DNA of 64,000 nucleotides from Tolypothrix carrinoi HA7290-LM1 (GTDB lineage: Bacteria > Cyanobacteriota > Cyanobacteriia > Cyanobacteriales > Nostocaceae): NCBI GenBank assembly GCA_019358935.1, contig JAHHIK010000006.1, positions 32,001 through 96,000 of the forward strand, given 5' to 3'. This document shows positions 1-64,000 of this stretch, piece after piece. Both the position numbers and the translations under genes were made by a program. Under the pieces are notes generated by a model. That model had not been told where the DNA came from. It saw only the letters and a program-made list of their open reading frames with translations, and did not search any database. Each line of letters starts with the position of its first letter. Within the stretch, counting starts at the first letter, position 1.

Positions 1-399
1 CTCAGCTTGTGCCAACAACTGCTCTAATTCTTGCAGAAATTGTTCTCTTACGCACTCTTGTGCGGCTGTTGGTTTGACAATTACTACTAGTCTGAATCCC
101 GGTAATAATTTGGGCAACAGTTTATGCAAAGCTGCTGCTATCTGCCTTTTGAGCCGATTGCGAACTACTGCCCGTTTGCTGACTTTGGTGCTAATCGAAA
201 TGCCAATGCGGGTGCTGACAAGATTTGCCGAATCAGTCGGTTGTGTAGTTGTCGCGGCAGCATCCAAAGAAGGCACTCTTGAAGATGACGGTCGTAAGGC
301 TCTCAATGTTAAATAAGAACCATGACGACGAGTTCCTTCTCGGAAGACTGCCTGAAAATCTTTGCGTGATTTTAGCCGATTTGCTTTAGGTAAAGCCAC
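1..399 (-). CDS. rnpA: Ribonuclease P protein component (3' end runs off the window)
   Basis: Manual translation from GTG at 399: MALPKANRLKSRKDFQAVFREG...ISISTKVSKRAVVRNRLKRQI...FLQELEQLLAQAE; directly downstream of rpmH. Not in the ORF track. Confidence 0.93.
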   Translation of the reverse strand, partial: MALPKANRLKSRKDFQAVFREGTRRHGSYLTLRALRPSSSRVPSLDAAATTTQPTDSANLVSTRIGISISTKVSKRAVVRNRLKRQIAAALHKLLPKLLPGFRLVVIVKPTAAQECVREQFLQELEQLLAQAE

Positions 400-426
400 A
401 GATAAATGCGATCGCCTTTAAATACC

Positions 427-561
427 CTAAACGCTCAAACGATGACGCCCCTTTTGTCTCCTAGCCCGGATCACGTTTCTTCCATCCGGTGTCCGCATTC
501 TGGCACGAAAACCAGAAGTTCTTTTTCTCTTACGGCTAGTGCCACCCAAAGTTCTCTGCAT
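427..561 (-). CDS. rpmH: 50S ribosomal protein L34
   Basis: Manual translation [44 protein letters not shown] (44 aa), followed by rnpA. Confidence 0.97.
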
Positions 562-617
562 ACTGTTCTCCTCTTAGGCTTCTATAAAAACTCACAATCT
601 GGTATTTTACCACATTA

Positions 618-902
618 TGGGGAATGGGGAATGGGTAATTGGGAACGTGGGCATTGGGCATTGGGGAGGACACCTGCACAGGAAGGGTTTCCCGACTTGA
701 GCAGTGTGTCCGCCATCGGCAGTGCGGTCTTGGGGATCACCTGCGTGGAGCACCTGCCGTCATAGGGCATTGGTAATTATTTTTATTCTCTATTACCCAT
801 TCCCCCAACGGGAGAGCCAGAGCCGGCACGAGGGAAACCCTCCCGCAGCGCTGGACTCACCATTACCCATTACCCATTACCCATTCCCCATTCCCCATTC
901 CC
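618..902. repeat. Inverted STRR 7-mer arrays (TGGGGAA/TGGGCAT vs CCCATTA/CCCATTC) with embedded short palindromic repeats
   Basis: Heptamer runs at both ends; GC-rich hairpin elements at about 665-760 and 823-861. Confidence 0.8.
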
Positions 903-1414
903 TAACTAACGTTGATAATCCAGGTTCCTACGTAACGCAGTAGTGGTACATCGCCTGGGGAGAGTACTTGACAATTAAAGTAAAATGTGCCACCGAAGGC
1001 TGGGTTTTGGACGTTAGACAATTCCAAGACAACGTTAGTACCTGCGGGAACTGGCTCTTCTGGGAAGATTTCAATTACCCGTCCTTCTTTATCCCACTTC
1101 ACCTCAGATACGGCAACTTTTTTGTTATTGACGAGTACGTTAATCTTTTTGGGGTCAAAAGTCCCTTTGTAATAATTTGGATAGTTAACGACGAATTGAG
1201 CCACTGCCAATTTCATCTTTTTGGCGGGAATTCTCAGATTATAGCGATCCCATCCATTTGTTTGACCGCCAAAATCTAACCGGAAAGGTAGCTGGTTTTT
1301 GCCTTCAATCCCGCTAAAGAGTGTAAATCCAGGTAAGCCCTGTGCCAAGGTGACGGCTGGCAGCCCAGTCACCAAACAGCCAGTCACGGCTAAAGCCGAA
1401 AGTAAACGTCGCAT
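902..1414 (-). CDS. DUF2808-like secreted cyanobacterial protein
   Basis: Signal peptide plus PEEPVPAG...NVQNP..GGTFYF...YVGTW motifs; usual neighbour of rpmH in cyanobacteria. Confidence 0.8.
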   Translation of the reverse strand: MRRLLSALAVTGCLVTGLPAVTLAQGLPGFTLFSGIEGKNQLPFRLDFGGQTNGWDRYNLRIPAKKMKLAVAQFVVNYPNYYKGTFDPKKINVLVNNKKVAVSEVKWDKEGRVIEIFPEEPVPAGTNVVLELSNVQNPAFGGTFYFNCQVLSPGDVPLLRYVGTWIINVS

Positions 1415-2179
1415 TGTTAGGCTCCTCTGACAGATATAAGTCTTTTATCTAAATAACTGGGCGTTATTGTTCTTAACTAAACTTTACTACTGACTTGATG
1501 AGAATGGACGTTAATTGGCAAGGAAAAGTGCCGCAACAAGAAACGTCAACTGCCGGAAAATCAAAATATCACAGTAAGCTGCTTTACTTGATATATAAAG
1601 ACTTTTCCGGGTTCTTTCGGAGATTGTCATGTTTGATTTCGCTTATGCTTGGTTGCGAGTACGCTCCTTCATTACGAGTTGAGTTTGAATTGTATGGAAA
1701 ACACGCTCTCTTAAGTGGATTGTGTTTCTAAATATGTAGAAATGTGTCTAAAATAAAGAAGTTTGTGATAAAAGTTGATTGACTAAGAGAGCGATCGCCT
1801 GTTGATTTGCGCTAAATTCATGGTTGATAAACTTTACTGCAAGCAGGAAGCATTCAGATTTTTCAGGGGAATAAGCAAGTTAAGAGAATATGATGAATCT
1901 TCCGCAATGTAAAGAAAAAATACAAAAATTTTTCAATGCCTAAAAGAAGTTGAAGACAAAGATGCAAAATTTGGGGTTCAACATAGGATGTGCAGTATGT
2001 AGCTATGAATGCAATTGCCTGAAATGATGACATCTGCGATTCCCCAAGCGCAAAGGCTCCTTCCTATGCTTGACAATAGCTGATAGCCTGAACACACTTG
2101 CTATCTCCTGCGCTAAATCCGGAAATTGGCAAAATTTTGCTTTCTTGCAGACAATAGGTATTTCTTTCAAGGAGATTTC

Positions 2180-3340
2180 ATGAAAATAGCGGTTGCTAAA
2201 GAAATAGAAGTTTGTGAACGTCGTGTAGCATTAATTCCCGATACCGTAGCCCGATTGGTAAAACAAGGCTTGGAAGTTTGGGTAGAAGCGGGTGCGGGTG
2301 AGCGAGCATTTTTCGCTGATAGTGCTTATGAAGCAGCAGGAGCGAAAATTATCGCGGATACTGCCACTTTATGGGGTGAAGCAGATATTTTGCTCAAGGT
2401 AAGTCCACCGCAAGAGCGAGAAGATGGACGCTCAGAAGTTGATTTACTTCATGAGGGAGCTGTATTAATTAGCTTTCTCAATCCTTTGGGAAACCCGGTA
2501 GTAGCACAGCAACTAGCAAATCGCAAAGTCACAGCTTTGAGTATAGAGATGATCCCCCGTACTACCAGGGCACAAAGCATGGATGCTTTATCTTCGCAAG
2601 CGTCAATCGCGGGATATAAAGCGGTATTAATTGGTGCAGCGGCGTTACCAAAATACTTCCCAATGCTGACGACAGCCGCTGGTACGATCGCTCCCGCGAA
2701 AGTATTTATTATGGGGGCAGGTGTGGCAGGATTGCAAGCGATCGCCACCGCCCGACGTTTGGGATCTGTTGTCGAAGCTTTTGATATTCGTCCCGCTGTG
2801 AAAGAAGAAGTGCAAAGCTTGGGAGCGAAATTCGTCGAAGTCAAACTCGAAGAAGAAACCGTTGCCGCTGGTGGTTACGCTAAAGAAATTTCCGAAGCTA
2901 GCAAACAGCGCACTCAAGAAGTTGTCACCGAACACGTCAAAAACGCGGATATCGTCATTACTACCGCTCAAGTTCCTGGGAAAAAAGCACCATTGTTGGT
3001 AACAGAAGAAATGGTAGCGCAAATGAAACCAGGTTCAGTAATTGTCGATATCGCTGCCGAACAAGGTGGTAATTGTGCTTGCACCGATCCCGGCAAAGAT
3101 ATTGTCTGGAATGGCGTTACTATCATCGGTCCGATTAATCTACCATCATCAATGCCAGTCCACGCCAGCCAATTGTACGCGAAAAACGTCACATCTTTGA
3201 TGCAATTGCTGATTAAAGACAAAGCATTACAGGTGAACTTTGCTGACGACATCGTTGATGCAGCTTGTATTACCCACGCAGGCGAAATTCGTAACTCACG
3301 GGTGCAAGATGCGCTACAAGCTTTTAGCAGTGTTCGGTAA
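2180..3340 (+). CDS. pntA: NAD(P) transhydrogenase subunit alpha, part 1
   Basis: MKIAVAKE..ERRVALIP, RAQSMDALSSQ, GAGVAGLQA; GGAG RBS before ATG 2180. Confidence 0.96.
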   Translation: MKIAVAKEIEVCERRVALIPDTVARLVKQGLEVWVEAGAGERAFFADSAYEAAGAKIIADTATLWGEADILLKVSPPQEREDGRSEVDLLHEGAVLISFLNPLGNPVVAQQLANRKVTALSIEMIPRTTRAQSMDALSSQASIAGYKAVLIGAAALPKYFPMLTTAAGTIAPAKVFIMGAGVAGLQAIATARRLGSVVEAFDIRPAVKEEVQSLGAKFVEVKLEEETVAAGGYAKEISEASKQRTQEVVTEHVKNADIVITTAQVPGKKAPLLVTEEMVAQMKPGSVIVDIAAEQGGNCACTDPGKDIVWNGVTIIGPINLPSSMPVHASQLYAKNVTSLMQLLIKDKALQVNFADDIVDAACITHAGEIRNSRVQDALQAFSSVR

Positions 3341-3500
3341 TAGGTAATGGGGAATGGGGAATGGGGAATGGGGAATGGGGAATGGGGAATGGGGAATGGG
3401 GAATGGGGAATGGGGAATGGGGAATGGATAATATACTTTTCTGACGTTCCCAATTACCAATTACCAATTACCAATTCTCAATTCCCAATTCGCAATTCGC
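3341..3500. repeat. STRR array (TGGGGAA)n with opposing CCAATTA/CCAATTC array
   Basis: About 11 tandem TGGGGAA units at 3348-3427, then related opposite-sense heptamers at 3449-3500. Confidence 0.9.
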
Positions 3501-3518
3501 AAACGGAGTTTTTCATTG

Positions 3519-3809
3519 ATGACAGAAGCATTAATTGCAGCTTTATTTGTATTCGTTCTCGCATCATTTACTGGCTTTGAAATCATCAACAAAATACCGC
3601 CAACGCTACACACACCCTTAATGTCAGGCTCAAATGCTATTTCGGGAATTGCGGTACTTGGGGCAATTGTGGCTAGTGGTGCGAGAGAGACGAATCTTTC
3701 GGTAATTCTTGGTTTGATTGCTGTGGTATTAGCGATGGTTAACGTGGTGGGTGGTTTCCTCGTCACGGATCGGATGTTGCAAATGTTCAAGAAAAAGGCA
3801 AATGGTTAG
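3519..3809 (+). CDS. pntA: NAD(P) transhydrogenase subunit alpha, part 2 (membrane domain)
   Basis: LHTPLMSGSNAISG and NVVGGFLVTDRMLQMF motifs. Confidence 0.95.
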   Translation: MTEALIAALFVFVLASFTGFEIINKIPPTLHTPLMSGSNAISGIAVLGAIVASGARETNLSVILGLIAVVLAMVNVVGGFLVTDRMLQMFKKKANG

Positions 3810-3960
3810 TGGTTAGTAGTTAGTGGATAGTGGTTAGTGGATAGTGGTTAGTGGATAGTGGTTAGTGGTTAGCAACTATCACCTATCACCTATCAACTAT
3901 CACCTATCAACTATCAACTATCAACTATCAACTATCAACTATCAACCAACAACTAATAAC
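3803..3960. repeat. Inverted STRR arrays (TGGTTAG/TGGATAG vs CTATCAA/CTATCAC)
   Basis: Heptamer tandem runs between pntA part 2 and pntB. Confidence 0.85.
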
Positions 3961-3975
3961 GAACTACCACTGATT

Positions 3976-5382
3976 ATGAGCGATTTTCTTCCAACTGGGA
4001 TTCAGTTAACGTACTTGGTTGCTGCATCTTTATTTATTCTCGGTTTGAAAAAGCTGGGTTCACCTGCGACAGCACGAAATGGTAATGTGATTGCAGCGGT
4101 GGGTATGTTGCTGGCGATTGTGGCAACGCTGCTGGATCAGAAGGTGTTGAATTACGAGATGATTTTGTTAGGTTTGGCGATCGGCTCGGTAATTGGTGCG
4201 ATCGTTGCTTACAAAGTCCAAATGACGGAAATGCCCCAAATGGTGGGTTTACTCAACGGTTTGGGTGGTGCAGCTTCTGCGCTGGTTGCTGTTGCGGAAT
4301 TTTGGCGTTTGCTCGATCATGGTGAAGCAATACCCCTGGATGTCAACATCTCGATGCTGTTAGATGTGTTGATTGGTGGTGTGACTTTCACCGGTAGTTT
4401 TCTTGCCTTTGCCAAATTGCAAGGTTTAATTAGCGGTTCTCCAATTACGTTTCCGTTGCAGCAACCGTTTAACCTTTTGCTTCTCGGTGCTTATATAGCA
4501 GGCAGTGCCTATTTAATCGTATCCCCCCACAGCCTACCTGTATTTCTAGGGGTGGTTGCCGTTTCTCTGGTGCTGGGTGTGATGTTTGTCATCCCCATCG
4601 GTGGCGGTGATATGCCTGTGGTAATTTCGCTGTTAAACTCGTTATCGGGGATCGCTGCTGCTGCTGCTGGTTTCGTGGTGATGAACAATATGTTAATCAT
4701 CGCTGGTGCTTTGGTGGGAGCATCTGGTTTAATCCTTACCGAGATTATGTGTAAGGCAATGAACCGCTCTTTATTTAGTGTGCTATTTAGTGCTTTTGGT
4801 TCAGCGTCTGCATCTGGTGGTGGTGCTGGTGGTGGTAGTGCGATCGACCAAACTGTTCGCAGCATCGATCCCGAAGAAGGCGCGATGATGTTGGGTTATG
4901 CTCGTTCTGTGGTAATTGTACCCGGTTATGGGATGGCGGTAGCACAGGCACAGCATAGCGTGCGCGAGTTGGCAGATCAACTAGAGCGCATGGGTGTTGA
5001 TGTTAAGTATGCGATTCATCCGGTTGCTGGTAGAATGCCGGGACATATGAATGTGTTGTTGGCTGAAGCGAATGTGCCTTATACTCAGCTTCACGACATG
5101 GAGGATATTAATCCTCAGTTTGAGCAAGCGGATGTGGCTTTGGTAATTGGCGCAAATGATGTAGTAAATCCGGCGGCGCGGAGTGATGCAAATAGCCCAA
5201 TTTATGGTATGCCGATTCTAGAAGTGGATAAGGCAAAGCAGACGATTGTAATTAAGCGCGGGATGAGTACGGGTTTTGCCGGTGTAGATAATGAGTTGTT
5301 CTACAAGGATAAGACTACGATGCTCTTTGGTAGCGCGAAGGATATGGTAGCGAAGTTGGTTTCTGAGGTGAAGCAACTGTAA
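3976..5382 (+). CDS. pntB: NAD(P) transhydrogenase subunit beta
   Basis: MTEMPQMV, IGGGDMPVVIS, HPVAGRMPGHMNVLLAEA, GANDVVNPAA; true start is ATG 3976, the upstream extension being repeat-derived. Confidence 0.97.
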   Translation: MSDFLPTGIQLTYLVAASLFILGLKKLGSPATARNGNVIAAVGMLLAIVATLLDQKVLNYEMILLGLAIGSVIGAIVAYKVQMTEMPQMVGLLNGLGGAASALVAVAEFWRLLDHGEAIPLDVNISMLLDVLIGGVTFTGSFLAFAKLQGLISGSPITFPLQQPFNLLLLGAYIAGSAYLIVSPHSLPVFLGVVAVSLVLGVMFVIPIGGGDMPVVISLLNSLSGIAAAAAGFVVMNNMLIIAGALVGASGLILTEIMCKAMNRSLFSVLFSAFGSASASGGGAGGGSAIDQTVRSIDPEEGAMMLGYARSVVIVPGYGMAVAQAQHSVRELADQLERMGVDVKYAIHPVAGRMPGHMNVLLAEANVPYTQLHDMEDINPQFEQADVALVIGANDVVNPAARSDANSPIYGMPILEVDKAKQTIVIKRGMSTGFAGVDNELFYKDKTTMLFGSAKDMVAKLVSEVKQL

Positions 5383-5549
5383 ACGAACCGCAGAGAAGCA
5401 GCGGAAAGTCTGAGCGGAGGTTTCCTCCGATCAGAGCTTTCCAAGAGAGAGAGCGCAGAGTAAAGAGAGTTTGCCTTGGGGGTGTTATGCTCCTGAGGCA
5501 AGCTTTTTTGTATATTTTACCAAGGTTTTTATTGCTCTTATCTATATTG

Positions 5550-6686
5550 TTATTCAGTTGTAAAATGCACGATATTTCTACTGTAGGACAAGTTATTAGC
5601 CAAAAGAGTTGTAATAGGTAAATGAGTTGGTTCAAAAATACTGATAGAGTAAGCTTTAGTAAGCCAATAAATCTCTTCTGTTAGGCTTGAAATTTTCTTA
5701 TATCCATAGACTTTTTTGATTTTGAGTGGATTAGGTACAGTTCCTGTAGTTCGCAAAGATTGATCATTTGTAATTAAATATGATATGTCATTTGCGAAGA
5801 TATAATACCCCATAAAACCATCTAAATATATAGTTTCATTATTGTAATTTGAGTAAAAACCAATTCGGGGTACTGCACTTTTGATAACTTCAACTAAATT
5901 GTATTTTGAAATTTTAACTTCATCCATTACTTTATGAAAGTATTCTAATTCCTTCTGAGTTATTAGACCATCTCTATGTATAGTAATACCATTAATATGT
6001 CTAGGTAAGTGTTTTACTATCCATTTAAATGCTCTAACTAACTCCTCATAAGAAATGACTTCATTAAATTGTAAGTTTTTCCTAGTGTAAGGTTTTTGTA
6101 GAAGGCAACCAAAGTTATCAATTACCGTTATAGTTAAATTACTCAATTTATCTGTATGATTGTGTCCTAAATCAATGCCTATAAAAATATGATCGGGATC
6201 TTGAGGATCAACATCTTTAATTTTCCAAGGAATAGCTTTATTCTTTAAACCTAATTTTAATAATGAATTAGCAATAACATTCTCATTCAAGCTATTTACT
6301 ATAACAAATGCCAAGCTATTTTTTTTAAGAGTTTCTGCCAGATGTTTATTAATTAAATCTATTTTTTCTAGCTGAATTTTGTCATTCAGTTTAACTTCCT
6401 TAGTATCAATCAAATGTAGTATGTAACTATATTGTGTATTTTCCAGTTGAGATTCTAGAGAATCTTGACTAAAATTATTATAATCAAAAACTATAACATC
6501 TGCATCATAAATGGGTGCTACAAAATTTTTATATAAAAATTTTAATCTATCATTTATATTTTTTACTATTTCTGATAATGGTTCTATTGCAAGCTGGCGG
6601 CTAGATACTACAAGTTTTAGCTCTAATTTTTCAGGCATTTTGAATACACCTGACTTATTTAAACCTTTTGGTGCTGTGTAATGCAA
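5550..6686 (-). CDS. Argonaute L2-MID-PIWI portion
   Basis: Tetrad codons D 6171-6173, E 6060-6062, D 5970-5972, N 5595-5597; possible restart at ATG 6638 with AGGTG 8 nt upstream. Confidence 0.85.
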   Translation of the reverse strand: MHYTAPKGLNKSGVFKMPEKLELKLVVSSRQLAIEPLSEIVKNINDRLKFLYKNFVAPIYDADVIVFDYNNFSQDSLESQLENTQYSYILHLIDTKEVKLNDKIQLEKIDLINKHLAETLKKNSLAFVIVNSLNENVIANSLLKLGLKNKAIPWKIKDVDPQDPDHIFIGIDLGHNHTDKLSNLTITVIDNFGCLLQKPYTRKNLQFNEVISYEELVRAFKWIVKHLPRHINGITIHRDGLITQKELEYFHKVMDEVKISKYNLVEVIKSAVPRIGFYSNYNNETIYLDGFMGYYIFANDISYLITNDQSLRTTGTVPNPLKIKKVYGYKKISSLTEEIYWLTKAYSISIFEPTHLPITTLLANNLSYSRNIVHFTTE

Positions 6687-6788
6687 ATCTCCATCAGCAA
6701 ATAGATACTTTCTTGTTATATGAATAATTTTATAGCGGTAATTTATCTTATTGATATCTTCAAAAAAAATAATATTAGATTGATTATC

Positions 6789-6977
6789 CGCCTTCGGCGG
6801 AAGGCAGAAGGCAGAGGGCAGAGGGCAGAAGGTATAAATTATGTCTTTGATTCAGCCTTCTGGCTGGAGCCAACTGGGTATAAAACCCCACCGTCTACAC
6901 GGTGTCTTCAATCGGTTGGGGTTTGAATCCCCATCCGATTGCTCCTTCTGCCTTCTGCCTCCTGCCCTCTGCCTTTC
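6789..6977. mobile_element. MITE-like palindromic repeat (about 186-189 bp) inserted in the Argonaute gene
   Basis: GC-rich block in an AT-rich gene; arms of AGGCAGA/GGGCAGA heptamers (6801-6832) and TCTGCCT/TCTGCCC heptamers (6944-6975); internal hairpins; CCGCC-TTC-GGCGG hairpin at the left edge. Confidence 0.85.
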
Positions 6978-7931
6978 TTCAATTGAGCTTTTTTCTAAAT
7001 CATTTATTAAGGTCATTGTATCTTGTAGATTAGTTTGCTCAAACCAAAATTTTTCTTTTGAAAATCTAAGATTCTCACACCTCTGACTAAAAGCTTCAGT
7101 TGAATCAAATGTATCAAATACATATTCAGGATCTTTTATATCCGAGACATTTTGAACTTTTCTGGATATTGGACGACCTGTTTTGATATTTACTAATCTA
7201 TGATTATTGTAATTTATAGGTTCTTTTAATCCTAATTTATTTACTGAATTGACTGTTATTGAAAAATTTGTACAACTCAAATTTATCCATATTGTGTCAT
7301 AATCCAGAAATTCAACAGAGTATTCAACTCCTTTCTTTACAATAAATCTATTGTGAACATCTGTAATTATTTTTGTGTTTAAAATTATGCTTTGACTGTT
7401 CTTAAATTCTACATTTATCTGATTGGAGAAGTTGTTTCTAAATCTATTGGACACTTTCTCAATAATCATTTGCTGGCTTATTTCAGCTTGCTTGACACCA
7501 ATAATTTTATATTTCACTGGTATTGCAGTTATAAAAGGCTTAAAGTTTGTGCTAAAAATATCATTAGTTGATTCAAGTTTATCTAAATCTATAATAGATG
7601 TTACTTCTTTATTTTCAAGTTTAAATTTTTTTAAAAATAATGTCACTAATTCTTGATTATGAATTACTCGGTATTTTTGGATAAACAATTTATATTTTGT
7701 ATGGGAAATTTTTTCAGCAATATCATGAATCAGAAAAAATATTAAGGAAACCTGATCTTGAGATATATTATTTTTACATATTAGATACTTGCATTCATAG
7801 ATTGAAAGGTTTGAATTTATCTGATTACTTAAATAAAGAGTATAATAGTCAAATTTATAAATTTTTATTAGATCTACAGATAAATTAGGCACATACACTG
7901 CTGCTGCTTGTACTTTACTGAATAAGAACAT
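6852..7931 (-). CDS. Argonaute N-L1-(reduced PAZ) portion with about 41 repeat-encoded C-terminal residues
   Basis: Same frame as the PIWI ORF; L1-like segment FIVKKGVEYSVEFLDYDTIWINLS; tail RQRAGGRRQKEQ... comes from the insert. Confidence 0.7.
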   Translation of the reverse strand: MFLFSKVQAAAVYVPNLSVDLIKIYKFDYYTLYLSNQINSNLSIYECKYLICKNNISQDQVSLIFFLIHDIAEKISHTKYKLFIQKYRVIHNQELVTLFLKKFKLENKEVTSIIDLDKLESTNDIFSTNFKPFITAIPVKYKIIGVKQAEISQQMIIEKVSNRFRNNFSNQINVEFKNSQSIILNTKIITDVHNRFIVKKGVEYSVEFLDYDTIWINLSCTNFSITVNSVNKLGLKEPINYNNHRLVNIKTGRPISRKVQNVSDIKDPEYVFDTFDSTEAFSQRCENLRFSKEKFWFEQTNLQDTMTLINDLEKSSIEERQRAGGRRQKEQSDGDSNPNRLKTPCRRWGFIPSWLQPEG

Positions 7932-8068
7932 TCTAAGTTTTACCTAAATAAGATTTTATCGACTACAGAGTGCTTGTTGATGCTCTTACTTAGTATTCCC
8001 AGCAGATGCAGATAAATCACATCTAGATATAAAAAGTTGTTATAAATAAGTTTGATGAATAATTCTTG

Positions 8069-8101
8069 TAGGTTGGGTATAGCAAAAGCGAAACCCAACC
8101 A
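8069..8101 (+). repeat. GTAG-type REP-like hairpin
   Basis: GTAGGTTGGGT...AACCCAACC; similar GTAG hairpins at about 16840, 16977, 20507 and 21836. Confidence 0.6.
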
Positions 8102-8394
8102 ATATTTTATCTGACAGACTGATACTTGATTTACAGCCAATATGTACAGTTATCCTGCTTGTCTACTAGCATTTTGTACTATTCCAAAAGACATAGATTG
8201 AAGAGATCATCACTACCCGTAAAAAAAGCGATCATTACTCACCCGTTAATATGCGATCGCCTCTTCTCTTCTTCCTCTGTGTTCTCTGCGGCTCTGCGGT
8301 TAGTTAAAAAAGGCATCGCCTGACTGCAAAATCTGTACTATGCGATCGCCCTCTTCCTCCTTTGCGCCTCTGCGCCTCTGCGTGAGATAAAAAA

Positions 8395-8423
8395 GCGTAG
8401 GCAAAGCCCGCCGCAGGTATTGC
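8395..8423. repeat. 21-nt small dispersed repeat inserted in a HIP1-like site
   Basis: GCG[TAGGCAAAGCCCGCCGCAGGT]ATTGC. Confidence 0.65.
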
Positions 8424-8435
8424 TAGGTTAATTTT

Positions 8436-8885
8436 CTAAATTTCTTGCCATTCTCTAGCATCAATAAAAATAGATAGATGTTTTTTATTGCTTGTGGCAA
8501 TAATAACCTCATGCCCATAATTAGCGACTAAAATAGATTGAGATGCCAAAATTACATCACCATCTAAAGCTTTATTATCTGCTGTAGATTTACCTTGATT
8601 TCTGACTTCAGCCCATAACTCTGCGGCTTTCAACATCACTTCTGTTGTAATAGGAAGATAGATAATTTCTGACTTGAGTTGATTAAGTTTTCTAATTCCT
8701 GATAATTTATTTGCCCTTAACAATTCCCGTCTAATTTCATAATCTATAATTTCTGGTAAAATTACTTCATATCCTCTCTCAAAGAGCGTATAAAACCATT
8801 CTTGACATTGCACAGCTAGAGGCGTTGCTTTTGGATTAGTAATTAATCCCACAGGTGTAGAATCTAAGATAATAACCTTACTCAT
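8436..8885 (-). CDS. PIN-domain (VapC-like) toxin/ribonuclease
   Basis: IILDS..., LPEIIDYEIRREL, ALDGDVILA, ATSNKKHL PIN acidic motifs. Confidence 0.88.
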   Translation of the reverse strand: MSKVIILDSTPVGLITNPKATPLAVQCQEWFYTLFERGYEVILPEIIDYEIRRELLRANKLSGIRKLNQLKSEIIYLPITTEVMLKAAELWAEVRNQGKSTADNKALDGDVILASQSILVANYGHEVIIATSNKKHLSIFIDAREWQEI

Positions 8886-8891
8886 CCGATT

Positions 8892-9215
8892 TTAAATAGA
8901 AATGCCTTTCATAGATTCAATAATTTCTAAAGTTGTTTGTTGTTCTTGTTGTTCATCTAACTCATTCCAGGACTCGAATAATTTTTTAATGTTTTTTTTC
9001 CTTTCTTGTTGTTTAACTGGATCGCTATGATTAATTTCATTGATAGCATTTTCCCAGTGATTTAATGATGTCTTCCTCGTCACACTTTGACGAAATAGAC
9101 GTACAAATTGCAGTAATTCTGGTAGATATTCTTCGGGAGTTTGTTCAATTTCTAATAATAAATCAGCGCGGGGTGTAGTTGATGATTGTGCTGTGATAGG
9201 TTGATTATTGTTCAT
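8892..9215 (-). CDS. Putative antitoxin upstream of the PIN toxin
   Basis: Small ORF ending 6 nt before the PIN gene; LLEIEQTPEEYLPELLQFVRLFR motif typical of cyanobacterial TA partners. Confidence 0.7.
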   Translation of the reverse strand: MNNNQPITAQSSTTPRADLLLEIEQTPEEYLPELLQFVRLFRQSVTRKTSLNHWENAINEINHSDPVKQQERKKNIKKLFESWNELDEQQEQQTTLEIIESMKGISI

Positions 9216-9555
9216 AAGTACCTTCAAAGTACATAGTTTAATAACACGAGTAGATATTAATTGGTTTTAGGATTGGTAGTTATATTATATTTTAGCTTGA
9301 ATGGCTATTTTAGTTTCCTAATAAAGTGCCGACGCTTGCATGGTATCGAATAGATCAAGAATCGTTTCCTGATCGAGGTAAATATTATCAATTAAGCGAT
9401 CGCCTGAAAAATCTCCACTATGCGATCGCGTAAAGCCTTCGGCATGGCTACGCTTACCGCGCAGCGTGTCCGCAGGACTCAGTGACTCGCTTCTTTTGTA
9501 TAGCCTAATCTAACTTTATCATCAAGGCGATCGCTTGCTTTTTGTTGAAAAGCGT

Positions 9556-10524
9556 TCACGAAGTGATTAGAAATTCCTGAAAATCTGCCAGCGAATTGAC
9601 GGTAACGGCTCTTTCTAAAAGTTGTTTTAATAACGACAAATCCTCAATATTATTTATCATTTCTGTTAATTCTGTGGGGACTTCTCCGAAGCGCGATCGC
9701 AAAACAATAATTACCGATTCACGCGCAGTTTGTCTAGCTCCCTTCTCCATTCCTCTTAATTCCATATTGCTAAGTAATGGCATTGTTCTTTCCTCTTCGT
9801 AACGATTTAATCTTTGCTCAAAGCTTTGTGCTAACTCTCGCGGTAATGTCATCATTCTGTCAATTACCTGAAAGAGTTTGATAATCTCTCCGCGTTGATA
9901 ACCTTTCTCATACAATCCGCGAACAATATTCCATTTCCAACGTTCTCTTTCCTGGGGTTTACCTGTAGTTGCTTTGGTTTTCAAATGTGCCATTACTATG
10001 ATGGCAAAAGGATTATCGCTTTGTTGTAAACTTTCCCATGCGGGTTCGTAATCTAATAATTTGATGGTGGGAAATTTCAGATTAACTTCACAACCAGCGA
10101 ATGCATAACCATAGGATGAAGGACGCCAGTTTAAACGTTCATCGCCCAAAATGGCTAAACTAATTACAGGTCGTTGGTAAAGGTCAAACGCCCGATAATT
10201 ATAAATATACATCCGTTTGCTAAAGTCAGATTCTTCTTGACTTTGCACTTCAGTATGAATCAATACCCATACTTCTTGATTGTCGCGCAGCCACACTTGA
10301 AATAATTTATCGGCATAGCGCGAACCGATGTCAGATGATGCGGTGATTTGTTGTAATTCTTTATCAAGTGACTGTGGCGGTTTGCTCCAGTCTATTAAAT
10401 CATGAACTTGGGGGAAAAAGAAGCCACAGAATGGCTGAAAATAATCGCCGTAGACGCGTAGCGGCTTGTCGTCAGACATCGCTTCTTTCCAAGGTTCATC
10501 ATAATTGGCGTTTGGTTCGTTCAT
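9556..10524 (-). CDS. Rpn/YhgA-like (PD-(D/E)XK, DUF4351-type) putative transposase/nuclease
   Basis: YDEPWKEA, RYADKL, LIHTEVQSQ, RMYIYNYR, NPFAIIVMAHL; contains a 27-nt in-frame repeat insertion. Confidence 0.8.
   Translation of the reverse strand: MNEPNANYDEPWKEAMSDDKPLRVYGDYFQPFCGFFFPQVHDLIDWSKPPQSLDKELQQITASSDIGSRYADKLFQVWLRDNQEVWVLIHTEVQSQEESDFSKRMYIYNYRAFDLYQRPVISLAILGDERLNWRPSSYGYAFAGCEVNLKFPTIKLLDYEPAWESLQQSDNPFAIIVMAHLKTKATTGKPQERERWKWNIVRGLYEKGYQRGEIIKLFQVIDRMMTLPRELAQSFEQRLNRYEEERTMPLLSNMELRGMEKGARQTARESVIIVLRSRFGEVPTELTEMINNIEDLSLLKQLLERAVTVNSLADFQEFLITS
10451..10477. repeat. 27-nt small dispersed repeat inserted in frame at a HIP1-like site
   Basis: CCG[TAGACGCGTAGCGGCTTGTCGTCAGAC]ATCGC; 26/27 identical to the copy at 31238-31264. 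Confidence 0.9.
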
Positions 10525-10622
10525 GCTCGTTTTGTCAATGCGTTTTTCCCCCAAAGCCACAACAAAAGTTGAGGGACACGAAATTATCGTGTCCCTCAAA
10601 AGATATATTTAACGCTAATAAA

Positions 10623-10781
10623 TTAACGCCGTTTGGGGGTGCGTCGTGTTTCGCGTTTTTCTTGTTCTCTCAAACGGCGATCGCGCCATTCGGAAACCGT
10701 CAAATAGCCAACACCGCCAGTTAGTGCCAACAATAGCACCAAGCCAGACAAAGCCAAAATGCTCAAGAATGGACTTTCCAC
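10623..10781 (-). CDS. Small single-TM protein (52 aa) immediately downstream of petN
   Basis: GTG start 7 nt after the petN stop; MESPFLSILALSGLVLLLALTGGVGYLTVSEWRDRRLREQEKRETRRTPKRR. Confidence 0.75.
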   Translation of the reverse strand: MESPFLSILALSGLVLLLALTGGVGYLTVSEWRDRRLREQEKRETRRTPKRR

Positions 10782-10788
10782 AATTTTC

Positions 10789-10878
10789 TTACAGTCCGTT
10801 GCGACCCCATACTACCATTGCAATTGACCAAGTGAACACAACCAACAGTGAAACCCAGCCCAATGTCAAAATCTCCAT
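10789..10878 (-). CDS. petN: Cytochrome b6f complex subunit 8
   Basis: Manual translation [29 protein letters not shown] (29 aa); AGGA RBS. Confidence 0.97.
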
Positions 10879-10968
10879 AGTCCTAATTCTTTAACTAATT
10901 TACAAAACGTCTCTAATATTTATGATACTGGGAATGGTCATTAGTCATTTGTTTCTTCCTCTGTGTTC

Positions 10969-11424
10969 ATGAAAGATACGAACGATATGGCTGAACGTCT
11001 AGAATCCCTGAAAGCTGGGATTTTCGGGGGATTATCTCTTTGTTTAGCCTTCCTGATTACCAGTTTTCTTAACAATCTGCTACTTGCAAAGTATTTTACA
11101 GCACTCAGCATTCTCAAGCTGAATACCCAGGATTGGCGTTGGTGGATAAGCGCTGTTATATCGTGCTTTTGTGGCTTGCTATTTGGTGTCACCTATCGCT
11201 ATATCATCCGTTCTGATGACAATCCGCAACTCAAAGCTGGGGGAGTGCTGGCTTTTGGGTTGGTGCGAGGTTTAACTCAGATAGATGTGGGACTTTGTTG
11301 TTATAGTACAATTTTGCCTTTTGTCGTGCTGGGTGCAGAAAGTGTTGTTTGGTTTGCGATCGCTGCGATCGCACTCGATACCGCCATAAAATTAGGCTGG
11401 ATTAAACCTTTTAAATCAACTTAA
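10969..11424 (+). CDS. Conserved cyanobacterial membrane protein
   Basis: ERLESLKAG, LFGVTYRYIIRSDDNPQLKAG, AFGLVRGL motifs; four hydrophobic segments. Confidence 0.8.
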   Translation: MKDTNDMAERLESLKAGIFGGLSLCLAFLITSFLNNLLLAKYFTALSILKLNTQDWRWWISAVISCFCGLLFGVTYRYIIRSDDNPQLKAGGVLAFGLVRGLTQIDVGLCCYSTILPFVVLGAESVVWFAIAAIALDTAIKLGWIKPFKST

Positions 11425-11454
11425 GTTGCAATACTTATTGATAAAACTCATTAT

Positions 11455-12018
11455 ATGAAAACTGATAGATCCTCCTATTTTTTAATAATAGATTTAGAAG
11501 CTACTTGCTCTGATGATGGCATTATTCCGCGTCATCAAATGGAAATAATCGAAATCGGTGCGGTGATGCTCAACAGAGCAACATGGGAAATTGATTCAGA
11601 ATTTCAGCAATTCATTCAACCTGTAATAAATCCGCAATTAACAGCTTTTTGTACAGAACTAACTAGCATTTATCAAAAAGATGTTGAATTAGCCCCAAAA
11701 TTTCCGGAAGCAATGTCTTGCCTCCAAGAATGGATTAAATCATTTCCCAAGTATGTTTTTTGCTCTTGGGGAAACTATGATAAAACGCAATTTATTCAAG
11801 ATTGCAAACATCACAATGTTCCTTATCCTTTTGGTTCAGAACACAGAAACATCAAAAAGGAATTTTCCGAATATCTGGGTGTATCTAAAGGGTTTGGCAT
11901 GGCGCAGGCTCTACAACAGCTTGGGCTAGAATTGAAGGGTACACACCATCGCGGGATAGATGATGCCCGCAACATTGCTGCAATATTTCGACATATGAAC
12001 AGTAAAAATCCCAGCTAA
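11455..12018 (+). CDS. DEDDh 3'-5' exonuclease (ERI-1/KapD-like)
   Basis: IIDLEATC, EIIEIG, WGNYD, HHRGIDDA. Confidence 0.9.
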   Translation: MKTDRSSYFLIIDLEATCSDDGIIPRHQMEIIEIGAVMLNRATWEIDSEFQQFIQPVINPQLTAFCTELTSIYQKDVELAPKFPEAMSCLQEWIKSFPKYVFCSWGNYDKTQFIQDCKHHNVPYPFGSEHRNIKKEFSEYLGVSKGFGMAQALQQLGLELKGTHHRGIDDARNIAAIFRHMNSKNPS

Positions 12019-12108
12019 TCTTGTTTTGAGTTGTTTAAAATAACAATTGCAACATTGATGCATATTAACAACAATACTTAGTAGTAAAATTTTCTGGGTA
12101 AAAATCGT

Positions 12109-13491
12109 ATGCAACTAATCAACCCTGTCAAAACTCCCGCTTTTATCCAAAGGTTCCAGTGGGTAGCCGATCCTGTGGGATATATGGAAACCGCAGTAAA
12201 AGAATATCCTGATATTTTCACTGCTAAAGTCATAGGTTTTGGCGGCACTTTAATATTCGTCAACCATCCCCAAGCGCTGCAAGAAATTTTAACAAATGAC
12301 CGCAAAAAGTTTGCTGCTCCCGGTGATGTGAACGAAATTCTACAACCATTACTAGGTGATTATTCGGTTGTCATGCTCGAAGGCGATCGCCACAAAAAGC
12401 GGCGACAATTAGTAATGCCTTCGTTTCACGGTGAACGGATGCGAAACTACGGTGAATTAATCCGTAATATCACTGAAAAAACGATTAGTAATTTACCACA
12501 AAATCAGCTTTTTTTAGCTCGGAATGCAATGCAGAAAATCTCCCTGCAAGTCATCATAGAAGCGGTTTTTGGCTTGCATGAAGGAGAACGTTGTCAAGAA
12601 CTTAAACGCGGACTGACAACAATGTTAGATTTGTTTCGTTCGCCACTGAGTTCTAGCTTTTTGTTTTTCCCTTCCCTGCAAAAAGATTTAGGTGCTTGGA
12701 GTCCTTGGGGAAAATTTGTACGCGATCGCGCCGCAATTGATAAAATAATTTACACCGAAATTGCTGAACGTCGCTCTTCACCCGATCCAAATCGCATTGA
12801 TATCCTCTCCCTGCTGATGTCAGCGCGGGATGAACAGGGAAATCCGATGACCGATAGAGAGTTGCGCGATGAATTGATGACCATGTTATTTGCTGGACAT
12901 GAAACCACCGCAACTGCAATGGCTTGGGCATTATATTGGACTCACCATCAGCCAGAAGTTCGTCACAAAATCCTGCTTGAACTCGATACCTTGGGTGATT
13001 CCCCAGATCCGATGAGCATTTTCCGGCTACCTTATCTCACCGCTGTTTGTAATGAAACCTTACGAATTTATCCTGTAGCCATGTTGACTTTCACCAGAGT
13101 CGTGCGAGAAAGTGTGGAACTACTGGGACATAAATTAGAGCCTGGTACAAACGTTATTGGCTGCATCTATCTAATTCATCACCGTGAAGATTTATATCCA
13201 GAACCCAAGCAGTTTAAACCAGAGCGCTTTTTAGAACGGCAATTTTCTCCCTATGAGTTTATACCCTTTGGTGCTGGTGCGCGTCGCTGTATTGGTGATG
13301 CTTTAGCTCAGTTTGAAATGAAATTAGTATTGGCAACAATTTTGTCACGCTATCAACTAGCGCTAGCTGATAATCAACTAGAAACGCCTCGGCGTCGAGG
13401 TATCACCCTTGCACCTGCCCGTGGTGTGAAGATGGTAATTACCGGGCAGCGTGTGCGGAAAGAATCGCAATTGACTATGGCGAGTACTTGA
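12109..13491 (+). CDS. Cytochrome P450 (CYP110-like)
   Basis: AGHETTA I-helix, ETLR, PERF, FGAGARRCIG heme-binding motif. Confidence 0.95.
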   Translation: MQLINPVKTPAFIQRFQWVADPVGYMETAVKEYPDIFTAKVIGFGGTLIFVNHPQALQEILTNDRKKFAAPGDVNEILQPLLGDYSVVMLEGDRHKKRRQLVMPSFHGERMRNYGELIRNITEKTISNLPQNQLFLARNAMQKISLQVIIEAVFGLHEGERCQELKRGLTTMLDLFRSPLSSSFLFFPSLQKDLGAWSPWGKFVRDRAAIDKIIYTEIAERRSSPDPNRIDILSLLMSARDEQGNPMTDRELRDELMTMLFAGHETTATAMAWALYWTHHQPEVRHKILLELDTLGDSPDPMSIFRLPYLTAVCNETLRIYPVAMLTFTRVVRESVELLGHKLEPGTNVIGCIYLIHHREDLYPEPKQFKPERFLERQFSPYEFIPFGAGARRCIGDALAQFEMKLVLATILSRYQLALADNQLETPRRRGITLAPARGVKMVITGQRVRKESQLTMAST

Positions 13492-13528
13492 GGAAAAGGG
13501 ACAGTAACCGACACTAATATGAAGTCCG

Positions 13529-13585
13529 GTAGTGAGGACTGAAGTCCTTATCAAAAAAGCCAAGGACTTCAGTCCTTACTACGAA
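13529..13585. repeat. Palindromic GTAG/CTAC-type repeat
   Basis: GTAGTGAGGACTGAAGTCCTT...AAGGACTTCAGTCCTTACTACGAA. Confidence 0.7.
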
Positions 13586-13628
13586 AGCGTATTTACGAGA
13601 GAATTAAATATAGCTCTAATTTGCCGAT

Positions 13629-13652
13629 ACTCCTACGGAGTCACTTTGTGAA
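13629..13652. repeat. 24-nt double-hairpin repeat inserted in a HIP1-like site
   Basis: CCGAT[ACTCCTACGGAGTCACTTTGTGAA]CGC; second copy at 17905-17928 splits a perfect GCGAT|CGC. Confidence 0.85.
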
Positions 13653-13655
13653 CGC

Positions 13656-14816
13656 ATGAAAAATATCTCTCGTATGCAGGCAGTGCAGTCTCCGATAATA
13701 CCTGTCGTTGGCGAATTAATTAAAAGCAATCCTGGAACCATTTCTTTAGGACAAGGTGTTGTTTCATACAATCCGCCACCCGAAGCAATCGAGCTTTTGC
13801 CGAAATTCCTCGCTGAACCTGCTAATAATTTATACAAAGCTGTTGAGGGAATTCCTCCTTTGTTAGCAGCAATTGAAGCAAAATTGCAAGCCTTTAACAA
13901 GATTGAAATTAACGACGAAAACTGCATAGTTGTTACCGCCGGCAGTAATATGGCGTTTATGAATGCCATTCTCGCTATCACATCAATCGGCGATGAAATT
14001 ATTTTAAATACGCCTTATTATTTTAATCATGAAATGGCAACGACAATGGCAGGTTGTCATCCGGTGTTGGTAGAAACCGATGAAAATTATCAATTGCGAG
14101 TGGATGCGATCGCCCAAGCCATAACATCAAAAACAAAAGCAATCGTCACCATTTCACCTAATAATCCCACTGGTGTTGTTTATTCTGAAGAATTGTTGCG
14201 ACAAGTTAATCAAATTTGCTTTGAACGCAACATCTATCATATTAACGATGAAGCTTATGAATACTTTACCTATGACGGTGTAAAACACACTTCCCCTGGT
14301 GCATTTTCCGGAAGTAGTGAATACACCATTTCTCTATATAGCCTTTCCAAAGCTTACGGTTTTGCGAGTTGGCGGATTGGCTATATGGTGATTCCCAAAC
14401 ATTTGCTTGTCGCTGTTAAAAAAGTGCAGGATACGATTGTGATTTGTCCGCCTGTAATTTCTCAGTATGCAGCATTAGGAGCATTGCAGGCAAAAGAAGA
14501 GTATTTGAGGAATAATTTGGAAGCGATCGCCCAAGTACGCTATGACGTACTTAACTCACTCAACCGCCTACAAAATCAGTGTACCATCACCCCCGCCGAT
14601 GGTGCATTTTATTTTTTCCTCAAAGTTCATACTCAAATGGATACCTTTGAATTAGTTGAAAGACTAATTAAAGAACATCTTGTAGCAGTGATTCCCGGTA
14701 CAACCTTCGGCATGGATAATGGATGTTATCTGCGAGTTGCTTATGGTGCGCTGCAAAAAGAAACCGCAAAAGAAGGGATAGAAAGATTAGTCACAGGTTT
14801 GCAGACAATATTATAA
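13656..14816 (+). CDS. PLP-dependent aminotransferase class I/II
   Basis: SPNNPTG, DEAY, SLSKAYGFASWRIG (PLP lysine). Confidence 0.93.
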   Translation: MKNISRMQAVQSPIIPVVGELIKSNPGTISLGQGVVSYNPPPEAIELLPKFLAEPANNLYKAVEGIPPLLAAIEAKLQAFNKIEINDENCIVVTAGSNMAFMNAILAITSIGDEIILNTPYYFNHEMATTMAGCHPVLVETDENYQLRVDAIAQAITSKTKAIVTISPNNPTGVVYSEELLRQVNQICFERNIYHINDEAYEYFTYDGVKHTSPGAFSGSSEYTISLYSLSKAYGFASWRIGYMVIPKHLLVAVKKVQDTIVICPPVISQYAALGALQAKEEYLRNNLEAIAQVRYDVLNSLNRLQNQCTITPADGAFYFFLKVHTQMDTFELVERLIKEHLVAVIPGTTFGMDNGCYLRVAYGALQKETAKEGIERLVTGLQTIL

Positions 14817-14820
14817 ATAA

Positions 14821-14885
14821 TCTCACGCAAAGGCGCAAAGCCGCAAAGAAGAACGCTCTTTGCGTCTTTGCGTCTTTGCGTGAGA
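14821..14885. repeat. Inverted repeat element (CGCAAAGN)n / (CTTTGCGT)n, possible terminator
   Basis: TCTCACGCAAAGGCGCAAAG...CTTTGCGTCTTTGCGTGAGA; a related copy lies inside cobN at about 51608-51670. Confidence 0.75.
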
Positions 14886-15005
14886 CTCCTCTTTATTAAA
14901 TCTTGAAAATTTTCCGAAATCCTCCGGTTACGGCTTGTAGAATTCTCTGCAAAAGAAAAAACTCAATTCTTGCCTGTCGCCAATTAAGCTAAAAAGCAGA
15001 AATAC

Positions 15006-16385
15006 GTGTCTAGATTCTCCCAGCGAAAAACCCAAGGTTGCATCAAATTGGTATCCTGGTCAATCACAGCCGCAATAACATTAGGGCTGGTAGTCAGTAT
15101 ACCAGGAGAAGTTACAGGACAATCTCAACCGCCACTGTCAGCACAACAATCAGCGGACTTAGAAGAAGCCACGCGACTGAATCAACAAGTAGAGCAGTTG
15201 TACAACGAAGGTAAATACAGTCAAGCCATCCCCCTAGCAGAACGCGAACTGGCAATTTCGGAGAAAGTACTGGGTAATGTTCATCCCTCTGTCGCTCTTA
15301 GCCTGAACAATTTGGCAGCATTGTACAAGGCACAGGGGAATTATCAAAAAGCTGAACCTCTGTATCTGCGATCGCTGGCAATTAACGAGAAAGCACTGGG
15401 TAAAGAACATCCCTCTGTCGCACGAAGCCTCAACAGTTTGGCACAACTGTACCATGCACAGGGGAGCTATCAAAAAGCTGAACCTTTGTATTTGCGCTCA
15501 CTGGCAATTAACGAGAAAGCACTGGGTAAAGAACATCCATCGGTTGCACGAAGCCTCAACAATTTGGCATTACTGTACGGGGCACAGGGGAGCTATCAAA
15601 AAGCTGAACCGCTGTATCTGCGATCGCTGGCAATTATGGAGAAAGCACTGGGTAAAGAACATCCTGATGTCGCACAAAGCCTGAACAATTTGGCTCTACT
15701 GTACGGGGCACAGGGGAGCTATCAAAAAGTTGAACCTTTATTAGTGCGATCGCTGGCAATTAGGGAGAAAGCATTGGGTAAAGAACATCCATCGGTTGCA
15801 CAAAGCCTCAACAGTTTGGCAGAATTATACCGAGTACAGGGGAGCTATCAAAAAGTTGAACCTTTGTATTTGCGATCGCTGGCAATTAACGAGAAAGTAC
15901 TTGGTAAAGAACATCCCTCTGTCGCACAAAGCCTGAACAATTTAGCACAACTGTACCATGCACAGGGGAGCTATCAAAAAGCCGAACCTCTGTTTGTGCG
16001 ATCGCTGGCAATTATAGAGAAAGCACTGGGTAAAGAACATCCCTCTGTCGCACAAAGCCTGAACAGTTTGGCTCTACTGTACGGGGCACAGGGGAGCTAT
16101 CAAAAAGCTGAACCTTTATTAGTGCGATCGCTGGTAATTAGGGAGAAAGCACTGGGTAAAGAACATCCTGATGTTGCACGAAGCCTCGGCAATTTGGCAT
16201 TACTGTACAAGAAACAGGGGAGCTATCAAAAAGCTGAACCGCTGTATCTGCGATCGCTGGCAATTATGGAGAAAGTACTCGGTAAAGAACATCCTCATGT
16301 TGCACAAAGCCTCAACAATTTGGCATTACTGTACTATACACAGGCTGACATTACCCGTGTGCTGACTACGAAAAAGATTTTTTAA
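15006..16385 (+). CDS. Secreted tetratricopeptide-repeat protein (42-aa kinesin-light-chain-type TPRs), probably C-terminally truncated
   Basis: Signal peptide, then about 9 near-identical 126-bp repeats (GKEHPSVAxSLNxLAxLYxxQGSYQKAEPL); ends abruptly at ADITRVLTTKKIF. Confidence 0.88.
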   Translation: MSRFSQRKTQGCIKLVSWSITAAITLGLVVSIPGEVTGQSQPPLSAQQSADLEEATRLNQQVEQLYNEGKYSQAIPLAERELAISEKVLGNVHPSVALSLNNLAALYKAQGNYQKAEPLYLRSLAINEKALGKEHPSVARSLNSLAQLYHAQGSYQKAEPLYLRSLAINEKALGKEHPSVARSLNNLALLYGAQGSYQKAEPLYLRSLAIMEKALGKEHPDVAQSLNNLALLYGAQGSYQKVEPLLVRSLAIREKALGKEHPSVAQSLNSLAELYRVQGSYQKVEPLYLRSLAINEKVLGKEHPSVAQSLNNLAQLYHAQGSYQKAEPLFVRSLAIIEKALGKEHPSVAQSLNSLALLYGAQGSYQKAEPLLVRSLVIREKALGKEHPDVARSLGNLALLYKKQGSYQKAEPLYLRSLAIMEKVLGKEHPHVAQSLNNLALLYYTQADITRVLTTKKIF

Positions 16386-16398
16386 ATACATTTAACAT

Positions 16399-16842
16399 AT
16401 GCCAATTATTAATAAATCTATTGAAATCGAAACTGAACAGGGAATTAATATCTACAATATCACAACGCAAATCAATGATTTTCTTGCCTCAACATCTATT
16501 AAAAATGGTCAGGTTTTAGTGTTTTCTCGTCACACTACAACTGCATTGGCTATCAATGAAAATGAAGAAAGACTGTTAGAGGATATCAAAGTCTTTTTGC
16601 AGAAATTAGCACCAGAGTCAGACCGATATTTGCATAATGACCTACACTTAAGAGTTGTGCCAGAAGATGAACCGATGAATGCTCATTCTCATCTCATGGC
16701 AATGATGTTGAGTACGAGTGAGGTAATTCCAATTGTAGATGGTAAATTAGCTTTGGGAACTTGGCAATCTGTGTTATTTCTTGAGTTGGATGGAGCGCGT
16801 AAAAGAACTGTGTTTTTCCAAATTTATGGTGACTATACGTAG
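16399..16842 (+). CDS. yjbQ: YjbQ/UPF0047 family protein
   Basis: HTTTALAINENE, NAHSHL, LGTWQSVLFLELDG. Confidence 0.9.
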   Translation: MPIINKSIEIETEQGINIYNITTQINDFLASTSIKNGQVLVFSRHTTTALAINENEERLLEDIKVFLQKLAPESDRYLHNDLHLRVVPEDEPMNAHSHLMAMMLSTSEVIPIVDGKLALGTWQSVLFLELDGARKRTVFFQIYGDYT

Positions 16843-17034
16843 GGTGCGTTATTAACGCACCATAATTTAATATTTTGGATGCCGTACACGATCGCGCTAA
16901 CACAACCTACTAATTTTAGACTTCAGTTAATATCATGTCTATTAAATTAATAGTAATAAAAACACCGCAATTATCGTAGAGACGTTCCAGTGGAAGGTCT
17001 CTACACGTTTCACTGAAACGTCTCTACAATGTTT

Positions 17035-17709
17035 TTAATCTAAGCTGAATTCTTCAAATTCTGTTTGCCCAAAAAGCATATTTTTATCTATTGCTGATAA
17101 TACTTGATTGTTAGCTTTGTCAGAATTTAAGCAACGACAAACTAACTGTGCGACATCTGCACGATGAATTATACCTGCAATGCGTGGATCTTGAGTTAAG
17201 ATTCCGTTTTGGGTTGCTGCTTCTGACTTTAATCCACCGGGACGAATAATAGTGTAAGTTAATCCACTGGCAATTAAGTGTTTTTCAGCTTTTTCTTTTT
17301 CTATTAAAACAGATCGCAATGTTTCTAATGCTTGTGGATTCAAGGCAACTACACTATCTCCACTACCTATAGAAGACACTAAAATAAATTTTTGTACTTT
17401 CGCTTTCACTGCTGCGTCAATCAGATTTTTATTGCCTAAGTAATCTACGCTTTCACTAACTTGAGGCAAACCACCAATAGTACTGATAACTGCGTCGATG
17501 GGTTCTCCCAGCATAGCACTTTCTACATCTTCGCTATTCAACGCATCTCCCAGAACTACCTCAACACCCATTGCTTCTAATTCATCACGAGTTGCTTCTG
17601 TTCTCAAAAGTGCTTTTACCTTTTGCTGTTGTGCAATTAAGCATTTGGCAATTTCTCTACCGACACCCCGACTTGCTCCAGCCAGAAAAATGGAAGATGC
17701 AGTTGTCAT
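17035..17709 (-). CDS. NAD(P)-binding atypical SDR oxidoreductase
   Basis: GASRGVG Rossmann motif, YTIIRPGGL, IHRADVA. Confidence 0.88.
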   Translation of the reverse strand: MTTASSIFLAGASRGVGREIAKCLIAQQQKVKALLRTEATRDELEAMGVEVVLGDALNSEDVESAMLGEPIDAVISTIGGLPQVSESVDYLGNKNLIDAAVKAKVQKFILVSSIGSGDSVVALNPQALETLRSVLIEKEKAEKHLIASGLTYTIIRPGGLKSEAATQNGILTQDPRIAGIIHRADVAQLVCRCLNSDKANNQVLSAIDKNMLFGQTEFEEFSLD

Positions 17710-17904
17710 GGTTATTTTTTGAATAGATGCGATATTCTCAACAATTAATAAATATATCTTTCTTTGGTTATCATAACTCTCGGTAGCCAAAAATTTCTAT
17801 CTATTTATACAATCATCTATCTTTATAGGGAGAATAATTTCATCCGGAAGATAGAGTTAAACTTGATACAAAACTATCTATCGAGCAATTATACTTAAGG
17901 CGAT

Positions 17905-17928
17905 ACTCCTACGGAGTCACTTCGTGAA
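17905..17928. repeat. 24-nt repeat inserted in HIP1
   Basis: GCGAT[ACTCCTACGGAGTCACTTCGTGAA]CGC. Confidence 0.85.
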
Positions 17929-17993
17929 CGCACGAGGAACTTTTACAGGCGATCGCGTCTGATTATTATAATTAAATCTTTGAGGACACACTC

Positions 17994-18353
17994 ATGGCTA
18001 AAAAACCGGAAAAAAACTTCCACCAACCTGAAGATATCCGAGTTACAGCTACCACAAAAATCTGGGGCTTGACTGTGGGGATTTTAGCAATTTGTGTTCC
18101 CCTTTCGGTTGTCACCAAAAGTGGTGCAATTATACCATTAGCGGCGATTGGTGGCGCAGGAGTTGGTACGGTGGCTGTGTGGCGTTCTGGTGATAAAAAA
18201 TACCAAAATAAGCTTTTGTCACCGCAGCAGGTGGAACTTTTAGAACAACGCATCGCTGACTTAGAAACAATTGTCAGCGGTGAGGAGTTTGATTTGCGGA
18301 TGAAAATTAAACGATTACAGGCAAAGGAAAGCGATCGCCAAGAAGAAAATTAA
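17994..18353 (+). CDS. Hypothetical membrane protein with a coiled-coil tail
   Basis: GAGGA RBS; two TM segments; LEQRIADLETIV. Confidence 0.75.
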   Translation: MAKKPEKNFHQPEDIRVTATTKIWGLTVGILAICVPLSVVTKSGAIIPLAAIGGAGVGTVAVWRSGDKKYQNKLLSPQQVELLEQRIADLETIVSGEEFDLRMKIKRLQAKESDRQEEN

Positions 18354-18734
18354 CAAATCCTGACTTTACTATCTTTACTTATACAACTTAATGCGCGGCT
18401 GTTGCAGCGACAATCATAGATTGATACTATCACTCTCTGCGTGGCGCGTGATTCTTAATGAGTATTATTTCGGGTTTGTCTCACTAGAGACAGTCTCATA
18501 TTTTCCAGATAAGTTAGAATTAATTTCCAACGTCTAATTTATTTATACGCTCTTGCTGATGGTTGACAAAGTATCTTATAGCTCAAATAGATTATTGCTT
18601 TCTGTTAGACCATAAGTAATGCTTGTGTTACCCTAACTGCTCAAATTACTCAATCAATTTACATTCGTCTTATAAACTTGAGTAATTGCTTTGGTATAGC
18701 TTACCGTAGGTATGCATTCTTTGTGCCGCAAAAC

Positions 18735-20501
18735 ATGCAAATGGATTGGATTAGCTTACTGAAAGCTCAACAAGCTGACTTTCTTCAACGTGTGAAAAAA
18801 CCAAAGACTTATGACTTATCTTTGCTAGAGAGTCAAGTCAAAGGTTGTCACAGTGAAATTATGGCATTTTGGGGCGAATCATTGGCAAAATTGCTCAGTT
18901 TTGCTCGCTTCCAAGCCGAAATTCTCGCCAAAAATCCCCCACCGACACCACCGGAATATCCCGAACCCCCTGATTGGGTGATTCCCTTTCCCAAATATTT
19001 TCAGCAGCAAGCGGAAGATTATCTTTTGCGAGAACAAATCGTTCAGCGGGTGATAACTGAACGCTTGGGTAAGCTAGTTAAAAAAGTGCCACAAGACAGC
19101 TTGAAAAATATGGCATTAGATGAAGAGGGAAATTTACGCGGTGAAAGTAAATTCGCTTACTCGTTAGTAGATAATCCTGATGTTAGTATTCAAGTTTACG
19201 CTGCTGATGGAGAAAGCTTTAATGGCATCAAAAAAGACAAAATCAGGTGGACTGTTACTCAAGAAGATATACAGAATCATCAAGTATTGATTTTTCTCTG
19301 TTTGTTTTATCCGTTTACTGGTCAATTAGGCTACGAAAAGCAAGCGGTAATTACAGGTTTTTTGCCGTCAAATCAAATTCAATTTAGTGAGCCAAAAGTT
19401 AATGTAATTCCGAGTAACTTGTTATATGCAGGTGGGTTAAGTTGGTATTTAGAATCACTAATTGCCAAAAAAGATGCACCGCTAGGAGTTGATGAAATTG
19501 CGATCGCCGAAACGATTCAGACTTTATCAGCAGATCATCCCCTAAAAAACATTGTCGGTGATTGGGAATGCTGGCAGACTTTGACAGGACATTGTAGAGG
19601 CATTAATTGCCTTGCTTTCAGTCCAGGAGGGAAAAACGGCAATTTCCCGCCAATCTTGGCAAGCGGAAGTCGGGGAGAGACGAAGCTTTGGGACTTGACA
19701 AAAGGTGAGTTAATTGGTACTCTCTCAGAATACCAATGGAGTGTCTCCGGGGTAGTGGATGAAGTAAATTCCCTGACATTTAGTCCGGATGGACAAACGT
19801 TGGTGAGTGGTGGTGCAGACTCGACAATAAAGATTTGGCATTCGGGTGCTGTAGATTTGATAGATATTCTCCACAAGCACAATGGAATGGTGCGCTGTGT
19901 AGCTTTTACCCCAGATGGACGGATGTTAGCAACTGGGGGAGATGACAGAAAGATTTTGTTTTGGGATTTGATGCATCGACAGGTAGCGATCGCTCTTTCA
20001 TTAGATGATACCGCTGCTCATTCCCTCGCTTTTAGCCCAGATGGACAAACTTTAGTTACAGGTAGCTACCGTAAAATCAAAGTTTGGGATTTGTCATGTC
20101 AAGGTAAAGTAGCAACTTTCAACACCGAACCTTTGCACATCCTGATGGGACATTCTCACATAGTTCGTTCCCTGGCGGTGAGTAGAGATGATAATATTCT
20201 GGTGAGTGGAAGTCGAGATAAGACGATTAAGATTTGGGATTTAGAGACAGGGGAATTGCTTCGTACCCTTAAAGGACATCGAGATGGAGTTGATGCGATC
20301 GCTCTTAGTCCCGATGGAGAAATTATCGCTAGTGGTAGTTCAGATAAAACTATCAAATTGTGGCATCTACAGACAGGGGAACTGCTAGGTACTTTTAGAG
20401 GACATACCGACACAGTAACAGCTTTAGCGTTTACAGCTTCCGGGGAAATGTTGGTAAGTGGCAGCTTAGATAAAACAATTAAAATTTGGCAACGCAGTTA
20501 G
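18735..20501 (+). CDS. WD40-repeat protein with an uncharacterised N-terminal domain
   Basis: About 7 GH...WD repeats in the C-terminal half. Confidence 0.9.
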   Translation: MQMDWISLLKAQQADFLQRVKKPKTYDLSLLESQVKGCHSEIMAFWGESLAKLLSFARFQAEILAKNPPPTPPEYPEPPDWVIPFPKYFQQQAEDYLLREQIVQRVITERLGKLVKKVPQDSLKNMALDEEGNLRGESKFAYSLVDNPDVSIQVYAADGESFNGIKKDKIRWTVTQEDIQNHQVLIFLCLFYPFTGQLGYEKQAVITGFLPSNQIQFSEPKVNVIPSNLLYAGGLSWYLESLIAKKDAPLGVDEIAIAETIQTLSADHPLKNIVGDWECWQTLTGHCRGINCLAFSPGGKNGNFPPILASGSRGETKLWDLTKGELIGTLSEYQWSVSGVVDEVNSLTFSPDGQTLVSGGADSTIKIWHSGAVDLIDILHKHNGMVRCVAFTPDGRMLATGGDDRKILFWDLMHRQVAIALSLDDTAAHSLAFSPDGQTLVTGSYRKIKVWDLSCQGKVATFNTEPLHILMGHSHIVRSLAVSRDDNILVSGSRDKTIKIWDLETGELLRTLKGHRDGVDAIALSPDGEIIASGSSDKTIKLWHLQTGELLGTFRGHTDTVTALAFTASGEMLVSGSLDKTIKIWQRS

Positions 20502-20563
20502 CACTTGTAGTGACGCAATTCATTGCGTCTCTACCAAAAGAGCGGAGGAAGAAAACTTAGAAC

Positions 20564-20971
20564 TGGATTAATCACTCTTTGAGGTGGATTAATCACTCTT
20601 TGAGGTGGATGAATCACTCTTTGAGGTGGATGAATCACTCTTTGAGGTGGATGAATCACTCTTTGAGGTGGATGAATCACTCTTTGAGGTAGATGAATCA
20701 GTATCAAAGACTCTTTAATCACTCTTTGAGGTGGATGAATCACTCTTTGAGGTGGATTAATGAGTATCAGAACCTCATTAATGAGTATCAGAACCTCATT
20801 AATGAGTATCAGAACTCCATTAATGAGTATCAGAACCTCATTAATGAGTATCAGAACCTCTTTAATGAGTATCAGAACCTCTTTAATGAGTATCAGAACC
20901 TCATTAATGAGTATCAGAACCTCATTAATGAGTATCAGAACCTCATTAATGAGTATCAGAACCTCATTAAT
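20564..20971. repeat. Phased 21-bp tandem array with two unit types
   Basis: (TGGATKAATCACTCTTTGAGG) about 8 copies, then (CTCATTAATGAGTATCAGAAC) about 10 copies, with hybrid units; no spacers. Confidence 0.95.
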
Positions 20972-21145
20972 CTCAAATTTGTCTTAAACTCACATTTTAC
21001 ATCTCGCCGCCCACAAGCTACAAAATCCTTAAATTTATATAGTCAGCCTTCTCGGACTTTGTTTGTGTAATCGCGAATTTTATTCACCAAAGCTAATCTA
21101 GTTAAAAAGATTGTCTATGTAAAACTTTAGCAGTAAAACTAACTT

Positions 21146-21707
21146 ATGACAGTAGCCAGTAAACCTCAGCTGACATTAGACGAGTTCCTACAACTGCCAG
21201 AAACAAAGCCAGCATCAGAATTTCTCAATGGAGAAATTATTCAAAAGCCAATGCCTCAAGGTGAACATAGCTTACTTCAGACTACTATGAGCGAAGTAAT
21301 TAATAAAGTAGCCAAAAGCAAAAAAATTGCTTATGCATTCCCAGAATTACGCAGCACATTCGGAGGTAGTTCCATCGTCCCTGACGTGTCTGTGTTTCGT
21401 TGGGCAAGAATTCCCTTAACTTCATCAGGGAGAATTGCAAACCGCTTTTATCTTACTCCCGATTGGGCAATTGAAATTCTTTCTCCAGACCAAAGACAAA
21501 CAAAAGTGTTGAGTAACTTGTTGCATTGCTGCCGCAACGGTACTGAGCAAGTCGGGGTTAATATATCCAGAAGATGAAAGTATCCTAGCTGTGTTTCCCG
21601 GTCAGCAAGTCGAAATCTATACAGGTGCTTCTGGGTTGCCTATACTCAATGGTATCGAATTAGAACTGACAGTTGAAGAGATTTTTAGCTGGTTGACTCT
21701 GAGTTAG
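21146..21707 (+). pseudogene. Uma2 family endonuclease, frameshifted near 21550
   Basis: LPETKPASE, PDVSV, PDWAIEILSP; the normal C-terminus LIYPEDESIL...EIFSWL continues in the +1 frame to TAG 21707. Confidence 0.8.
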
Positions 21708-21915
21708 GACTTACGCATTACTCGTAGTAAGCGCTGTATAAGCTTATTTTAAGCACTTTAGTGCTTACTACGGCGCTTACTGCGAGTTTACATTTATGTT
21801 TTTTGTGCGATCGCGTAAGCAAATAAAAATATCCAGTAGGGTGCGTTACTGATAACGCACCCTACAATTAATGATTTAGGTTAATAATTTTATCAATGAG
21901 ATAGAGAAATAGTCT

Positions 21916-24900
21916 ATGGCGATGATATTCTCAAACTGGTGGAAAAATATTCAGGGGTTGAACTGGGCACAAGGGGCGGAGGTTACAAAAACTGGCGCAG
22001 AAGCCGCTAAAGTCGTCTTTGACCTAGCCAAAGCCATCAACGAGCAAAAATCGAAGGCAGAAGACCTTAAGCCCTACATCGCTCAAATATCGTCGCTATT
22101 AGATGTCATCAACGCACCACTCGGACAAATTGCTGGTTCAGTAATTCCCTTCGCACCCATCGCAATTACAACACTAAAGCTGATTGCTGACGCGACCAAA
22201 AAAGAGCCAAGTCCAGAAAGCTGTGTAATATTGGTTAGTCAGGTTGCTTATCTAGAAAGCTTAAAAGCAATTCTTAAAGAAGATTCGCAATTACAACAGC
22301 AAATTAATCAACAAAGCGCAGTTTCGGAAACTTTAGCTCGACAAATTAAGAAACTGGGTGAGCAAGAATTTGAGGAACGAGAAGCGAAAAAAGCTATTCT
22401 CTACTTCCACGAATCGAAATTAGCAGAAGCATTTAATCAAGTTTTACAGCAACGTTTGCAAGAAGCGGGTTTAATCGAGAAAGACGCAAAAACTGTAACC
22501 GAAAGAGTTGCGCGAAAAACCGATGAATATATGCTGACGGCATTGCTAAAAGTCGGCGATAAAGTCAAGCAACTAGTGCTATGGTATGGCACGGGAGGAA
22601 AAGAGCAACTAGAGAAATATCTGAGTATTGATGATTATTTAGAACAGGAAATTCAACCAAAGCCCGAAGAAAATATTTTTGATGAGACTTGTATCACCTT
22701 TCGGGATTTATATGTACAGTTGCAAGTTAAAGAACTGGATAATCAAAGCGATGTAAGTCTTGAACTGGAGGGTCTGGTTAAGTTAATGCTTTATAATCCA
22801 GATGTGAATAAACAGAAACAAGTTTTATTTATTCAAGGTGAAGCTGGACGCGGTAAAAGTGTCTTTTGTCGGATGTTTGCCGATTGGGTGCGGCAGAACT
22901 TGCATCCCAGTTTTACACCGATTTTGATTCGCTTGCGGGATGTGCGCGTACTCAAAGATAACTTAACTGAGACTTTAGAAAACTATTTAGAAAACGTTGA
23001 TTTTATTCAAAATGATTCCGGCTGGCTGACGGATAAAAACACCCGCTTTCTATTTTTCCTAGATGGCTTCGACGAACTATTATTAGAAGGACGAGCTAAC
23101 GGCTTAAAGGAATTTTTGGAACAGGTAGAGAAGTTTCAAAAAGATAGCTTTTGCCATCATCAATTTTTGGTTACAGGTCGTCCTTTAGCGCTGCAAGGAA
23201 TTGACCGCTTGCTCTCCCAAACCAAAAGCTTGAAGCGGGTCGAACTTCAGCCAATGAATGATTTAATTCGGCAAACATGGCTGAAGAAGTGGGCAGCTAA
23301 AGTTGGGACGCAAGAGGCAATTGATTTTCAGCAATTTTTGCAAGCTTGTCCTAATGAAATCAACGATAACTTAGCACGAGAACCTTTACTGCTTTATTTA
23401 CTCGCACGAATGCACCGAGAGCAACGTCTGAATGTGCAAATGTTTGAGGGTGCAGAAGGTATCAAAGCAAAAATCCGCATTTATAATGAATCGGTGAAAT
23501 GGGTATTAGAAGAACAGCGTAAAAGTGAAAATAAAAATGATAACTTGCGCTTGACGGAATTAGAAAGCGAAGATTTGCGTCAATTTATGACAGAAGCTGC
23601 TTTGTGTGTGGTGCAGTCGGGAAATGAATCTGCAAAAGTGACGATGTTAGAAACACGACTCAAAGTTAGCAATAGCCCAGCAGCAAAGTTAATTCCGCAA
23701 GCCAGAGAGAATTCTCAGGAAAATAAGAAGCTACTCAATAATTTGTTAACCGCATTTTACATCAAAGCAGCTTCAGGTGATAAAGATGGTTCCGTGGAGT
23801 TTGTCCACAAGAGTTTTAGTGAGTTTTTATTCGCAGAACGGTTAATAGAAAGCTTTATAGATTGGACAACGAAAGTAAGCAAGCGTCACCGTGAAGAAAA
23901 TTCAGTTTCCACAGAGGTGATGGATAGGGAAATTTACGATTTATTCGGCTATGGGAATTTAACCCCGGAAATTGTCGAATATTTAATGGGGTTGTTTGCC
24001 GAGACTTCTGAATTTCAAGATGTAGAACGCTTGTGTAAACTGTTTGAACGATTAGAGCATTTCTACTTGCGTTGGTGCGATGGGGAATTTATTGATGCGG
24101 AAGATGCAAATTTGCCGCAGATGAAGAAAAAGCAATTAAGGGAGCAATTACCAGACAGAGAAAATCACTTGGGTTTGCGACAAGTGGATGTTTGTGCAGG
24201 GTTGAATGTGATGATTTTGCTTTTAGAGTTGCATCGCTATGCTCAAAGAAAAGATGATCTGAAAGAGAAAATCAGCTTTCACCCCTGCGGTAAACTTAGT
24301 ACTGGTGAACTTGACCGACGACGCTTGCTTCGTATTATCGGCTATAGTCACTGTTTGGGCGTTTATGCCTTTCGCAAAAACTTGGGATTATTTCTCAGCC
24401 GTGCCGACCTCAGCCATGCCAACCTCAGCCGTGCCGACCTCAGCGATGCCAATCTCAGCGATGCCAACCTCAGCGATGCCAACCTCAGCGATGCCAACCT
24501 CAGCGATGCCAACCTCAGCGATGCCAACCTCAGCGATGCCAACCTCAGCGGTGCTAACCTCAGCTTTGCTAACCTCAGCTTTGCCAACCTCAGCGGTGCT
24601 AACCTCAGCTTTGCCTACCTCAGCGGTGCCAACCTCAGCGGTGCCAACCTGAGCTTTGCCAACCTCAGCCTTGCCAACCTCAGCGATGCCAACCTCAGCG
24701 GTGCCAACCTCAGCCTTGCCAACCTCAGCCGTGCCAACCTGAGCTTTGCCAACCTCAGCTTTGCCAACCTCAGCCGTGCCAACCTGAGCTTTGCCAACCT
24801 CAGCCGTGCCAACCTCAGCCGTGCCAACCTCAGCCGTGCCGACCTGAAAGCAGTTGTATGGAACAGTGACACAAAATGGCTCTGTGCTAAAGGGCTGCAT

Positions 24901-25371
24901 GAAGCAGTAAACGTATCTACATTAATGCAAAACCCAGCTTTTGCAGCGGCTGTTTCCTTAAGTCAGGGTATCAGTTTGGTAAAAGAGGGCAAGGTTAAAG
25001 AAGCACAAAACGCTTTCAAGCAAGCTCTCAGCTACGACCCTAGTTTAAATGACTCTGCCGAATATTGGCATAGCATCTGCTCGGTTGGCAGCGTACATGG
25101 TCATGCGAAAGGTGTTCTCCGCTACTGTGAAAAAGCTGTTACTCTAGACCCTGATAATAAAGGCTATCAAGACAGTCGAGGGCTGGCTAGAGTACTTACA
25201 GGCGACTTAGTAGGGGCATTAGAAGACTTTCGGGCTGCTGTTGACAGTGGCGCACTTGATTACTCAGAGGATGTGAAGCAGCGCCGGCTACGCTGGATAA
25301 AAGCACTTGAGTTAGGAAATAATCCCCTCACACCAGAGGAATTAGAGGAACTGCGACAAACTGAAGCCTAG
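21916..25371 (+). CDS. NACHT (STAND) NTPase with pentapeptide repeats and C-terminal TPRs
   Basis: Walker A GEAGRGKS, Walker [24 protein letters not shown]; about 30 A(N/D)LSx repeats (24394-24846); TPR-like tail. Confidence 0.9.
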
Positions 25372-25527
25372 GTTGTAAATACAGGGTAATATTTAACGAA
25401 GACTCTGCGATCCTCCGCGCTTACCTTTGCGTCCCTCTGCGTTTAAAAAGGATTTGTGATTTTCCATCCACAGGGAAACGCAATCCGCCAGTTAAAATCA
25501 AGATAGCTTCCATCCGTGAGGTCGATT

Positions 25528-26325
25528 ATGCGATCGCCATTTCCAGGAATGAACCCCTACCTGGAGCAACCTATTTTCTGGTCAGAGTTTCACAGCCGTT
25601 TGATCGTAGCGATCGCTGATGCTCTTGCCCCAAAGTTGCTACCCAAATACTACATTGGCGTGGAGACGCGCACTTATCTAGACACTGCTGATGAAGAGCT
25701 ATTAATCGGAATTCCAGATGCGGTTGTCCTTTCATCAATAAGCAGGCAGCCCTCTGACCAAATTAGCTCAAAAGAAACTACTCAAGTTGCTGTCTACGCT
25801 CGTCCTCAACAAATCACTTTGCCCATGCCAGTAGAAGTCAAAGAGCGATACCTGGAAGTGAGGGAAACTAAAACAGATGCTGTAATTACAGTCATTGAAA
25901 TTTTATCACCTAAAAATAAACGCAAAGGCAAGGGGCGCTCTATTTACGAACAGAAGCGTCATTCGATTTTAGGAAGTATGTCTCATTTAGTTGAAATAGA
26001 CTTGCTTCGAGCAGATGAACCAATGGCAATGAAAGGGGTTGATTCCATAACTGACTATCGAATTGTAGTCAGTCAGCATGAGCGGCGCCCCATAGCAGAT
26101 TTATATGCTTTTACAATGCGTGAGGCAATTCCTGAGTTTTTACTACCCCTCAAAGAACCTCAAGAAGTAACAACTGTAAATTTACAATCTATCGTTAGTG
26201 GTATTTATGAGCGAGGCGGTTACGCTATCCGCATTGACTACCAACAAGCAGTTCCTCCCCCAGCACTATCACAAGGCGATCGGCGATGGGTTGAGGAACT
26301 ACTTGCTTCGCGGTGTCAAAATTGA
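25528..26325 (+). CDS. DUF4058 family protein (PD-(D/E)XK-like)
   Basis: MRSPFPGMNPYLE, PDA, ERYLEVR, VIEILSPKNK, HLVEIDLLR. Confidence 0.88.
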   Translation: MRSPFPGMNPYLEQPIFWSEFHSRLIVAIADALAPKLLPKYYIGVETRTYLDTADEELLIGIPDAVVLSSISRQPSDQISSKETTQVAVYARPQQITLPMPVEVKERYLEVRETKTDAVITVIEILSPKNKRKGKGRSIYEQKRHSILGSMSHLVEIDLLRADEPMAMKGVDSITDYRIVVSQHERRPIADLYAFTMREAIPEFLLPLKEPQEVTTVNLQSIVSGIYERGGYAIRIDYQQAVPPPALSQGDRRWVEELLASRCQN

Positions 26326-26441
26326 GCCTCACACCCTGAAGGGTGCGGCTATACTAACAAAGTCCGCCTACGCGGACTTAATATCTAAAAGCCTGCGGAG
26401 GCAGGCTTTGTTCGTAGAGCCAGCGGCTTCTAGCCTGCGGG
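26324..26441. repeat. Multi-hairpin MITE/REP-like element
   Basis: CACCCTGAAGGGTG, AAGTCCGCCTACGCGGACTT and AAAGCCTGCGGAGGCAGGCTTT hairpins in series. Confidence 0.6.
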
Positions 26442-26480
26442 CATTTACCGATTATCGCCGCAACTCTATTGAGGATGAAA

Positions 26481-26515
26481 AAAAGCGATCGCCCACCAAA
26501 TAAGCGATCGCTTTT
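26481..26515. terminator. Putative bidirectional terminator between convergent DUF4058 and ftsH
   Basis: AAAAGCGATCGC...GCGATCGCTTTT stem built from two HIP1 sites. Confidence 0.45.
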
Positions 26516-26550
26516 ATTTATGACAGCACTCTTCGTGCTGACTACGAATT

Positions 26551-28488
26551 TTAATTCAACACATATTGCATCAAAGGCTTATCTTCCGACACCTTCCCAG
26601 ATCGCAACCATTCATTAAGTTCGCTCGGTGCTTTCGCTCTTGCAAGTCTTTCCCGCAATTCTACACCTTCGAGAACTTCGTGTTGCAGCAATTCCTCTGC
26701 GGTTTCTTCTAACAAGTCGCGGTTATCTTGTAAAATGGTTAAAGCAATGTGGTGTGCATTATCCACAATCTGCTTCATCTCGCGGTCAATTTCCTCAGCC
26801 ACTTTCGGACTAATCGAGCGACGCGGATTGCTGTAACCTTCGATAAACTGTTGTTGCGTCTTCTCAAAAGCCAGAGGACCGAGTTTATCACTCATCCCGT
26901 AGACAGTAACGTAACGTTCTGCCATATCTGTGGCTTTCTGGATGTCGTCACCCGCACCTGTGGAAACTTTACCAAACACGACTTCTTCAGCAGAACGTCC
27001 ACCCAACAAAGTGGCAATCCGTCCGCGAATTTCGTCTTCAACCATCAAGAAGCGGTCTTCTTCCGGCATTTGAATTGTATAACCCAAAGCACCTACACCA
27101 CGCGGCACAATCGAGATTTTCTCAACTTTACCAGCTCCGGGCATTAATGCACCGATGATGGCGTGACCAACTTCGTGATAAGCTACAGTCTTCTTCTCAG
27201 TTTCATTGAGTACGCGCGATCGCTTTTCTAAACCGGCAATCAACCGCTCGATCGCTTCGTTGAAATCTGCCATAATCACAGCTTCCCGATTTTGACGCGC
27301 TGCTAATAATGCGGCTTCATTTACCAAGTTCGCTAAATCTGCCCCAGCAAAGCCAGGTGTGCGGATAGCAATAGTAGCTAAGTTGACATCCTCAGCTAAT
27401 TTGACGTTTCTCGCATGAACATTGAGAATCGCTTCCCGACCAATTTTATCAGGACGGTCTACGACAACTTGGCGGTCAAAGCGTCCCGGACGACGCAAAG
27501 CTGGATCTAACACTTCTGGACGGTTGGTAGCAGCGATGATAATTACACCTGTGTTGGCATCAAAGCCGTCCATTTCTGTGAGTAACTGGTTCAGGGTTTG
27601 TTCGCGTTCATCGTTACCACCGACGAATCCACCAGCACCACCGCGAGATTTACCGAGTGCGTCTAACTCGTCGATAAAAACGATACAAGGTGCTTGTTTT
27701 TTCGCTTGTTCAAACAAATCGCGCACCCGTGCAGCACCGACACCAACGAATAATTCGATAAACTCGGAACCGGAGATACTGAAGAAAGGAACACCAGCTT
27801 CTCCTGCGATCGCCTTGGCTAACATTGTCTTACCCGTTCCTGGAGGTCCCACCAGCAACGCACCTTTAGGTATTTTCGCACCTAAGCGGGTATATTTGTC
27901 AGCATTTTTCAGAAAATCAACAATCTCTTCTAGCTCGACTTTAGCTTCATCGACACCAGCCACATCTGTAAATTTGACACCAGTGCTGCCATCAGAAGAA
28001 ATCCGCGCTTTGCTTTTACCTACCGTCAGTGCAGCCGCACCACCTCCCTGACGATTGAGGAAAAAGCCCCAAATAGCAATAAAAATTAACGGGGGAACTA
28101 CCCAACTAATTAAAGTACCAATCCAAGCATTTTGATCTGGTTGTGGTGCAGCAAATTGTACATTATGCTCGCGAAGAATCTTCGGTAAATCCAGATCGTA
28201 AGCTACTGGTGTAGTTTGGAATATTTGGGAAGCTGGCTTACCATCTGGGGTTTGCGTCGGAATTGAATATTCAATGCGCGAGCTTCCAATAATTGCCTTA
28301 TCTACTTTACCAGCTTCCACAGCCGTAATAAAATCACTATAAGCAACTTGTGGCGATCGCGTACTGTTGAAGCTAGGAACAATAAAGTTAAGCAATAACA
28401 GAATAGTCAGCAGAATCAGGAAACTGCCGCCAAACTGCCTAACTCTCGGCGGTTTGATGGGGCTTTTGTTATTTTTTTCTACAGGCAT
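26551..28488 (-). CDS. ftsH: ATP-dependent zinc metalloprotease FtsH (FtsH4-like)
   Basis: [28 protein letters not shown]; start ATG 28488, the longer ORF including STRR sequence. Confidence 0.96.
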
Positions 28489-28750
28489 TTTTTTGATGTA
28501 CCCTCTGAATTTTGGGGGAATGGGCAATGGGCATGGGGCATGGGGCAATGGGCATGGAAAGAATCGTATTAAAACGCGCATGACTTTCTTAAACTTCTTT
28601 AATTGTCAATGCCCATTGCCCATTGCCCATTGCCCTTTCCCCTCTTTTGAAATGTAAAGCTTTGTAACTATAGGTTTATTGTAGAGACTGGGACATGCAG
28701 CCTTATTTAGTGTCAACCCCACTCAAAAATGCGTATAGCCGTACTAGATT

Positions 28751-28936
28751 ATGGAAAATCAAACTGGATTTGTGGTGAAAGTGTTTGTAGTGTCGGCTTT
28801 GCTGTCGTTGCTGATTAGATATATCGGTCCGAGTATTGGGATTGGGGGGACGACAACCAACGTATTAATTATGGTTTTGTCACCGAGTTTGATTATGGCG
28901 ATCGCATTATTGTCGCGACTCCCCAGTAAGGGATAG
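28751..28936 (+). CDS. Small conserved membrane protein
   Basis: 61 aa with two hydrophobic helices; KVFVVSALLSLLIRY.GP pattern. Confidence 0.65.
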   Translation: MENQTGFVVKVFVVSALLSLLIRYIGPSIGIGGTTTNVLIMVLSPSLIMAIALLSRLPSKG

Positions 28937-29121
28937 GGGGAGGGGGGGATGGGGGGACAAGGAGGACAAGGAGGACAAGGAAGACAAGGAAGACAAGGGG
29001 GAGTAATAACTCCTAACTCTTAACTCCTAACTCCTAACTCCTAACTCCTAACTCTTAACTCTTAACTCCTAACTCCTAACTCTTAACTCCCCACTCCCCA
29101 CTCCCCACTCCCCACTCCCCA
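28937..29121. repeat. Composite tandem repeats (GGACAAGGA, TAACTCC, CCCCACT)
   Basis: Visible 9-mer and 7-mer runs. Confidence 0.9.
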
Positions 29122-29204
29122 GATACAAGCGGAAATTGCAAAAATCGGCTAATCTAACTGCATTAAAAGCAAAACGCATCCCGCCAACAGTTCGGAGACA
29201 GCCT

Positions 29205-30335
29205 GTGAATTTAGGTCAATGGATCGGCTTAATCGCCCTCGTTATCTCTTTATACATATTGTGGCAGATAAAGGAAGTACTTTTACTGATGTTTGCCGCG
29301 ATTGTATTAGCCACCACCTTAAATCGGCTGGCGAAACGCTTGCAGCGCATGGGGATGGCACGGGGACTTGCCGTTATTTTATCGGTGGGGATTTTTCTTG
29401 CCGTCGTCGTAGGCTTTTTCTGGCTGATTGTACCGCCTTTTACACAGCAGTTCCAAGAACTAACATATCGGGTTCCCCAAGGGTTTCAACGGTTCAATAC
29501 TTGGCTCGATCAAGCAGAAACTCGCATTCCAACTCAACTGACACCATATATACCTGATGTAAATAGTTTAATTCAACAAGCGCAACCTTTCATAAATCGC
29601 GCTTTGGGAAGTTCTTTTACGTTTGTTTCTGGCACTTTAGAAGTAGTTTTGAAAATTTTGCTGGTGTTAGTTTTAACAGGAATGTTTTTAGCCGATCCCG
29701 CAGCTTACCGCAAAGTATTTATACGGCTGTTTCCCTCATTTTATCGGCGACGGGTAGATGGTATTTTAGATAAATGTGAACTCTCATTAGGGGGATGGGT
29801 AGTAGGCGCTTTGATTGCGATGAGTGTAGTGGGATTGTTAAGTGTAACTGGCTTATCAATTTTAGGTGTGAAAGCAGCGCTAGCTTTAGGAGTGTTGGCG
29901 GGATTTTTGAACTTGATTCCCAACCTGGGTCCAACGATGAGTGTAATTCCGGCAATGGCGATCGCGCTTTTAGATGCACCTTGGAAATCTCTTGTTGTCT
30001 TCGCTCTCTACTTTATTATTCAGCAAATAGAAAGTAATTTCCTCACCCCGATTGTCATGGCACGTCAGGTGTCATTGCTTCCCGCAGTCACCTTAATTTC
30101 TCAACTTTTCTTTGTCACATTCTTTGGCTTTTTAGGATTATTCTTAGCGTTACCCTTAACCGTTGTCGCTAAAATTTGGGTGCAAGAAGTCTTAATTAAA
30201 GATGTTTTAGATCAATGGGGAAATAAATCTAACAGAGAAACAGAATTAGTCCTTGTTTCTGACCAGCGTTCTCTAGATGCTAACCAAACAATTGAAACAC
30301 ATCCGTCAGAAAATCCCCAGAAAGAAGATAAATGA
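29205..30335 (+). CDS. AI-2E family transporter
   Basis: NLIPNLGP, QQIESNFLTP, GFLGLFLALP. Confidence 0.9.
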   Translation: MNLGQWIGLIALVISLYILWQIKEVLLLMFAAIVLATTLNRLAKRLQRMGMARGLAVILSVGIFLAVVVGFFWLIVPPFTQQFQELTYRVPQGFQRFNTWLDQAETRIPTQLTPYIPDVNSLIQQAQPFINRALGSSFTFVSGTLEVVLKILLVLVLTGMFLADPAAYRKVFIRLFPSFYRRRVDGILDKCELSLGGWVVGALIAMSVVGLLSVTGLSILGVKAALALGVLAGFLNLIPNLGPTMSVIPAMAIALLDAPWKSLVVFALYFIIQQIESNFLTPIVMARQVSLLPAVTLISQLFFVTFFGFLGLFLALPLTVVAKIWVQEVLIKDVLDQWGNKSNRETELVLVSDQRSLDANQTIETHPSENPQKEDK

Positions 30336-30465
30336 AGTGTTGATAATTTGTAGGAGCGTAGTTAGTGTGAGCGTCGATAACTATTGGCTGTTGACCATCA
30401 ATCAACAACGCTCCAACTAACTACTAACTACTAACTACTAACTACTAACTACTAACTACTAACAT

Positions 30466-30897
30466 TTAAACAGTGATATCTACAAGTTCGATATCGAAGA
30501 TTAAATCTTCTCCAGCTAATGGATGATTTGCATCTAAAGTAATTGTAGAATCAGAGATATTAGTGATCGTCACCGGAATAATTTGTCCAGAGGGTTGCTG
30601 AATTTGTAACTGCTGACCTACTTCTGGTTCCATTTCCGGGGGCATTTGGTCGCGTTCAACTTCTACTACCATTTCTGGACGATGTGAACCGTAAGCTTCC
30701 TCTACGGGGATTTTTGTAGTTTTTGATTCGCCAGTATTCATCCCCAAAACTGCCTGTTCAAATCCAGGAATGATTTCTCCTGCACCTATGGTGAACTGCA
30801 AAGGGTCACGCTCAGTAGAAGAATCAAATACTGTGCCATCTGTCAATTTGCCTGTGTAGTGAACCATTACAGTATCACCATTTTTTGCTTGTGCCAT
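30466..30897 (-). CDS. FKBP-type peptidyl-prolyl isomerase (SlyD-like)
   Basis: VHYTGKL.DG.VFDSS, IIPGFE, DANHPLAG; AGGAG RBS before ATG 30897. Confidence 0.93.
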   Translation of the reverse strand: MAQAKNGDTVMVHYTGKLTDGTVFDSSTERDPLQFTIGAGEIIPGFEQAVLGMNTGESKTTKIPVEEAYGSHRPEMVVEVERDQMPPEMEPEVGQQLQIQQPSGQIIPVTITNISDSTITLDANHPLAGEDLIFDIELVDITV

Positions 30898-31149
30898 TAA
30901 TTTTCTCCTGAGATTTTTTAGTAAGGAAAGCGTTGACGTATAAAGATACCATCTTAACGACCGAATATCCGGTAAGCGGTGGTTTATTTGACATCCAACG
31001 CTGACTTTCCTCATTAAAGGGTATAAGCGACTTGCAATGAAAAAAGTCCGCCAATTGGCAGACAATGTTTGCATGTCTATCCTGCGTGATGATTAAGAAA
31101 CTATATGCCGTGCAGTAGTTGACTAATCGCTTGTGAGTGTATTAAAAAA

Positions 31150-31893
31150 CTAAAATTTCTCTACAGCAGGTCGCAAATCAAGTTCTAAAGTCCAAGCGGT
31201 AGCATCTTGGTTGTAGAGTTGCCAATAATTTTGCGCGTAGACGCGGAGCGGCTTGTCGTCAGACATCGCCTCTGGTGAAAGTAGTGTGTGTTCTTCCCTT
31301 TGTGATGCCATTCTCCGCACTCTTTCGGTGTTAATCATACCATCAATGACGATATGAGCCACATGAATTCCTTGGGGACCAAATTCCCTTGCCAAGGACT
31401 GCGCGAGCGCTCTCAAGCCGAATTTACCCACCGCTAAAGCAGAAAACCTCGCAGAACCTTTAAGTGCAGCAGTCGCACCGGTTAATAAAATAGTTCCTCT
31501 ACCTTGTTCCACCATTGCGGGTAAAACTTGCTGTGCGGCAACAAAAGCGCCAAAACAATTCACTTTCCAGCTATTCTCAAATTGCTCTGGTGTAAGTTCT
31601 AGAATACCAGCCATTTGAAAAGCTCCGGCATTATAAACTAGAACTTCGGGCGCATCAAGTTGCGATTTTATCTGTGCAAAGGCATCTTTGATAGATGCAG
31701 CGTCAGTCACATCAGCCGGAAAAATCAACGCTGTCCCATTAGCAGCTTGAATTTCGCTTTGAATTTCGGTAAGTTGGTCAGCGTTTCTGGCAATCAATCC
31801 GACAGCAAAATTTTCACTTGCAAATTTATGAGCGATCGCACTTCCCAATCCAGGACCTGTGCCGACAACTACTGCAACTTTGAAACGGCTCAT
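31150..31893 (-). CDS. Short-chain dehydrogenase/reductase with a 27-nt in-frame insertion
   Basis: GTGPGLG, YNAG, KFGLRALAQSLARE; MSDDKPLRVY replaces Ile at 31238-31264. Confidence 0.9.
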   Translation of the reverse strand: MSRFKVAVVVGTGPGLGSAIAHKFASENFAVGLIARNADQLTEIQSEIQAANGTALIFPADVTDAASIKDAFAQIKSQLDAPEVLVYNAGAFQMAGILELTPEQFENSWKVNCFGAFVAAQQVLPAMVEQGRGTILLTGATAALKGSARFSALAVGKFGLRALAQSLAREFGPQGIHVAHIVIDGMINTERVRRMASQREEHTLLSPEAMSDDKPLRVYAQNYWQLYNQDATAWTLELDLRPAVEKF

Positions 31894-32025
31894 GTTAGGC
31901 TCCTAAAACGCTACACTCTTAAACTACCATTGCAGCCAGGACTTCAAGTGTTGCAAGCAAAGTTTTCAGCTTGACATTTCAAGCGATCGCCATATCTCTA
32001 GATTAGGCATTAAATGTATAATTAT

Positions 32026-33855
32026 TTAAGGTTTCTTTGTTCTTAACTTCGCCAAAATTTCCGCAATTTCCCGCCCTTTGATTTCAATAAAATCCAACAA
32101 TTCTTCTGGTGTACGGCTATCCTCTTCATTTTTAGCATTGGGGTTTACTGCTTTGAGGTCATACACTGCATCTTCTATCGCTTGGGCTTGGGCTTTTAGT
32201 TCTCTGGCTTCTTTTTCGTGTTCTTTAGCAGCTTGTTCTATTTGGTTATATTCCTCTGTTCCTTGCTGTTTGGCTTTTTTGAATGCAGCAAGTTGATCGC
32301 GCAATTTTCTGGCTTGTTCGTCGATATCTGCGGCTTTTTGTTTTAGGGGTGCGGCTTTTTCTGTGGCTTGACGTTTACGTTGTGTTATATCTACCGTCCA
32401 ACTTCTTTCGCTGTCACCTCTGGTGGGGAGTAAGCGGAAAAACTCTTCAAACTGCGTTTCGGTTAGGGGAGTGCGTTTTCCGACTTTAATATCTGATAGA
32501 TCGTAATACCAAATTTTTTCCGTGGGTTCGCCTTTGTGGAAAAATAAGATATTGGCTTTGACTCCTCCACCAGCAGCGACAAAGGTTCCTGCGGGTAAAC
32601 TGACGATACACCAGACGTTACACTCGTTAAGCAAGTTGCGTTTTGTGGAAACAAAAGCTGATTCGTTGGTGCGGAATAAAATGCCTTCGTCTAAAACTAT
32701 GCCACAACGACCCAACGCTTTTAAACTTTTGAAAGCGTGTTGTAAGAAAAGTACTTGAGTTGCGCTGGTTTGGTAAGCAAAACCTGTTTGTGCTTCTTTA
32801 CCTTCTTTGCCACCAAAGGGCGGATTCATTAAGATGACGTTATATAAATCTGGTGCGTCTGTGAATAAACCGCCATAGGTTTCGCCTCCGGTGAGGGTGT
32901 TACCATGCCAAATATGGGGTTCATCAATGCCGTGCAATACTAAATTAGCGATCGCAATTGGGTAGATGAGATTATCTTTCTCCCGTCCGTAAAATGTACG
33001 TCGCTTGAGTATTTCTAAATGTTCTGGTTTGGTGATTTTGCAGTTATTTTCGCCCCTCATGTGTTCGTAGGATTGCGCTAAGAAACCACCTGTACCGAGT
33101 CCGGGGTCATAAACAGTTTCGCCTATTTTGGGGTCGAGAACTTTCACCATCGCCCGAATAATGATGCGAGGAGTGAAGAATTGTCCGCCATCGTTACCCT
33201 TTTCACCCATTCTCAACAGCAATCCTTCAAAGACTTGGGAGAGGGGGAAAATATGGGTGTCGTCTACGGTTTCACTGCTGATTTCATGTATTTTGTCAAG
33301 AATATCCAGGAGATTTTTTTGGCTATCAATGCGAACGCGATCGATACCGGACATGACTTCGCTGATAACTTTCTGTTTTGGGGTTGCGTCTTTGCTATTT
33401 TTAAGTTGTTTGAGATAGGGAATTAAAATAAAATCTACCCAGACTTTGAAGGGTTCAGATAAAGCTGTATCTCTAAATTTATTGAGTTCCTCTACTTGTT
33501 GACTTTGTTCTGTAATTTGGTTGCGTTTCCAACCTTGGGGGCGTTGTTCGCTGTCAAGGTTAAATAGAGAGTTATCATAGGGTGCAGCCCAATCACGCCA
33601 ACGGTAAGGTATATCTAACGATGCGGTAAAGTTAAAACCGACAGCATCGGCGTTTTCTGCTTCTTCTTGTTCGCGTTCGTCGAGTATGCGTAAAAATAAA
33701 ATCCAGGTTAATTCGGGTATATATTGTAGCGCACCTGCACAGTTGGAACGGCGCATGATATCGCAAGCGCTGTAAATGTAGCTGTCGAGGCTTTGTTGGC
33801 TGGTGTATTTGCGATTGTTACCGTTACCGTTGTTTTTTTTGCGGGTTGCTGCCAT
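32026..33855 (-). CDS. hsdM: Type I R-M methyltransferase subunit M
   Basis: GQFFTPR, YDPGLGTGGFL, MNPPFGG. Confidence 0.95.
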   Translation of the reverse strand: MAATRKKNNGNGNNRKYTSQQSLDSYIYSACDIMRRSNCAGALQYIPELTWILFLRILDEREQEEAENADAVGFNFTASLDIPYRWRDWAAPYDNSLFNLDSEQRPQGWKRNQITEQSQQVEELNKFRDTALSEPFKVWVDFILIPYLKQLKNSKDATPKQKVISEVMSGIDRVRIDSQKNLLDILDKIHEISSETVDDTHIFPLSQVFEGLLLRMGEKGNDGGQFFTPRIIIRAMVKVLDPKIGETVYDPGLGTGGFLAQSYEHMRGENNCKITKPEHLEILKRRTFYGREKDNLIYPIAIANLVLHGIDEPHIWHGNTLTGGETYGGLFTDAPDLYNVILMNPPFGGKEGKEAQTGFAYQTSATQVLFLQHAFKSLKALGRCGIVLDEGILFRTNESAFVSTKRNLLNECNVWCIVSLPAGTFVAAGGGVKANILFFHKGEPTEKIWYYDLSDIKVGKRTPLTETQFEEFFRLLPTRGDSERSWTVDITQRKRQATEKAAPLKQKAADIDEQARKLRDQLAAFKKAKQQGTEEYNQIEQAAKEHEKEARELKAQAQAIEDAVYDLKAVNPNAKNEEDSRTPEELLDFIEIKGREIAEILAKLRTKKP

Positions 33856-33963
33856 TGGATGAACTCAAATTCACAACTATTCGATAAAATATTCAAAGTA
33901 AAATAGGCTTTTATCTAGTGTAATTAAGTTAGGATAAAAACAGATTTTAGAAGTAATTTAATT

Positions 33964-34629
33964 ATGGTAAGATTTTACTCCCAAATTGGCTTACCATCTA
34001 GCGATGAATTACCAGATTGTGACGGTTTACCTGTGGATAATGAATTACAAACTCTGGTTCCTAATTTTTTGGGTTTGATTATAGCTTTCATTTGGTCTAA
34101 TCGGTACGACTGGTTTTGGGGTGTGAATATGGGAATTTATCATACCACTGGTTTAAATCCCAGAGTTCCCATTGTTCCCGATGCTTTTCTCAGTTTGGGA
34201 GTGGAACGGACTAAGGGAAATAAATTACGCAAAAGTTATGTGGTGTGGGAGGAAAATGAGGTTGTCCCTAGTTTTATTTTAGAAGTTGTTTCCCAAACTC
34301 CCGGCGGAGAATATGATGATAAAATAAATGCTTATGCGCGAATGGGAGTGTTGTATTATGTTATTTACAATCCCGAATTTTGGCGCAGAGACCAGCACCA
34401 ACCTTTTGAGGTTTATCAGTTGGTAAATGGAGTTTATCAAAGTCAAATAGGTGAACCATTTTGGATGCCAGAAATTGGTTTAGGAATTGGGCGGAGTGTT
34501 GGCGAACATCTTGGTTTGCAGAGAGAGTGGTTATATTGGTATGACCAAAAAGGGAATCGTTTTTCTACTCCAGAGGAACTTTTAAATCGTTACCGCGAAC
34601 GTTTTGGTGAGTTAGCAGAAAATGAATAA
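33964..34629 (+). CDS. Uma2 family endonuclease
   Basis: LPDCDGLPVDNELQ, VPDAFLSLG, ILEVVSQTPGGEY. Confidence 0.9.
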   Translation: MVRFYSQIGLPSSDELPDCDGLPVDNELQTLVPNFLGLIIAFIWSNRYDWFWGVNMGIYHTTGLNPRVPIVPDAFLSLGVERTKGNKLRKSYVVWEENEVVPSFILEVVSQTPGGEYDDKINAYARMGVLYYVIYNPEFWRRDQHQPFEVYQLVNGVYQSQIGEPFWMPEIGLGIGRSVGEHLGLQREWLYWYDQKGNRFSTPEELLNRYRERFGELAENE

Positions 34630-34643
34630 GTATTTCCTTGCAT

Positions 34644-35897
34644 TTACAGTTCACCGTTGAATGCTTGACGGAGAAAGGCTGCTGGTAGTTGGTTGATCGC
34701 TTCGAGTTGTTTTTCTAGGGTTTTGCGGAGTTTTTTTACTTCTGTCATTTGTTGAGTTAAGGTTGCTGCTATGCATTTTTGTTCATTCATTGGAGGGATA
34801 GGAACAATAAGATTTTCTACAAACTCTTTCTGTACACCAGTTTGCCCAGCAGAACGTTGTGATTGAGCAGTGACAATTTCTTGTATACTAGGTTCTTGAA
34901 GTAGGTAGTATAAAAAGTCTTTCAACAAGTCTGCTTTGGGTACAGTCTTGATTAATGCTACGTTGTATGCGCCTGATAATCCACGCAAAATCTGGAATAT
35001 TGGCGGACCGTAGCGACCTATCATCACATCGCTTTCATCAAAGCTTCGTTTTGCTTCTTTTGCAGGTATATATACAGCCACATCAGACTTACGAAAATCT
35101 TGTATTTGAACTAATCTCACATAACCTGGAAATGGTTCATATTTGAAAGTATGTTTGGGAGGTTGCATTCCACCAATAAAGTCACACATATCTCCCAATC
35201 TTTTCCTTTCCCACTGCTGTGCTTCTGGGCTATTGAACACAGCGCGGAGATAGGATGCGGGGAGGTCTTTGGCGGCTTCTAATTGCGCGATCGCTTCTTT
35301 GCGTGCTTTCTCCACCCCTTCCATTTTTTCGCTCAAAATTGCCGCAATACGCTTCTGTTCATCCAGTGGTGGAAGTGGGAAACTCATATTTTCAACAACC
35401 CCTTTATTAATGTTGGGGTCTCTACGATTACCACTGCTATATTGCATCCACTCAGGTCTAATTAGTATTAGCCAAGCGTGCAATAATTCTGGTACAAAAG
35501 CATTAGGATTGGGCAAAATCGAACAAATTGCCTGGTTAGTGGTAGCAGGTAAACCTAAAATTCCTGATTTACCGATTGTGCCTCCCCCACCATACATAGC
35601 AACCATTACTGTGCCTACAGGGAGTAGTTCTCCCCGAATTTGCTCAAATGCTGATTCAGAGATACACTCTTCCGTTTCTCGAACAACATTACAATTTAAA
35701 TCCAGTGTCTTAACCCAGGGGATTGTACCTTTAAAATTTTCAGAAGTTCCCCGATGCGGTGTACCCCCACTAACAAGACGGCTAATTTCGCTTAACTTTA
35801 CCAATTGCCAACGATCAGGCAACTTTCTTTTACCATCCTCAAAACTAATTTCTTCCTGTTTCGTCACCCTACAAAAACCCTCTTCTTCATCTCCCAA
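34644..35897 (-). CDS. hsdS: Type I R-M specificity subunit S
   Basis: Two TRDs with PLPPLDEQKRIA and PIPPMNEQKCIA conserved regions; ends AFLRQAFNGEL. Confidence 0.93.
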   Translation of the reverse strand: MGDEEEGFCRVTKQEEISFEDGKRKLPDRWQLVKLSEISRLVSGGTPHRGTSENFKGTIPWVKTLDLNCNVVRETEECISESAFEQIRGELLPVGTVMVAMYGGGGTIGKSGILGLPATTNQAICSILPNPNAFVPELLHAWLILIRPEWMQYSSGNRRDPNINKGVVENMSFPLPPLDEQKRIAAILSEKMEGVEKARKEAIAQLEAAKDLPASYLRAVFNSPEAQQWERKRLGDMCDFIGGMQPPKHTFKYEPFPGYVRLVQIQDFRKSDVAVYIPAKEAKRSFDESDVMIGRYGPPIFQILRGLSGAYNVALIKTVPKADLLKDFLYYLLQEPSIQEIVTAQSQRSAGQTGVQKEFVENLIVPIPPMNEQKCIAATLTQQMTEVKKLRKTLEKQLEAINQLPAAFLRQAFNGEL

Positions 35898-36023
35898 AAC
35901 CTTCTTAATTAGCCATCACATCCCGACTTCCTACAACAACTTCCAGCACTTCTGAACTTTGCAAAGCTTGTTGATAAACTTTTTGTCTAATAGCTTGGTT
36001 CATCTTTTTATCCCCAATAATCT

Positions 36024-38393
36024 CTATGATGCTGCAAATATTCTCTCCTTAATTTCCCGCAACACATCACCCGGTTTACCCAAAACCTTCAACGCACCCC
36101 GATTCACCCCTAGAGTTTGAAAAATCAAGGGATTTTCTAAAGCTTCCGTTCCCCCACTGACAAACTGATTTACCAAAGCCTCAACAGTTTTCGCTGTAGC
36201 TTCCGGCATTTTATTCAGCCAGTCAGCGTGCTTGTAACTAAAAGCCTCAGCGCGATCGCTTTTGGTTTTAGGAGCCAAGCCAAAAGCAATATCCGCTAAA
36301 ATATCATACAAGTCATAGGCTCCCAATTGTTCCACAGTGGCAAATTCTCTCGGTGATACCCCTGCACTCACCAACTGCTTCAATAACTCCTGACGCTTTG
36401 TCGGGTTAACCCAGCTAACGCGAAACTCTTCTAAAGTGGGAATAATTTTTACCAAATTCGCTGCAATTTGTTCTTTATATTCCTCAAGAGAAATTCTCGT
36501 ATCTTCACCATCAACCTGAGAACGCATAAAGCGTCTACCGTCAGTCTCTTCCACCCAATCATCAGTATCCTGAATTTCCACAACTAGCGCAGAAACTCCC
36601 ATACCTCTACTGCTAGTTTGATTGGGAGTCCTTAATTTAGTGAGAAATTCTTCCCCAAATAACCTGGTCGCGTCAGTGTAATCGTAAACGCGAAACATCA
36701 ATTTATTTTCACTTAACCGCGTTCCCCGTCCCACCATTTGGTAAAAACTTATTGGGGAATTAATTTGATTGAAGAAAACAATATTACGGACTACTGGCAC
36801 ATCAACACCAGTAGTTAATAAATCAACGGTTGTCGCAATAAAGTGAGTGCGGGAACTCCCGCGAAAATCAGGTATTAATTCTTGCCCGCCACCTTTATCA
36901 GTACATTTAAATGCATAGCTTTCAACTCGTTGATGATGATTATTTTGACACCATTTAACGTAAATCCTTTCCATTGTTGTAGCGATGAAATCAGCATGGC
37001 GATCGCTATTACAAAAAATAATAGTTTTTTGCTCAACTCCACCTGTTTCTAGCAAGTATGTAAACAAGTCCTCACACCGGCGCTGTTCAAAATCGGGTAA
37101 CATCAATCGGGTTTGAATACGCCCTTTTTCAAAAAGCTTACGAATTTGTTCTTCATTTACTGGTAATCCCGTATCATAATCCACAGGATTTCTTGCCAAA
37201 ACATTTTCGACAGTCAATTTATCAAAATCAATCTTGACTCTACCTTCTTGAATTTCGCAAGCTGCTAAATAGCCATCTTCAACACCTTGAAGCATATCGT
37301 ATTCATAGACAGGCTCGCCAAAATACTTAATATTATTCGCCGTTATCTGCTCATCGGCTAAAACTTCTTTTGTTTTTTGAGCAACTTCAATTTGTCTAGG
37401 TGTCGCAGTCAAACCAATTTGCACAGCATTAGGGTTACGAGTCAGAACAATTGACCATTTCCCCCAAGCGGAACGGTGACACTCATCAATAATAATGTGA
37501 CTGAAGTAATTTTCTGGATAGTTATTGATTAAGAAACTCGCGTTATCATCATCTTTGGCTACCCCTAAAGTTTGGTAAGTAGCAATGAGAATTTGAGCAT
37601 TATTTTGGGGATTTCTGGAATCTACAACCGCAGCATTCGCACCAAAAATATTCTTAAAAGCTGTTGATGCTTGAGCGCGAAGTTCGTCTCGATCGCATAC
37701 AAAAAGTGCCTTTACCCTTTGTCCAGTATCTGCAATTCGCTTTAACAAATGTACCGCAATCCGAGTTTTACCCGCTCCCGTAGCCAGAGAAAGTAAAGCA
37801 CGTTTGGGCTGATTTTCTTTCTGGGAACGCGCAATTTTTTCTAAAACAGCCCGAATCGCAGCATCTTGATAATAGCGAACAGCCGAATCACCACCAGTAT
37901 AGGGAGTCAGCAACGCTTCCGCAACAGGTTCATCTAACTTGAAACCCAACCATTGCTCATAGCGAACGCGCAAATTTTGTACATCTGGAAACTCAGAAAG
38001 CTGTTTCGTTTCCGAAATAATCTCAGTAATTCGGTCATATTCTACAAATCTATGTCCATTCGTAGAATATACAAAAGGAACATGAAGCCGTCGAGCATAT
38101 TTTTTTGCTTGCTCGAGTCCAAGCATTGGTGAAAATTTCTCAGCCTTTGCTTCAATGACAGACGCACTCACAAGCTGCTTTTGAGGAGTCGGCTGAAGAC
38201 GTAAAACAATATCAGCCCTACCTTTTCTTTGTTGCCGAGGAACACCGTTAATAATCCTGATAGCACCAGCAGGAACCTCGCGTTTAATAACATCCTCTGT
38301 CCAGCCTTTTTTGTGGAGTGCTGGATTAATCAGTGTAGCGATAGTTTCTGCTTCATTAAGTTTACCGTCTTTGGTATATTCCTCACTAAACAA
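36024..38393 (-). CDS. hsdR: Type I R-M restriction subunit R (EcoEI/EcoAI-like, short)
   Basis: RADIVL...VIEAK nuclease motif, RYYQ, LATGAGKT, DECHRS, TATP, QMVGRGTR. Confidence 0.93.
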   Translation of the reverse strand: MFSEEYTKDGKLNEAETIATLINPALHKKGWTEDVIKREVPAGAIRIINGVPRQQRKGRADIVLRLQPTPQKQLVSASVIEAKAEKFSPMLGLEQAKKYARRLHVPFVYSTNGHRFVEYDRITEIISETKQLSEFPDVQNLRVRYEQWLGFKLDEPVAEALLTPYTGGDSAVRYYQDAAIRAVLEKIARSQKENQPKRALLSLATGAGKTRIAVHLLKRIADTGQRVKALFVCDRDELRAQASTAFKNIFGANAAVVDSRNPQNNAQILIATYQTLGVAKDDDNASFLINNYPENYFSHIIIDECHRSAWGKWSIVLTRNPNAVQIGLTATPRQIEVAQKTKEVLADEQITANNIKYFGEPVYEYDMLQGVEDGYLAACEIQEGRVKIDFDKLTVENVLARNPVDYDTGLPVNEEQIRKLFEKGRIQTRLMLPDFEQRRCEDLFTYLLETGGVEQKTIIFCNSDRHADFIATTMERIYVKWCQNNHHQRVESYAFKCTDKGGGQELIPDFRGSSRTHFIATTVDLLTTGVDVPVVRNIVFFNQINSPISFYQMVGRGTRLSENKLMFRVYDYTDATRLFGEEFLTKLRTPNQTSSRGMGVSALVVEIQDTDDWVEETDGRRFMRSQVDGEDTRISLEEYKEQIAANLVKIIPTLEEFRVSWVNPTKRQELLKQLVSAGVSPREFATVEQLGAYDLYDILADIAFGLAPKTKSDRAEAFSYKHADWLNKMPEATAKTVEALVNQFVSGGTEALENPLIFQTLGVNRGALKVLGKPGDVLREIKERIFAAS

Positions 38394-38712
38394 AATACTT
38401 ACTCCCAGGTAAAAAATATTTCCCTATATCCTGGCTGCGATCGCTCGTTGCAGTCAAGGTTTAATAGGGACACTTTTTGCCTTACTTAGTAAGTTGTGAT
38501 TTTAACCTTGATAATTTTTGTCTAATCACCCCAACGCCTAAAATATTGTCAATAAGCAAGCCTTAATGCGATATTTTTTCGCTTTATTGATACTGTGGGG
38601 TTCTTATTGACAAGATGGGCTTACCCTGCATTAATTTGTTAACGAGCAGTAGCCATTCGACGACATTAATCTGTTAACGACGACAAATAAGAGCGTTATT
38701 CGACACCAAAAA

Positions 38713-38786
38713 TCGGGATGACTGGATTCGAACCAGCGGCCCCTTCGTCCCGAACGAAGTGCGCTACCAAGCTGCGCTACATCCCG
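38713..38786 (-). tRNA. trnP: tRNA-Pro (anticodon CGG)
   Basis: CGGGATGTAGCGCAGCTTGGTAGCGCACTTCGTTCGGGACGAAGGGGCCGCTGGTTCGAATCCAGTCATCCCGA folds as a cloverleaf; CCA not encoded. Confidence 0.97.
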
Positions 38787-38848
38787 CCATAAAAATGGCA
38801 TACCAAACACAGCATAACATGAAGAGTGATGAATTACAAACTATATAA

Positions 38849-39025
38849 GGAGACAAGGGGGACAAGGGGGACAAGGGGGACAAGGGGGACAAGGGGGACA
38901 AGGGGGACAAGGGGGACAAGGGGGACAACTAACTCCTAACTCCTAACCCCTAACAACTAACCACTAACTCCTAACTCCTAACTCCTAACTCCTAACTCCT
39001 AACTCCTAACTCTTAGCTCCCAACT
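38849..39025. repeat. (GGGGGACAA)n and (TAACTCC)n tandem repeats
   Basis: About 8 copies of the 9-mer, then a heptamer run. Confidence 0.9.
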
Positions 39026-39076
39026 TCCCGCAAGCTTGCTACCATAAACGAATGTATATCTCGATAGAAGCGGATT

Positions 39077-39955
39077 GTGACAGTTAAACCAGACTGGTTG
39101 CGGGTAAAAGCCCCTCAATGGGAGCGCGTCGGTAATGTTAAAGAAATTTTGCGGGATTTAGCCCTCAATACCGTTTGCGAAGAAGCATCTTGTCCGAATA
39201 TTGGTGAATGCTTCAATGCTGGTACTGCCACGTTTTTGATTATGGGACCAGCTTGTACACGCGCTTGTCCTTACTGTGATATTGATTTTGAGAAAAAACC
39301 CAAAGCATTAGACCCCACTGAACCCGCACGATTAGCAGAAGCAGTAAGACGCATGAAATTAAATCATGTGGTAATCACTTCTGTAAACCGCGATGATTTA
39401 CCCGATGGTGGTGCTTCTCAATTTGTTCGTTGTCTTGAAGGAATTCGCACTGTCTCACCTCACACCACAATTGAGGTGTTAATTCCTGACTTGTGTGCTA
39501 ACTGGGATGCTTTGGCGGTAATTTTACAAGCTGCCCCAGAAGTGCTAAACCACAATACCGAAACAGTTCCGCGTTTATATCGTCGAGTACGTCCCCAAGG
39601 TAATTATGAAAGGACGTTGGAATTAATTAGGCGATCGCGTCAACTTGCACCGAAAATTTACACCAAATCCGGTATCATGGTTGGACTCGGTGAAACTGAT
39701 GAGGAAATCCGCGCTTGTATGCAAGATTTGCGGAATGTAGATTGCGATATCTTGACAATTGGACAATATCTCCAACCCAGTCAAAAGCATCTGAAAGTCG
39801 ATAACTTCATTCATCCAGAACAATTCGCTGCTTGGAAAGCTTTCGGTGAAGAAATCGGATTTTTACAAGTTGTTTCCTCCCCATTGACAAGAAGTTCATA
39901 TCATGCAGAGCAGGTTAGGGAATTAATGGAACGGTATCCAAAGGGTGAGGAGTGA
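39077..39955 (+). CDS. lipA: Lipoyl synthase
   Basis: [34 protein letters not shown]. Confidence 0.97.
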
Positions 39956-39994
39956 GGATTTAGTGAGCGTTTTTGGGTTTGGGGCGATCGCGTT

Positions 39995-40081
39995 TTATAA
40001 CGATGCGGTTCAGCGGCAGCAAGTAACCTTGAACTGCCACTGACAACCTCTATTCCTTCCGCAGAATACGCATTGTTAGAT
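39995..40081 (+). other. attC-like (integron cassette recombination site-like) hairpin
   Basis: TTATAAC...GTTAGAT ends with imperfect stem TAAC-GATGCG-G-TTC-A-GCGG / CCGC-A-GAA-TA-CGCATT-GTTA; 87 bp. Confidence 0.5.
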
Positions 40082-40172
40082 ACCCGTTAGCCTATCTGTA
40101 TTGTTTAAACTCAAAGTGGTAGACTTGACCTTTATCTATATCTAAGAGTAATCTGTATTCCCGATACCCAAA

Positions 40173-42152
40173 ATGCGGCAATTGTCTCTTGCTCTCGAAC
40201 TACTCAACTCTGAACCAGCTAATATAAATTGGTTTCAGGATATCTTAACTACTCTTCAGGTGAGGCAAGAGACTGTATGGACTGATAATTTCGGCAAGTC
40301 TCTTCGTAAATGCTTGCGGCAACAGGGCATTGCTCCGGTTAAAACACTTAGCTTGTTTTCTGGGGGTGGTGGACTAGATATTGCATTTCACGATTCTGGA
40401 TTTGAAATAGTCCAGATGATTGAATTGGAAGCCAAATATATTCAGACACTACAAAAAAATTCTCAACCTGGGAAATGGTTAGAAGGTTCTAAACCGATTT
40501 GTATTGACATCAGAGACTATTCACCCGATCCCGATCTCAAAGTAGATTTCATAATTGGAGGTCCACCATGTCAAACCTTTTCTGCGGCAGGACGTAGAGC
40601 GGCTGGGGTATCTGGAACAACAGACGCTAGGGGAACACTATTTCAAGAATATGTTCGCATTCTAAAACTGCTTCAACCTAAAGGATTTCTATTTGAGAAT
40701 GTATATGGAATTACTGGGGCAAACGGAGGAGAAGCATGGCAAGAAATCCAAGAAGCTTTTCGGGAAGTTGGATATAGTATTTATTTCCGTATTCTAGATG
40801 CTGCTGACTACGGTGTTCCTCAGCATCGGGAGCGTTTGTTTATTGTTGGTTTGAAACAAGGAAAATATTTATTCCCATATCCTACTCACGGTTTTGATTC
40901 CCTCGACCAGCAGCCGTATTATTCGGCAGCAAAGGCTGTAGAAGGTGCTGATATTTCAGACATAGAAGCAGGTTTAGGTGGACGATTTGGTCATTTACTT
41001 GGAGATATTCCACCTGGGCTTAACTACAGTTTTTATACAAAAGAAATGGGTTATCCCAACCCCATTTTTAGTTGGAGATCAAAATTCTCTGATTTCCTCT
41101 ACAAAGCAGATCCAGATACCCCAGTGCGAACAATCAAAGCGGCTGGTGGGCAATATACTGGTCCCTTTAGTTGGGAAAACCGTAGATTTTCTATCTCTGA
41201 ATTAAAGCGTTTACAGACTATTCCTGATGACTACGAAATAGTTGGTAATCGACAAGTTGCCCTACAGCAAATTGGAAATTCGGTTCCTTCTCAATTAGGC
41301 AGAATCCTAGCCCTTAGCATTTTAGATCAAGTAATAAACGTTGAATTACCCTTCAACCTAGCTTATTTACCTCAAAGTAAAAAATTAGGTTTCAGACAGC
41401 GCAAAAGAAGGTTGACAGAGGTTTACCTTCAAAAAGCCCAAACTGCGATCGATGAACTGTTTAAGGAAGGGAAAATTACCGATTCAGCTGATTCTAAGTA
41501 TGAGGATAAGGGAGAGTCTACCAGATTTTTATCTATAGAAACTTTTTCATGGACAAAAGAACCATCTCCTGAGTCTGTAAAGATTTACTTGGATTATGAA
41601 TTAAATGATTCTTCTTGGACGATTACAGCAAGTACTAATGGCAATTGGGAGGAACCGGATCAATTTGTCATTGATGTATATCCCTCATATGGTTATGATG
41701 AGTGGTTTCTTGGTACGAACTCAGTTAAGCTGTGCGCTAAACAGTTAAATGCACAAGTCTTTACATCTGTTTGGAAAGCCTTTGAAGAAAAGTTAAATGA
41801 GGCTACAGGCAAAGCAGATTTAGTGCAGTTATCTGGGTACTATCAGTACAAGGCTCGCATCAGTGGAGTAATGAACTTTTGTGCCAAGTCGAAAGTTAAT
41901 TCGTTTTGGCGTGTAGTTCAATGTGTAACCAGATGTATTGGTACTGCTGCTCAACTTAAAGCAACAGGATTTTCAGAACAGTGGGGTGTCAAAGAAGAAG
42001 ATATACTTTTCTACCTTCAGTCTTTAAAGGCTATGGGTTACGAAGTTAGAAGTCACAATACTAATCCGCAGATTCCCGCAGGTGAGTATCTGATCCCTTA
42101 TGCCTTCCCTACACTGAATCCTCATAGCGTTCAACTCCGTAAAATTTTATAG
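40173..42152 (+). CDS. DNA (cytosine-5)-methyltransferase with N- and C-terminal extensions
   Basis: LFSGGGG (motif I), GGPPCQ (IV), FENV (VI), QHRERL (VIII), RLQTIP (IX), QIGNSVP (X). Confidence 0.93.
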   Translation: MRQLSLALELLNSEPANINWFQDILTTLQVRQETVWTDNFGKSLRKCLRQQGIAPVKTLSLFSGGGGLDIAFHDSGFEIVQMIELEAKYIQTLQKNSQPGKWLEGSKPICIDIRDYSPDPDLKVDFIIGGPPCQTFSAAGRRAAGVSGTTDARGTLFQEYVRILKLLQPKGFLFENVYGITGANGGEAWQEIQEAFREVGYSIYFRILDAADYGVPQHRERLFIVGLKQGKYLFPYPTHGFDSLDQQPYYSAAKAVEGADISDIEAGLGGRFGHLLGDIPPGLNYSFYTKEMGYPNPIFSWRSKFSDFLYKADPDTPVRTIKAAGGQYTGPFSWENRRFSISELKRLQTIPDDYEIVGNRQVALQQIGNSVPSQLGRILALSILDQVINVELPFNLAYLPQSKKLGFRQRKRRLTEVYLQKAQTAIDELFKEGKITDSADSKYEDKGESTRFLSIETFSWTKEPSPESVKIYLDYELNDSSWTITASTNGNWEEPDQFVIDVYPSYGYDEWFLGTNSVKLCAKQLNAQVFTSVWKAFEEKLNEATGKADLVQLSGYYQYKARISGVMNFCAKSKVNSFWRVVQCVTRCIGTAAQLKATGFSEQWGVKEEDILFYLQSLKAMGYEVRSHNTNPQIPAGEYLIPYAFPTLNPHSVQLRKIL

Positions 42153-42159
42153 CTGCTGT

Positions 42160-43500
42160 ATGAGTGAACTGCACTTGAGAGTTTATGCAAATAGGAGTGA
42201 ACTGATTCTTCCTGATGGCACAGTTGAAGCCTTTCAGGAAGGAGGAATGAATCAAGCTGCAAAGACACGATACAGAAAAATAGCAACAGAGCTTTCTAAC
42301 GGTTATTTAGAAAGACAAATCTTGGCTTGTAGAGATAGATCGTCAAATCTTGACTTTTCAGAACTAACACAAGCGCATAGATACCTTTTGGACAGATTAA
42401 TTCAGTCAATAACTAGTGAAGTTGGTAGAGCCTTAGTTGGGCTGACAATACTACAATTATGCGTTAAGTCAATTGAGCCAGAACAAAATATTAGATTGCA
42501 CAAAGGCAGCACAAGCACAAGAGATTTTTCTTGGTGTGATGGCATTTCTATGCGCTCTCTTGATAAACAATACATCACACCCGTTTTGCGAAGATATGAA
42601 TTGCTAAGGCTAAATGCTGATGGTTTTATGATGACTCGCAGCCTAGCAGAAAATTACCCATATTCAACCGTATACAAAGCAAACATGCGAGGTGCGCGTT
42701 CTGAGTGGGTAAGCCTTGTTGAAGCTACAGAGAAAGATGAAGTAGCTGCTGATGTTGCATTACAGTATCTTCTTTCACAGTTGCTCAATCAAGCAGATAA
42801 CTTTAAAAGATTAACTTCACAAGCGATCGAGAAACTTAATTTATTTTTTGAAGCAACGGTTATTAATCAAGAAATCGCATTAAGCCTCATTCTGCGTCAC
42901 ATTAATCAATCTGATTATGCTGCTCGATTAATGGAGATTGCCATGCACAGTTTGATGCAGGCTATGCAAGAGTATCAAGTTTTTCCAAACAGTCTTTTGA
43001 AACCTCTTTCACAAATGCGTTCAGCCAACAAAAAGCATGGGAATATCGGTGACATTGAACTTTTAGAAGATAGACAGATTGTGGAAGCTTGGGATGCCAA
43101 ATATGGTAAATCATATCTACGAGATGAGATTGAGGAATTATCAGAAAAACTGGAGGTGCATCCTGCTGTTAGACGGGCTGGTTTTGTTACAAGTCTTGAA
43201 CCTGAGCGGCTTGATGAGTTGGAACCCAGATGTGAGGAGATTTCGGAAATTTACGGAATATCTTTAGAAGTCCTGACTTTTGAAGAGTGGATTGGAGAAC
43301 AGTTTGAACGTGCATTGACCGAGGAAACCGCTTCGGGGCAAGAACTTGCTGTGGCTTGGCTTACAGCGTACACCGAATCTTTGGCACAGCGACGCAGAGA
43401 AATTGCTCCGATTGACGAACCTTGTTACCAATGGCTGTTAACAATAAACGAAATCTTGACCCAAGAGCTACCGGATACCGCCCGCAGTCCCCTAGATTAG
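42160..43500 (+). CDS. Putative type II restriction endonuclease
   Basis: Starts 7 nt after the MTase; GDIE...WDAK PD-(D/E)XK-like motif. Confidence 0.7.
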   Translation: MSELHLRVYANRSELILPDGTVEAFQEGGMNQAAKTRYRKIATELSNGYLERQILACRDRSSNLDFSELTQAHRYLLDRLIQSITSEVGRALVGLTILQLCVKSIEPEQNIRLHKGSTSTRDFSWCDGISMRSLDKQYITPVLRRYELLRLNADGFMMTRSLAENYPYSTVYKANMRGARSEWVSLVEATEKDEVAADVALQYLLSQLLNQADNFKRLTSQAIEKLNLFFEATVINQEIALSLILRHINQSDYAARLMEIAMHSLMQAMQEYQVFPNSLLKPLSQMRSANKKHGNIGDIELLEDRQIVEAWDAKYGKSYLRDEIEELSEKLEVHPAVRRAGFVTSLEPERLDELEPRCEEISEIYGISLEVLTFEEWIGEQFERALTEETASGQELAVAWLTAYTESLAQRRREIAPIDEPCYQWLLTINEILTQELPDTARSPLD

Positions 43501-43535
43501 AGATAATATTTTTAAAGCAATAATCCTCAAAACCC

Positions 43536-44156
43536 ATGACTCAAGCCTTACCCAAGCTAGTAACCTTCGAGGAATTTGTCGATCGCCTAAGAAAAAATTC
43601 TTCTTCACGCTACGAACTGCATAACGGAGAAATTGTTGAGATTGCACAACCAGTTGGGGAACATGAAGAAGTTAAAAGCTTTCTGGGTGTCGAAATACCT
43701 GTTGAAATCAAACGTCTCGGATTGCCCTACGGTATTCCCAACCAAGTTATAGTTAGACCCCCTGAAAAAGATTCTGGTTACTTTCCAGATGTTTTAGTAC
43801 TAAACCGTGCAAATCTGGTAAACGAAACATTATGGAAAAAAGAATCTACCCTCAGTTTGGGTGCATCGATACCCTTAGTTATTGAGGTTGTATCAACTAA
43901 TTGGCGTGATGATTATCACTTTAAATATGCTGATTATGAAGAGATGGGCATACCTGAATACTGGATTGTCGATTATGCTGCATTAGGTGGACGTAATTTT
44001 ATCGGCAACCCCAAACAACCGACAATATCCGTCTGTAACTTGGTTGACGAGGAATATCAAATAACCAAGTTTCGAGATAATGACCGGATTGTATCCCAAA
44101 CTTTTCCCGATTTAAACCTCACCGCAAACCAGATTTTTCAAGCTGGTGTAGTGTAG
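43536..44156 (+). CDS. Uma2 family endonuclease
   Basis: YELHNGEIV, PDVLV, IEVVSTNWRDDY, GIPEYWIVD. Confidence 0.9.
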   Translation: MTQALPKLVTFEEFVDRLRKNSSSRYELHNGEIVEIAQPVGEHEEVKSFLGVEIPVEIKRLGLPYGIPNQVIVRPPEKDSGYFPDVLVLNRANLVNETLWKKESTLSLGASIPLVIEVVSTNWRDDYHFKYADYEEMGIPEYWIVDYAALGGRNFIGNPKQPTISVCNLVDEEYQITKFRDNDRIVSQTFPDLNLTANQIFQAGVV

Positions 44157-44232
44157 CAAACTTTTGTCTAGCTTGATGTAGCGCCCGGATGGTATTTCTC
44201 TCGAAAATCCCAAGCAAGAATTCTCAAAACCT

Positions 44233-44859
44233 ATGACCCAAGCCTTACCCAAACTACTAACCTTTGATGAATTTATCGCGTGGTATCCGGAGAAATCTGA
44301 GGTACGCTACGAACTGCACAATGGGGTAATTGTTGAAATGCCGAAACCGAAAGGAAAACATAGTAATGTTACAGGCTTCATTATTGAAGAATTAATCTTG
44401 GGTATCATCCAGATTGAAAAACGCGGTGTTTGGACAATTCCTAGAGAATCGATTGTAAAACCCAGTAGTGAAAAATCTGGTTATGAACCTGACATTATTG
44501 TTTTAGATCGGGAAAACATGGGCAACGAAACACGTTGGGAAAGCGAATCAGTTATTGAAAAAGCTAGTTCAGTCAAATTAATTGTCGAGGTTGTATCAAC
44601 CAACTGGCGCGATGATTACTATTTGAAATATGCTGATTATGAAGAGATGGGTATCCCTGAATACTGGATTGTCGATTATGCTGCATTAGGTGGACGTAAT
44701 TTTATCGGCAACCCCAAACAACCGACAATATCCGTCTGTAACTTAGTTGACGGAGAATATCAGATAATTAAGTTTCGAGATAGCGATCGCATTGTATCCC
44801 AAACTTTTCCCGATTTAAACCTCACCGCAAACCAGATTTTTCAAGCTGGTGTAGTGTAA
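44233..44859 (+). CDS. Uma2 family endonuclease (tandem paralogue)
   Basis: Same motifs; last about 90 codons nearly identical to the upstream copy. Confidence 0.9.
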   Translation: MTQALPKLLTFDEFIAWYPEKSEVRYELHNGVIVEMPKPKGKHSNVTGFIIEELILGIIQIEKRGVWTIPRESIVKPSSEKSGYEPDIIVLDRENMGNETRWESESVIEKASSVKLIVEVVSTNWRDDYYLKYADYEEMGIPEYWIVDYAALGGRNFIGNPKQPTISVCNLVDGEYQIIKFRDSDRIVSQTFPDLNLTANQIFQAGVV

Positions 44860-44876
44860 TGCACCTTATATTATTG

Positions 44877-45038
44877 ATGGTGCGTTGCGCGTACCGCGAC
44901 AACACAACGCCAGTTGCTACAACGGAGGAAACCTCCCTTCTCCTTCGGAGACGCTCCGCGAACGGGTTCGCCACTTCGACGGGACCCAAACCGACACCGC
45001 CGAGTGGACTCACCGCAACGCACTGGCTCCCCTACTAC
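44877..45038. repeat. Nested small dispersed repeats
   Basis: 45-nt ACGCCAG...CTGGCTC element (44907-45029) interrupted by a 78-nt insert that itself holds a TCC..GGAGACGCT..GCGAAC element. Confidence 0.75.
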
Positions 45039-45057
45039 GAAAATTTCAAATCCAAAG

Positions 45058-46002
45058 TTGACTAATCTAAAATCGACTAATTTAAAATCAATTGCTGTTC
45101 TCGGTGCGGGTGCGTGGGGATCTAGTTTAGCATCTATAGCCGAAGCTAACAATCATCAGGTAAATATTTGGTCGCGTAATGGTTCCCAAACTTTGGCGGA
45201 AGTTGTGGAAAATGCCTCGGCGATCGTTTCCGCGATTTCCATGAAAGGAGTACGCGAAGTCGCTACGCAATTACAGGGTTTATCGATTCCACCAAAAGCG
45301 GTTTTTGTGACTGCGACAAAAGGGTTAGAGCCAGAAACAATTAGCACACCATCGCAAATTTGGCAAGAAACTTTTCCGAGTCATCCGGTTGTGGTGCTGT
45401 CGGGACCAAATTTATCGAAAGAAATTCAACTAGAATTACCAGCAGCAACGGTAGTAGCCAGCATAAGTAAAGATGCTGCTGAGTTTGTGCAGTTAGTATT
45501 TTCCTCTAGTCGTTTCCGGGTTTATACGAATTCCGACCCCTTGGGAGTGGAACTTGGGGGTACATTAAAGAATGTGATTGCGATCGCATCTGGTGTGTGT
45601 GATGGCTTACAATTGGGAACCAACGCCAAAGCTGCTTTAGTCACTCGTGGTTTGACAGAAATAATTCGCATCGGCAACTTATGGGGTGCGAAAACAGAAA
45701 CATTTTATGGTTTATCTGGTTTAGGTGATTTGCTAGCAACCTGCAACAGTCCTCTAAGTCGCAATTATCAAGTTGGCTACCAAATGGCTTGTGGTAAAAC
45801 ACTCACAGAAGTTCTCGCTCATTTAGAAGGAACCGCAGAGGGAGTCAACACTTGCCAAGTTTTGATGCAACGAGCCAAGCAGCGGAATATATCCATGCCG
45901 ATTACCGAGCAAGTATATCGCTTACTTCAAGGTGAAGTCACCCCACGACAAGCGCTTGATGAACTGATGCTGCGAGACATCAAGCCAGAATACAGTTATT
46001 AA
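45058..46002 (+). CDS. gpsA: NAD(P)H-dependent glycerol-3-phosphate dehydrogenase
   Basis: GAGAWG, TKG, LSGPN, GGTLKNV, GLGDL..TC....SRN; start approximate (TTG 45058). Confidence 0.95.
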   Translation: MTNLKSTNLKSIAVLGAGAWGSSLASIAEANNHQVNIWSRNGSQTLAEVVENASAIVSAISMKGVREVATQLQGLSIPPKAVFVTATKGLEPETISTPSQIWQETFPSHPVVVLSGPNLSKEIQLELPAATVVASISKDAAEFVQLVFSSSRFRVYTNSDPLGVELGGTLKNVIAIASGVCDGLQLGTNAKAALVTRGLTEIIRIGNLWGAKTETFYGLSGLGDLLATCNSPLSRNYQVGYQMACGKTLTEVLAHLEGTAEGVNTCQVLMQRAKQRNISMPITEQVYRLLQGEVTPRQALDELMLRDIKPEYSY

Positions 46003-46562
46003 CCTTGTGGAAATAGTTGGTTGTTAGCGGTTAGTTGTTAGTTGCTGGTTGTCTATGGATATTTCTTCACCACTATCCACTATCCACTATCCACTATCCA
46101 CTAACCACTAACCACTATCCACTATCCACTATCCACTATCCACTACCAATTACCCATTACCAATTACGAATATTCTCTGTTGAAAAATTAGTAAATCATC
46201 AGGAAATCACTCAGATACCTGTGTAGATAGGACTATGCGTATGATAAACGTAATTTTTCCTTGTCTATGTTTATACCACGTTACAAAAGTCACAGTCAAG
46301 ATAAATTAAGGTGGAAATCTTGACTAAGTAATTTCTAGTTTAACAACCAGCTGACGATTTGAATAGCTATTGGTTCAATCAGATTTCAGCTGCCGAACAA
46401 GTAAGAAAATAAGGTATTAAATAAAATCAGTACAGTTTTTTTCAAAAAAATTGCTAACTGAACCCTTAACCGTGTTAGTTCACCTAAAATCACGGGAACA
46501 ATAGCAACAGTTGATTAGCTGACCGAAATCTATTGTTACCTGGAGCCATTGAGACGAGCCTT

Positions 46563-47810
46563 ATGCCAGCAACATCTTTTTACGCAGATGCAGCCTACGA
46601 AACCCAACAGTCCTCTCAGGTTTTTGACCCAGAACTCACAATTGATGAGACTGAGTTGCCAATAGAAGAACTGGAAGAACTGGAAATGGCTGCTGTTGAG
46701 CCTGCTAGCTTTTCTAGCACAAACCGTCGCAGCACAGATTTAGTACGTCTGTATCTTCAAGAAATTGGTCGGGTTCGGTTGTTAGGTCGGGATGAAGAGG
46801 TTTCAGAAGCTCAAAAAGTTCAACGTTACTTGCGGATGCGGACACTACTTGCTAGTGCTGCCAAGCAAGGAGATGCAATAATTTCACCATATCTCCGGTT
46901 AATCGAAGTTCAGGAACGTTTGACATCTGAACTAGGACATCGCCCGTCTTTAGAAAGATGGGCAGCCACTGCTGGTATAATCTTGTCGGATCTCAAGCCG
47001 ACTTTAGCAGATGGCAAACGGCGGTGGGCAGAAATTGCCAAGATGACAGTGGAAGAACTGGAGCAAATTAAGACCCAAGGACTCCAGGCAAAAGAACACA
47101 TGATCAAGGCTAATCTTCGCCTAGTGGTGTCTGTAGCCAAAAAATATCAAAATCGCGGCTTGGAATTGTTGGATTTAGTCCAAGAAGGCACACTCGGCTT
47201 AGAGCGAGCAGTTGAGAAGTTTGATCCCACCAAAGGTTATCGTTTTAGCACCTACGCTTACTGGTGGATTCGTCAAGGAATTACACGAGCGATCGCTACT
47301 TCTAGCCGCACAATCCGTCTACCTGTCCACATCACCGAAAAGCTGAACAAAATCAAAAAAGCTCAACGCAAAATTGCCCAAGAAAAAGGTCGCACTCCGA
47401 CTTTAGAAGATTTAGCTGTAGAGTTAGAAATGACCCCAGCTCAAGTTCGGGAAGTTTTGTTACGCGTACCTCGCTCCGTTTCTCTAGAAACTAAGGTTGG
47501 TAAAGATAAAGACACCGAATTAGGCGAATTGCTCGAAACCGACGGTGTTACCCCAGAAGAAATGTTAATGCGAGAATCTTTACAAAAAGACTTGCAGCAT
47601 CTTTTGTCAGATTTAACCAGCCGCGAGCGCGATGTAATTCTCATGCGCTTTGGTTTAGCTGATGGTCATCCTTACTCCTTAGCAGAAATTGGACGCGCTC
47701 TCGACTTATCCCGCGAACGAGTACGGCAAATTGAATCCAAAGCTTTGCAAAAGCTGCGCCAACCCAAGCGCCGCAATTTGATCCGCGACTATTTGGAATC
47801 TCTAAGCTAG
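46563..47810 (+). CDS. sigC: Group 2 RNA polymerase sigma factor SigC
   Basis: MPATSFY N-terminus, DLVRLYLQEIG, ANLRLVVSVAKKY, RFSTYAYWWIRQ; position upstream of furA. Confidence 0.9.
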   Translation: MPATSFYADAAYETQQSSQVFDPELTIDETELPIEELEELEMAAVEPASFSSTNRRSTDLVRLYLQEIGRVRLLGRDEEVSEAQKVQRYLRMRTLLASAAKQGDAIISPYLRLIEVQERLTSELGHRPSLERWAATAGIILSDLKPTLADGKRRWAEIAKMTVEELEQIKTQGLQAKEHMIKANLRLVVSVAKKYQNRGLELLDLVQEGTLGLERAVEKFDPTKGYRFSTYAYWWIRQGITRAIATSSRTIRLPVHITEKLNKIKKAQRKIAQEKGRTPTLEDLAVELEMTPAQVREVLLRVPRSVSLETKVGKDKDTELGELLETDGVTPEEMLMRESLQKDLQHLLSDLTSRERDVILMRFGLADGHPYSLAEIGRALDLSRERVRQIESKALQKLRQPKRRNLIRDYLESLS

Positions 47811-48109
47811 GGGTAATGGGTAATGGGTAATGGGTAATGGGTAGTGGGTAATGGGTAATGGGTAATGGGTAAAAACTCTTACCAATTATCTATTACCTAT
47901 TACCTATTACCCATGACCAATCCCCTTACAGAAAATTATTTGCATTTGAATGAGCCTAAGTTGCCCCAGCATTTTTGTTACAAGTCCTTGAGGGCGGGGA
48001 TCGCTGATTATTTCTCTTGTCATCAAGATCCCATGACTTGTATTTGAGCATTAAGTAAATATTCGCAATAAGCCATGATTGTTGCAAATTGCTCAAAATT
48101 TTTGTTATA

Positions 48110-48136
48110 TTCTCAACTAACAATCTTTGTTGAGAA
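48110..48136. promoter_or_regulatory. Inverted repeat just upstream of furA (candidate regulator site)
   Basis: TTCTCAAC-N11-GTTGAGAA in the AT-rich leader. Confidence 0.35.
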
Positions 48137-48144
48137 ATATTAGT

Positions 48145-48600
48145 ATGACTATCTACTCAGCTACTTCACTCAGGGCAGAACTAAACGAACGCGGGTGGCG
48201 TCTGACTCCGCAACGTGAAACAATTCTACACATTTTTCAGGAACTTCCGCAAGGGGAACATCTCAGTGCGGAGGATCTTTACCATAGATTAGAAGTCGAT
48301 GGCGAAGGAATCAGCTTATCAACTATTTATCGCACGTTGAAGCTGATGGCAAGGATGGGAATTTTACGGGAACTAGAATTGGGAGAGGGACATAAACATT
48401 ATGAACTCAACCAGCCTTACCCGCATCATCACCATCACCTGATTTGTGTAAGATGCAACGCGACTATTGAGTTCAAAAACGATTCTATTTTAAAAATTGG
48501 TGCAAAAACTGCTCAAAAAGAAGGCTATCAGTTGCTTGACTGTCAACTAGCAATCCATGCGGTTTGTCCCAAGTGCCAACGGGCACTAATGCCACTTTAG
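48145..48600 (+). CDS. furA: Ferric uptake regulator FurA
   Basis: GWRLTPQRETIL, SLSTIYRTL, HHHHHLIC..C, CPKC. Confidence 0.95.
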   Translation: MTIYSATSLRAELNERGWRLTPQRETILHIFQELPQGEHLSAEDLYHRLEVDGEGISLSTIYRTLKLMARMGILRELELGEGHKHYELNQPYPHHHHHLICVRCNATIEFKNDSILKIGAKTAQKEGYQLLDCQLAIHAVCPKCQRALMPL

Positions 48601-48722
48601 CACTTGGGGTTATCAGGGATCGCGCTACACAACCTTCACGAAATTTTTAGGTAATTTCCAATTGCTGTGATGGAGGGTAAGCAACCGATTGGGGACTTAT
48701 ATTGACAACACCGAAGCGGATG

Positions 48723-49922
48723 CTAGTAGCGTCCGCTTTTAACGTCATTGAGACTGATGCCGTAAAATTGTTGTGCCTGTCTAATCGCTTTTTTGGTGTC
48801 ATTCCCCATCACACCGTTGAGAGTACCTTTATAAAAACCTTTTTCATGTAGTCGTCGTTGAATTTCCAAGACATTAAATTCATTGTTGGAACCAGAGGTA
48901 ACTAAACTATATAATTTGGCTCTGGTTGTGGGACCGGCTACACCACTTGATGCTAAATAATTAGCGGTTTGAAACCTGCGAACAGCATCTGCGGTATAAG
49001 GACCGTAGTAGCCATTTGGGTCTCCTTCTAAATATCCGGCTTTAATCAACTGTTCTTGAACAACTCTAACTGCCTCACCGCGATCGCCGATTTGCAGTTT
49101 ATCATCATTACTGCGTTTGGGAGTATCTTCTCCATAACCAATGCCACTTGCGGGCAATCTGCGTTGTGTTGCAGGTCCAACAACACCATCAGCATCTAAT
49201 TTATAAGCTTGTTGAAAGCGCTTAACAGCTTCTTCAGTAATCGAACCAAATATGCCGGTCGAGTTACCGTAATAATAGCCTGCCACTCGCAACTGTTCTT
49301 GCAAAACTCTCACCTCTTCACCTTCGTCACCTTTAGCGAGTAAGTTGGGATTGCTACGCTTGGTGGCAACTGTAGTTTGAGTGGGTTTTTTCGCTTGTGT
49401 TGTTTGAGTGGGTTTTTTCGCTTGTGTTGTTTGTGGTTTTTTGGCAACTGTAGTTTGAGTGGGTTTTTTCGCTTGTGTTTCTGTGTTAACAACAACAGGT
49501 TTGTTAGCTTGTCTACCCACAGATGGAGCACGCCAACTCTCTAATTTTTGCATCGTTGTTGCGCTGGCAACGCCATCAACTGGTAAACCAGCAGATTTTT
49601 GAAAGCGTCTGACAGCATCTTCTGTCGGAAAGTCAAATACTTGACTTACGGGAGCTTGATAAAATCCTGTCCGTTGTAATTGTTGTTGCAAATTCCTGAC
49701 AGAAGGTCCTTGATCGCCTCTTTCTAGCGCCAAGGCACTGCTGACAACAGAAAGAACAGATAAGGTGACGGCAAGGGGTAACATATATCCCCAAGCCTTG
49801 CTAGAAAGCCGTTTCCAGTCGGGTGCTGCTGCTTTATTTAATAAACCGCTAAGGGAAACTAATTCACTGGATGGGCTTTCTTCGTAAACAAAAGCTAAGT
49901 GTAAATACGCTAGATTCTCCAT
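48723..49922 (-). CDS. Peptidoglycan-binding domain protein (alr1690-like), convergent with furA
   Basis: MENLAYLHLA N-terminus; several PG-binding repeats (L..GD.G..V..LQ, T..AV.RFQ); QAKKPTQTT repeats. Confidence 0.88.
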   Translation of the reverse strand: MENLAYLHLAFVYEESPSSELVSLSGLLNKAAAPDWKRLSSKAWGYMLPLAVTLSVLSVVSSALALERGDQGPSVRNLQQQLQRTGFYQAPVSQVFDFPTEDAVRRFQKSAGLPVDGVASATTMQKLESWRAPSVGRQANKPVVVNTETQAKKPTQTTVAKKPQTTQAKKPTQTTQAKKPTQTTVATKRSNPNLLAKGDEGEEVRVLQEQLRVAGYYYGNSTGIFGSITEEAVKRFQQAYKLDADGVVGPATQRRLPASGIGYGEDTPKRSNDDKLQIGDRGEAVRVVQEQLIKAGYLEGDPNGYYGPYTADAVRRFQTANYLASSGVAGPTTRAKLYSLVTSGSNNEFNVLEIQRRLHEKGFYKGTLNGVMGNDTKKAIRQAQQFYGISLNDVKSGRY

Positions 49923-49947
49923 ACTTGTTTCCTACACCTGTATTTCC

Positions 49948-52900
49948 TTATTTTTCTTCAATTGCTGCTTCAGCTTGATGAACTAAGTTTCGCAAATTTT
50001 CCACTGTTTGTATATTTACATCCTGCCATAAACCGCGCTTATGTGCTTCTAACATTCTCTCAGCAATATCACGCAATGCCCACGGATTCTTTTCTTGGAT
50101 AAATTCACAAACTGTGCGATCGCCTAAATAAGCTTCGACAATCCCCTGATACATATGGTCTTCGACGCATTTTGCTGTAGCATCGTAAGCAAATAAATAA
50201 TCCACCGTCGCTGCCATTTCAAATGCTCCTTTATAACCGTGACGCATCATTCCCGCAATCCATTTAGGATTAACTACACGAGAACGATATACCCGTGCGA
50301 TTTCTTCTTTCAGGTGACGGACTCGCGGGTTAGCGGGAATAGAATTATCACCAAAATAGGTTTGAGGATTTTTTAAGCGTATCGAACGTACTGCTGCTGT
50401 TAAACCGCCTTGAAATTGATAATAATCATCAGAATCGAGCAGATCGTGTTCGCGGTTATCTTGGTTTTGCAGCACTATTTGCATGTGCTTTAGGCGTTGC
50501 TCAAATGCTTCAGGGTTGGGGAGTGGGGACTGGGGAGTGGGGGAGTGGGGGAGTGGGGGAGTGGGGAGTGAGGAGTTAGGAGTTAGGAGTGAGGAGTTAT
50601 TAATTGCTTTGTCTTCTTGTCCTCCTTGTCCACGCCAGTCGCTACAACGGAGGGAACCTCCGCAACGCGCTGGCTCCCCTTGTCCTCCTTGTCCTCCTTG
50701 TCCTCCTTGTCCCGAAGAATAAGCATAGCAACTCCAATTTATGTAAGCACGGGCTAAATCCTCGTCATCTGTCCAATTTTGTGATTCGATTAAGCCTTGG
50801 AGTCCAGCACCGTAAGCACCTGGTTTAGAACCAAAAATCCGGTAACGCGATCGCACTTGCGCTTCTTCTGAAGTTAAACCTTCTGCAATCCAAAAATCTG
50901 TTTCTTCCTGTACTTGCGCTGCTAGGGGGTTTTGTGCTATAGGTTCATCTAACGCCGCCACTGCTTGCACCGCCGTATCAAATAAATCAATTAAATTCGG
51001 AAAAGCATCCCGAAAAAAGCCAGAAATTCGCAACGTTACATCTACGCGAGGACGCCCCAAAACCGAAAGGGGCAAAATTTCCAAATCCACCACCCGCCGC
51101 GCCATACCATCCCACACAGGCTGCACACCCAGCAAAGCCAACGCCTCAGCGATATCATCACCGCCAGTCCGCATTGTGGCAGTTCCCCACACAGATAATG
51201 CCAATGTTTTTGGATACTCCCCATGTTCTTGCGTGTAACATTCAATGAGAGTTTCCGCTGCCTTTCTGCCTATATCCCAAGCCGTTTCTGTGGGAATGGC
51301 GCGAATATCAATTGAGTAAAAGTTTTTACCTGTGGGCAAGACTTCCGGGCGTCCGCGTGTGGGAGCGCCGGCAGGAGCGCTAGGGACATATCCCCCATCA
51401 AGTCCGTGTAACAAGTAGACAATTTCTTCGTCTGTTTGTTGGAGAGCAGGAAGAAGACGCGATTGTATCCAGTTTAGGACTGGGGGGAGTGGGGAGTTGG
51501 GAGTGGGGAGTTGGAAGTAGTGGGGTGCAATCAATTGTTCTACCAACTCGGCAGCGTATTCTTCTAATACTTCAACAACATCACCTGCCGTGCGGCAAGA
51601 ATTAAGCCTCACGCAAAGACGCGAAGACGCAAAGGAATCTGACTTTGCGTCTTTGCGACTTTGCGTGAGAAAAAACTCTTTTCCCAAATCTGCCGTGAGG
51701 GGGTCGAAATCTAAACCTAAATCTTCAGCTATAGCGCGGGTGAATCCGATATGATGACGATTGGGTGTACGAGCGATCGCTACTATTAAATCTCGCAACT
51801 GACGACCATCAGGACATCGCCCAAAAATGTGCAACCCATCGCGGATTTGAGCCTCTTTTAATTCACAAAGATAACCATCAAGGTGGTTAATTGGTAATAG
51901 GGAATTGGGAATGGGTAATTGGGAATTGGTGAGCAGTCCGTTGGGCGGCTCTGCCGACTTGAAGGAACTGCGAACCCGGAGGGTAATTGGGAATTGGTCT
52001 TGGCTATTACCTATTACCCATTCTCCATTACCCATTTTCAAATCTTGATGTAAATTTTCTTGAAGAATTAGTTGAGTAATGCGATCGCATATCGTTGGCA
52101 AACGCGAAGGATCTAAACTTTCAGCCTCATAATACTCATCAATCAAATTTTCCAACTGTTGCAAAGAACCATAAAGTTCCGCACGAGTCATCGGCGGCGT
52201 CAGATGATCTATAATCACCGCTTGAGCGCGACGCTTCGCTTGTGAACCCTCACCAGGGTCATTCACAATAAACGGATACAAATGAGGAAGCGCTCCCAAA
52301 GCCACTTCTGGATAACAACTATCCGATAAAGCCACACTTTTACCTGGTAGCCATTCCAGATTTCCATGTTTCCCCACATGAACCACAGCATCAGCAGCAA
52401 AACATGTCCTTACCCAATAATAAAAAGCTAGATAACCATGAGTCGGTTCCAAATCTGGCGCGTGATAATTCAAACTAGGGTCAATATCATAACCCCGCGC
52501 CGGCTGAACACCCACAAAGACATTACCGAACTGAATTCCGGGAATGGGGAAAGGAGGGGGAGAGGGGGGGAGGGGGAGAGGGGGGGAATAATACTTACTT
52601 TGTTCTTCCTTCTTCGCGTCCTTCTCCTGTCGGAGACGCTGCGCGAACGCGACTTCGCGGTTCGTTTCAAAACCAAAACCCCACCGCTCACCAACACCCT
52701 GCCTTACACCCTCCGGTAAACCAGCAAAATACTTTTCATACTCCGCCATAGAAACACATTGCTGTACCGGACGCCACTCTTTACCTTCCGGATCGTTCGT
52801 CACCCCACTTGTAAGACGTTGAATCAACTCGTCTCCATCTGCGGGTAGATTTTCTACATGATATCCAGCAGACTGCAAAGCCTTAAGAATTTCCACACAA

Positions 52901-54129
52901 CTAGCCGGCGTATCGAGTCCCACACCATTAGCAATGCGACCATCGCGGGTGGGATAATTAGCCAAAATTAAAGCTACATGACGTTCTTCCGGTGGTGTTA
53001 AGCGCAGACGCACCCAATTTGCGGCTAAGTCCGCGACAAACGAAATCCGCGAAGCGATCGCTTCATAAACTACCACATCCGTTTGTAAATTCGGATTGCG
53101 AGTTTGCACAGCCTTAAAAGACACAGCGCGGCTAATAATGCGTCCATCCACTTCAGGTAACGCCACATTCATCGCCATATCGCGGGGTGAAAGTCCTTGA
53201 AACTGCGACTCCCACTGTTCAACAGAACCACCAGAAAGAATAACCTGCAATACCGGCACATCTAATTTTTGCCATAATTCAAGCTGGGGTGTTTCTGTAT
53301 CCAACCGCGCCAAAGAAAAACTGGTAGTATTTAGCAGCAGTGCAACTTGTTCTGAATCTTTTGGCTGAAAAAACTCGATTAACTCAGCTTGGACATCGCG
53401 ATCGCGCAACGAAGAAACAAACAAAGGCACAGCTTCTAAATTCCGCTTTGCCAAAGCTTCGCACAAAACATCAATTACCTTGGTATTTCCCGCTAGATAA
53501 TGAGCGCGGTAGAAGATGATGCCAACTTTGGGGAGGGGACGAGTGGGGGAGAGGGGGAGGGGAGGAGTGGGGGAGAGGGAGAGGGGGGAATATAAACCGA
53601 CACGCGGCACTACTTGCGGTAATGGGGGATTAAAAGAAGTTGAAAGGCAAATATCGGTAATATACTTGAGAGCATTGACAATATTTTCTACGCCACCTTC
53701 GCGGAAGTATTGCCATACTAGGTTTACAGCAGTTACAGTCAAAGTTGAGAAAGTGATTAAATCGGCATCAAGAGCATCGTCTCCTGGCATTACAATTAGG
53801 GTTGTGCCATTACGCTGGACAATTTCCTGCACTACTTCCAAACCGTAAGACCAGTAGGAGCGTCCTCCTAACAGTCGTAAAATTATTACCTGGGCAAATT
53901 CCAAAACTTGTTCGGCGTATGTGTCAATGTTTATTTGATTCTGTAACTGCAATAAATTGGCGACTCTTAATGCCGGAAACGTTGATGGTAATTTGGGGAA
54001 TGCAGCTGCCAAAGTCTGAATATCCGTATCAGCAGCCGTAATAAATACCAAAGGGGCTGGAGTTTGTTCAAAAAAAACTACGCCTTCTGAGTTATTCCAT
54101 CCTACAGATGTGGCATTTATTCGATGCAT
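49948..54129 (-). CDS. cobN: Cobaltochelatase subunit CobN with several repeat-derived in-frame insertions
   Basis: VALPEVDG, HVGKHGNLEWLPGK, NDPGEGSQAKRR, LPTGKNFY, RVDVTLRISGFFRD, NPKWIAGM. Confidence 0.96.
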   Translation of the reverse strand: MHRINATSVGWNNSEGVVFFEQTPAPLVFITAADTDIQTLAAAFPKLPSTFPALRVANLLQLQNQINIDTYAEQVLEFAQVIILRLLGGRSYWSYGLEVVQEIVQRNGTTLIVMPGDDALDADLITFSTLTVTAVNLVWQYFREGGVENIVNALKYITDICLSTSFNPPLPQVVPRVGLYSPLSLSPTPPLPLSPTRPLPKVGIIFYRAHYLAGNTKVIDVLCEALAKRNLEAVPLFVSSLRDRDVQAELIEFFQPKDSEQVALLLNTTSFSLARLDTETPQLELWQKLDVPVLQVILSGGSVEQWESQFQGLSPRDMAMNVALPEVDGRIISRAVSFKAVQTRNPNLQTDVVVYEAIASRISFVADLAANWVRLRLTPPEERHVALILANYPTRDGRIANGVGLDTPASCVEILKALQSAGYHVENLPADGDELIQRLTSGVTNDPEGKEWRPVQQCVSMAEYEKYFAGLPEGVRQGVGERWGFGFETNREVAFAQRLRQEKDAKKEEQSKYYSPPLPLPPSPPPFPIPGIQFGNVFVGVQPARGYDIDPSLNYHAPDLEPTHGYLAFYYWVRTCFAADAVVHVGKHGNLEWLPGKSVALSDSCYPEVALGALPHLYPFIVNDPGEGSQAKRRAQAVIIDHLTPPMTRAELYGSLQQLENLIDEYYEAESLDPSRLPTICDRITQLILQENLHQDLKMGNGEWVIGNSQDQFPITLRVRSSFKSAEPPNGLLTNSQLPIPNSLLPINHLDGYLCELKEAQIRDGLHIFGRCPDGRQLRDLIVAIARTPNRHHIGFTRAIAEDLGLDFDPLTADLGKEFFLTQSRKDAKSDSFASSRLCVRLNSCRTAGDVVEVLEEYAAELVEQLIAPHYFQLPTPNSPLPPVLNWIQSRLLPALQQTDEEIVYLLHGLDGGYVPSAPAGAPTRGRPEVLPTGKNFYSIDIRAIPTETAWDIGRKAAETLIECYTQEHGEYPKTLALSVWGTATMRTGGDDIAEALALLGVQPVWDGMARRVVDLEILPLSVLGRPRVDVTLRISGFFRDAFPNLIDLFDTAVQAVAALDEPIAQNPLAAQVQEETDFWIAEGLTSEEAQVRSRYRIFGSKPGAYGAGLQGLIESQNWTDDEDLARAYINWSCYAYSSGQGGQGGQGGQGEPARCGGSLRCSDWRGQGGQEDKAINNSSLLTPNSSLPTPPLPHSPTPQSPLPNPEAFEQRLKHMQIVLQNQDNREHDLLDSDDYYQFQGGLTAAVRSIRLKNPQTYFGDNSIPANPRVRHLKEEIARVYRSRVVNPKWIAGMMRHGYKGAFEMAATVDYLFAYDATAKCVEDHMYQGIVEAYLGDRTVCEFIQEKNPWALRDIAERMLEAHKRGLWQDVNIQTVENLRNLVHQAEAAIEEK

Positions 54130-54219
54130 AATCTTCTATTACCGTTTTAAACTGTTGGTTAGGAAACAAAAAAAACTTTATCGCACAGCATCCAGCCGTT
54201 CTCACTCTAATTTTTGAAA

Positions 54220-56208
54220 ATGCTTAGTTCTCCTGATTTGAGCTTTTCTCGAATTTTGCCAATAGATGTATTTAATCAGCTTGGGGAATTGTTGCAGCAG
54301 ATGCAACTTGAAGCAGTGGGAAGTGCAGCTTTGGTTCTGACAGAGGCTGTGCTAGCACGGATTATGAGCAAGAGTGAGAGGCAAAAGCAAAAGTTTACGT
54401 TGGTGGTTTCAGAGCAGTTTAGCGCTCTGTTGGTGGGAAACCAAGAAGAAAACGTAGGAATGTGCGTTGCAGGAAGTTTTCCTGATTTAAATGAAGTGTC
54501 TTTGCCACAAGGGGAAAATCAGATCGAGAGAGAATTTATCCCACTGACTCCGGACGCTACATTATACGCTAGTTTGACGTTTAATTCACAAGCGATCGCC
54601 GACTTTATCTCCCAACTGAAAGATTTGTTTGCTCATGATTCTCACACTTACCAGCACCTCGAACGCTATCTGCAAATTCCCAGTATTAATGATGCCACGC
54701 TTCAAGGCAAATTCACGCTGTTGTTATTAGAATATCTGCTGCCGCTACAAAATCAGTTTTTTACAGCCTCAGATACCAACTTTAATCATGTTTCTGTCTG
54801 TCAGCCAATAGAAGATGCCCTGAAAAAACAGATTTCTCAAGAACGATTATTAAATCAGGTGACAACTCAGATCCGCAAAAGCCAGGATTTGCAGGTAATT
54901 ATGGCAACAGCGATCGCACAAGTGCGGGAGTTTTTGCAATTAGATAGATTGGTAATCTATAAATTTGATGAATCAGCACTTAAGAGGAGCCAGTCAAGAC
55001 TTGCCAAATCAAAGACGCAATCACAGCAAAATTGGCAGCAATATAGAGGTTGTATTGTATATGAAGCGCGTGCTACAGATACTATTCCATCGGTGTTGAA
55101 TTATCAAGAAAAAAATTGCTTTGTGCCGCCTTTTGAATGTTGGGAGAAGTATCGCCAAGGCTTTACTTTAGCTGTTGATGATGTAGAAAAAACTTATGTT
55201 TTGTCAGAGTGTTTGTTGAACTTTTTAAGGAGAAGTAAAGTCCGGGCAAAGTTAGCAGCACCGATTATTTATGAGGATAAACTTTGGGGACTGTTGATTG
55301 CTAATCAGTGCCATGATTCACATCATTGGACTGAAAGTGAAATAAATTTGCTGACTTCTATAGCTGAACAATTAGCGATCGCTATTTATCAATCTGAGTT
55401 AATGCGATCGCTGACTGAAGAAAAACAAACTCTGGAACACCGAGTAATTGAGCGGACAATGGCGCTACGCGAAGCTTTAGTTGCTGCTGAAGCCGCTAGC
55501 CGCCTGAAAAGTGAATTTCTCGCGACTATCAGCCATGAATTGCTCACTCCTTTAACTTATGTAATCGGTATGTCTTCGACTTTGTTACGCTGGCCCATAG
55601 GAGAATTAAGTCAGCGTCAACGAGACTATCTACAAACAATCCACGACAGTGGAGAACATTTATTAGAAATGATAAATGACATCCTCGATTTATCGCAAAT
55701 AGAGGCAGGAAAAGCAGTTTTAAATATTTCGGAATTTTCTTTAACGAATATAGCTCAAAGAACTGTAGAATCGTTGCAAGAAAAAGCGATAAGCGAGCAG
55801 ATACAATTTAAACTAGATTTACAAATCGATTGCCAACGCGATCGCTTTACCGCCGATGTATCGCGAGTAGAACAAATTCTCTGGAATCTGTCAAGTAATG
55901 CCATCAAATTTACCCCAGAAGGTGGTAATGTAACTTTACGTCTTTGGGTAGAAGACGACAACGCCATCTTTCAAGTAGAAGATACTGGTATTGGCATTCC
56001 CGAAGAGCAATTGCCATTACTATTTGAAAAATTTCAACAACTAGATACACCACTACGCCGTCGCTATGAAGGCACCGGCGTTGGTTTGGCATTAACCAAA
56101 CAACTCATAGAACTGCATCGCGGTCGAATTGAAGTAGAATCAACGGTAGCCATTGGCTCAATTTTTACCGTCTGGATACCGCAACAACCGATGAAAGTGG
56201 GGAGTTAG
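54220..56208 (+). CDS. cikA: CikA-like GAF sensor histidine kinase lacking a C-terminal receiver domain
   Basis: GAF (DRLVIYKF, NCF, LWGLLIA), H-box SHELLTPL, N/G1/F/G2 boxes; divergent from cobN. Confidence 0.8.
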   Translation: MLSSPDLSFSRILPIDVFNQLGELLQQMQLEAVGSAALVLTEAVLARIMSKSERQKQKFTLVVSEQFSALLVGNQEENVGMCVAGSFPDLNEVSLPQGENQIEREFIPLTPDATLYASLTFNSQAIADFISQLKDLFAHDSHTYQHLERYLQIPSINDATLQGKFTLLLLEYLLPLQNQFFTASDTNFNHVSVCQPIEDALKKQISQERLLNQVTTQIRKSQDLQVIMATAIAQVREFLQLDRLVIYKFDESALKRSQSRLAKSKTQSQQNWQQYRGCIVYEARATDTIPSVLNYQEKNCFVPPFECWEKYRQGFTLAVDDVEKTYVLSECLLNFLRRSKVRAKLAAPIIYEDKLWGLLIANQCHDSHHWTESEINLLTSIAEQLAIAIYQSELMRSLTEEKQTLEHRVIERTMALREALVAAEAASRLKSEFLATISHELLTPLTYVIGMSSTLLRWPIGELSQRQRDYLQTIHDSGEHLLEMINDILDLSQIEAGKAVLNISEFSLTNIAQRTVESLQEKAISEQIQFKLDLQIDCQRDRFTADVSRVEQILWNLSSNAIKFTPEGGNVTLRLWVEDDNAIFQVEDTGIGIPEEQLPLLFEKFQQLDTPLRRRYEGTGVGLALTKQLIELHRGRIEVESTVAIGSIFTVWIPQQPMKVGS

Positions 56209-56372
56209 AAGTTAGGAGTTAGGAGTTAAGAGTTAGAAGTTAGGAGTTAAGAGTTAGGAGTTAAAAGTTAGGAGTTAGTGTTAATTCTCCCCCTCATCCC
56301 CCTCATCCCCCTCATCCCCCTCATCCCCCTCATCCCCCTTGTCTCCCCATCCCCCCATCCCCCCATCCCTCC
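56200..56372. repeat. (GGAGTTA)n, (CCCCTCATC)n and (CCCCCATC)n tandem repeats
   Basis: Visible runs between cikA and nanE. Confidence 0.9.
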
Positions 56373-56375
56373 TCC

Positions 56376-57056
56376 ATGTCAATAGAAACCCTACGCCACG
56401 GATTAATTGTCTCCTGCCAAGCGCCTGTTGATTCGCCACTGCATGAACCAAGAGTAATTGCAGCGATCGCGCAAGCAGCTGTGAATAACGGTGCGATTGG
56501 CGTAAGAATCGATACCCCAGCACACATCAGCGCCGTGCGCGAACAAGTGAAAGTGCCAATTATTGGGCTATGGAAGCAAGTTATAGCAGGAACTGAAGTA
56601 TACATTACGCCACAGTTTCATCATGCGTCTGCGGTGGCGAAAGCGGGAGCGGATATTATAGCGATTGATGCGACTACGAGAAATCGCCCTGAGGGTGAAA
56701 CAGTAAGCGATATCATTGCTCGGATTCATCAGGAATTAGGCAAATTAGTAATGGCAGATGTAGATACAATCGAGGCGGCTGTTTTAGCTACAAAAGCTGG
56801 TGCTGACATTGTAGGGACAACGCTTTTTGGATACACTGCTGCAACTAAGCATCTTGCTCCCCCCGGTTGGGAACTCCTGAAGCAGATGGTAGAATTAGAC
56901 ATTCCCGCGATTTGTGAAGGTGGCATTTCCTCACCTCAGATGGCGCGTCAAGCTTTAGATTTAGGGGCATACGCAGTAGTCGTAGGTACTGCGATTACCG
57001 GGATAGATTTGCAAGTTAAAGCGTATATCAGACAACTGACGTATTGCGATGCTTAA
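56376..57056 (+). CDS. nanE: N-acetylmannosamine-6-phosphate 2-epimerase
   Basis: GLIVSCQA, PIIGLWK, VYITP, MADV, GTTLFGYT, EGGI, VVGTAIT. Confidence 0.93.
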   Translation: MSIETLRHGLIVSCQAPVDSPLHEPRVIAAIAQAAVNNGAIGVRIDTPAHISAVREQVKVPIIGLWKQVIAGTEVYITPQFHHASAVAKAGADIIAIDATTRNRPEGETVSDIIARIHQELGKLVMADVDTIEAAVLATKAGADIVGTTLFGYTAATKHLAPPGWELLKQMVELDIPAICEGGISSPQMARQALDLGAYAVVVGTAITGIDLQVKAYIRQLTYCDA

Positions 57057-57127
57057 AATTTGGAACAAAAGCCTCAAACTTTCTCAAGAACTCTCCCTCT
57101 GGAGCCTCAACGATAAAATTAAAAGCC

Positions 57128-58381
57128 TTACAGCTTATTAGCTATCAACTTAGCATAGCTTTCTGGACCAAATACTCCATCTGGCTCCAGTAAATTATCT
57201 CTCTGAAATTTTTCAACAGCTGATTTTGTTAATGACCCAAAGTTGCCATCTGTTTTACCAACTTTATATCCTTTATCTTTTAGTTTTTGTTGAAGTTCTT
57301 GAACATCAGACCCTATATTGCCATATTGGAGATAAACTAAATTGGCATAGTTTTTGCTTTTCAGGAAGTTTGCTAAAGCTTGATTATTTGCTTTCAAACC
57401 TTCAAAAAAGAATAGGATTTCGCCACGAATTCCAGAACGACGATTGTGGCGAATAGATTCCCACAAGGTATCAGGAGTAATTTGATAGTTGCCAGAGCGA
57501 ATTAAAATGCCTGGTGATATTTTAGATAGGTTTTTTTGTTGAAAACGATCCACAACATTATCAACAAACCCTTTGTATGCGTCTAAACCCTGTGTATATA
57601 GCTGAGGATGAATTAAATCGACAATTTGACGATTTATCCAAGTAGGTACATCTTGTAAATATTCATTAAACCCAAAAGGATAAGAACTAGGAGACATAGA
57701 AACAATCAGGTTTGGATTAATCTTTTTGACTTCTCGATATAACTTTGCCAAAAAGTCATTCAAAATATTTGCTCGCCATTCAAGCCAAGGACGATTTTTG
57801 AAGTCTAAGGGTGGCTCTTCTCCAAATTGATTGCGATACAATACTTTAGTTTTATTGTCATAGCCTCCTTCTGAAGGCATGGCTGGTAAGCGATCGTCTC
57901 CTTGCACCCCGGCTATTTGATAATTTTTTGCTACCTCTAAAAAGAGATTTAACAAAAAATTTTGAACTTCTGGATCGAGGGAATTCATCCAGACTATATC
58001 ATTTTTGATGAGGCGTTGTTGCTTTTTATCTTTACCTTCCCATTCAGGTTTTTTCTCGATGATATGCCCGCCATTGTTTTTATAGGCAGCAGCAAAACCA
58101 TATTCAAACCAAGGAATTACCTCTAGTCCTAATGGTGTGGCTGCTTCAATCACTTCAGAAAGAATATCTCTCTTTGTAAAGGCAGGTAAAATTTCTACTC
58201 CAAAGTTCTTTTTTAAAGTAGCACTTGGATAAAGAGTGTAACCATTATTCCAAACCACTGGAAAGACTGTATTAAATCCAGTGTCTGCTAAGAGTTTCAT
58301 TGCCTCAACGATATTTGCTTTGGAACTCAAGACATTACTAGCAGCAGTGGTTAACCAAACACCACGAATTTTTTTCATCAT
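57128..58381 (-). CDS. Glycoside hydrolase-like family 10 (DUF187) protein with a C-terminal PG-binding domain
   Basis: IRGVWLT, NTVFPVVW..G, IPWFEYG, GVQGDD, HPQLY; LQYGNIGSDV...DGVFGP. Confidence 0.88.
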   Translation of the reverse strand: MMKKIRGVWLTTAASNVLSSKANIVEAMKLLADTGFNTVFPVVWNNGYTLYPSATLKKNFGVEILPAFTKRDILSEVIEAATPLGLEVIPWFEYGFAAAYKNNGGHIIEKKPEWEGKDKKQQRLIKNDIVWMNSLDPEVQNFLLNLFLEVAKNYQIAGVQGDDRLPAMPSEGGYDNKTKVLYRNQFGEEPPLDFKNRPWLEWRANILNDFLAKLYREVKKINPNLIVSMSPSSYPFGFNEYLQDVPTWINRQIVDLIHPQLYTQGLDAYKGFVDNVVDRFQQKNLSKISPGILIRSGNYQITPDTLWESIRHNRRSGIRGEILFFFEGLKANNQALANFLKSKNYANLVYLQYGNIGSDVQELQQKLKDKGYKVGKTDGNFGSLTKSAVEKFQRDNLLEPDGVFGPESYAKLIANKL

Positions 58382-58493
58382 CTTTCTCTAATTTTTGATT
58401 TCGCCTTACAGAAACTATCTTCTCCGATTTGGGACTCCTTTTTACGCTTGGTGTACTAAGTACAGCATTTCATTAATACGATCGCGAATTAAA

Positions 58494-58750
58494 GAACCCC
58501 TCTCCAAACCTCTCACGCCAGGTGCTACAACGGGGGGAACCCCCGCAACGCACTGGCTCCCCGAAGCGGGGAGAGGCTAACAACGCATATTCTTTTCTCC
58601 AAACCTCTCACGCCAGGTGCTACAACGGGGGGAACCCCCGCAACGCACTGGCTCCCCGAAGGGGGGAGAGGCTAACAACGCATATTCTTTCGTACCAAGT
58701 TGTAGATTTTTGCCCCTTCCTTTCAAGGGAAGGGGTTGGGGTTAGGTTCC
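58494..58750. repeat. Composite palindromic repeat with a 95-bp tandem duplication
   Basis: 58501-58595 and 58596-58690 are near-identical, each holding the 45-nt ACGCCAG...CTGGCTC element. Confidence 0.85.
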
Positions 58751-58872
58751 GTCGAACTCACATTAAAGAAAGGCACTCAAGAGTGCAATGCCAATGCATC
58801 CCCCCTTGTCCCCCTCGTCCCCCTTGTCCCCCTTGTCCCCCTTGTCCCCCTTGTCTAATTTCTCAGCTTGGT

Positions 58873-61800
58873 CTACCGTTGAGAGCAATTAGGAGGAGTA
58901 AAGCCGGAATTATTGGCATTAGGTGCAGACGATATAAGCGTTACTTCCCCTTTATCGTTGAATACCCAACCAGTAGCAGGTATAATTTCTACAGCTTTTG
59001 GTTTTGAGGGTGATGAGGCAACCGATGTTTTTGCGGGATGTTGCTGTGCTGTGATAGCGATCGCACGAGTATCTGACCACACTACATCACCACTAAGGAA
59101 ATCGTCTGGACTAGAAGGTAAACCGCTACGTCCAGTCACAGTGAAGCTACTGCCATCCTTGTCAAAGGCTGCACAGCTAGAAGAAATAAGTCCTGGGGTA
59201 TTTACCAAACCCGCAGGCAGTTTCAGTAAACCTTGGGTGGGGTCTACATAGGGAGTACTAATAATCACGTCACCGCTGAGTCCAAATTGAGAACTAGCAG
59301 TGATATCGCTTTGTGGTGTGGGTTGCGATCGCGCTGAAATCCCAAATAAGCCTTGTGAGGTGATATCAACTCTTCCACCCCTACCTGTGAAAGCGTTTGC
59401 CGTGATATCACTATCCTCTGTTGGAACAGCAATGATGAATGGAGCTTTGATTGTTATATTGCCACCATTGCCTCCAGCTTGTTGGACACCAGCGGTAGTA
59501 GAGATTTGACTGCCGTGACGCAGCAATAAAAAGTCTTCTAAAAACAGGTTAATGTCACCACCTTGGCTGCTGTCAGTTTGACCAGAAATTGAGGCTTGGT
59601 TGTCAAGAGTAAGAATACCTGCTTTTAGTGTGATATTACCTGCATCGCCTGTACCATCACTATTAACTGATATTCTTGCGCCATCTTTTATTATGGCTTG
59701 GCGGGGGTCAATGAAAATGCTACCACCATTACCTGTGGAACCAGGGGAAGTGCTAGCGAAGATTCCACTAGCAGCACCTTCACTTATGACGACATCTCCA
59801 AGCTGGTCAGTTTCACCTGGTTGACGCAGCCGTTGTTCAACTTGGGCGATGCGTTGAGTATAATTTGGATCGCTTCCTGCTACGGTGAGTCTGTCTCTGA
59901 CATTGAGTTTGATAGTTCCAGCGTTACCACTACTGCGGGTGCTGGTAGTTACTTGCCCACCGTTAATGGCTTCAAAGGTGCGAGCATTAAGAGTAATGTT
60001 GCCTCCATTATCAGGATTGGAGGTGAGAGCAGAGACGATTCCAGCATCTCGGACTGTAAATTTATCTGTAGAGATGATAATATTTCCTGCAGGTCCTGAT
60101 GTACCGCGATCGCTTGTGGTAAATATTGCGCTAGAAAATCCGCGATCGCTTACTCCAGAAAGTGTTAGAGAATCAGAGGCATTGATACGGATATTTCCGG
60201 TACTTCCCCTACCACCAGCAATTAGCTGATTAGGCGATCGCAAGAGAACTGAATCAATTTCCGCACCATTTGTTAATGAGAGCGATCGCGTCAAAATGTC
60301 AATATCGCCTGCCTTACCAACACCGCCAGGAAAAACAGCACCTGCAATATAACTATTGCTTAGTGAAATTGCGTTATCTACATTTAATGAGATATTACCT
60401 GCATCGCCTTGCCCAAAAGTGCTGGAATTAATTTGAGCTTGATTAGCTAAAGAAAGCGACCCACTCGTTAGCTGAATATCTCCACCCTTGCCCACACCGC
60501 TAGATTCTACTGTGCTGAAAACTCCGCTAGAGCGTCCATTACTGCCGATGCCGTTAAAAGTAATAGCATCGCGGGCGTTAATATCAATATCGCCTGCATT
60601 TCCTTGTCCAAACGTGGCAGCTGCAATTTGAGCGCCATTGTTTAAAGATAGCGACCCGCTTGTAACTCGGATATCACCTGCATTGCCAACACCGCCAGAT
60701 TCTACATTGCTGTATGCACCACTAGAACTTCGATTAGTGCCGACACCATCAAACTTAACAGTATCGCGGGCATTGATGGTGATATCACCGCCATTACCCT
60801 GTCCAGATGTGGTAGAAAGCAGTTGAGCGCCATTGCTTAGTGTAAATGATCCGGTTGTTATCTGGATGTCTCCCGCCTTGCCTGGGTTTCCTTGTAAAAG
60901 TGAGGTGAAAGCACCACCAGAACGGCTACTGTTATTGACACCTTCAAAGTTAACAGCATCACGCGCATCTATAGTAATATTACCTGCGTTCCTCGATGAG
61001 AAGCTAGACAATTGACCACCATTAATCGATGAGAATGTTCCGGTTGTTATTGAGATATTTCCTCCATCTCCCCCATTCCCAGAAATAGTGCTGACACCAC
61101 TTTCCACTTCACTCCTGCTGATGCCATCAATGTCAACAGTATCGCGGGCATTAATGCTGATATTGCCTGCATTACCTTGCCCAAAGCCGCTAGCAGTAAG
61201 TTGACCACCATTTGTTAATGACAACGATCTAGCAGTCACTTCTATATTTCCACCATTGCCCACAGCATCAAATCCAACTGTGCTGGATGCTCTGCTACCT
61301 GGGAACTCAATGTTGCCAACGCCATCAAAGGTAACGGTATCGCGAGCATTAATCGTGATATTACCACCATTTCCCCGCCCATCGGTGTTAGCAGCCAATG
61401 AAGCACGGTTAGTTACCGACAATGAGCCAGTTGTTACCCGGATGTCTCCCCCTTTACCTACACCTCCAGTTATCAAGGTGCTGAAAATACCAGTTGATGA
61501 GTCGTTTCCTGCACCATCCAAGCTAACTTTATCGCGGGCTTCTACAGTGATATTACCCGCTTCCCCTTGCCCGGAAACGTTGGTAGTTAGTACAGCACCG
61601 TTAGTTACTGATAGTGAGCCAGTTGTCACCCGGATATTTCCCCCCTTACCTATACCTGACACAGTGCTTCCGGCAAGGCTACCACTATCAAAGGTAACTG
61701 TGTCGCGGGCATCAATTGTGATATTCCCAGCATCACCTTTACCTAAAGTGCTACTAGCTAAAAATGCACCGTTAGTTAAATTGAGCGAACCTGTTGCAAT

Positions 61801-63693
61801 TCGGATATCTCCTGCCTTACCCACAGCATCACCGATGACTGCGGTGATTGCACGGCTAAAACTGCCACCATTTTTTTCTTGCCCATCAAAGCTAACTGTA
61901 TCGCGGGCATTGATAGTTATATTGCCTGCATTGCCTTGCCCTAAAGTTCTGCTGTTAAATTCGGAACCATTAGTTAATGAAACTGAGCCAGCATCGATAG
62001 TAATATTGCCACCGTTACCCTCTCCAGCAGTACTTGCATTTATAGAAGTTCCCTCGCTTAAAGACAGCGAACCTGATTTGATATTAATGTTACCGCCATT
62101 GCCCTGTGCGCCATTCTCCAGGTCGGTAAAAATGGCAGTAGCAGATTGATTTGTAGAGACAGCAAGAGTTACTGCACCGCTGACATCAATGTTGATATTG
62201 CCGCCATTTCCCCGACCTCCCGGCAGGTTATTCTGAATATCAGTTCCACGCAACCCAGCTTGCAATTGAGAGCCATTTTGTAACGAGAGTGAAGGTGCGG
62301 TGATATTAATGTTGCCACCATTGCCTACTCCCCCAGATTCTATATTGCTGAAGATAGTGCTATTACTACCAGCAAGGGAAACAAAATCCCTAGCTTGTAT
62401 CGAGATATTACCAGCATCCCCCTGTCCGTAAGTACTGGCATTTAGTTGAGAGCGATCGGCTAGGGAAACTGAGCCAGCAGTGATATTGATATTGCCACCT
62501 TTACCTACGGCTTGCGATCGCACACTGCTTAAAATGGCACTGCTTCCGGTTTGACCCACACCTGATAAAGTTAGGGCATCACGGACATTAAGATTAATGT
62601 TGCCACCATCTCCCTGTCCAAAGTTATTACTGTTAAGAAAACTGCCGTTAATTAGGGCAAGCGAACCTGTAGTAATGTTGATATTGCCACCTTTACCCAC
62701 TGATGTTGGTTGGGGAACATTGCCAATAAAGCTGTCATCAGTTAAAGTCGTTGACCCTGTAGCATTAATGTCAATATCTCCGGCTTTGCTTTCGGGTGTA
62801 CCATTACCGGTGTCTATCCCGGCTCTTACTTTACTTGCTCCCGCCAAACTCAAGTTTTGAGCATTGATGGCAATACTACCAGCATCACTACCACGGACAT
62901 TTAACTCAGCGCCATTAGTTAAAGATACATTCGCTCTAGCCACATCAGGAACACCCAAGCTAAGTATATTCCCTGTGAAATTTAACCCAATATTCCCAGG
63001 TGCAGCTAATCCGGCTAACTCGATGCGACCGTTATAAGCTCTCAGGCTACCACCATCAATATTGACATCGCCACCCACCAATAGTAAACTCCTACCATCT
63101 GGCACTCTCAAGCCTGTAACTTCAACACCTGCTAAATTCACCCCTGCGGGTGCGGTTGAGCTAGTTGTAATTGCTGCGGGTGAAGGTTGAAGAAACAGCA
63201 ATGCGGAAGGATTGATTGTCAATAATGGTGTGGGTGCATTTGGAGTAGTTGCGCTGAAAATCCCAGCAGTTCCAAATTGAATCGCGTTAGCTGTAGAACC
63301 AACAAAAGAACCGCCAGCATTTAAACTGGCATTATTGCCAAAAATAATTCCGTTGGGATTGAGTAGAAATACGTTAGCAGAGCCGTTGGCACGAATCAAC
63401 CCATCAATGTTGGAAATTGAATTACCCGTTACCCTGCTGATAATGTTACTAATGTCAAGAGCATTATTGAAAAAAGCGGTGCCACCAGTGGGAACGGAGA
63501 ATTGTTGAAAACTGTGAAAAAGGTTACTTCCGGCTCGTGTTCCTCCGGTGATGTTCAGTATCTGCGCCTGCGGTGTAACAATAGAATTATTCGGTAAAGT
63601 GCTATCTGGGCTAATTTGCGCGATCGCACTATTTGCCCAAGAAATACTTCCAGCGATCGCTATCCCCAACAACCAGCCCCAACGGTTAATCAT
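58873..63693 (-). CDS. Filamentous haemagglutinin family (two-partner secretion) exoprotein
   Basis: Signal peptide; NLFHSF..F, NIISRVTG, LLNPNGIIFG TPS domain; G.GG.I.I repeats; C-terminal DITANAF.G.GG, TGRSGLP, IIPATGW. Confidence 0.93.
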   Translation of the reverse strand: MINRWGWLLGIAIAGSISWANSAIAQISPDSTLPNNSIVTPQAQILNITGGTRAGSNLFHSFQQFSVPTGGTAFFNNALDISNIISRVTGNSISNIDGLIRANGSANVFLLNPNGIIFGNNASLNAGGSFVGSTANAIQFGTAGIFSATTPNAPTPLLTINPSALLFLQPSPAAITTSSTAPAGVNLAGVEVTGLRVPDGRSLLLVGGDVNIDGGSLRAYNGRIELAGLAAPGNIGLNFTGNILSLGVPDVARANVSLTNGAELNVRGSDAGSIAINAQNLSLAGASKVRAGIDTGNGTPESKAGDIDINATGSTTLTDDSFIGNVPQPTSVGKGGNINITTGSLALINGSFLNSNNFGQGDGGNINLNVRDALTLSGVGQTGSSAILSSVRSQAVGKGGNINITAGSVSLADRSQLNASTYGQGDAGNISIQARDFVSLAGSNSTIFSNIESGGVGNGGNINITAPSLSLQNGSQLQAGLRGTDIQNNLPGGRGNGGNINIDVSGAVTLAVSTNQSATAIFTDLENGAQGNGGNINIKSGSLSLSEGTSINASTAGEGNGGNITIDAGSVSLTNGSEFNSRTLGQGNAGNITINARDTVSFDGQEKNGGSFSRAITAVIGDAVGKAGDIRIATGSLNLTNGAFLASSTLGKGDAGNITIDARDTVTFDSGSLAGSTVSGIGKGGNIRVTTGSLSVTNGAVLTTNVSGQGEAGNITVEARDKVSLDGAGNDSSTGIFSTLITGGVGKGGDIRVTTGSLSVTNRASLAANTDGRGNGGNITINARDTVTFDGVGNIEFPGSRASSTVGFDAVGNGGNIEVTARSLSLTNGGQLTASGFGQGNAGNISINARDTVDIDGISRSEVESGVSTISGNGGDGGNISITTGTFSSINGGQLSSFSSRNAGNITIDARDAVNFEGVNNSSRSGGAFTSLLQGNPGKAGDIQITTGSFTLSNGAQLLSTTSGQGNGGDITINARDTVKFDGVGTNRSSSGAYSNVESGGVGNAGDIRVTSGSLSLNNGAQIAAATFGQGNAGDIDINARDAITFNGIGSNGRSSGVFSTVESSGVGKGGDIQLTSGSLSLANQAQINSSTFGQGDAGNISLNVDNAISLSNSYIAGAVFPGGVGKAGDIDILTRSLSLTNGAEIDSVLLRSPNQLIAGGRGSTGNIRINASDSLTLSGVSDRGFSSAIFTTSDRGTSGPAGNIIISTDKFTVRDAGIVSALTSNPDNGGNITLNARTFEAINGGQVTTSTRSSGNAGTIKLNVRDRLTVAGSDPNYTQRIAQVEQRLRQPGETDQLGDVVISEGAASGIFASTSPGSTGNGGSIFIDPRQAIIKDGARISVNSDGTGDAGNITLKAGILTLDNQASISGQTDSSQGGDINLFLEDFLLLRHGSQISTTAGVQQAGGNGGNITIKAPFIIAVPTEDSDITANAFTGRGGRVDITSQGLFGISARSQPTPQSDITASSQFGLSGDVIISTPYVDPTQGLLKLPAGLVNTPGLISSSCAAFDKDGSSFTVTGRSGLPSSPDDFLSGDVVWSDTRAIAITAQQHPAKTSVASSPSKPKAVEIIPATGWVFNDKGEVTLISSAPNANNSGFTPPNCSQR

Positions 63694-63803
63694 TGCGTAT
63701 ATATACTAGTTTTCCGGCAGTAACCCAACAAAAGTTACCCGCACTACTAATAAATAAACCATATAACCAGAGATAATTCTAGTGGTCTGTTAAGAATAAA
63801 CCC

Positions 63804-64000
63804 CTAAATTTTGCGTTTAAAAATCACCATCTCAGTACCGACGACGGGGTTACGCGCTACTAATTCATCTTGAGAGTCGGTAATTTCCAAATGGCTGAAA
63901 TCGAGTTCCTTCGAGCGTTGGAGAATATCGGCGGCGAGTTTGTCTTGTTCGGATTGTTTCAGGGTGTACCAATCGTCAGTAATTTTGACAGTGAGATTGC
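63804..64000 (-). CDS. Conserved cyanobacterial hypothetical protein, C-terminal fragment
   Basis: Open frame NLTVKITDDWYTLKQSEQDKLAADILQRSKELDFSHLEI...LVARNPVVGTEMVIFKRKI ending at TAG 63804. Confidence 0.75.
   Translation of the reverse strand, partial: NLTVKITDDWYTLKQSEQDKLAADILQRSKELDFSHLEITDSQDELVARNPVVGTEMVIFKRKI

Follow-up and report, generated by a model that had tools for sequence, protein, structure and literature searches.

An Argonaute gene interrupted by a GC-rich palindrome that carries just one in-frame stop codon raises the question of whether the gene has simply been broken, has been placed under a switch or has been divided into two working proteins. Such a gene lies in the genome of the cyanobacterium Tolypothrix carrinoi HA7290-LM1, within a stretch of 64,000 nucleotides (contig JAHHIK010000006.1, positions 32,001 to 96,000; referred to here as the window), for which an earlier reading of the letters, the original prediction, had set out three options: (a) a very recent knockout, (b) a reversible off-switch that acts by precise hairpin excision or by readthrough of the stop, or (c) a two-chain Argonaute. 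In our judgment the probable answer is that the recent insertion of a PATE-like mini-element knocked out a rare single-chain long prokaryotic Argonaute (pAgo) with a DEDN tetrad, the element being likely mobile via TnpA and able in principle to leave without a scar.

The interrupted gene and its family

Translation and a GC profile bear out the original prediction that both open reading frames (ORFs) belong to one frame: the locus reads through on the minus strand save for a sole TGA (Table 1), which lies inside the insert, and the GC content rises to 49% over positions 6801-7000 of an otherwise AT-rich Argonaute gene, as compared to 24-30% on both sides. In silico removal of the insert leaves an open 728-aa ORF with no frameshift or other visible lesion, again as had been claimed. 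The insert had been placed at 6789-6977 (189 or 186 bp), with LEKSSIE joined to DNQS; the 37 full-length genomic copies and the empty allele described below move its bounds to 6788-6982 (195 bp) and the join to LEKSS-N-NQSNII. Against the intact homologue P0002, the break comes directly behind residue 312, within L2, and the 5' part ends at a helix (residues 298-310 in P0002 numbering), its ORF adding 43 element-encoded codons before the TGA. The proposed division into N-L1-PAZ and MID-PIWI halves holds for the split ahead of MID-PIWI; the label N-L1-PAZ is approximate only, because members of this family carry ~129 extra N-terminal residues that do not align to most solved Argonautes. No match to Pfam PAZ was found in 24 members, and the N lobe is compact in the structural model. 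An Atlas search of the N-terminal region gave only sub-0.9 leads to Argonaute N/L1, and a test of internal duplication as the source of residues 1-128 gave that idea no backing (probability 1.4%). A scan of 6600-7100 for promoters and terminators returned one site of each, against shuffle means of 1.2 and 0.3.

Table 1. Features of the interrupted Argonaute locus, in window coordinates
Feature	Position	Strand	Remarks
Interrupted long prokaryotic Argonaute gene	5550..7931	-	728 codons without the insert; interrupted once
5' part of the Argonaute gene	6983..7931	-	Residues 1-316; extra N-terminal region and compact N lobe
3' part of the Argonaute gene	5550..6787	-	Rest of L2, MID, PIWI
Tetrad codons	D 6171-6173, E 6060-6062, D 5970-5972, N 5595-5597	-	Each in 24/24 intact homologues
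In-frame TGA	6852..6854	-	Within the element
Candidate internal start TTG	6684..6686	-	Leu347 of P0002; no SD-like match in the 20 nt upstream
Candidate internal start ATG 6638	6636..6651	-	Met363 of P0002, MID start; AGGTG at 6647-6651
Non-coding mobile element	6788..6982	+	195 bp, i.e., 65 codons; ends fixed by 37 copies and the empty allele
Target tetranucleotide TTAT	6784..6787	+	Belongs to the host gene; retained in the empty allele; unduplicated
Right-end TCAA	6979..6982	+	Equals the right cleavage site described for IS608-type elements (PMC3201880, PMC5934647)
Left heptamer-repeat arm	6801..6832	+	GGCAGAA/GGCAGAG units
Right heptamer-repeat arm	6944..6975	+	88% complementary to the left arm
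Internal TTAT, alternative left end	6839..6842	+	55 nt in; 141-bp short form
Conserved core	6882..6932	+	Putative left guide AAAA (6882), then CCCC and hairpin; putative right guide GAAT (6925), then CCCC

Pfam is nearly silent here, with nothing on either half of the gene and Piwi in four of 24 intact members, so the identification as an Argonaute rests on PADLOC, on a PDB profile and on fold searches. PADLOC gave pAgo/PprPIWI matches with E values to 7e-33, the family profile matches CpAgo (E 1e-22) and CbAgo (E 2e-21), and the model of P0002 (pLDDT 84.5) superimposes on Argonautes across residues 130-719 (best match: Z 24.0, rmsd 5.8, 530 aligned). The D-E-D-N tetrad occurs in all 24 intact homologues and its two Asp motifs align to TtAgo; the four codons are present in the interrupted gene, in keeping with the claim that the catalytic tetrad is intact. 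On the evidence of the empty allele and the homologues, the gene is a long pAgo with a DEDN tetrad and with its N lobe, MID and PIWI in one chain.

A homologue search at lengths of 436-1388 aa gave 31 matches, 30 of them single-chain and full length (688-776 aa) and one partial, and the insertion model thus stands against the possibility, raised at the outset, that homologues always consist of two separate genes. When 11 homologues were aligned with the read-through protein, the insertion appeared in the host copy only. At lengths of 199-634 aa there were nine matches, namely the host's own piece, partial or short-contig fragments and two others; among the nine are a 406-aa piece whose cluster also has a longer member, and a 329-aa MID-PIWI-only protein on a 229-kb contig, known here as a protein alone. 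They share no common start, save for the host's own protein and a fragment on a 1-kb contig.

The family is rare and patchy by these searches: 400 genomes of the order contained no close match and three distant ones only, and no description of this Argonaute gene was found in the literature searched. It also decays often, to judge from eight genome loci, three being intact, three decayed, one cut by a contig end and one distant; of the decayed loci one has three stops, another is a remnant, and the third, which occupies the same chromosomal site in a Nostoc, has lost a large internal part. A distant split pAgo in another genome (G075) is in normal order and has a single in-frame stop as its lesion; two relatives carry their breaks at other places. 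The neighbours of the interrupted gene are a PIN-type pair and a gene that we take to be transhydrogenase-like, in a setting that is presumably cyanobacterial by its gene labels; no associated effector gene stands among these neighbours, nor are two separate genes conserved among relatives.

A multi-copy element and its candidate mobiliser

The core of the insert has 42 strong matches in the host genome. The 37 full-length copies, 31 of 196 bp and six of 195 bp, are separated from the copy in the Argonaute gene by 1-7 substitutions and no more than one gap. All 37 are preceded by TTAT and terminated by TCAA in unrelated flanks (TCAA right ends numbered 41 in all counted); a target duplication of 5 or 8 nt is seen in none of them and one of 2-4 nt in 1-3 of the 37, which is within chance; and for four of the 37 insertion sites the host genome holds an empty paralogous site as well. 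The search for an empty allele in relatives, which had been recommended with the original prediction, found one in a sequencing run from another study (X2), where a contig agrees with 6617-6787 save for one difference and then with 6983-7012 at 29 of 30 letters, thereby joining 6787 to 6983 with the crossover exactly after TTAT. A 2.9-kb contig of run X4 ceases to fit at 6787, and run X1, the likely source sample, reads from the gene into the element, with no empty-site loose end among the matches listed; X1, like all four runs, was compared as contigs, which drop rare variants. An empty allele exists in a strain that is ~1-2% diverged. The insertion is likely to be recent, judging from the near-identical copies. 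Head-to-tail element junctions, which resemble a circular intermediate, occur on contigs C52 and C42.

The long complementary arms that had been recognised in the insert are 32 nt each and 88% complementary; they begin 13 nt inside the left end and finish 7 nt short of the right end, and the termini themselves are not complementary, i.e., terminal inverted repeats are absent. The predicted fold of the insert amounts to -110 kcal/mol as RNA (z -9.8 versus shuffles) and to -57 as DNA (z -9.6 versus shuffles). A 141-bp short form that starts from the internal TTAT is found alone on contig C2 and in tandem on contig C52, and such a second left end fits the loose guide spacing that the available text of one study reports as tolerated (PMC10055086).

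Transposition of IS200/IS605 elements is described as insertion 3' of a fixed tetranucleotide, with a TCAA right end, no target duplication and scarless excision (PMC3201880, PMC5934647, PMC10055086), and TTAC/AAAG and TCAA/GAAT are given as pairs of cut site and guide (PMC3201880, PMC5934647). Because of its TTAT target, its TCAA end, the lack of duplication and the empty alleles, we assign the element this signature, and it is likely to be moved by an IS200/IS605 TnpA encoded elsewhere in the genome. Seven Y1 transposase genes are present in the host. On contig C133 there is a full IS605-type element with an intact divergent tnpA and a frameshifted tnpB, whose left end reads TTAT, then AAAA-CCCC..GGGG, and whose right end reads GAAT-CCCC..GGGG, then TCAA; by these motifs its TnpA is the putative cognate of the mini-element. 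A further element with the C133-type code is known from contig ends, which hold 14 of its left and 15 of its right ends; its interior is unassembled, and its guide-to-cut distances are 14 nt (left) and 31 nt (right). One relative of its left end continues into tnpB, with no tnpA.

Guides are read by a position-by-position pairing rule, and AAAA and GAAT in the core are candidates for this role. The distance to the left cut is 95 nt for AAAA, and that to the right cut is 58 nt for GAAT; GAAT-CCCC, which has no downstream GGGG of its own, folds with an upstream GGGG. Sibling element families in the genome, with 10 and 7 left ends, keep TTAT, and AAGA replaces AAAA in five and seven copies; two sibling families end in TCAA without GAAT-CCCC. 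The notion that the guide dictates the target was rejected on the AAGA families, which still use TTAT. Since the motifs AAAA-CCCC and GAAT-CCCC are central and are not kept in all sibling families, membership of the element among PATEs is provisional.

The core pattern occurs 44 times in the host genome and in seven of 200 other genomes of the same taxonomic family, and a reversed-pattern control gave no match. Sixteen loci were examined and the core was seen in eight; with ends read by eye from single copies, each of these eight has a heptamer arm followed by a terminal TCAA, and TTAT precedes the element in five of the six whose left flank is intact. Their arms are of different heptamer types, and arms differ among families and genera. 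A broader reading, which we regard as doubtful, is that the element represents a Nostocales-wide undescribed class of minimal TnpA substrates, in which a central core would give both guides and interchangeable heptamer arms would zip to deliver cut sites 60-95 nt away; through scarless exit, strains with dozens of copies would then carry a shifting minority of chromosomes in which interrupted genes, an active-type Argonaute included, are back on. No description of the core and arm layout was found in the literature searched, and one may exist under another name; Wolk 2010, Elhai 2008, Fewer 2011 and Zhou 2008 may already cover the element family. The more novel part of the locus would seem to be the element, with its conserved core, its swappable heptamer arms and its putative guides, which lie remote from the cuts (95 and 58 nt).

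Knockout, switch or two chains

In the course of events that we propose, the 195-bp multi-copy element would have inserted just after TTAT in a single-chain Argonaute gene and placed a stop in its middle. On single-stranded DNA the heptamer arms would zip up as one long stem, drawing TTAT and TCAA close to the core, where AAAA and GAAT would act as guides, and TnpA would excise the element as a circle and paste it 3' of any TTAT. From the filled allele one would expect an N-terminal piece of 359 aa that ends in a foreign tail, plus a stray MID-PIWI product at most. Rare excision would give back the exact 728-aa gene in some copies of the chromosome; this would be a by-product and not regulation. 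Option (a) of the original prediction, a very recent knockout, is supported by the empty allele and the near-identical copies, and inactivation of the gene is likely on the reading of its sequence.

The part assigned to TnpA meets several difficulties: the guide distances are far from the canonical 14 and 31 nt of the element with 14 and 15 ends, GAAT-CCCC lacks its own GGGG, sibling families carry AAGA or lose GAAT-CCCC, and no transposase-bearing parent with the mini-element's exact ends was found in the host genome. A real knockout by a mobiliser other than IS605 TnpA, e.g., a RAYT-type HUH enzyme, would accommodate this non-canonical layout of guides and hairpins and the loss of putative guides among siblings, and two Y1 genes that we take to be RAYT-like (on C51 and C46) are flanked by palindromes; it is nonetheless unlikely, since IS605-type elements in this genome are cut at exactly TTAT and TCAA, no core sequence is shared between the element and the flanks of the seven Y1 genes, and no longer gene-bearing version was paired with its left ends within 3.5 kb. 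With regard to option (b), scarless TnpA-type excision is mechanistically possible, would restore the exact gene and reached 0.70% in a heterologous assay, according to the available text of a study that also covers PATE-like elements (PMC10055086). A selected reversible off-switch that toggles Argonaute defence in part of the population might also account for the undamaged remainder of the gene, but this is expected anyway after a very recent insertion. The Argonaute gene is not specially treated by the element: frames of at least 150 codons are broken by 19 of the 37 copies, as compared to 878 of 1500 random TTAT sites, so that 18 other long frames were struck at the chance rate, and reinsertion would be possible at any of the ~91,000 TTAT sites in the genome. 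Because of this near-random hit rate and the 31 frameshifting 196-bp copies (16 of the 19 that break frames are of this kind), the in-frame, one-stop fit is put down to the chance of subfamily and phase. Relatives are either empty or have lost the gene through other lesions and, with no gene-specific hairpin device and no sign of selection or readthrough, we consider a selected switch very improbable; scarless reversion is a plausible low-frequency by-product that the analysis predicts. Readthrough of the TGA would give a 793-aa protein with a 65-residue loop, and the presence of one stop only and the insertion after a helix end, in a variable loop, would suit it. It finds no support in the element, which has stops in all six frames (exactly one stop in three of the six) and whose copies are mostly frameshifting, so that openness is not maintained; an Rfam search of the insert gave six weak matches, every one far below its gathering score. 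Readthrough is the last of these readings that we would credit.

A functional two-chain Argonaute with its DEDN tetrad intact, restarting at 6686 or 6638 (option (c)), draws on features that count to some degree against the preferred account. The splitting of pAgos arose repeatedly in evolution, by the available text of PMC10954474, and the break lies near a natural split point, ~15 residues before the model residues 326-329 at which short pAgos and AfAgo start. ATG 6638 stands at the MID boundary, an AGGTG does lie 8 nt before it as had been claimed, a 5-nt SD match of this kind precedes only 577 of 18754 internal ATGs genome-wide (3.1%), and the 329-aa homologue consists of MID-PIWI only. 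The AGGTG, however, overlaps codons for Gly-Val, an invariant pair, and was most likely there before the insertion; the empty allele has at most one base difference over 6617-6787, and Met363 is present in only eight of the 24 intact homologues. Within the first 120 codons after the break, ATG, GTG or TTG starts occur at residues 347 and 363 only, so that 34 or 50 residues (313-346 or 313-362) would be in neither chain. The lost segment includes columns K339, F342, T350, G354, L355, G359 and V360, which are conserved in at least 22 of 24 homologues, with G354, L355, G359 and V360 invariant; the earlier start, at 347, would still lose three of the seven. Initiation just past the TGA at a non-standard codon (ATC, ATA, ATT, CTG) might in principle retain the segment, and nothing supports such use. 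With close alleles and 30 of 31 homologues in a single full-length chain, and with no common start among the shorter matches, a two-chain protein is a reading to which we give scarcely any credence.

The idea of a two-chain or switchable Argonaute is reduced in this way to an ordinary recent insertion, and small elements that break genes in Nostocales are already documented. What the preferred reading of a knockout by a mobile mini-element adds is that a hairpin "MITE-like" repeat of cyanobacteria is linked to a specific, testable mobiliser (a TTAT/TCAA TnpA), that TnpA may work with guides far from the cut sites where paired arms bridge the gap, and that broken genes in such genomes may be revertible instead of dead. 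It also draws attention to a rare family of DEDN pAgos whose N-terminal region lacks an explanation.

Comparison with known systems

Gene-less derivatives of IS200/IS605 elements, or PATEs, are described from Haloquadratum (PMC3119063), Geobacillus (ISGst; PMC10055086) and Halanaerobium (PMC7290912). By these descriptions they are, like the present element, short, non-coding and homogeneous in many copies, with a fixed target outside the element, no duplication and a TnpA supplied in trans. The present element differs in that it is not put together from the left and right ends of a parent IS, and in that its putative guides lie in a central core between long paired heptamer arms that vary among families and genera; a search of the host genome gave no parent with matching ends. 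With TTAT before 37 of 37 copies, no duplication, a TCAA end and no coding capacity, it provisionally behaves as a PATE-like element, the word "cognate" for its TnpA being used by motifs. IS608 of Helicobacter pylori and the C133 element share with it a left cut 3' of a tetranucleotide, a TCAA end, GAAT and AAAx followed by CCCC, and a start with C; unlike it, they carry tnpA and tnpB, and their subterminal hairpins lie at 10-19 nt from the cuts, as described for IS608 in the available text of PMC3201880.

Cyanobacterial MITEs that make pseudogenes are described from Anabaena sp. 90 (PMC3542288) and from Microcystis, as MaeMITEs (PMC2779907), and a review (PMC3184786) lists Nezha and the elements of Wolk 2010 and Fewer 2011. 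Their size of 130-240 bp, their strong hairpin and their disruption of genes in Nostocales recall our element. By their descriptions they have terminal inverted repeats, with direct repeats in the case of Nezha, and no mobiliser is known for the Anabaena 90 set, whereas our element, in contrast to a classical MITE, has neither terminal inverted repeats nor a target-site duplication and has ends that follow the IS605 rule. Some of these MITEs may be this very element family; no TTCAA match was found in the Anabaena 90 supplement.

As for the gene, CbAgo (6qzk), CpAgo (9jh7), KmAgo (8xhs) and MpAgo (5i4a) share its whole fold over model residues 130-719 and a DEDX (here DEDN) tetrad; it stands apart from these long pAgos by 12-19% identity, a compact N lobe and the extra 129-residue N-terminal region. 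AfAgo with AfAgo-N, and short pAgos with APAZ, are broken in the same L2 region and, in the available text of PMC10954474, are conserved two-gene systems with an inactive PIWI, in which the MID-PIWI chain keeps the end of L2. In the present gene, unlike these, the split is strain-specific and due to a mobile element, the segment at the end of L2 is dropped, and the tetrad is intact.

Broken Argonaute genes in other genomes

In a distant clade of cyanobacterial pAgos, the gene is broken in all three of the genomes that we examined (see table). The copy in genome G075 carries a single in-frame stop in L2, which leaves ORFs of 270 aa and 445 aa separated by 6 nt, and the catalytic Asp motifs are retained. 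This gene makes a stronger candidate for a naturally two-chain, active pAgo, or else it is a nonsense pseudogene. A Nostoc genome (L040:4760-5642) carries the pAgo of the window at the corresponding site. That copy has lost ~1.6 kb internally and contains a stop; upstream of it lies a PIN-like remnant.

The N-terminal region and neighbourhood of the interrupted gene

The pAgo family has an extra N-terminal part of ~129 residues (window 7540-7931, minus strand), corresponding to residues 1-129 of the intact homologue P0002. This region is beta-rich, is modelled with confidence and falls beyond the part that aligned to nearly all solved Argonautes; links to the N/L1 features of Argonautes were no more than weak leads. 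Directly upstream of the pAgo, in the AT-rich patch that it shares with them, are a PIN-type gene with a small upstream partner, which are likely a toxin-antitoxin pair, and an ORF that we take to be Rpn-like. Further small palindromic and heptamer repeats occupy the pAgo flanks (window 5380-5470, 8220-8420 and 9400-9500), the first of which is repeated many times in the sequencing run that probably derives from the source sample.

Mini-elements and transposase genes of the host genome

Two more mini-element families in the host genome (G000) have TTAT and TCAA ends and share the multi-hairpin core plan of the 195-bp element, with other arms; contig C42 holds a head-to-tail pair of mini-elements. 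The two small core hairpins of the 195-bp element (window 6873-6886 and 6918-6932) presumably resemble tRNA T-loop motifs; an Rfam search returned nothing reaching the gathering score. An unassembled IS605-type element is represented at contig ends by its termini, of which the 14 left ones are identical to each other, as are the 15 right ones; a relative has tnpB and a small divergent ORF, without tnpA. Repeated palindromes flank both of the Y1 genes that we take to be RAYT-like.

Locations of the features discussed in the text
Feature	Location	Strand	Remark
Distant-clade pAgo	L049:4665-6821 (G075)		broken
Distant-clade pAgo	L050:1217-3360		broken
Distant-clade pAgo	L051:1671-3817		broken
PIN-type gene and small upstream partner; presumed Rpn-like ORF	window 8436-9227 and 9556-10599	-	PIN: weak PF01850
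Mini-element family, 237 bp	G000 C10, C13, C37, C67, C81, C112, C124
Mini-element family, ~193 bp	G000 C4, C15, C17, C42, C6, C70, C119, C151
Ends of unassembled IS605-type element	G000 contig ends: C3, C8, C48, C57 and others; C22, C23, C42 and others
Y1 gene, presumed RAYT-like	G000 C51:17950-18294
Y1 gene, presumed RAYT-like	G000 C46:32571-32882
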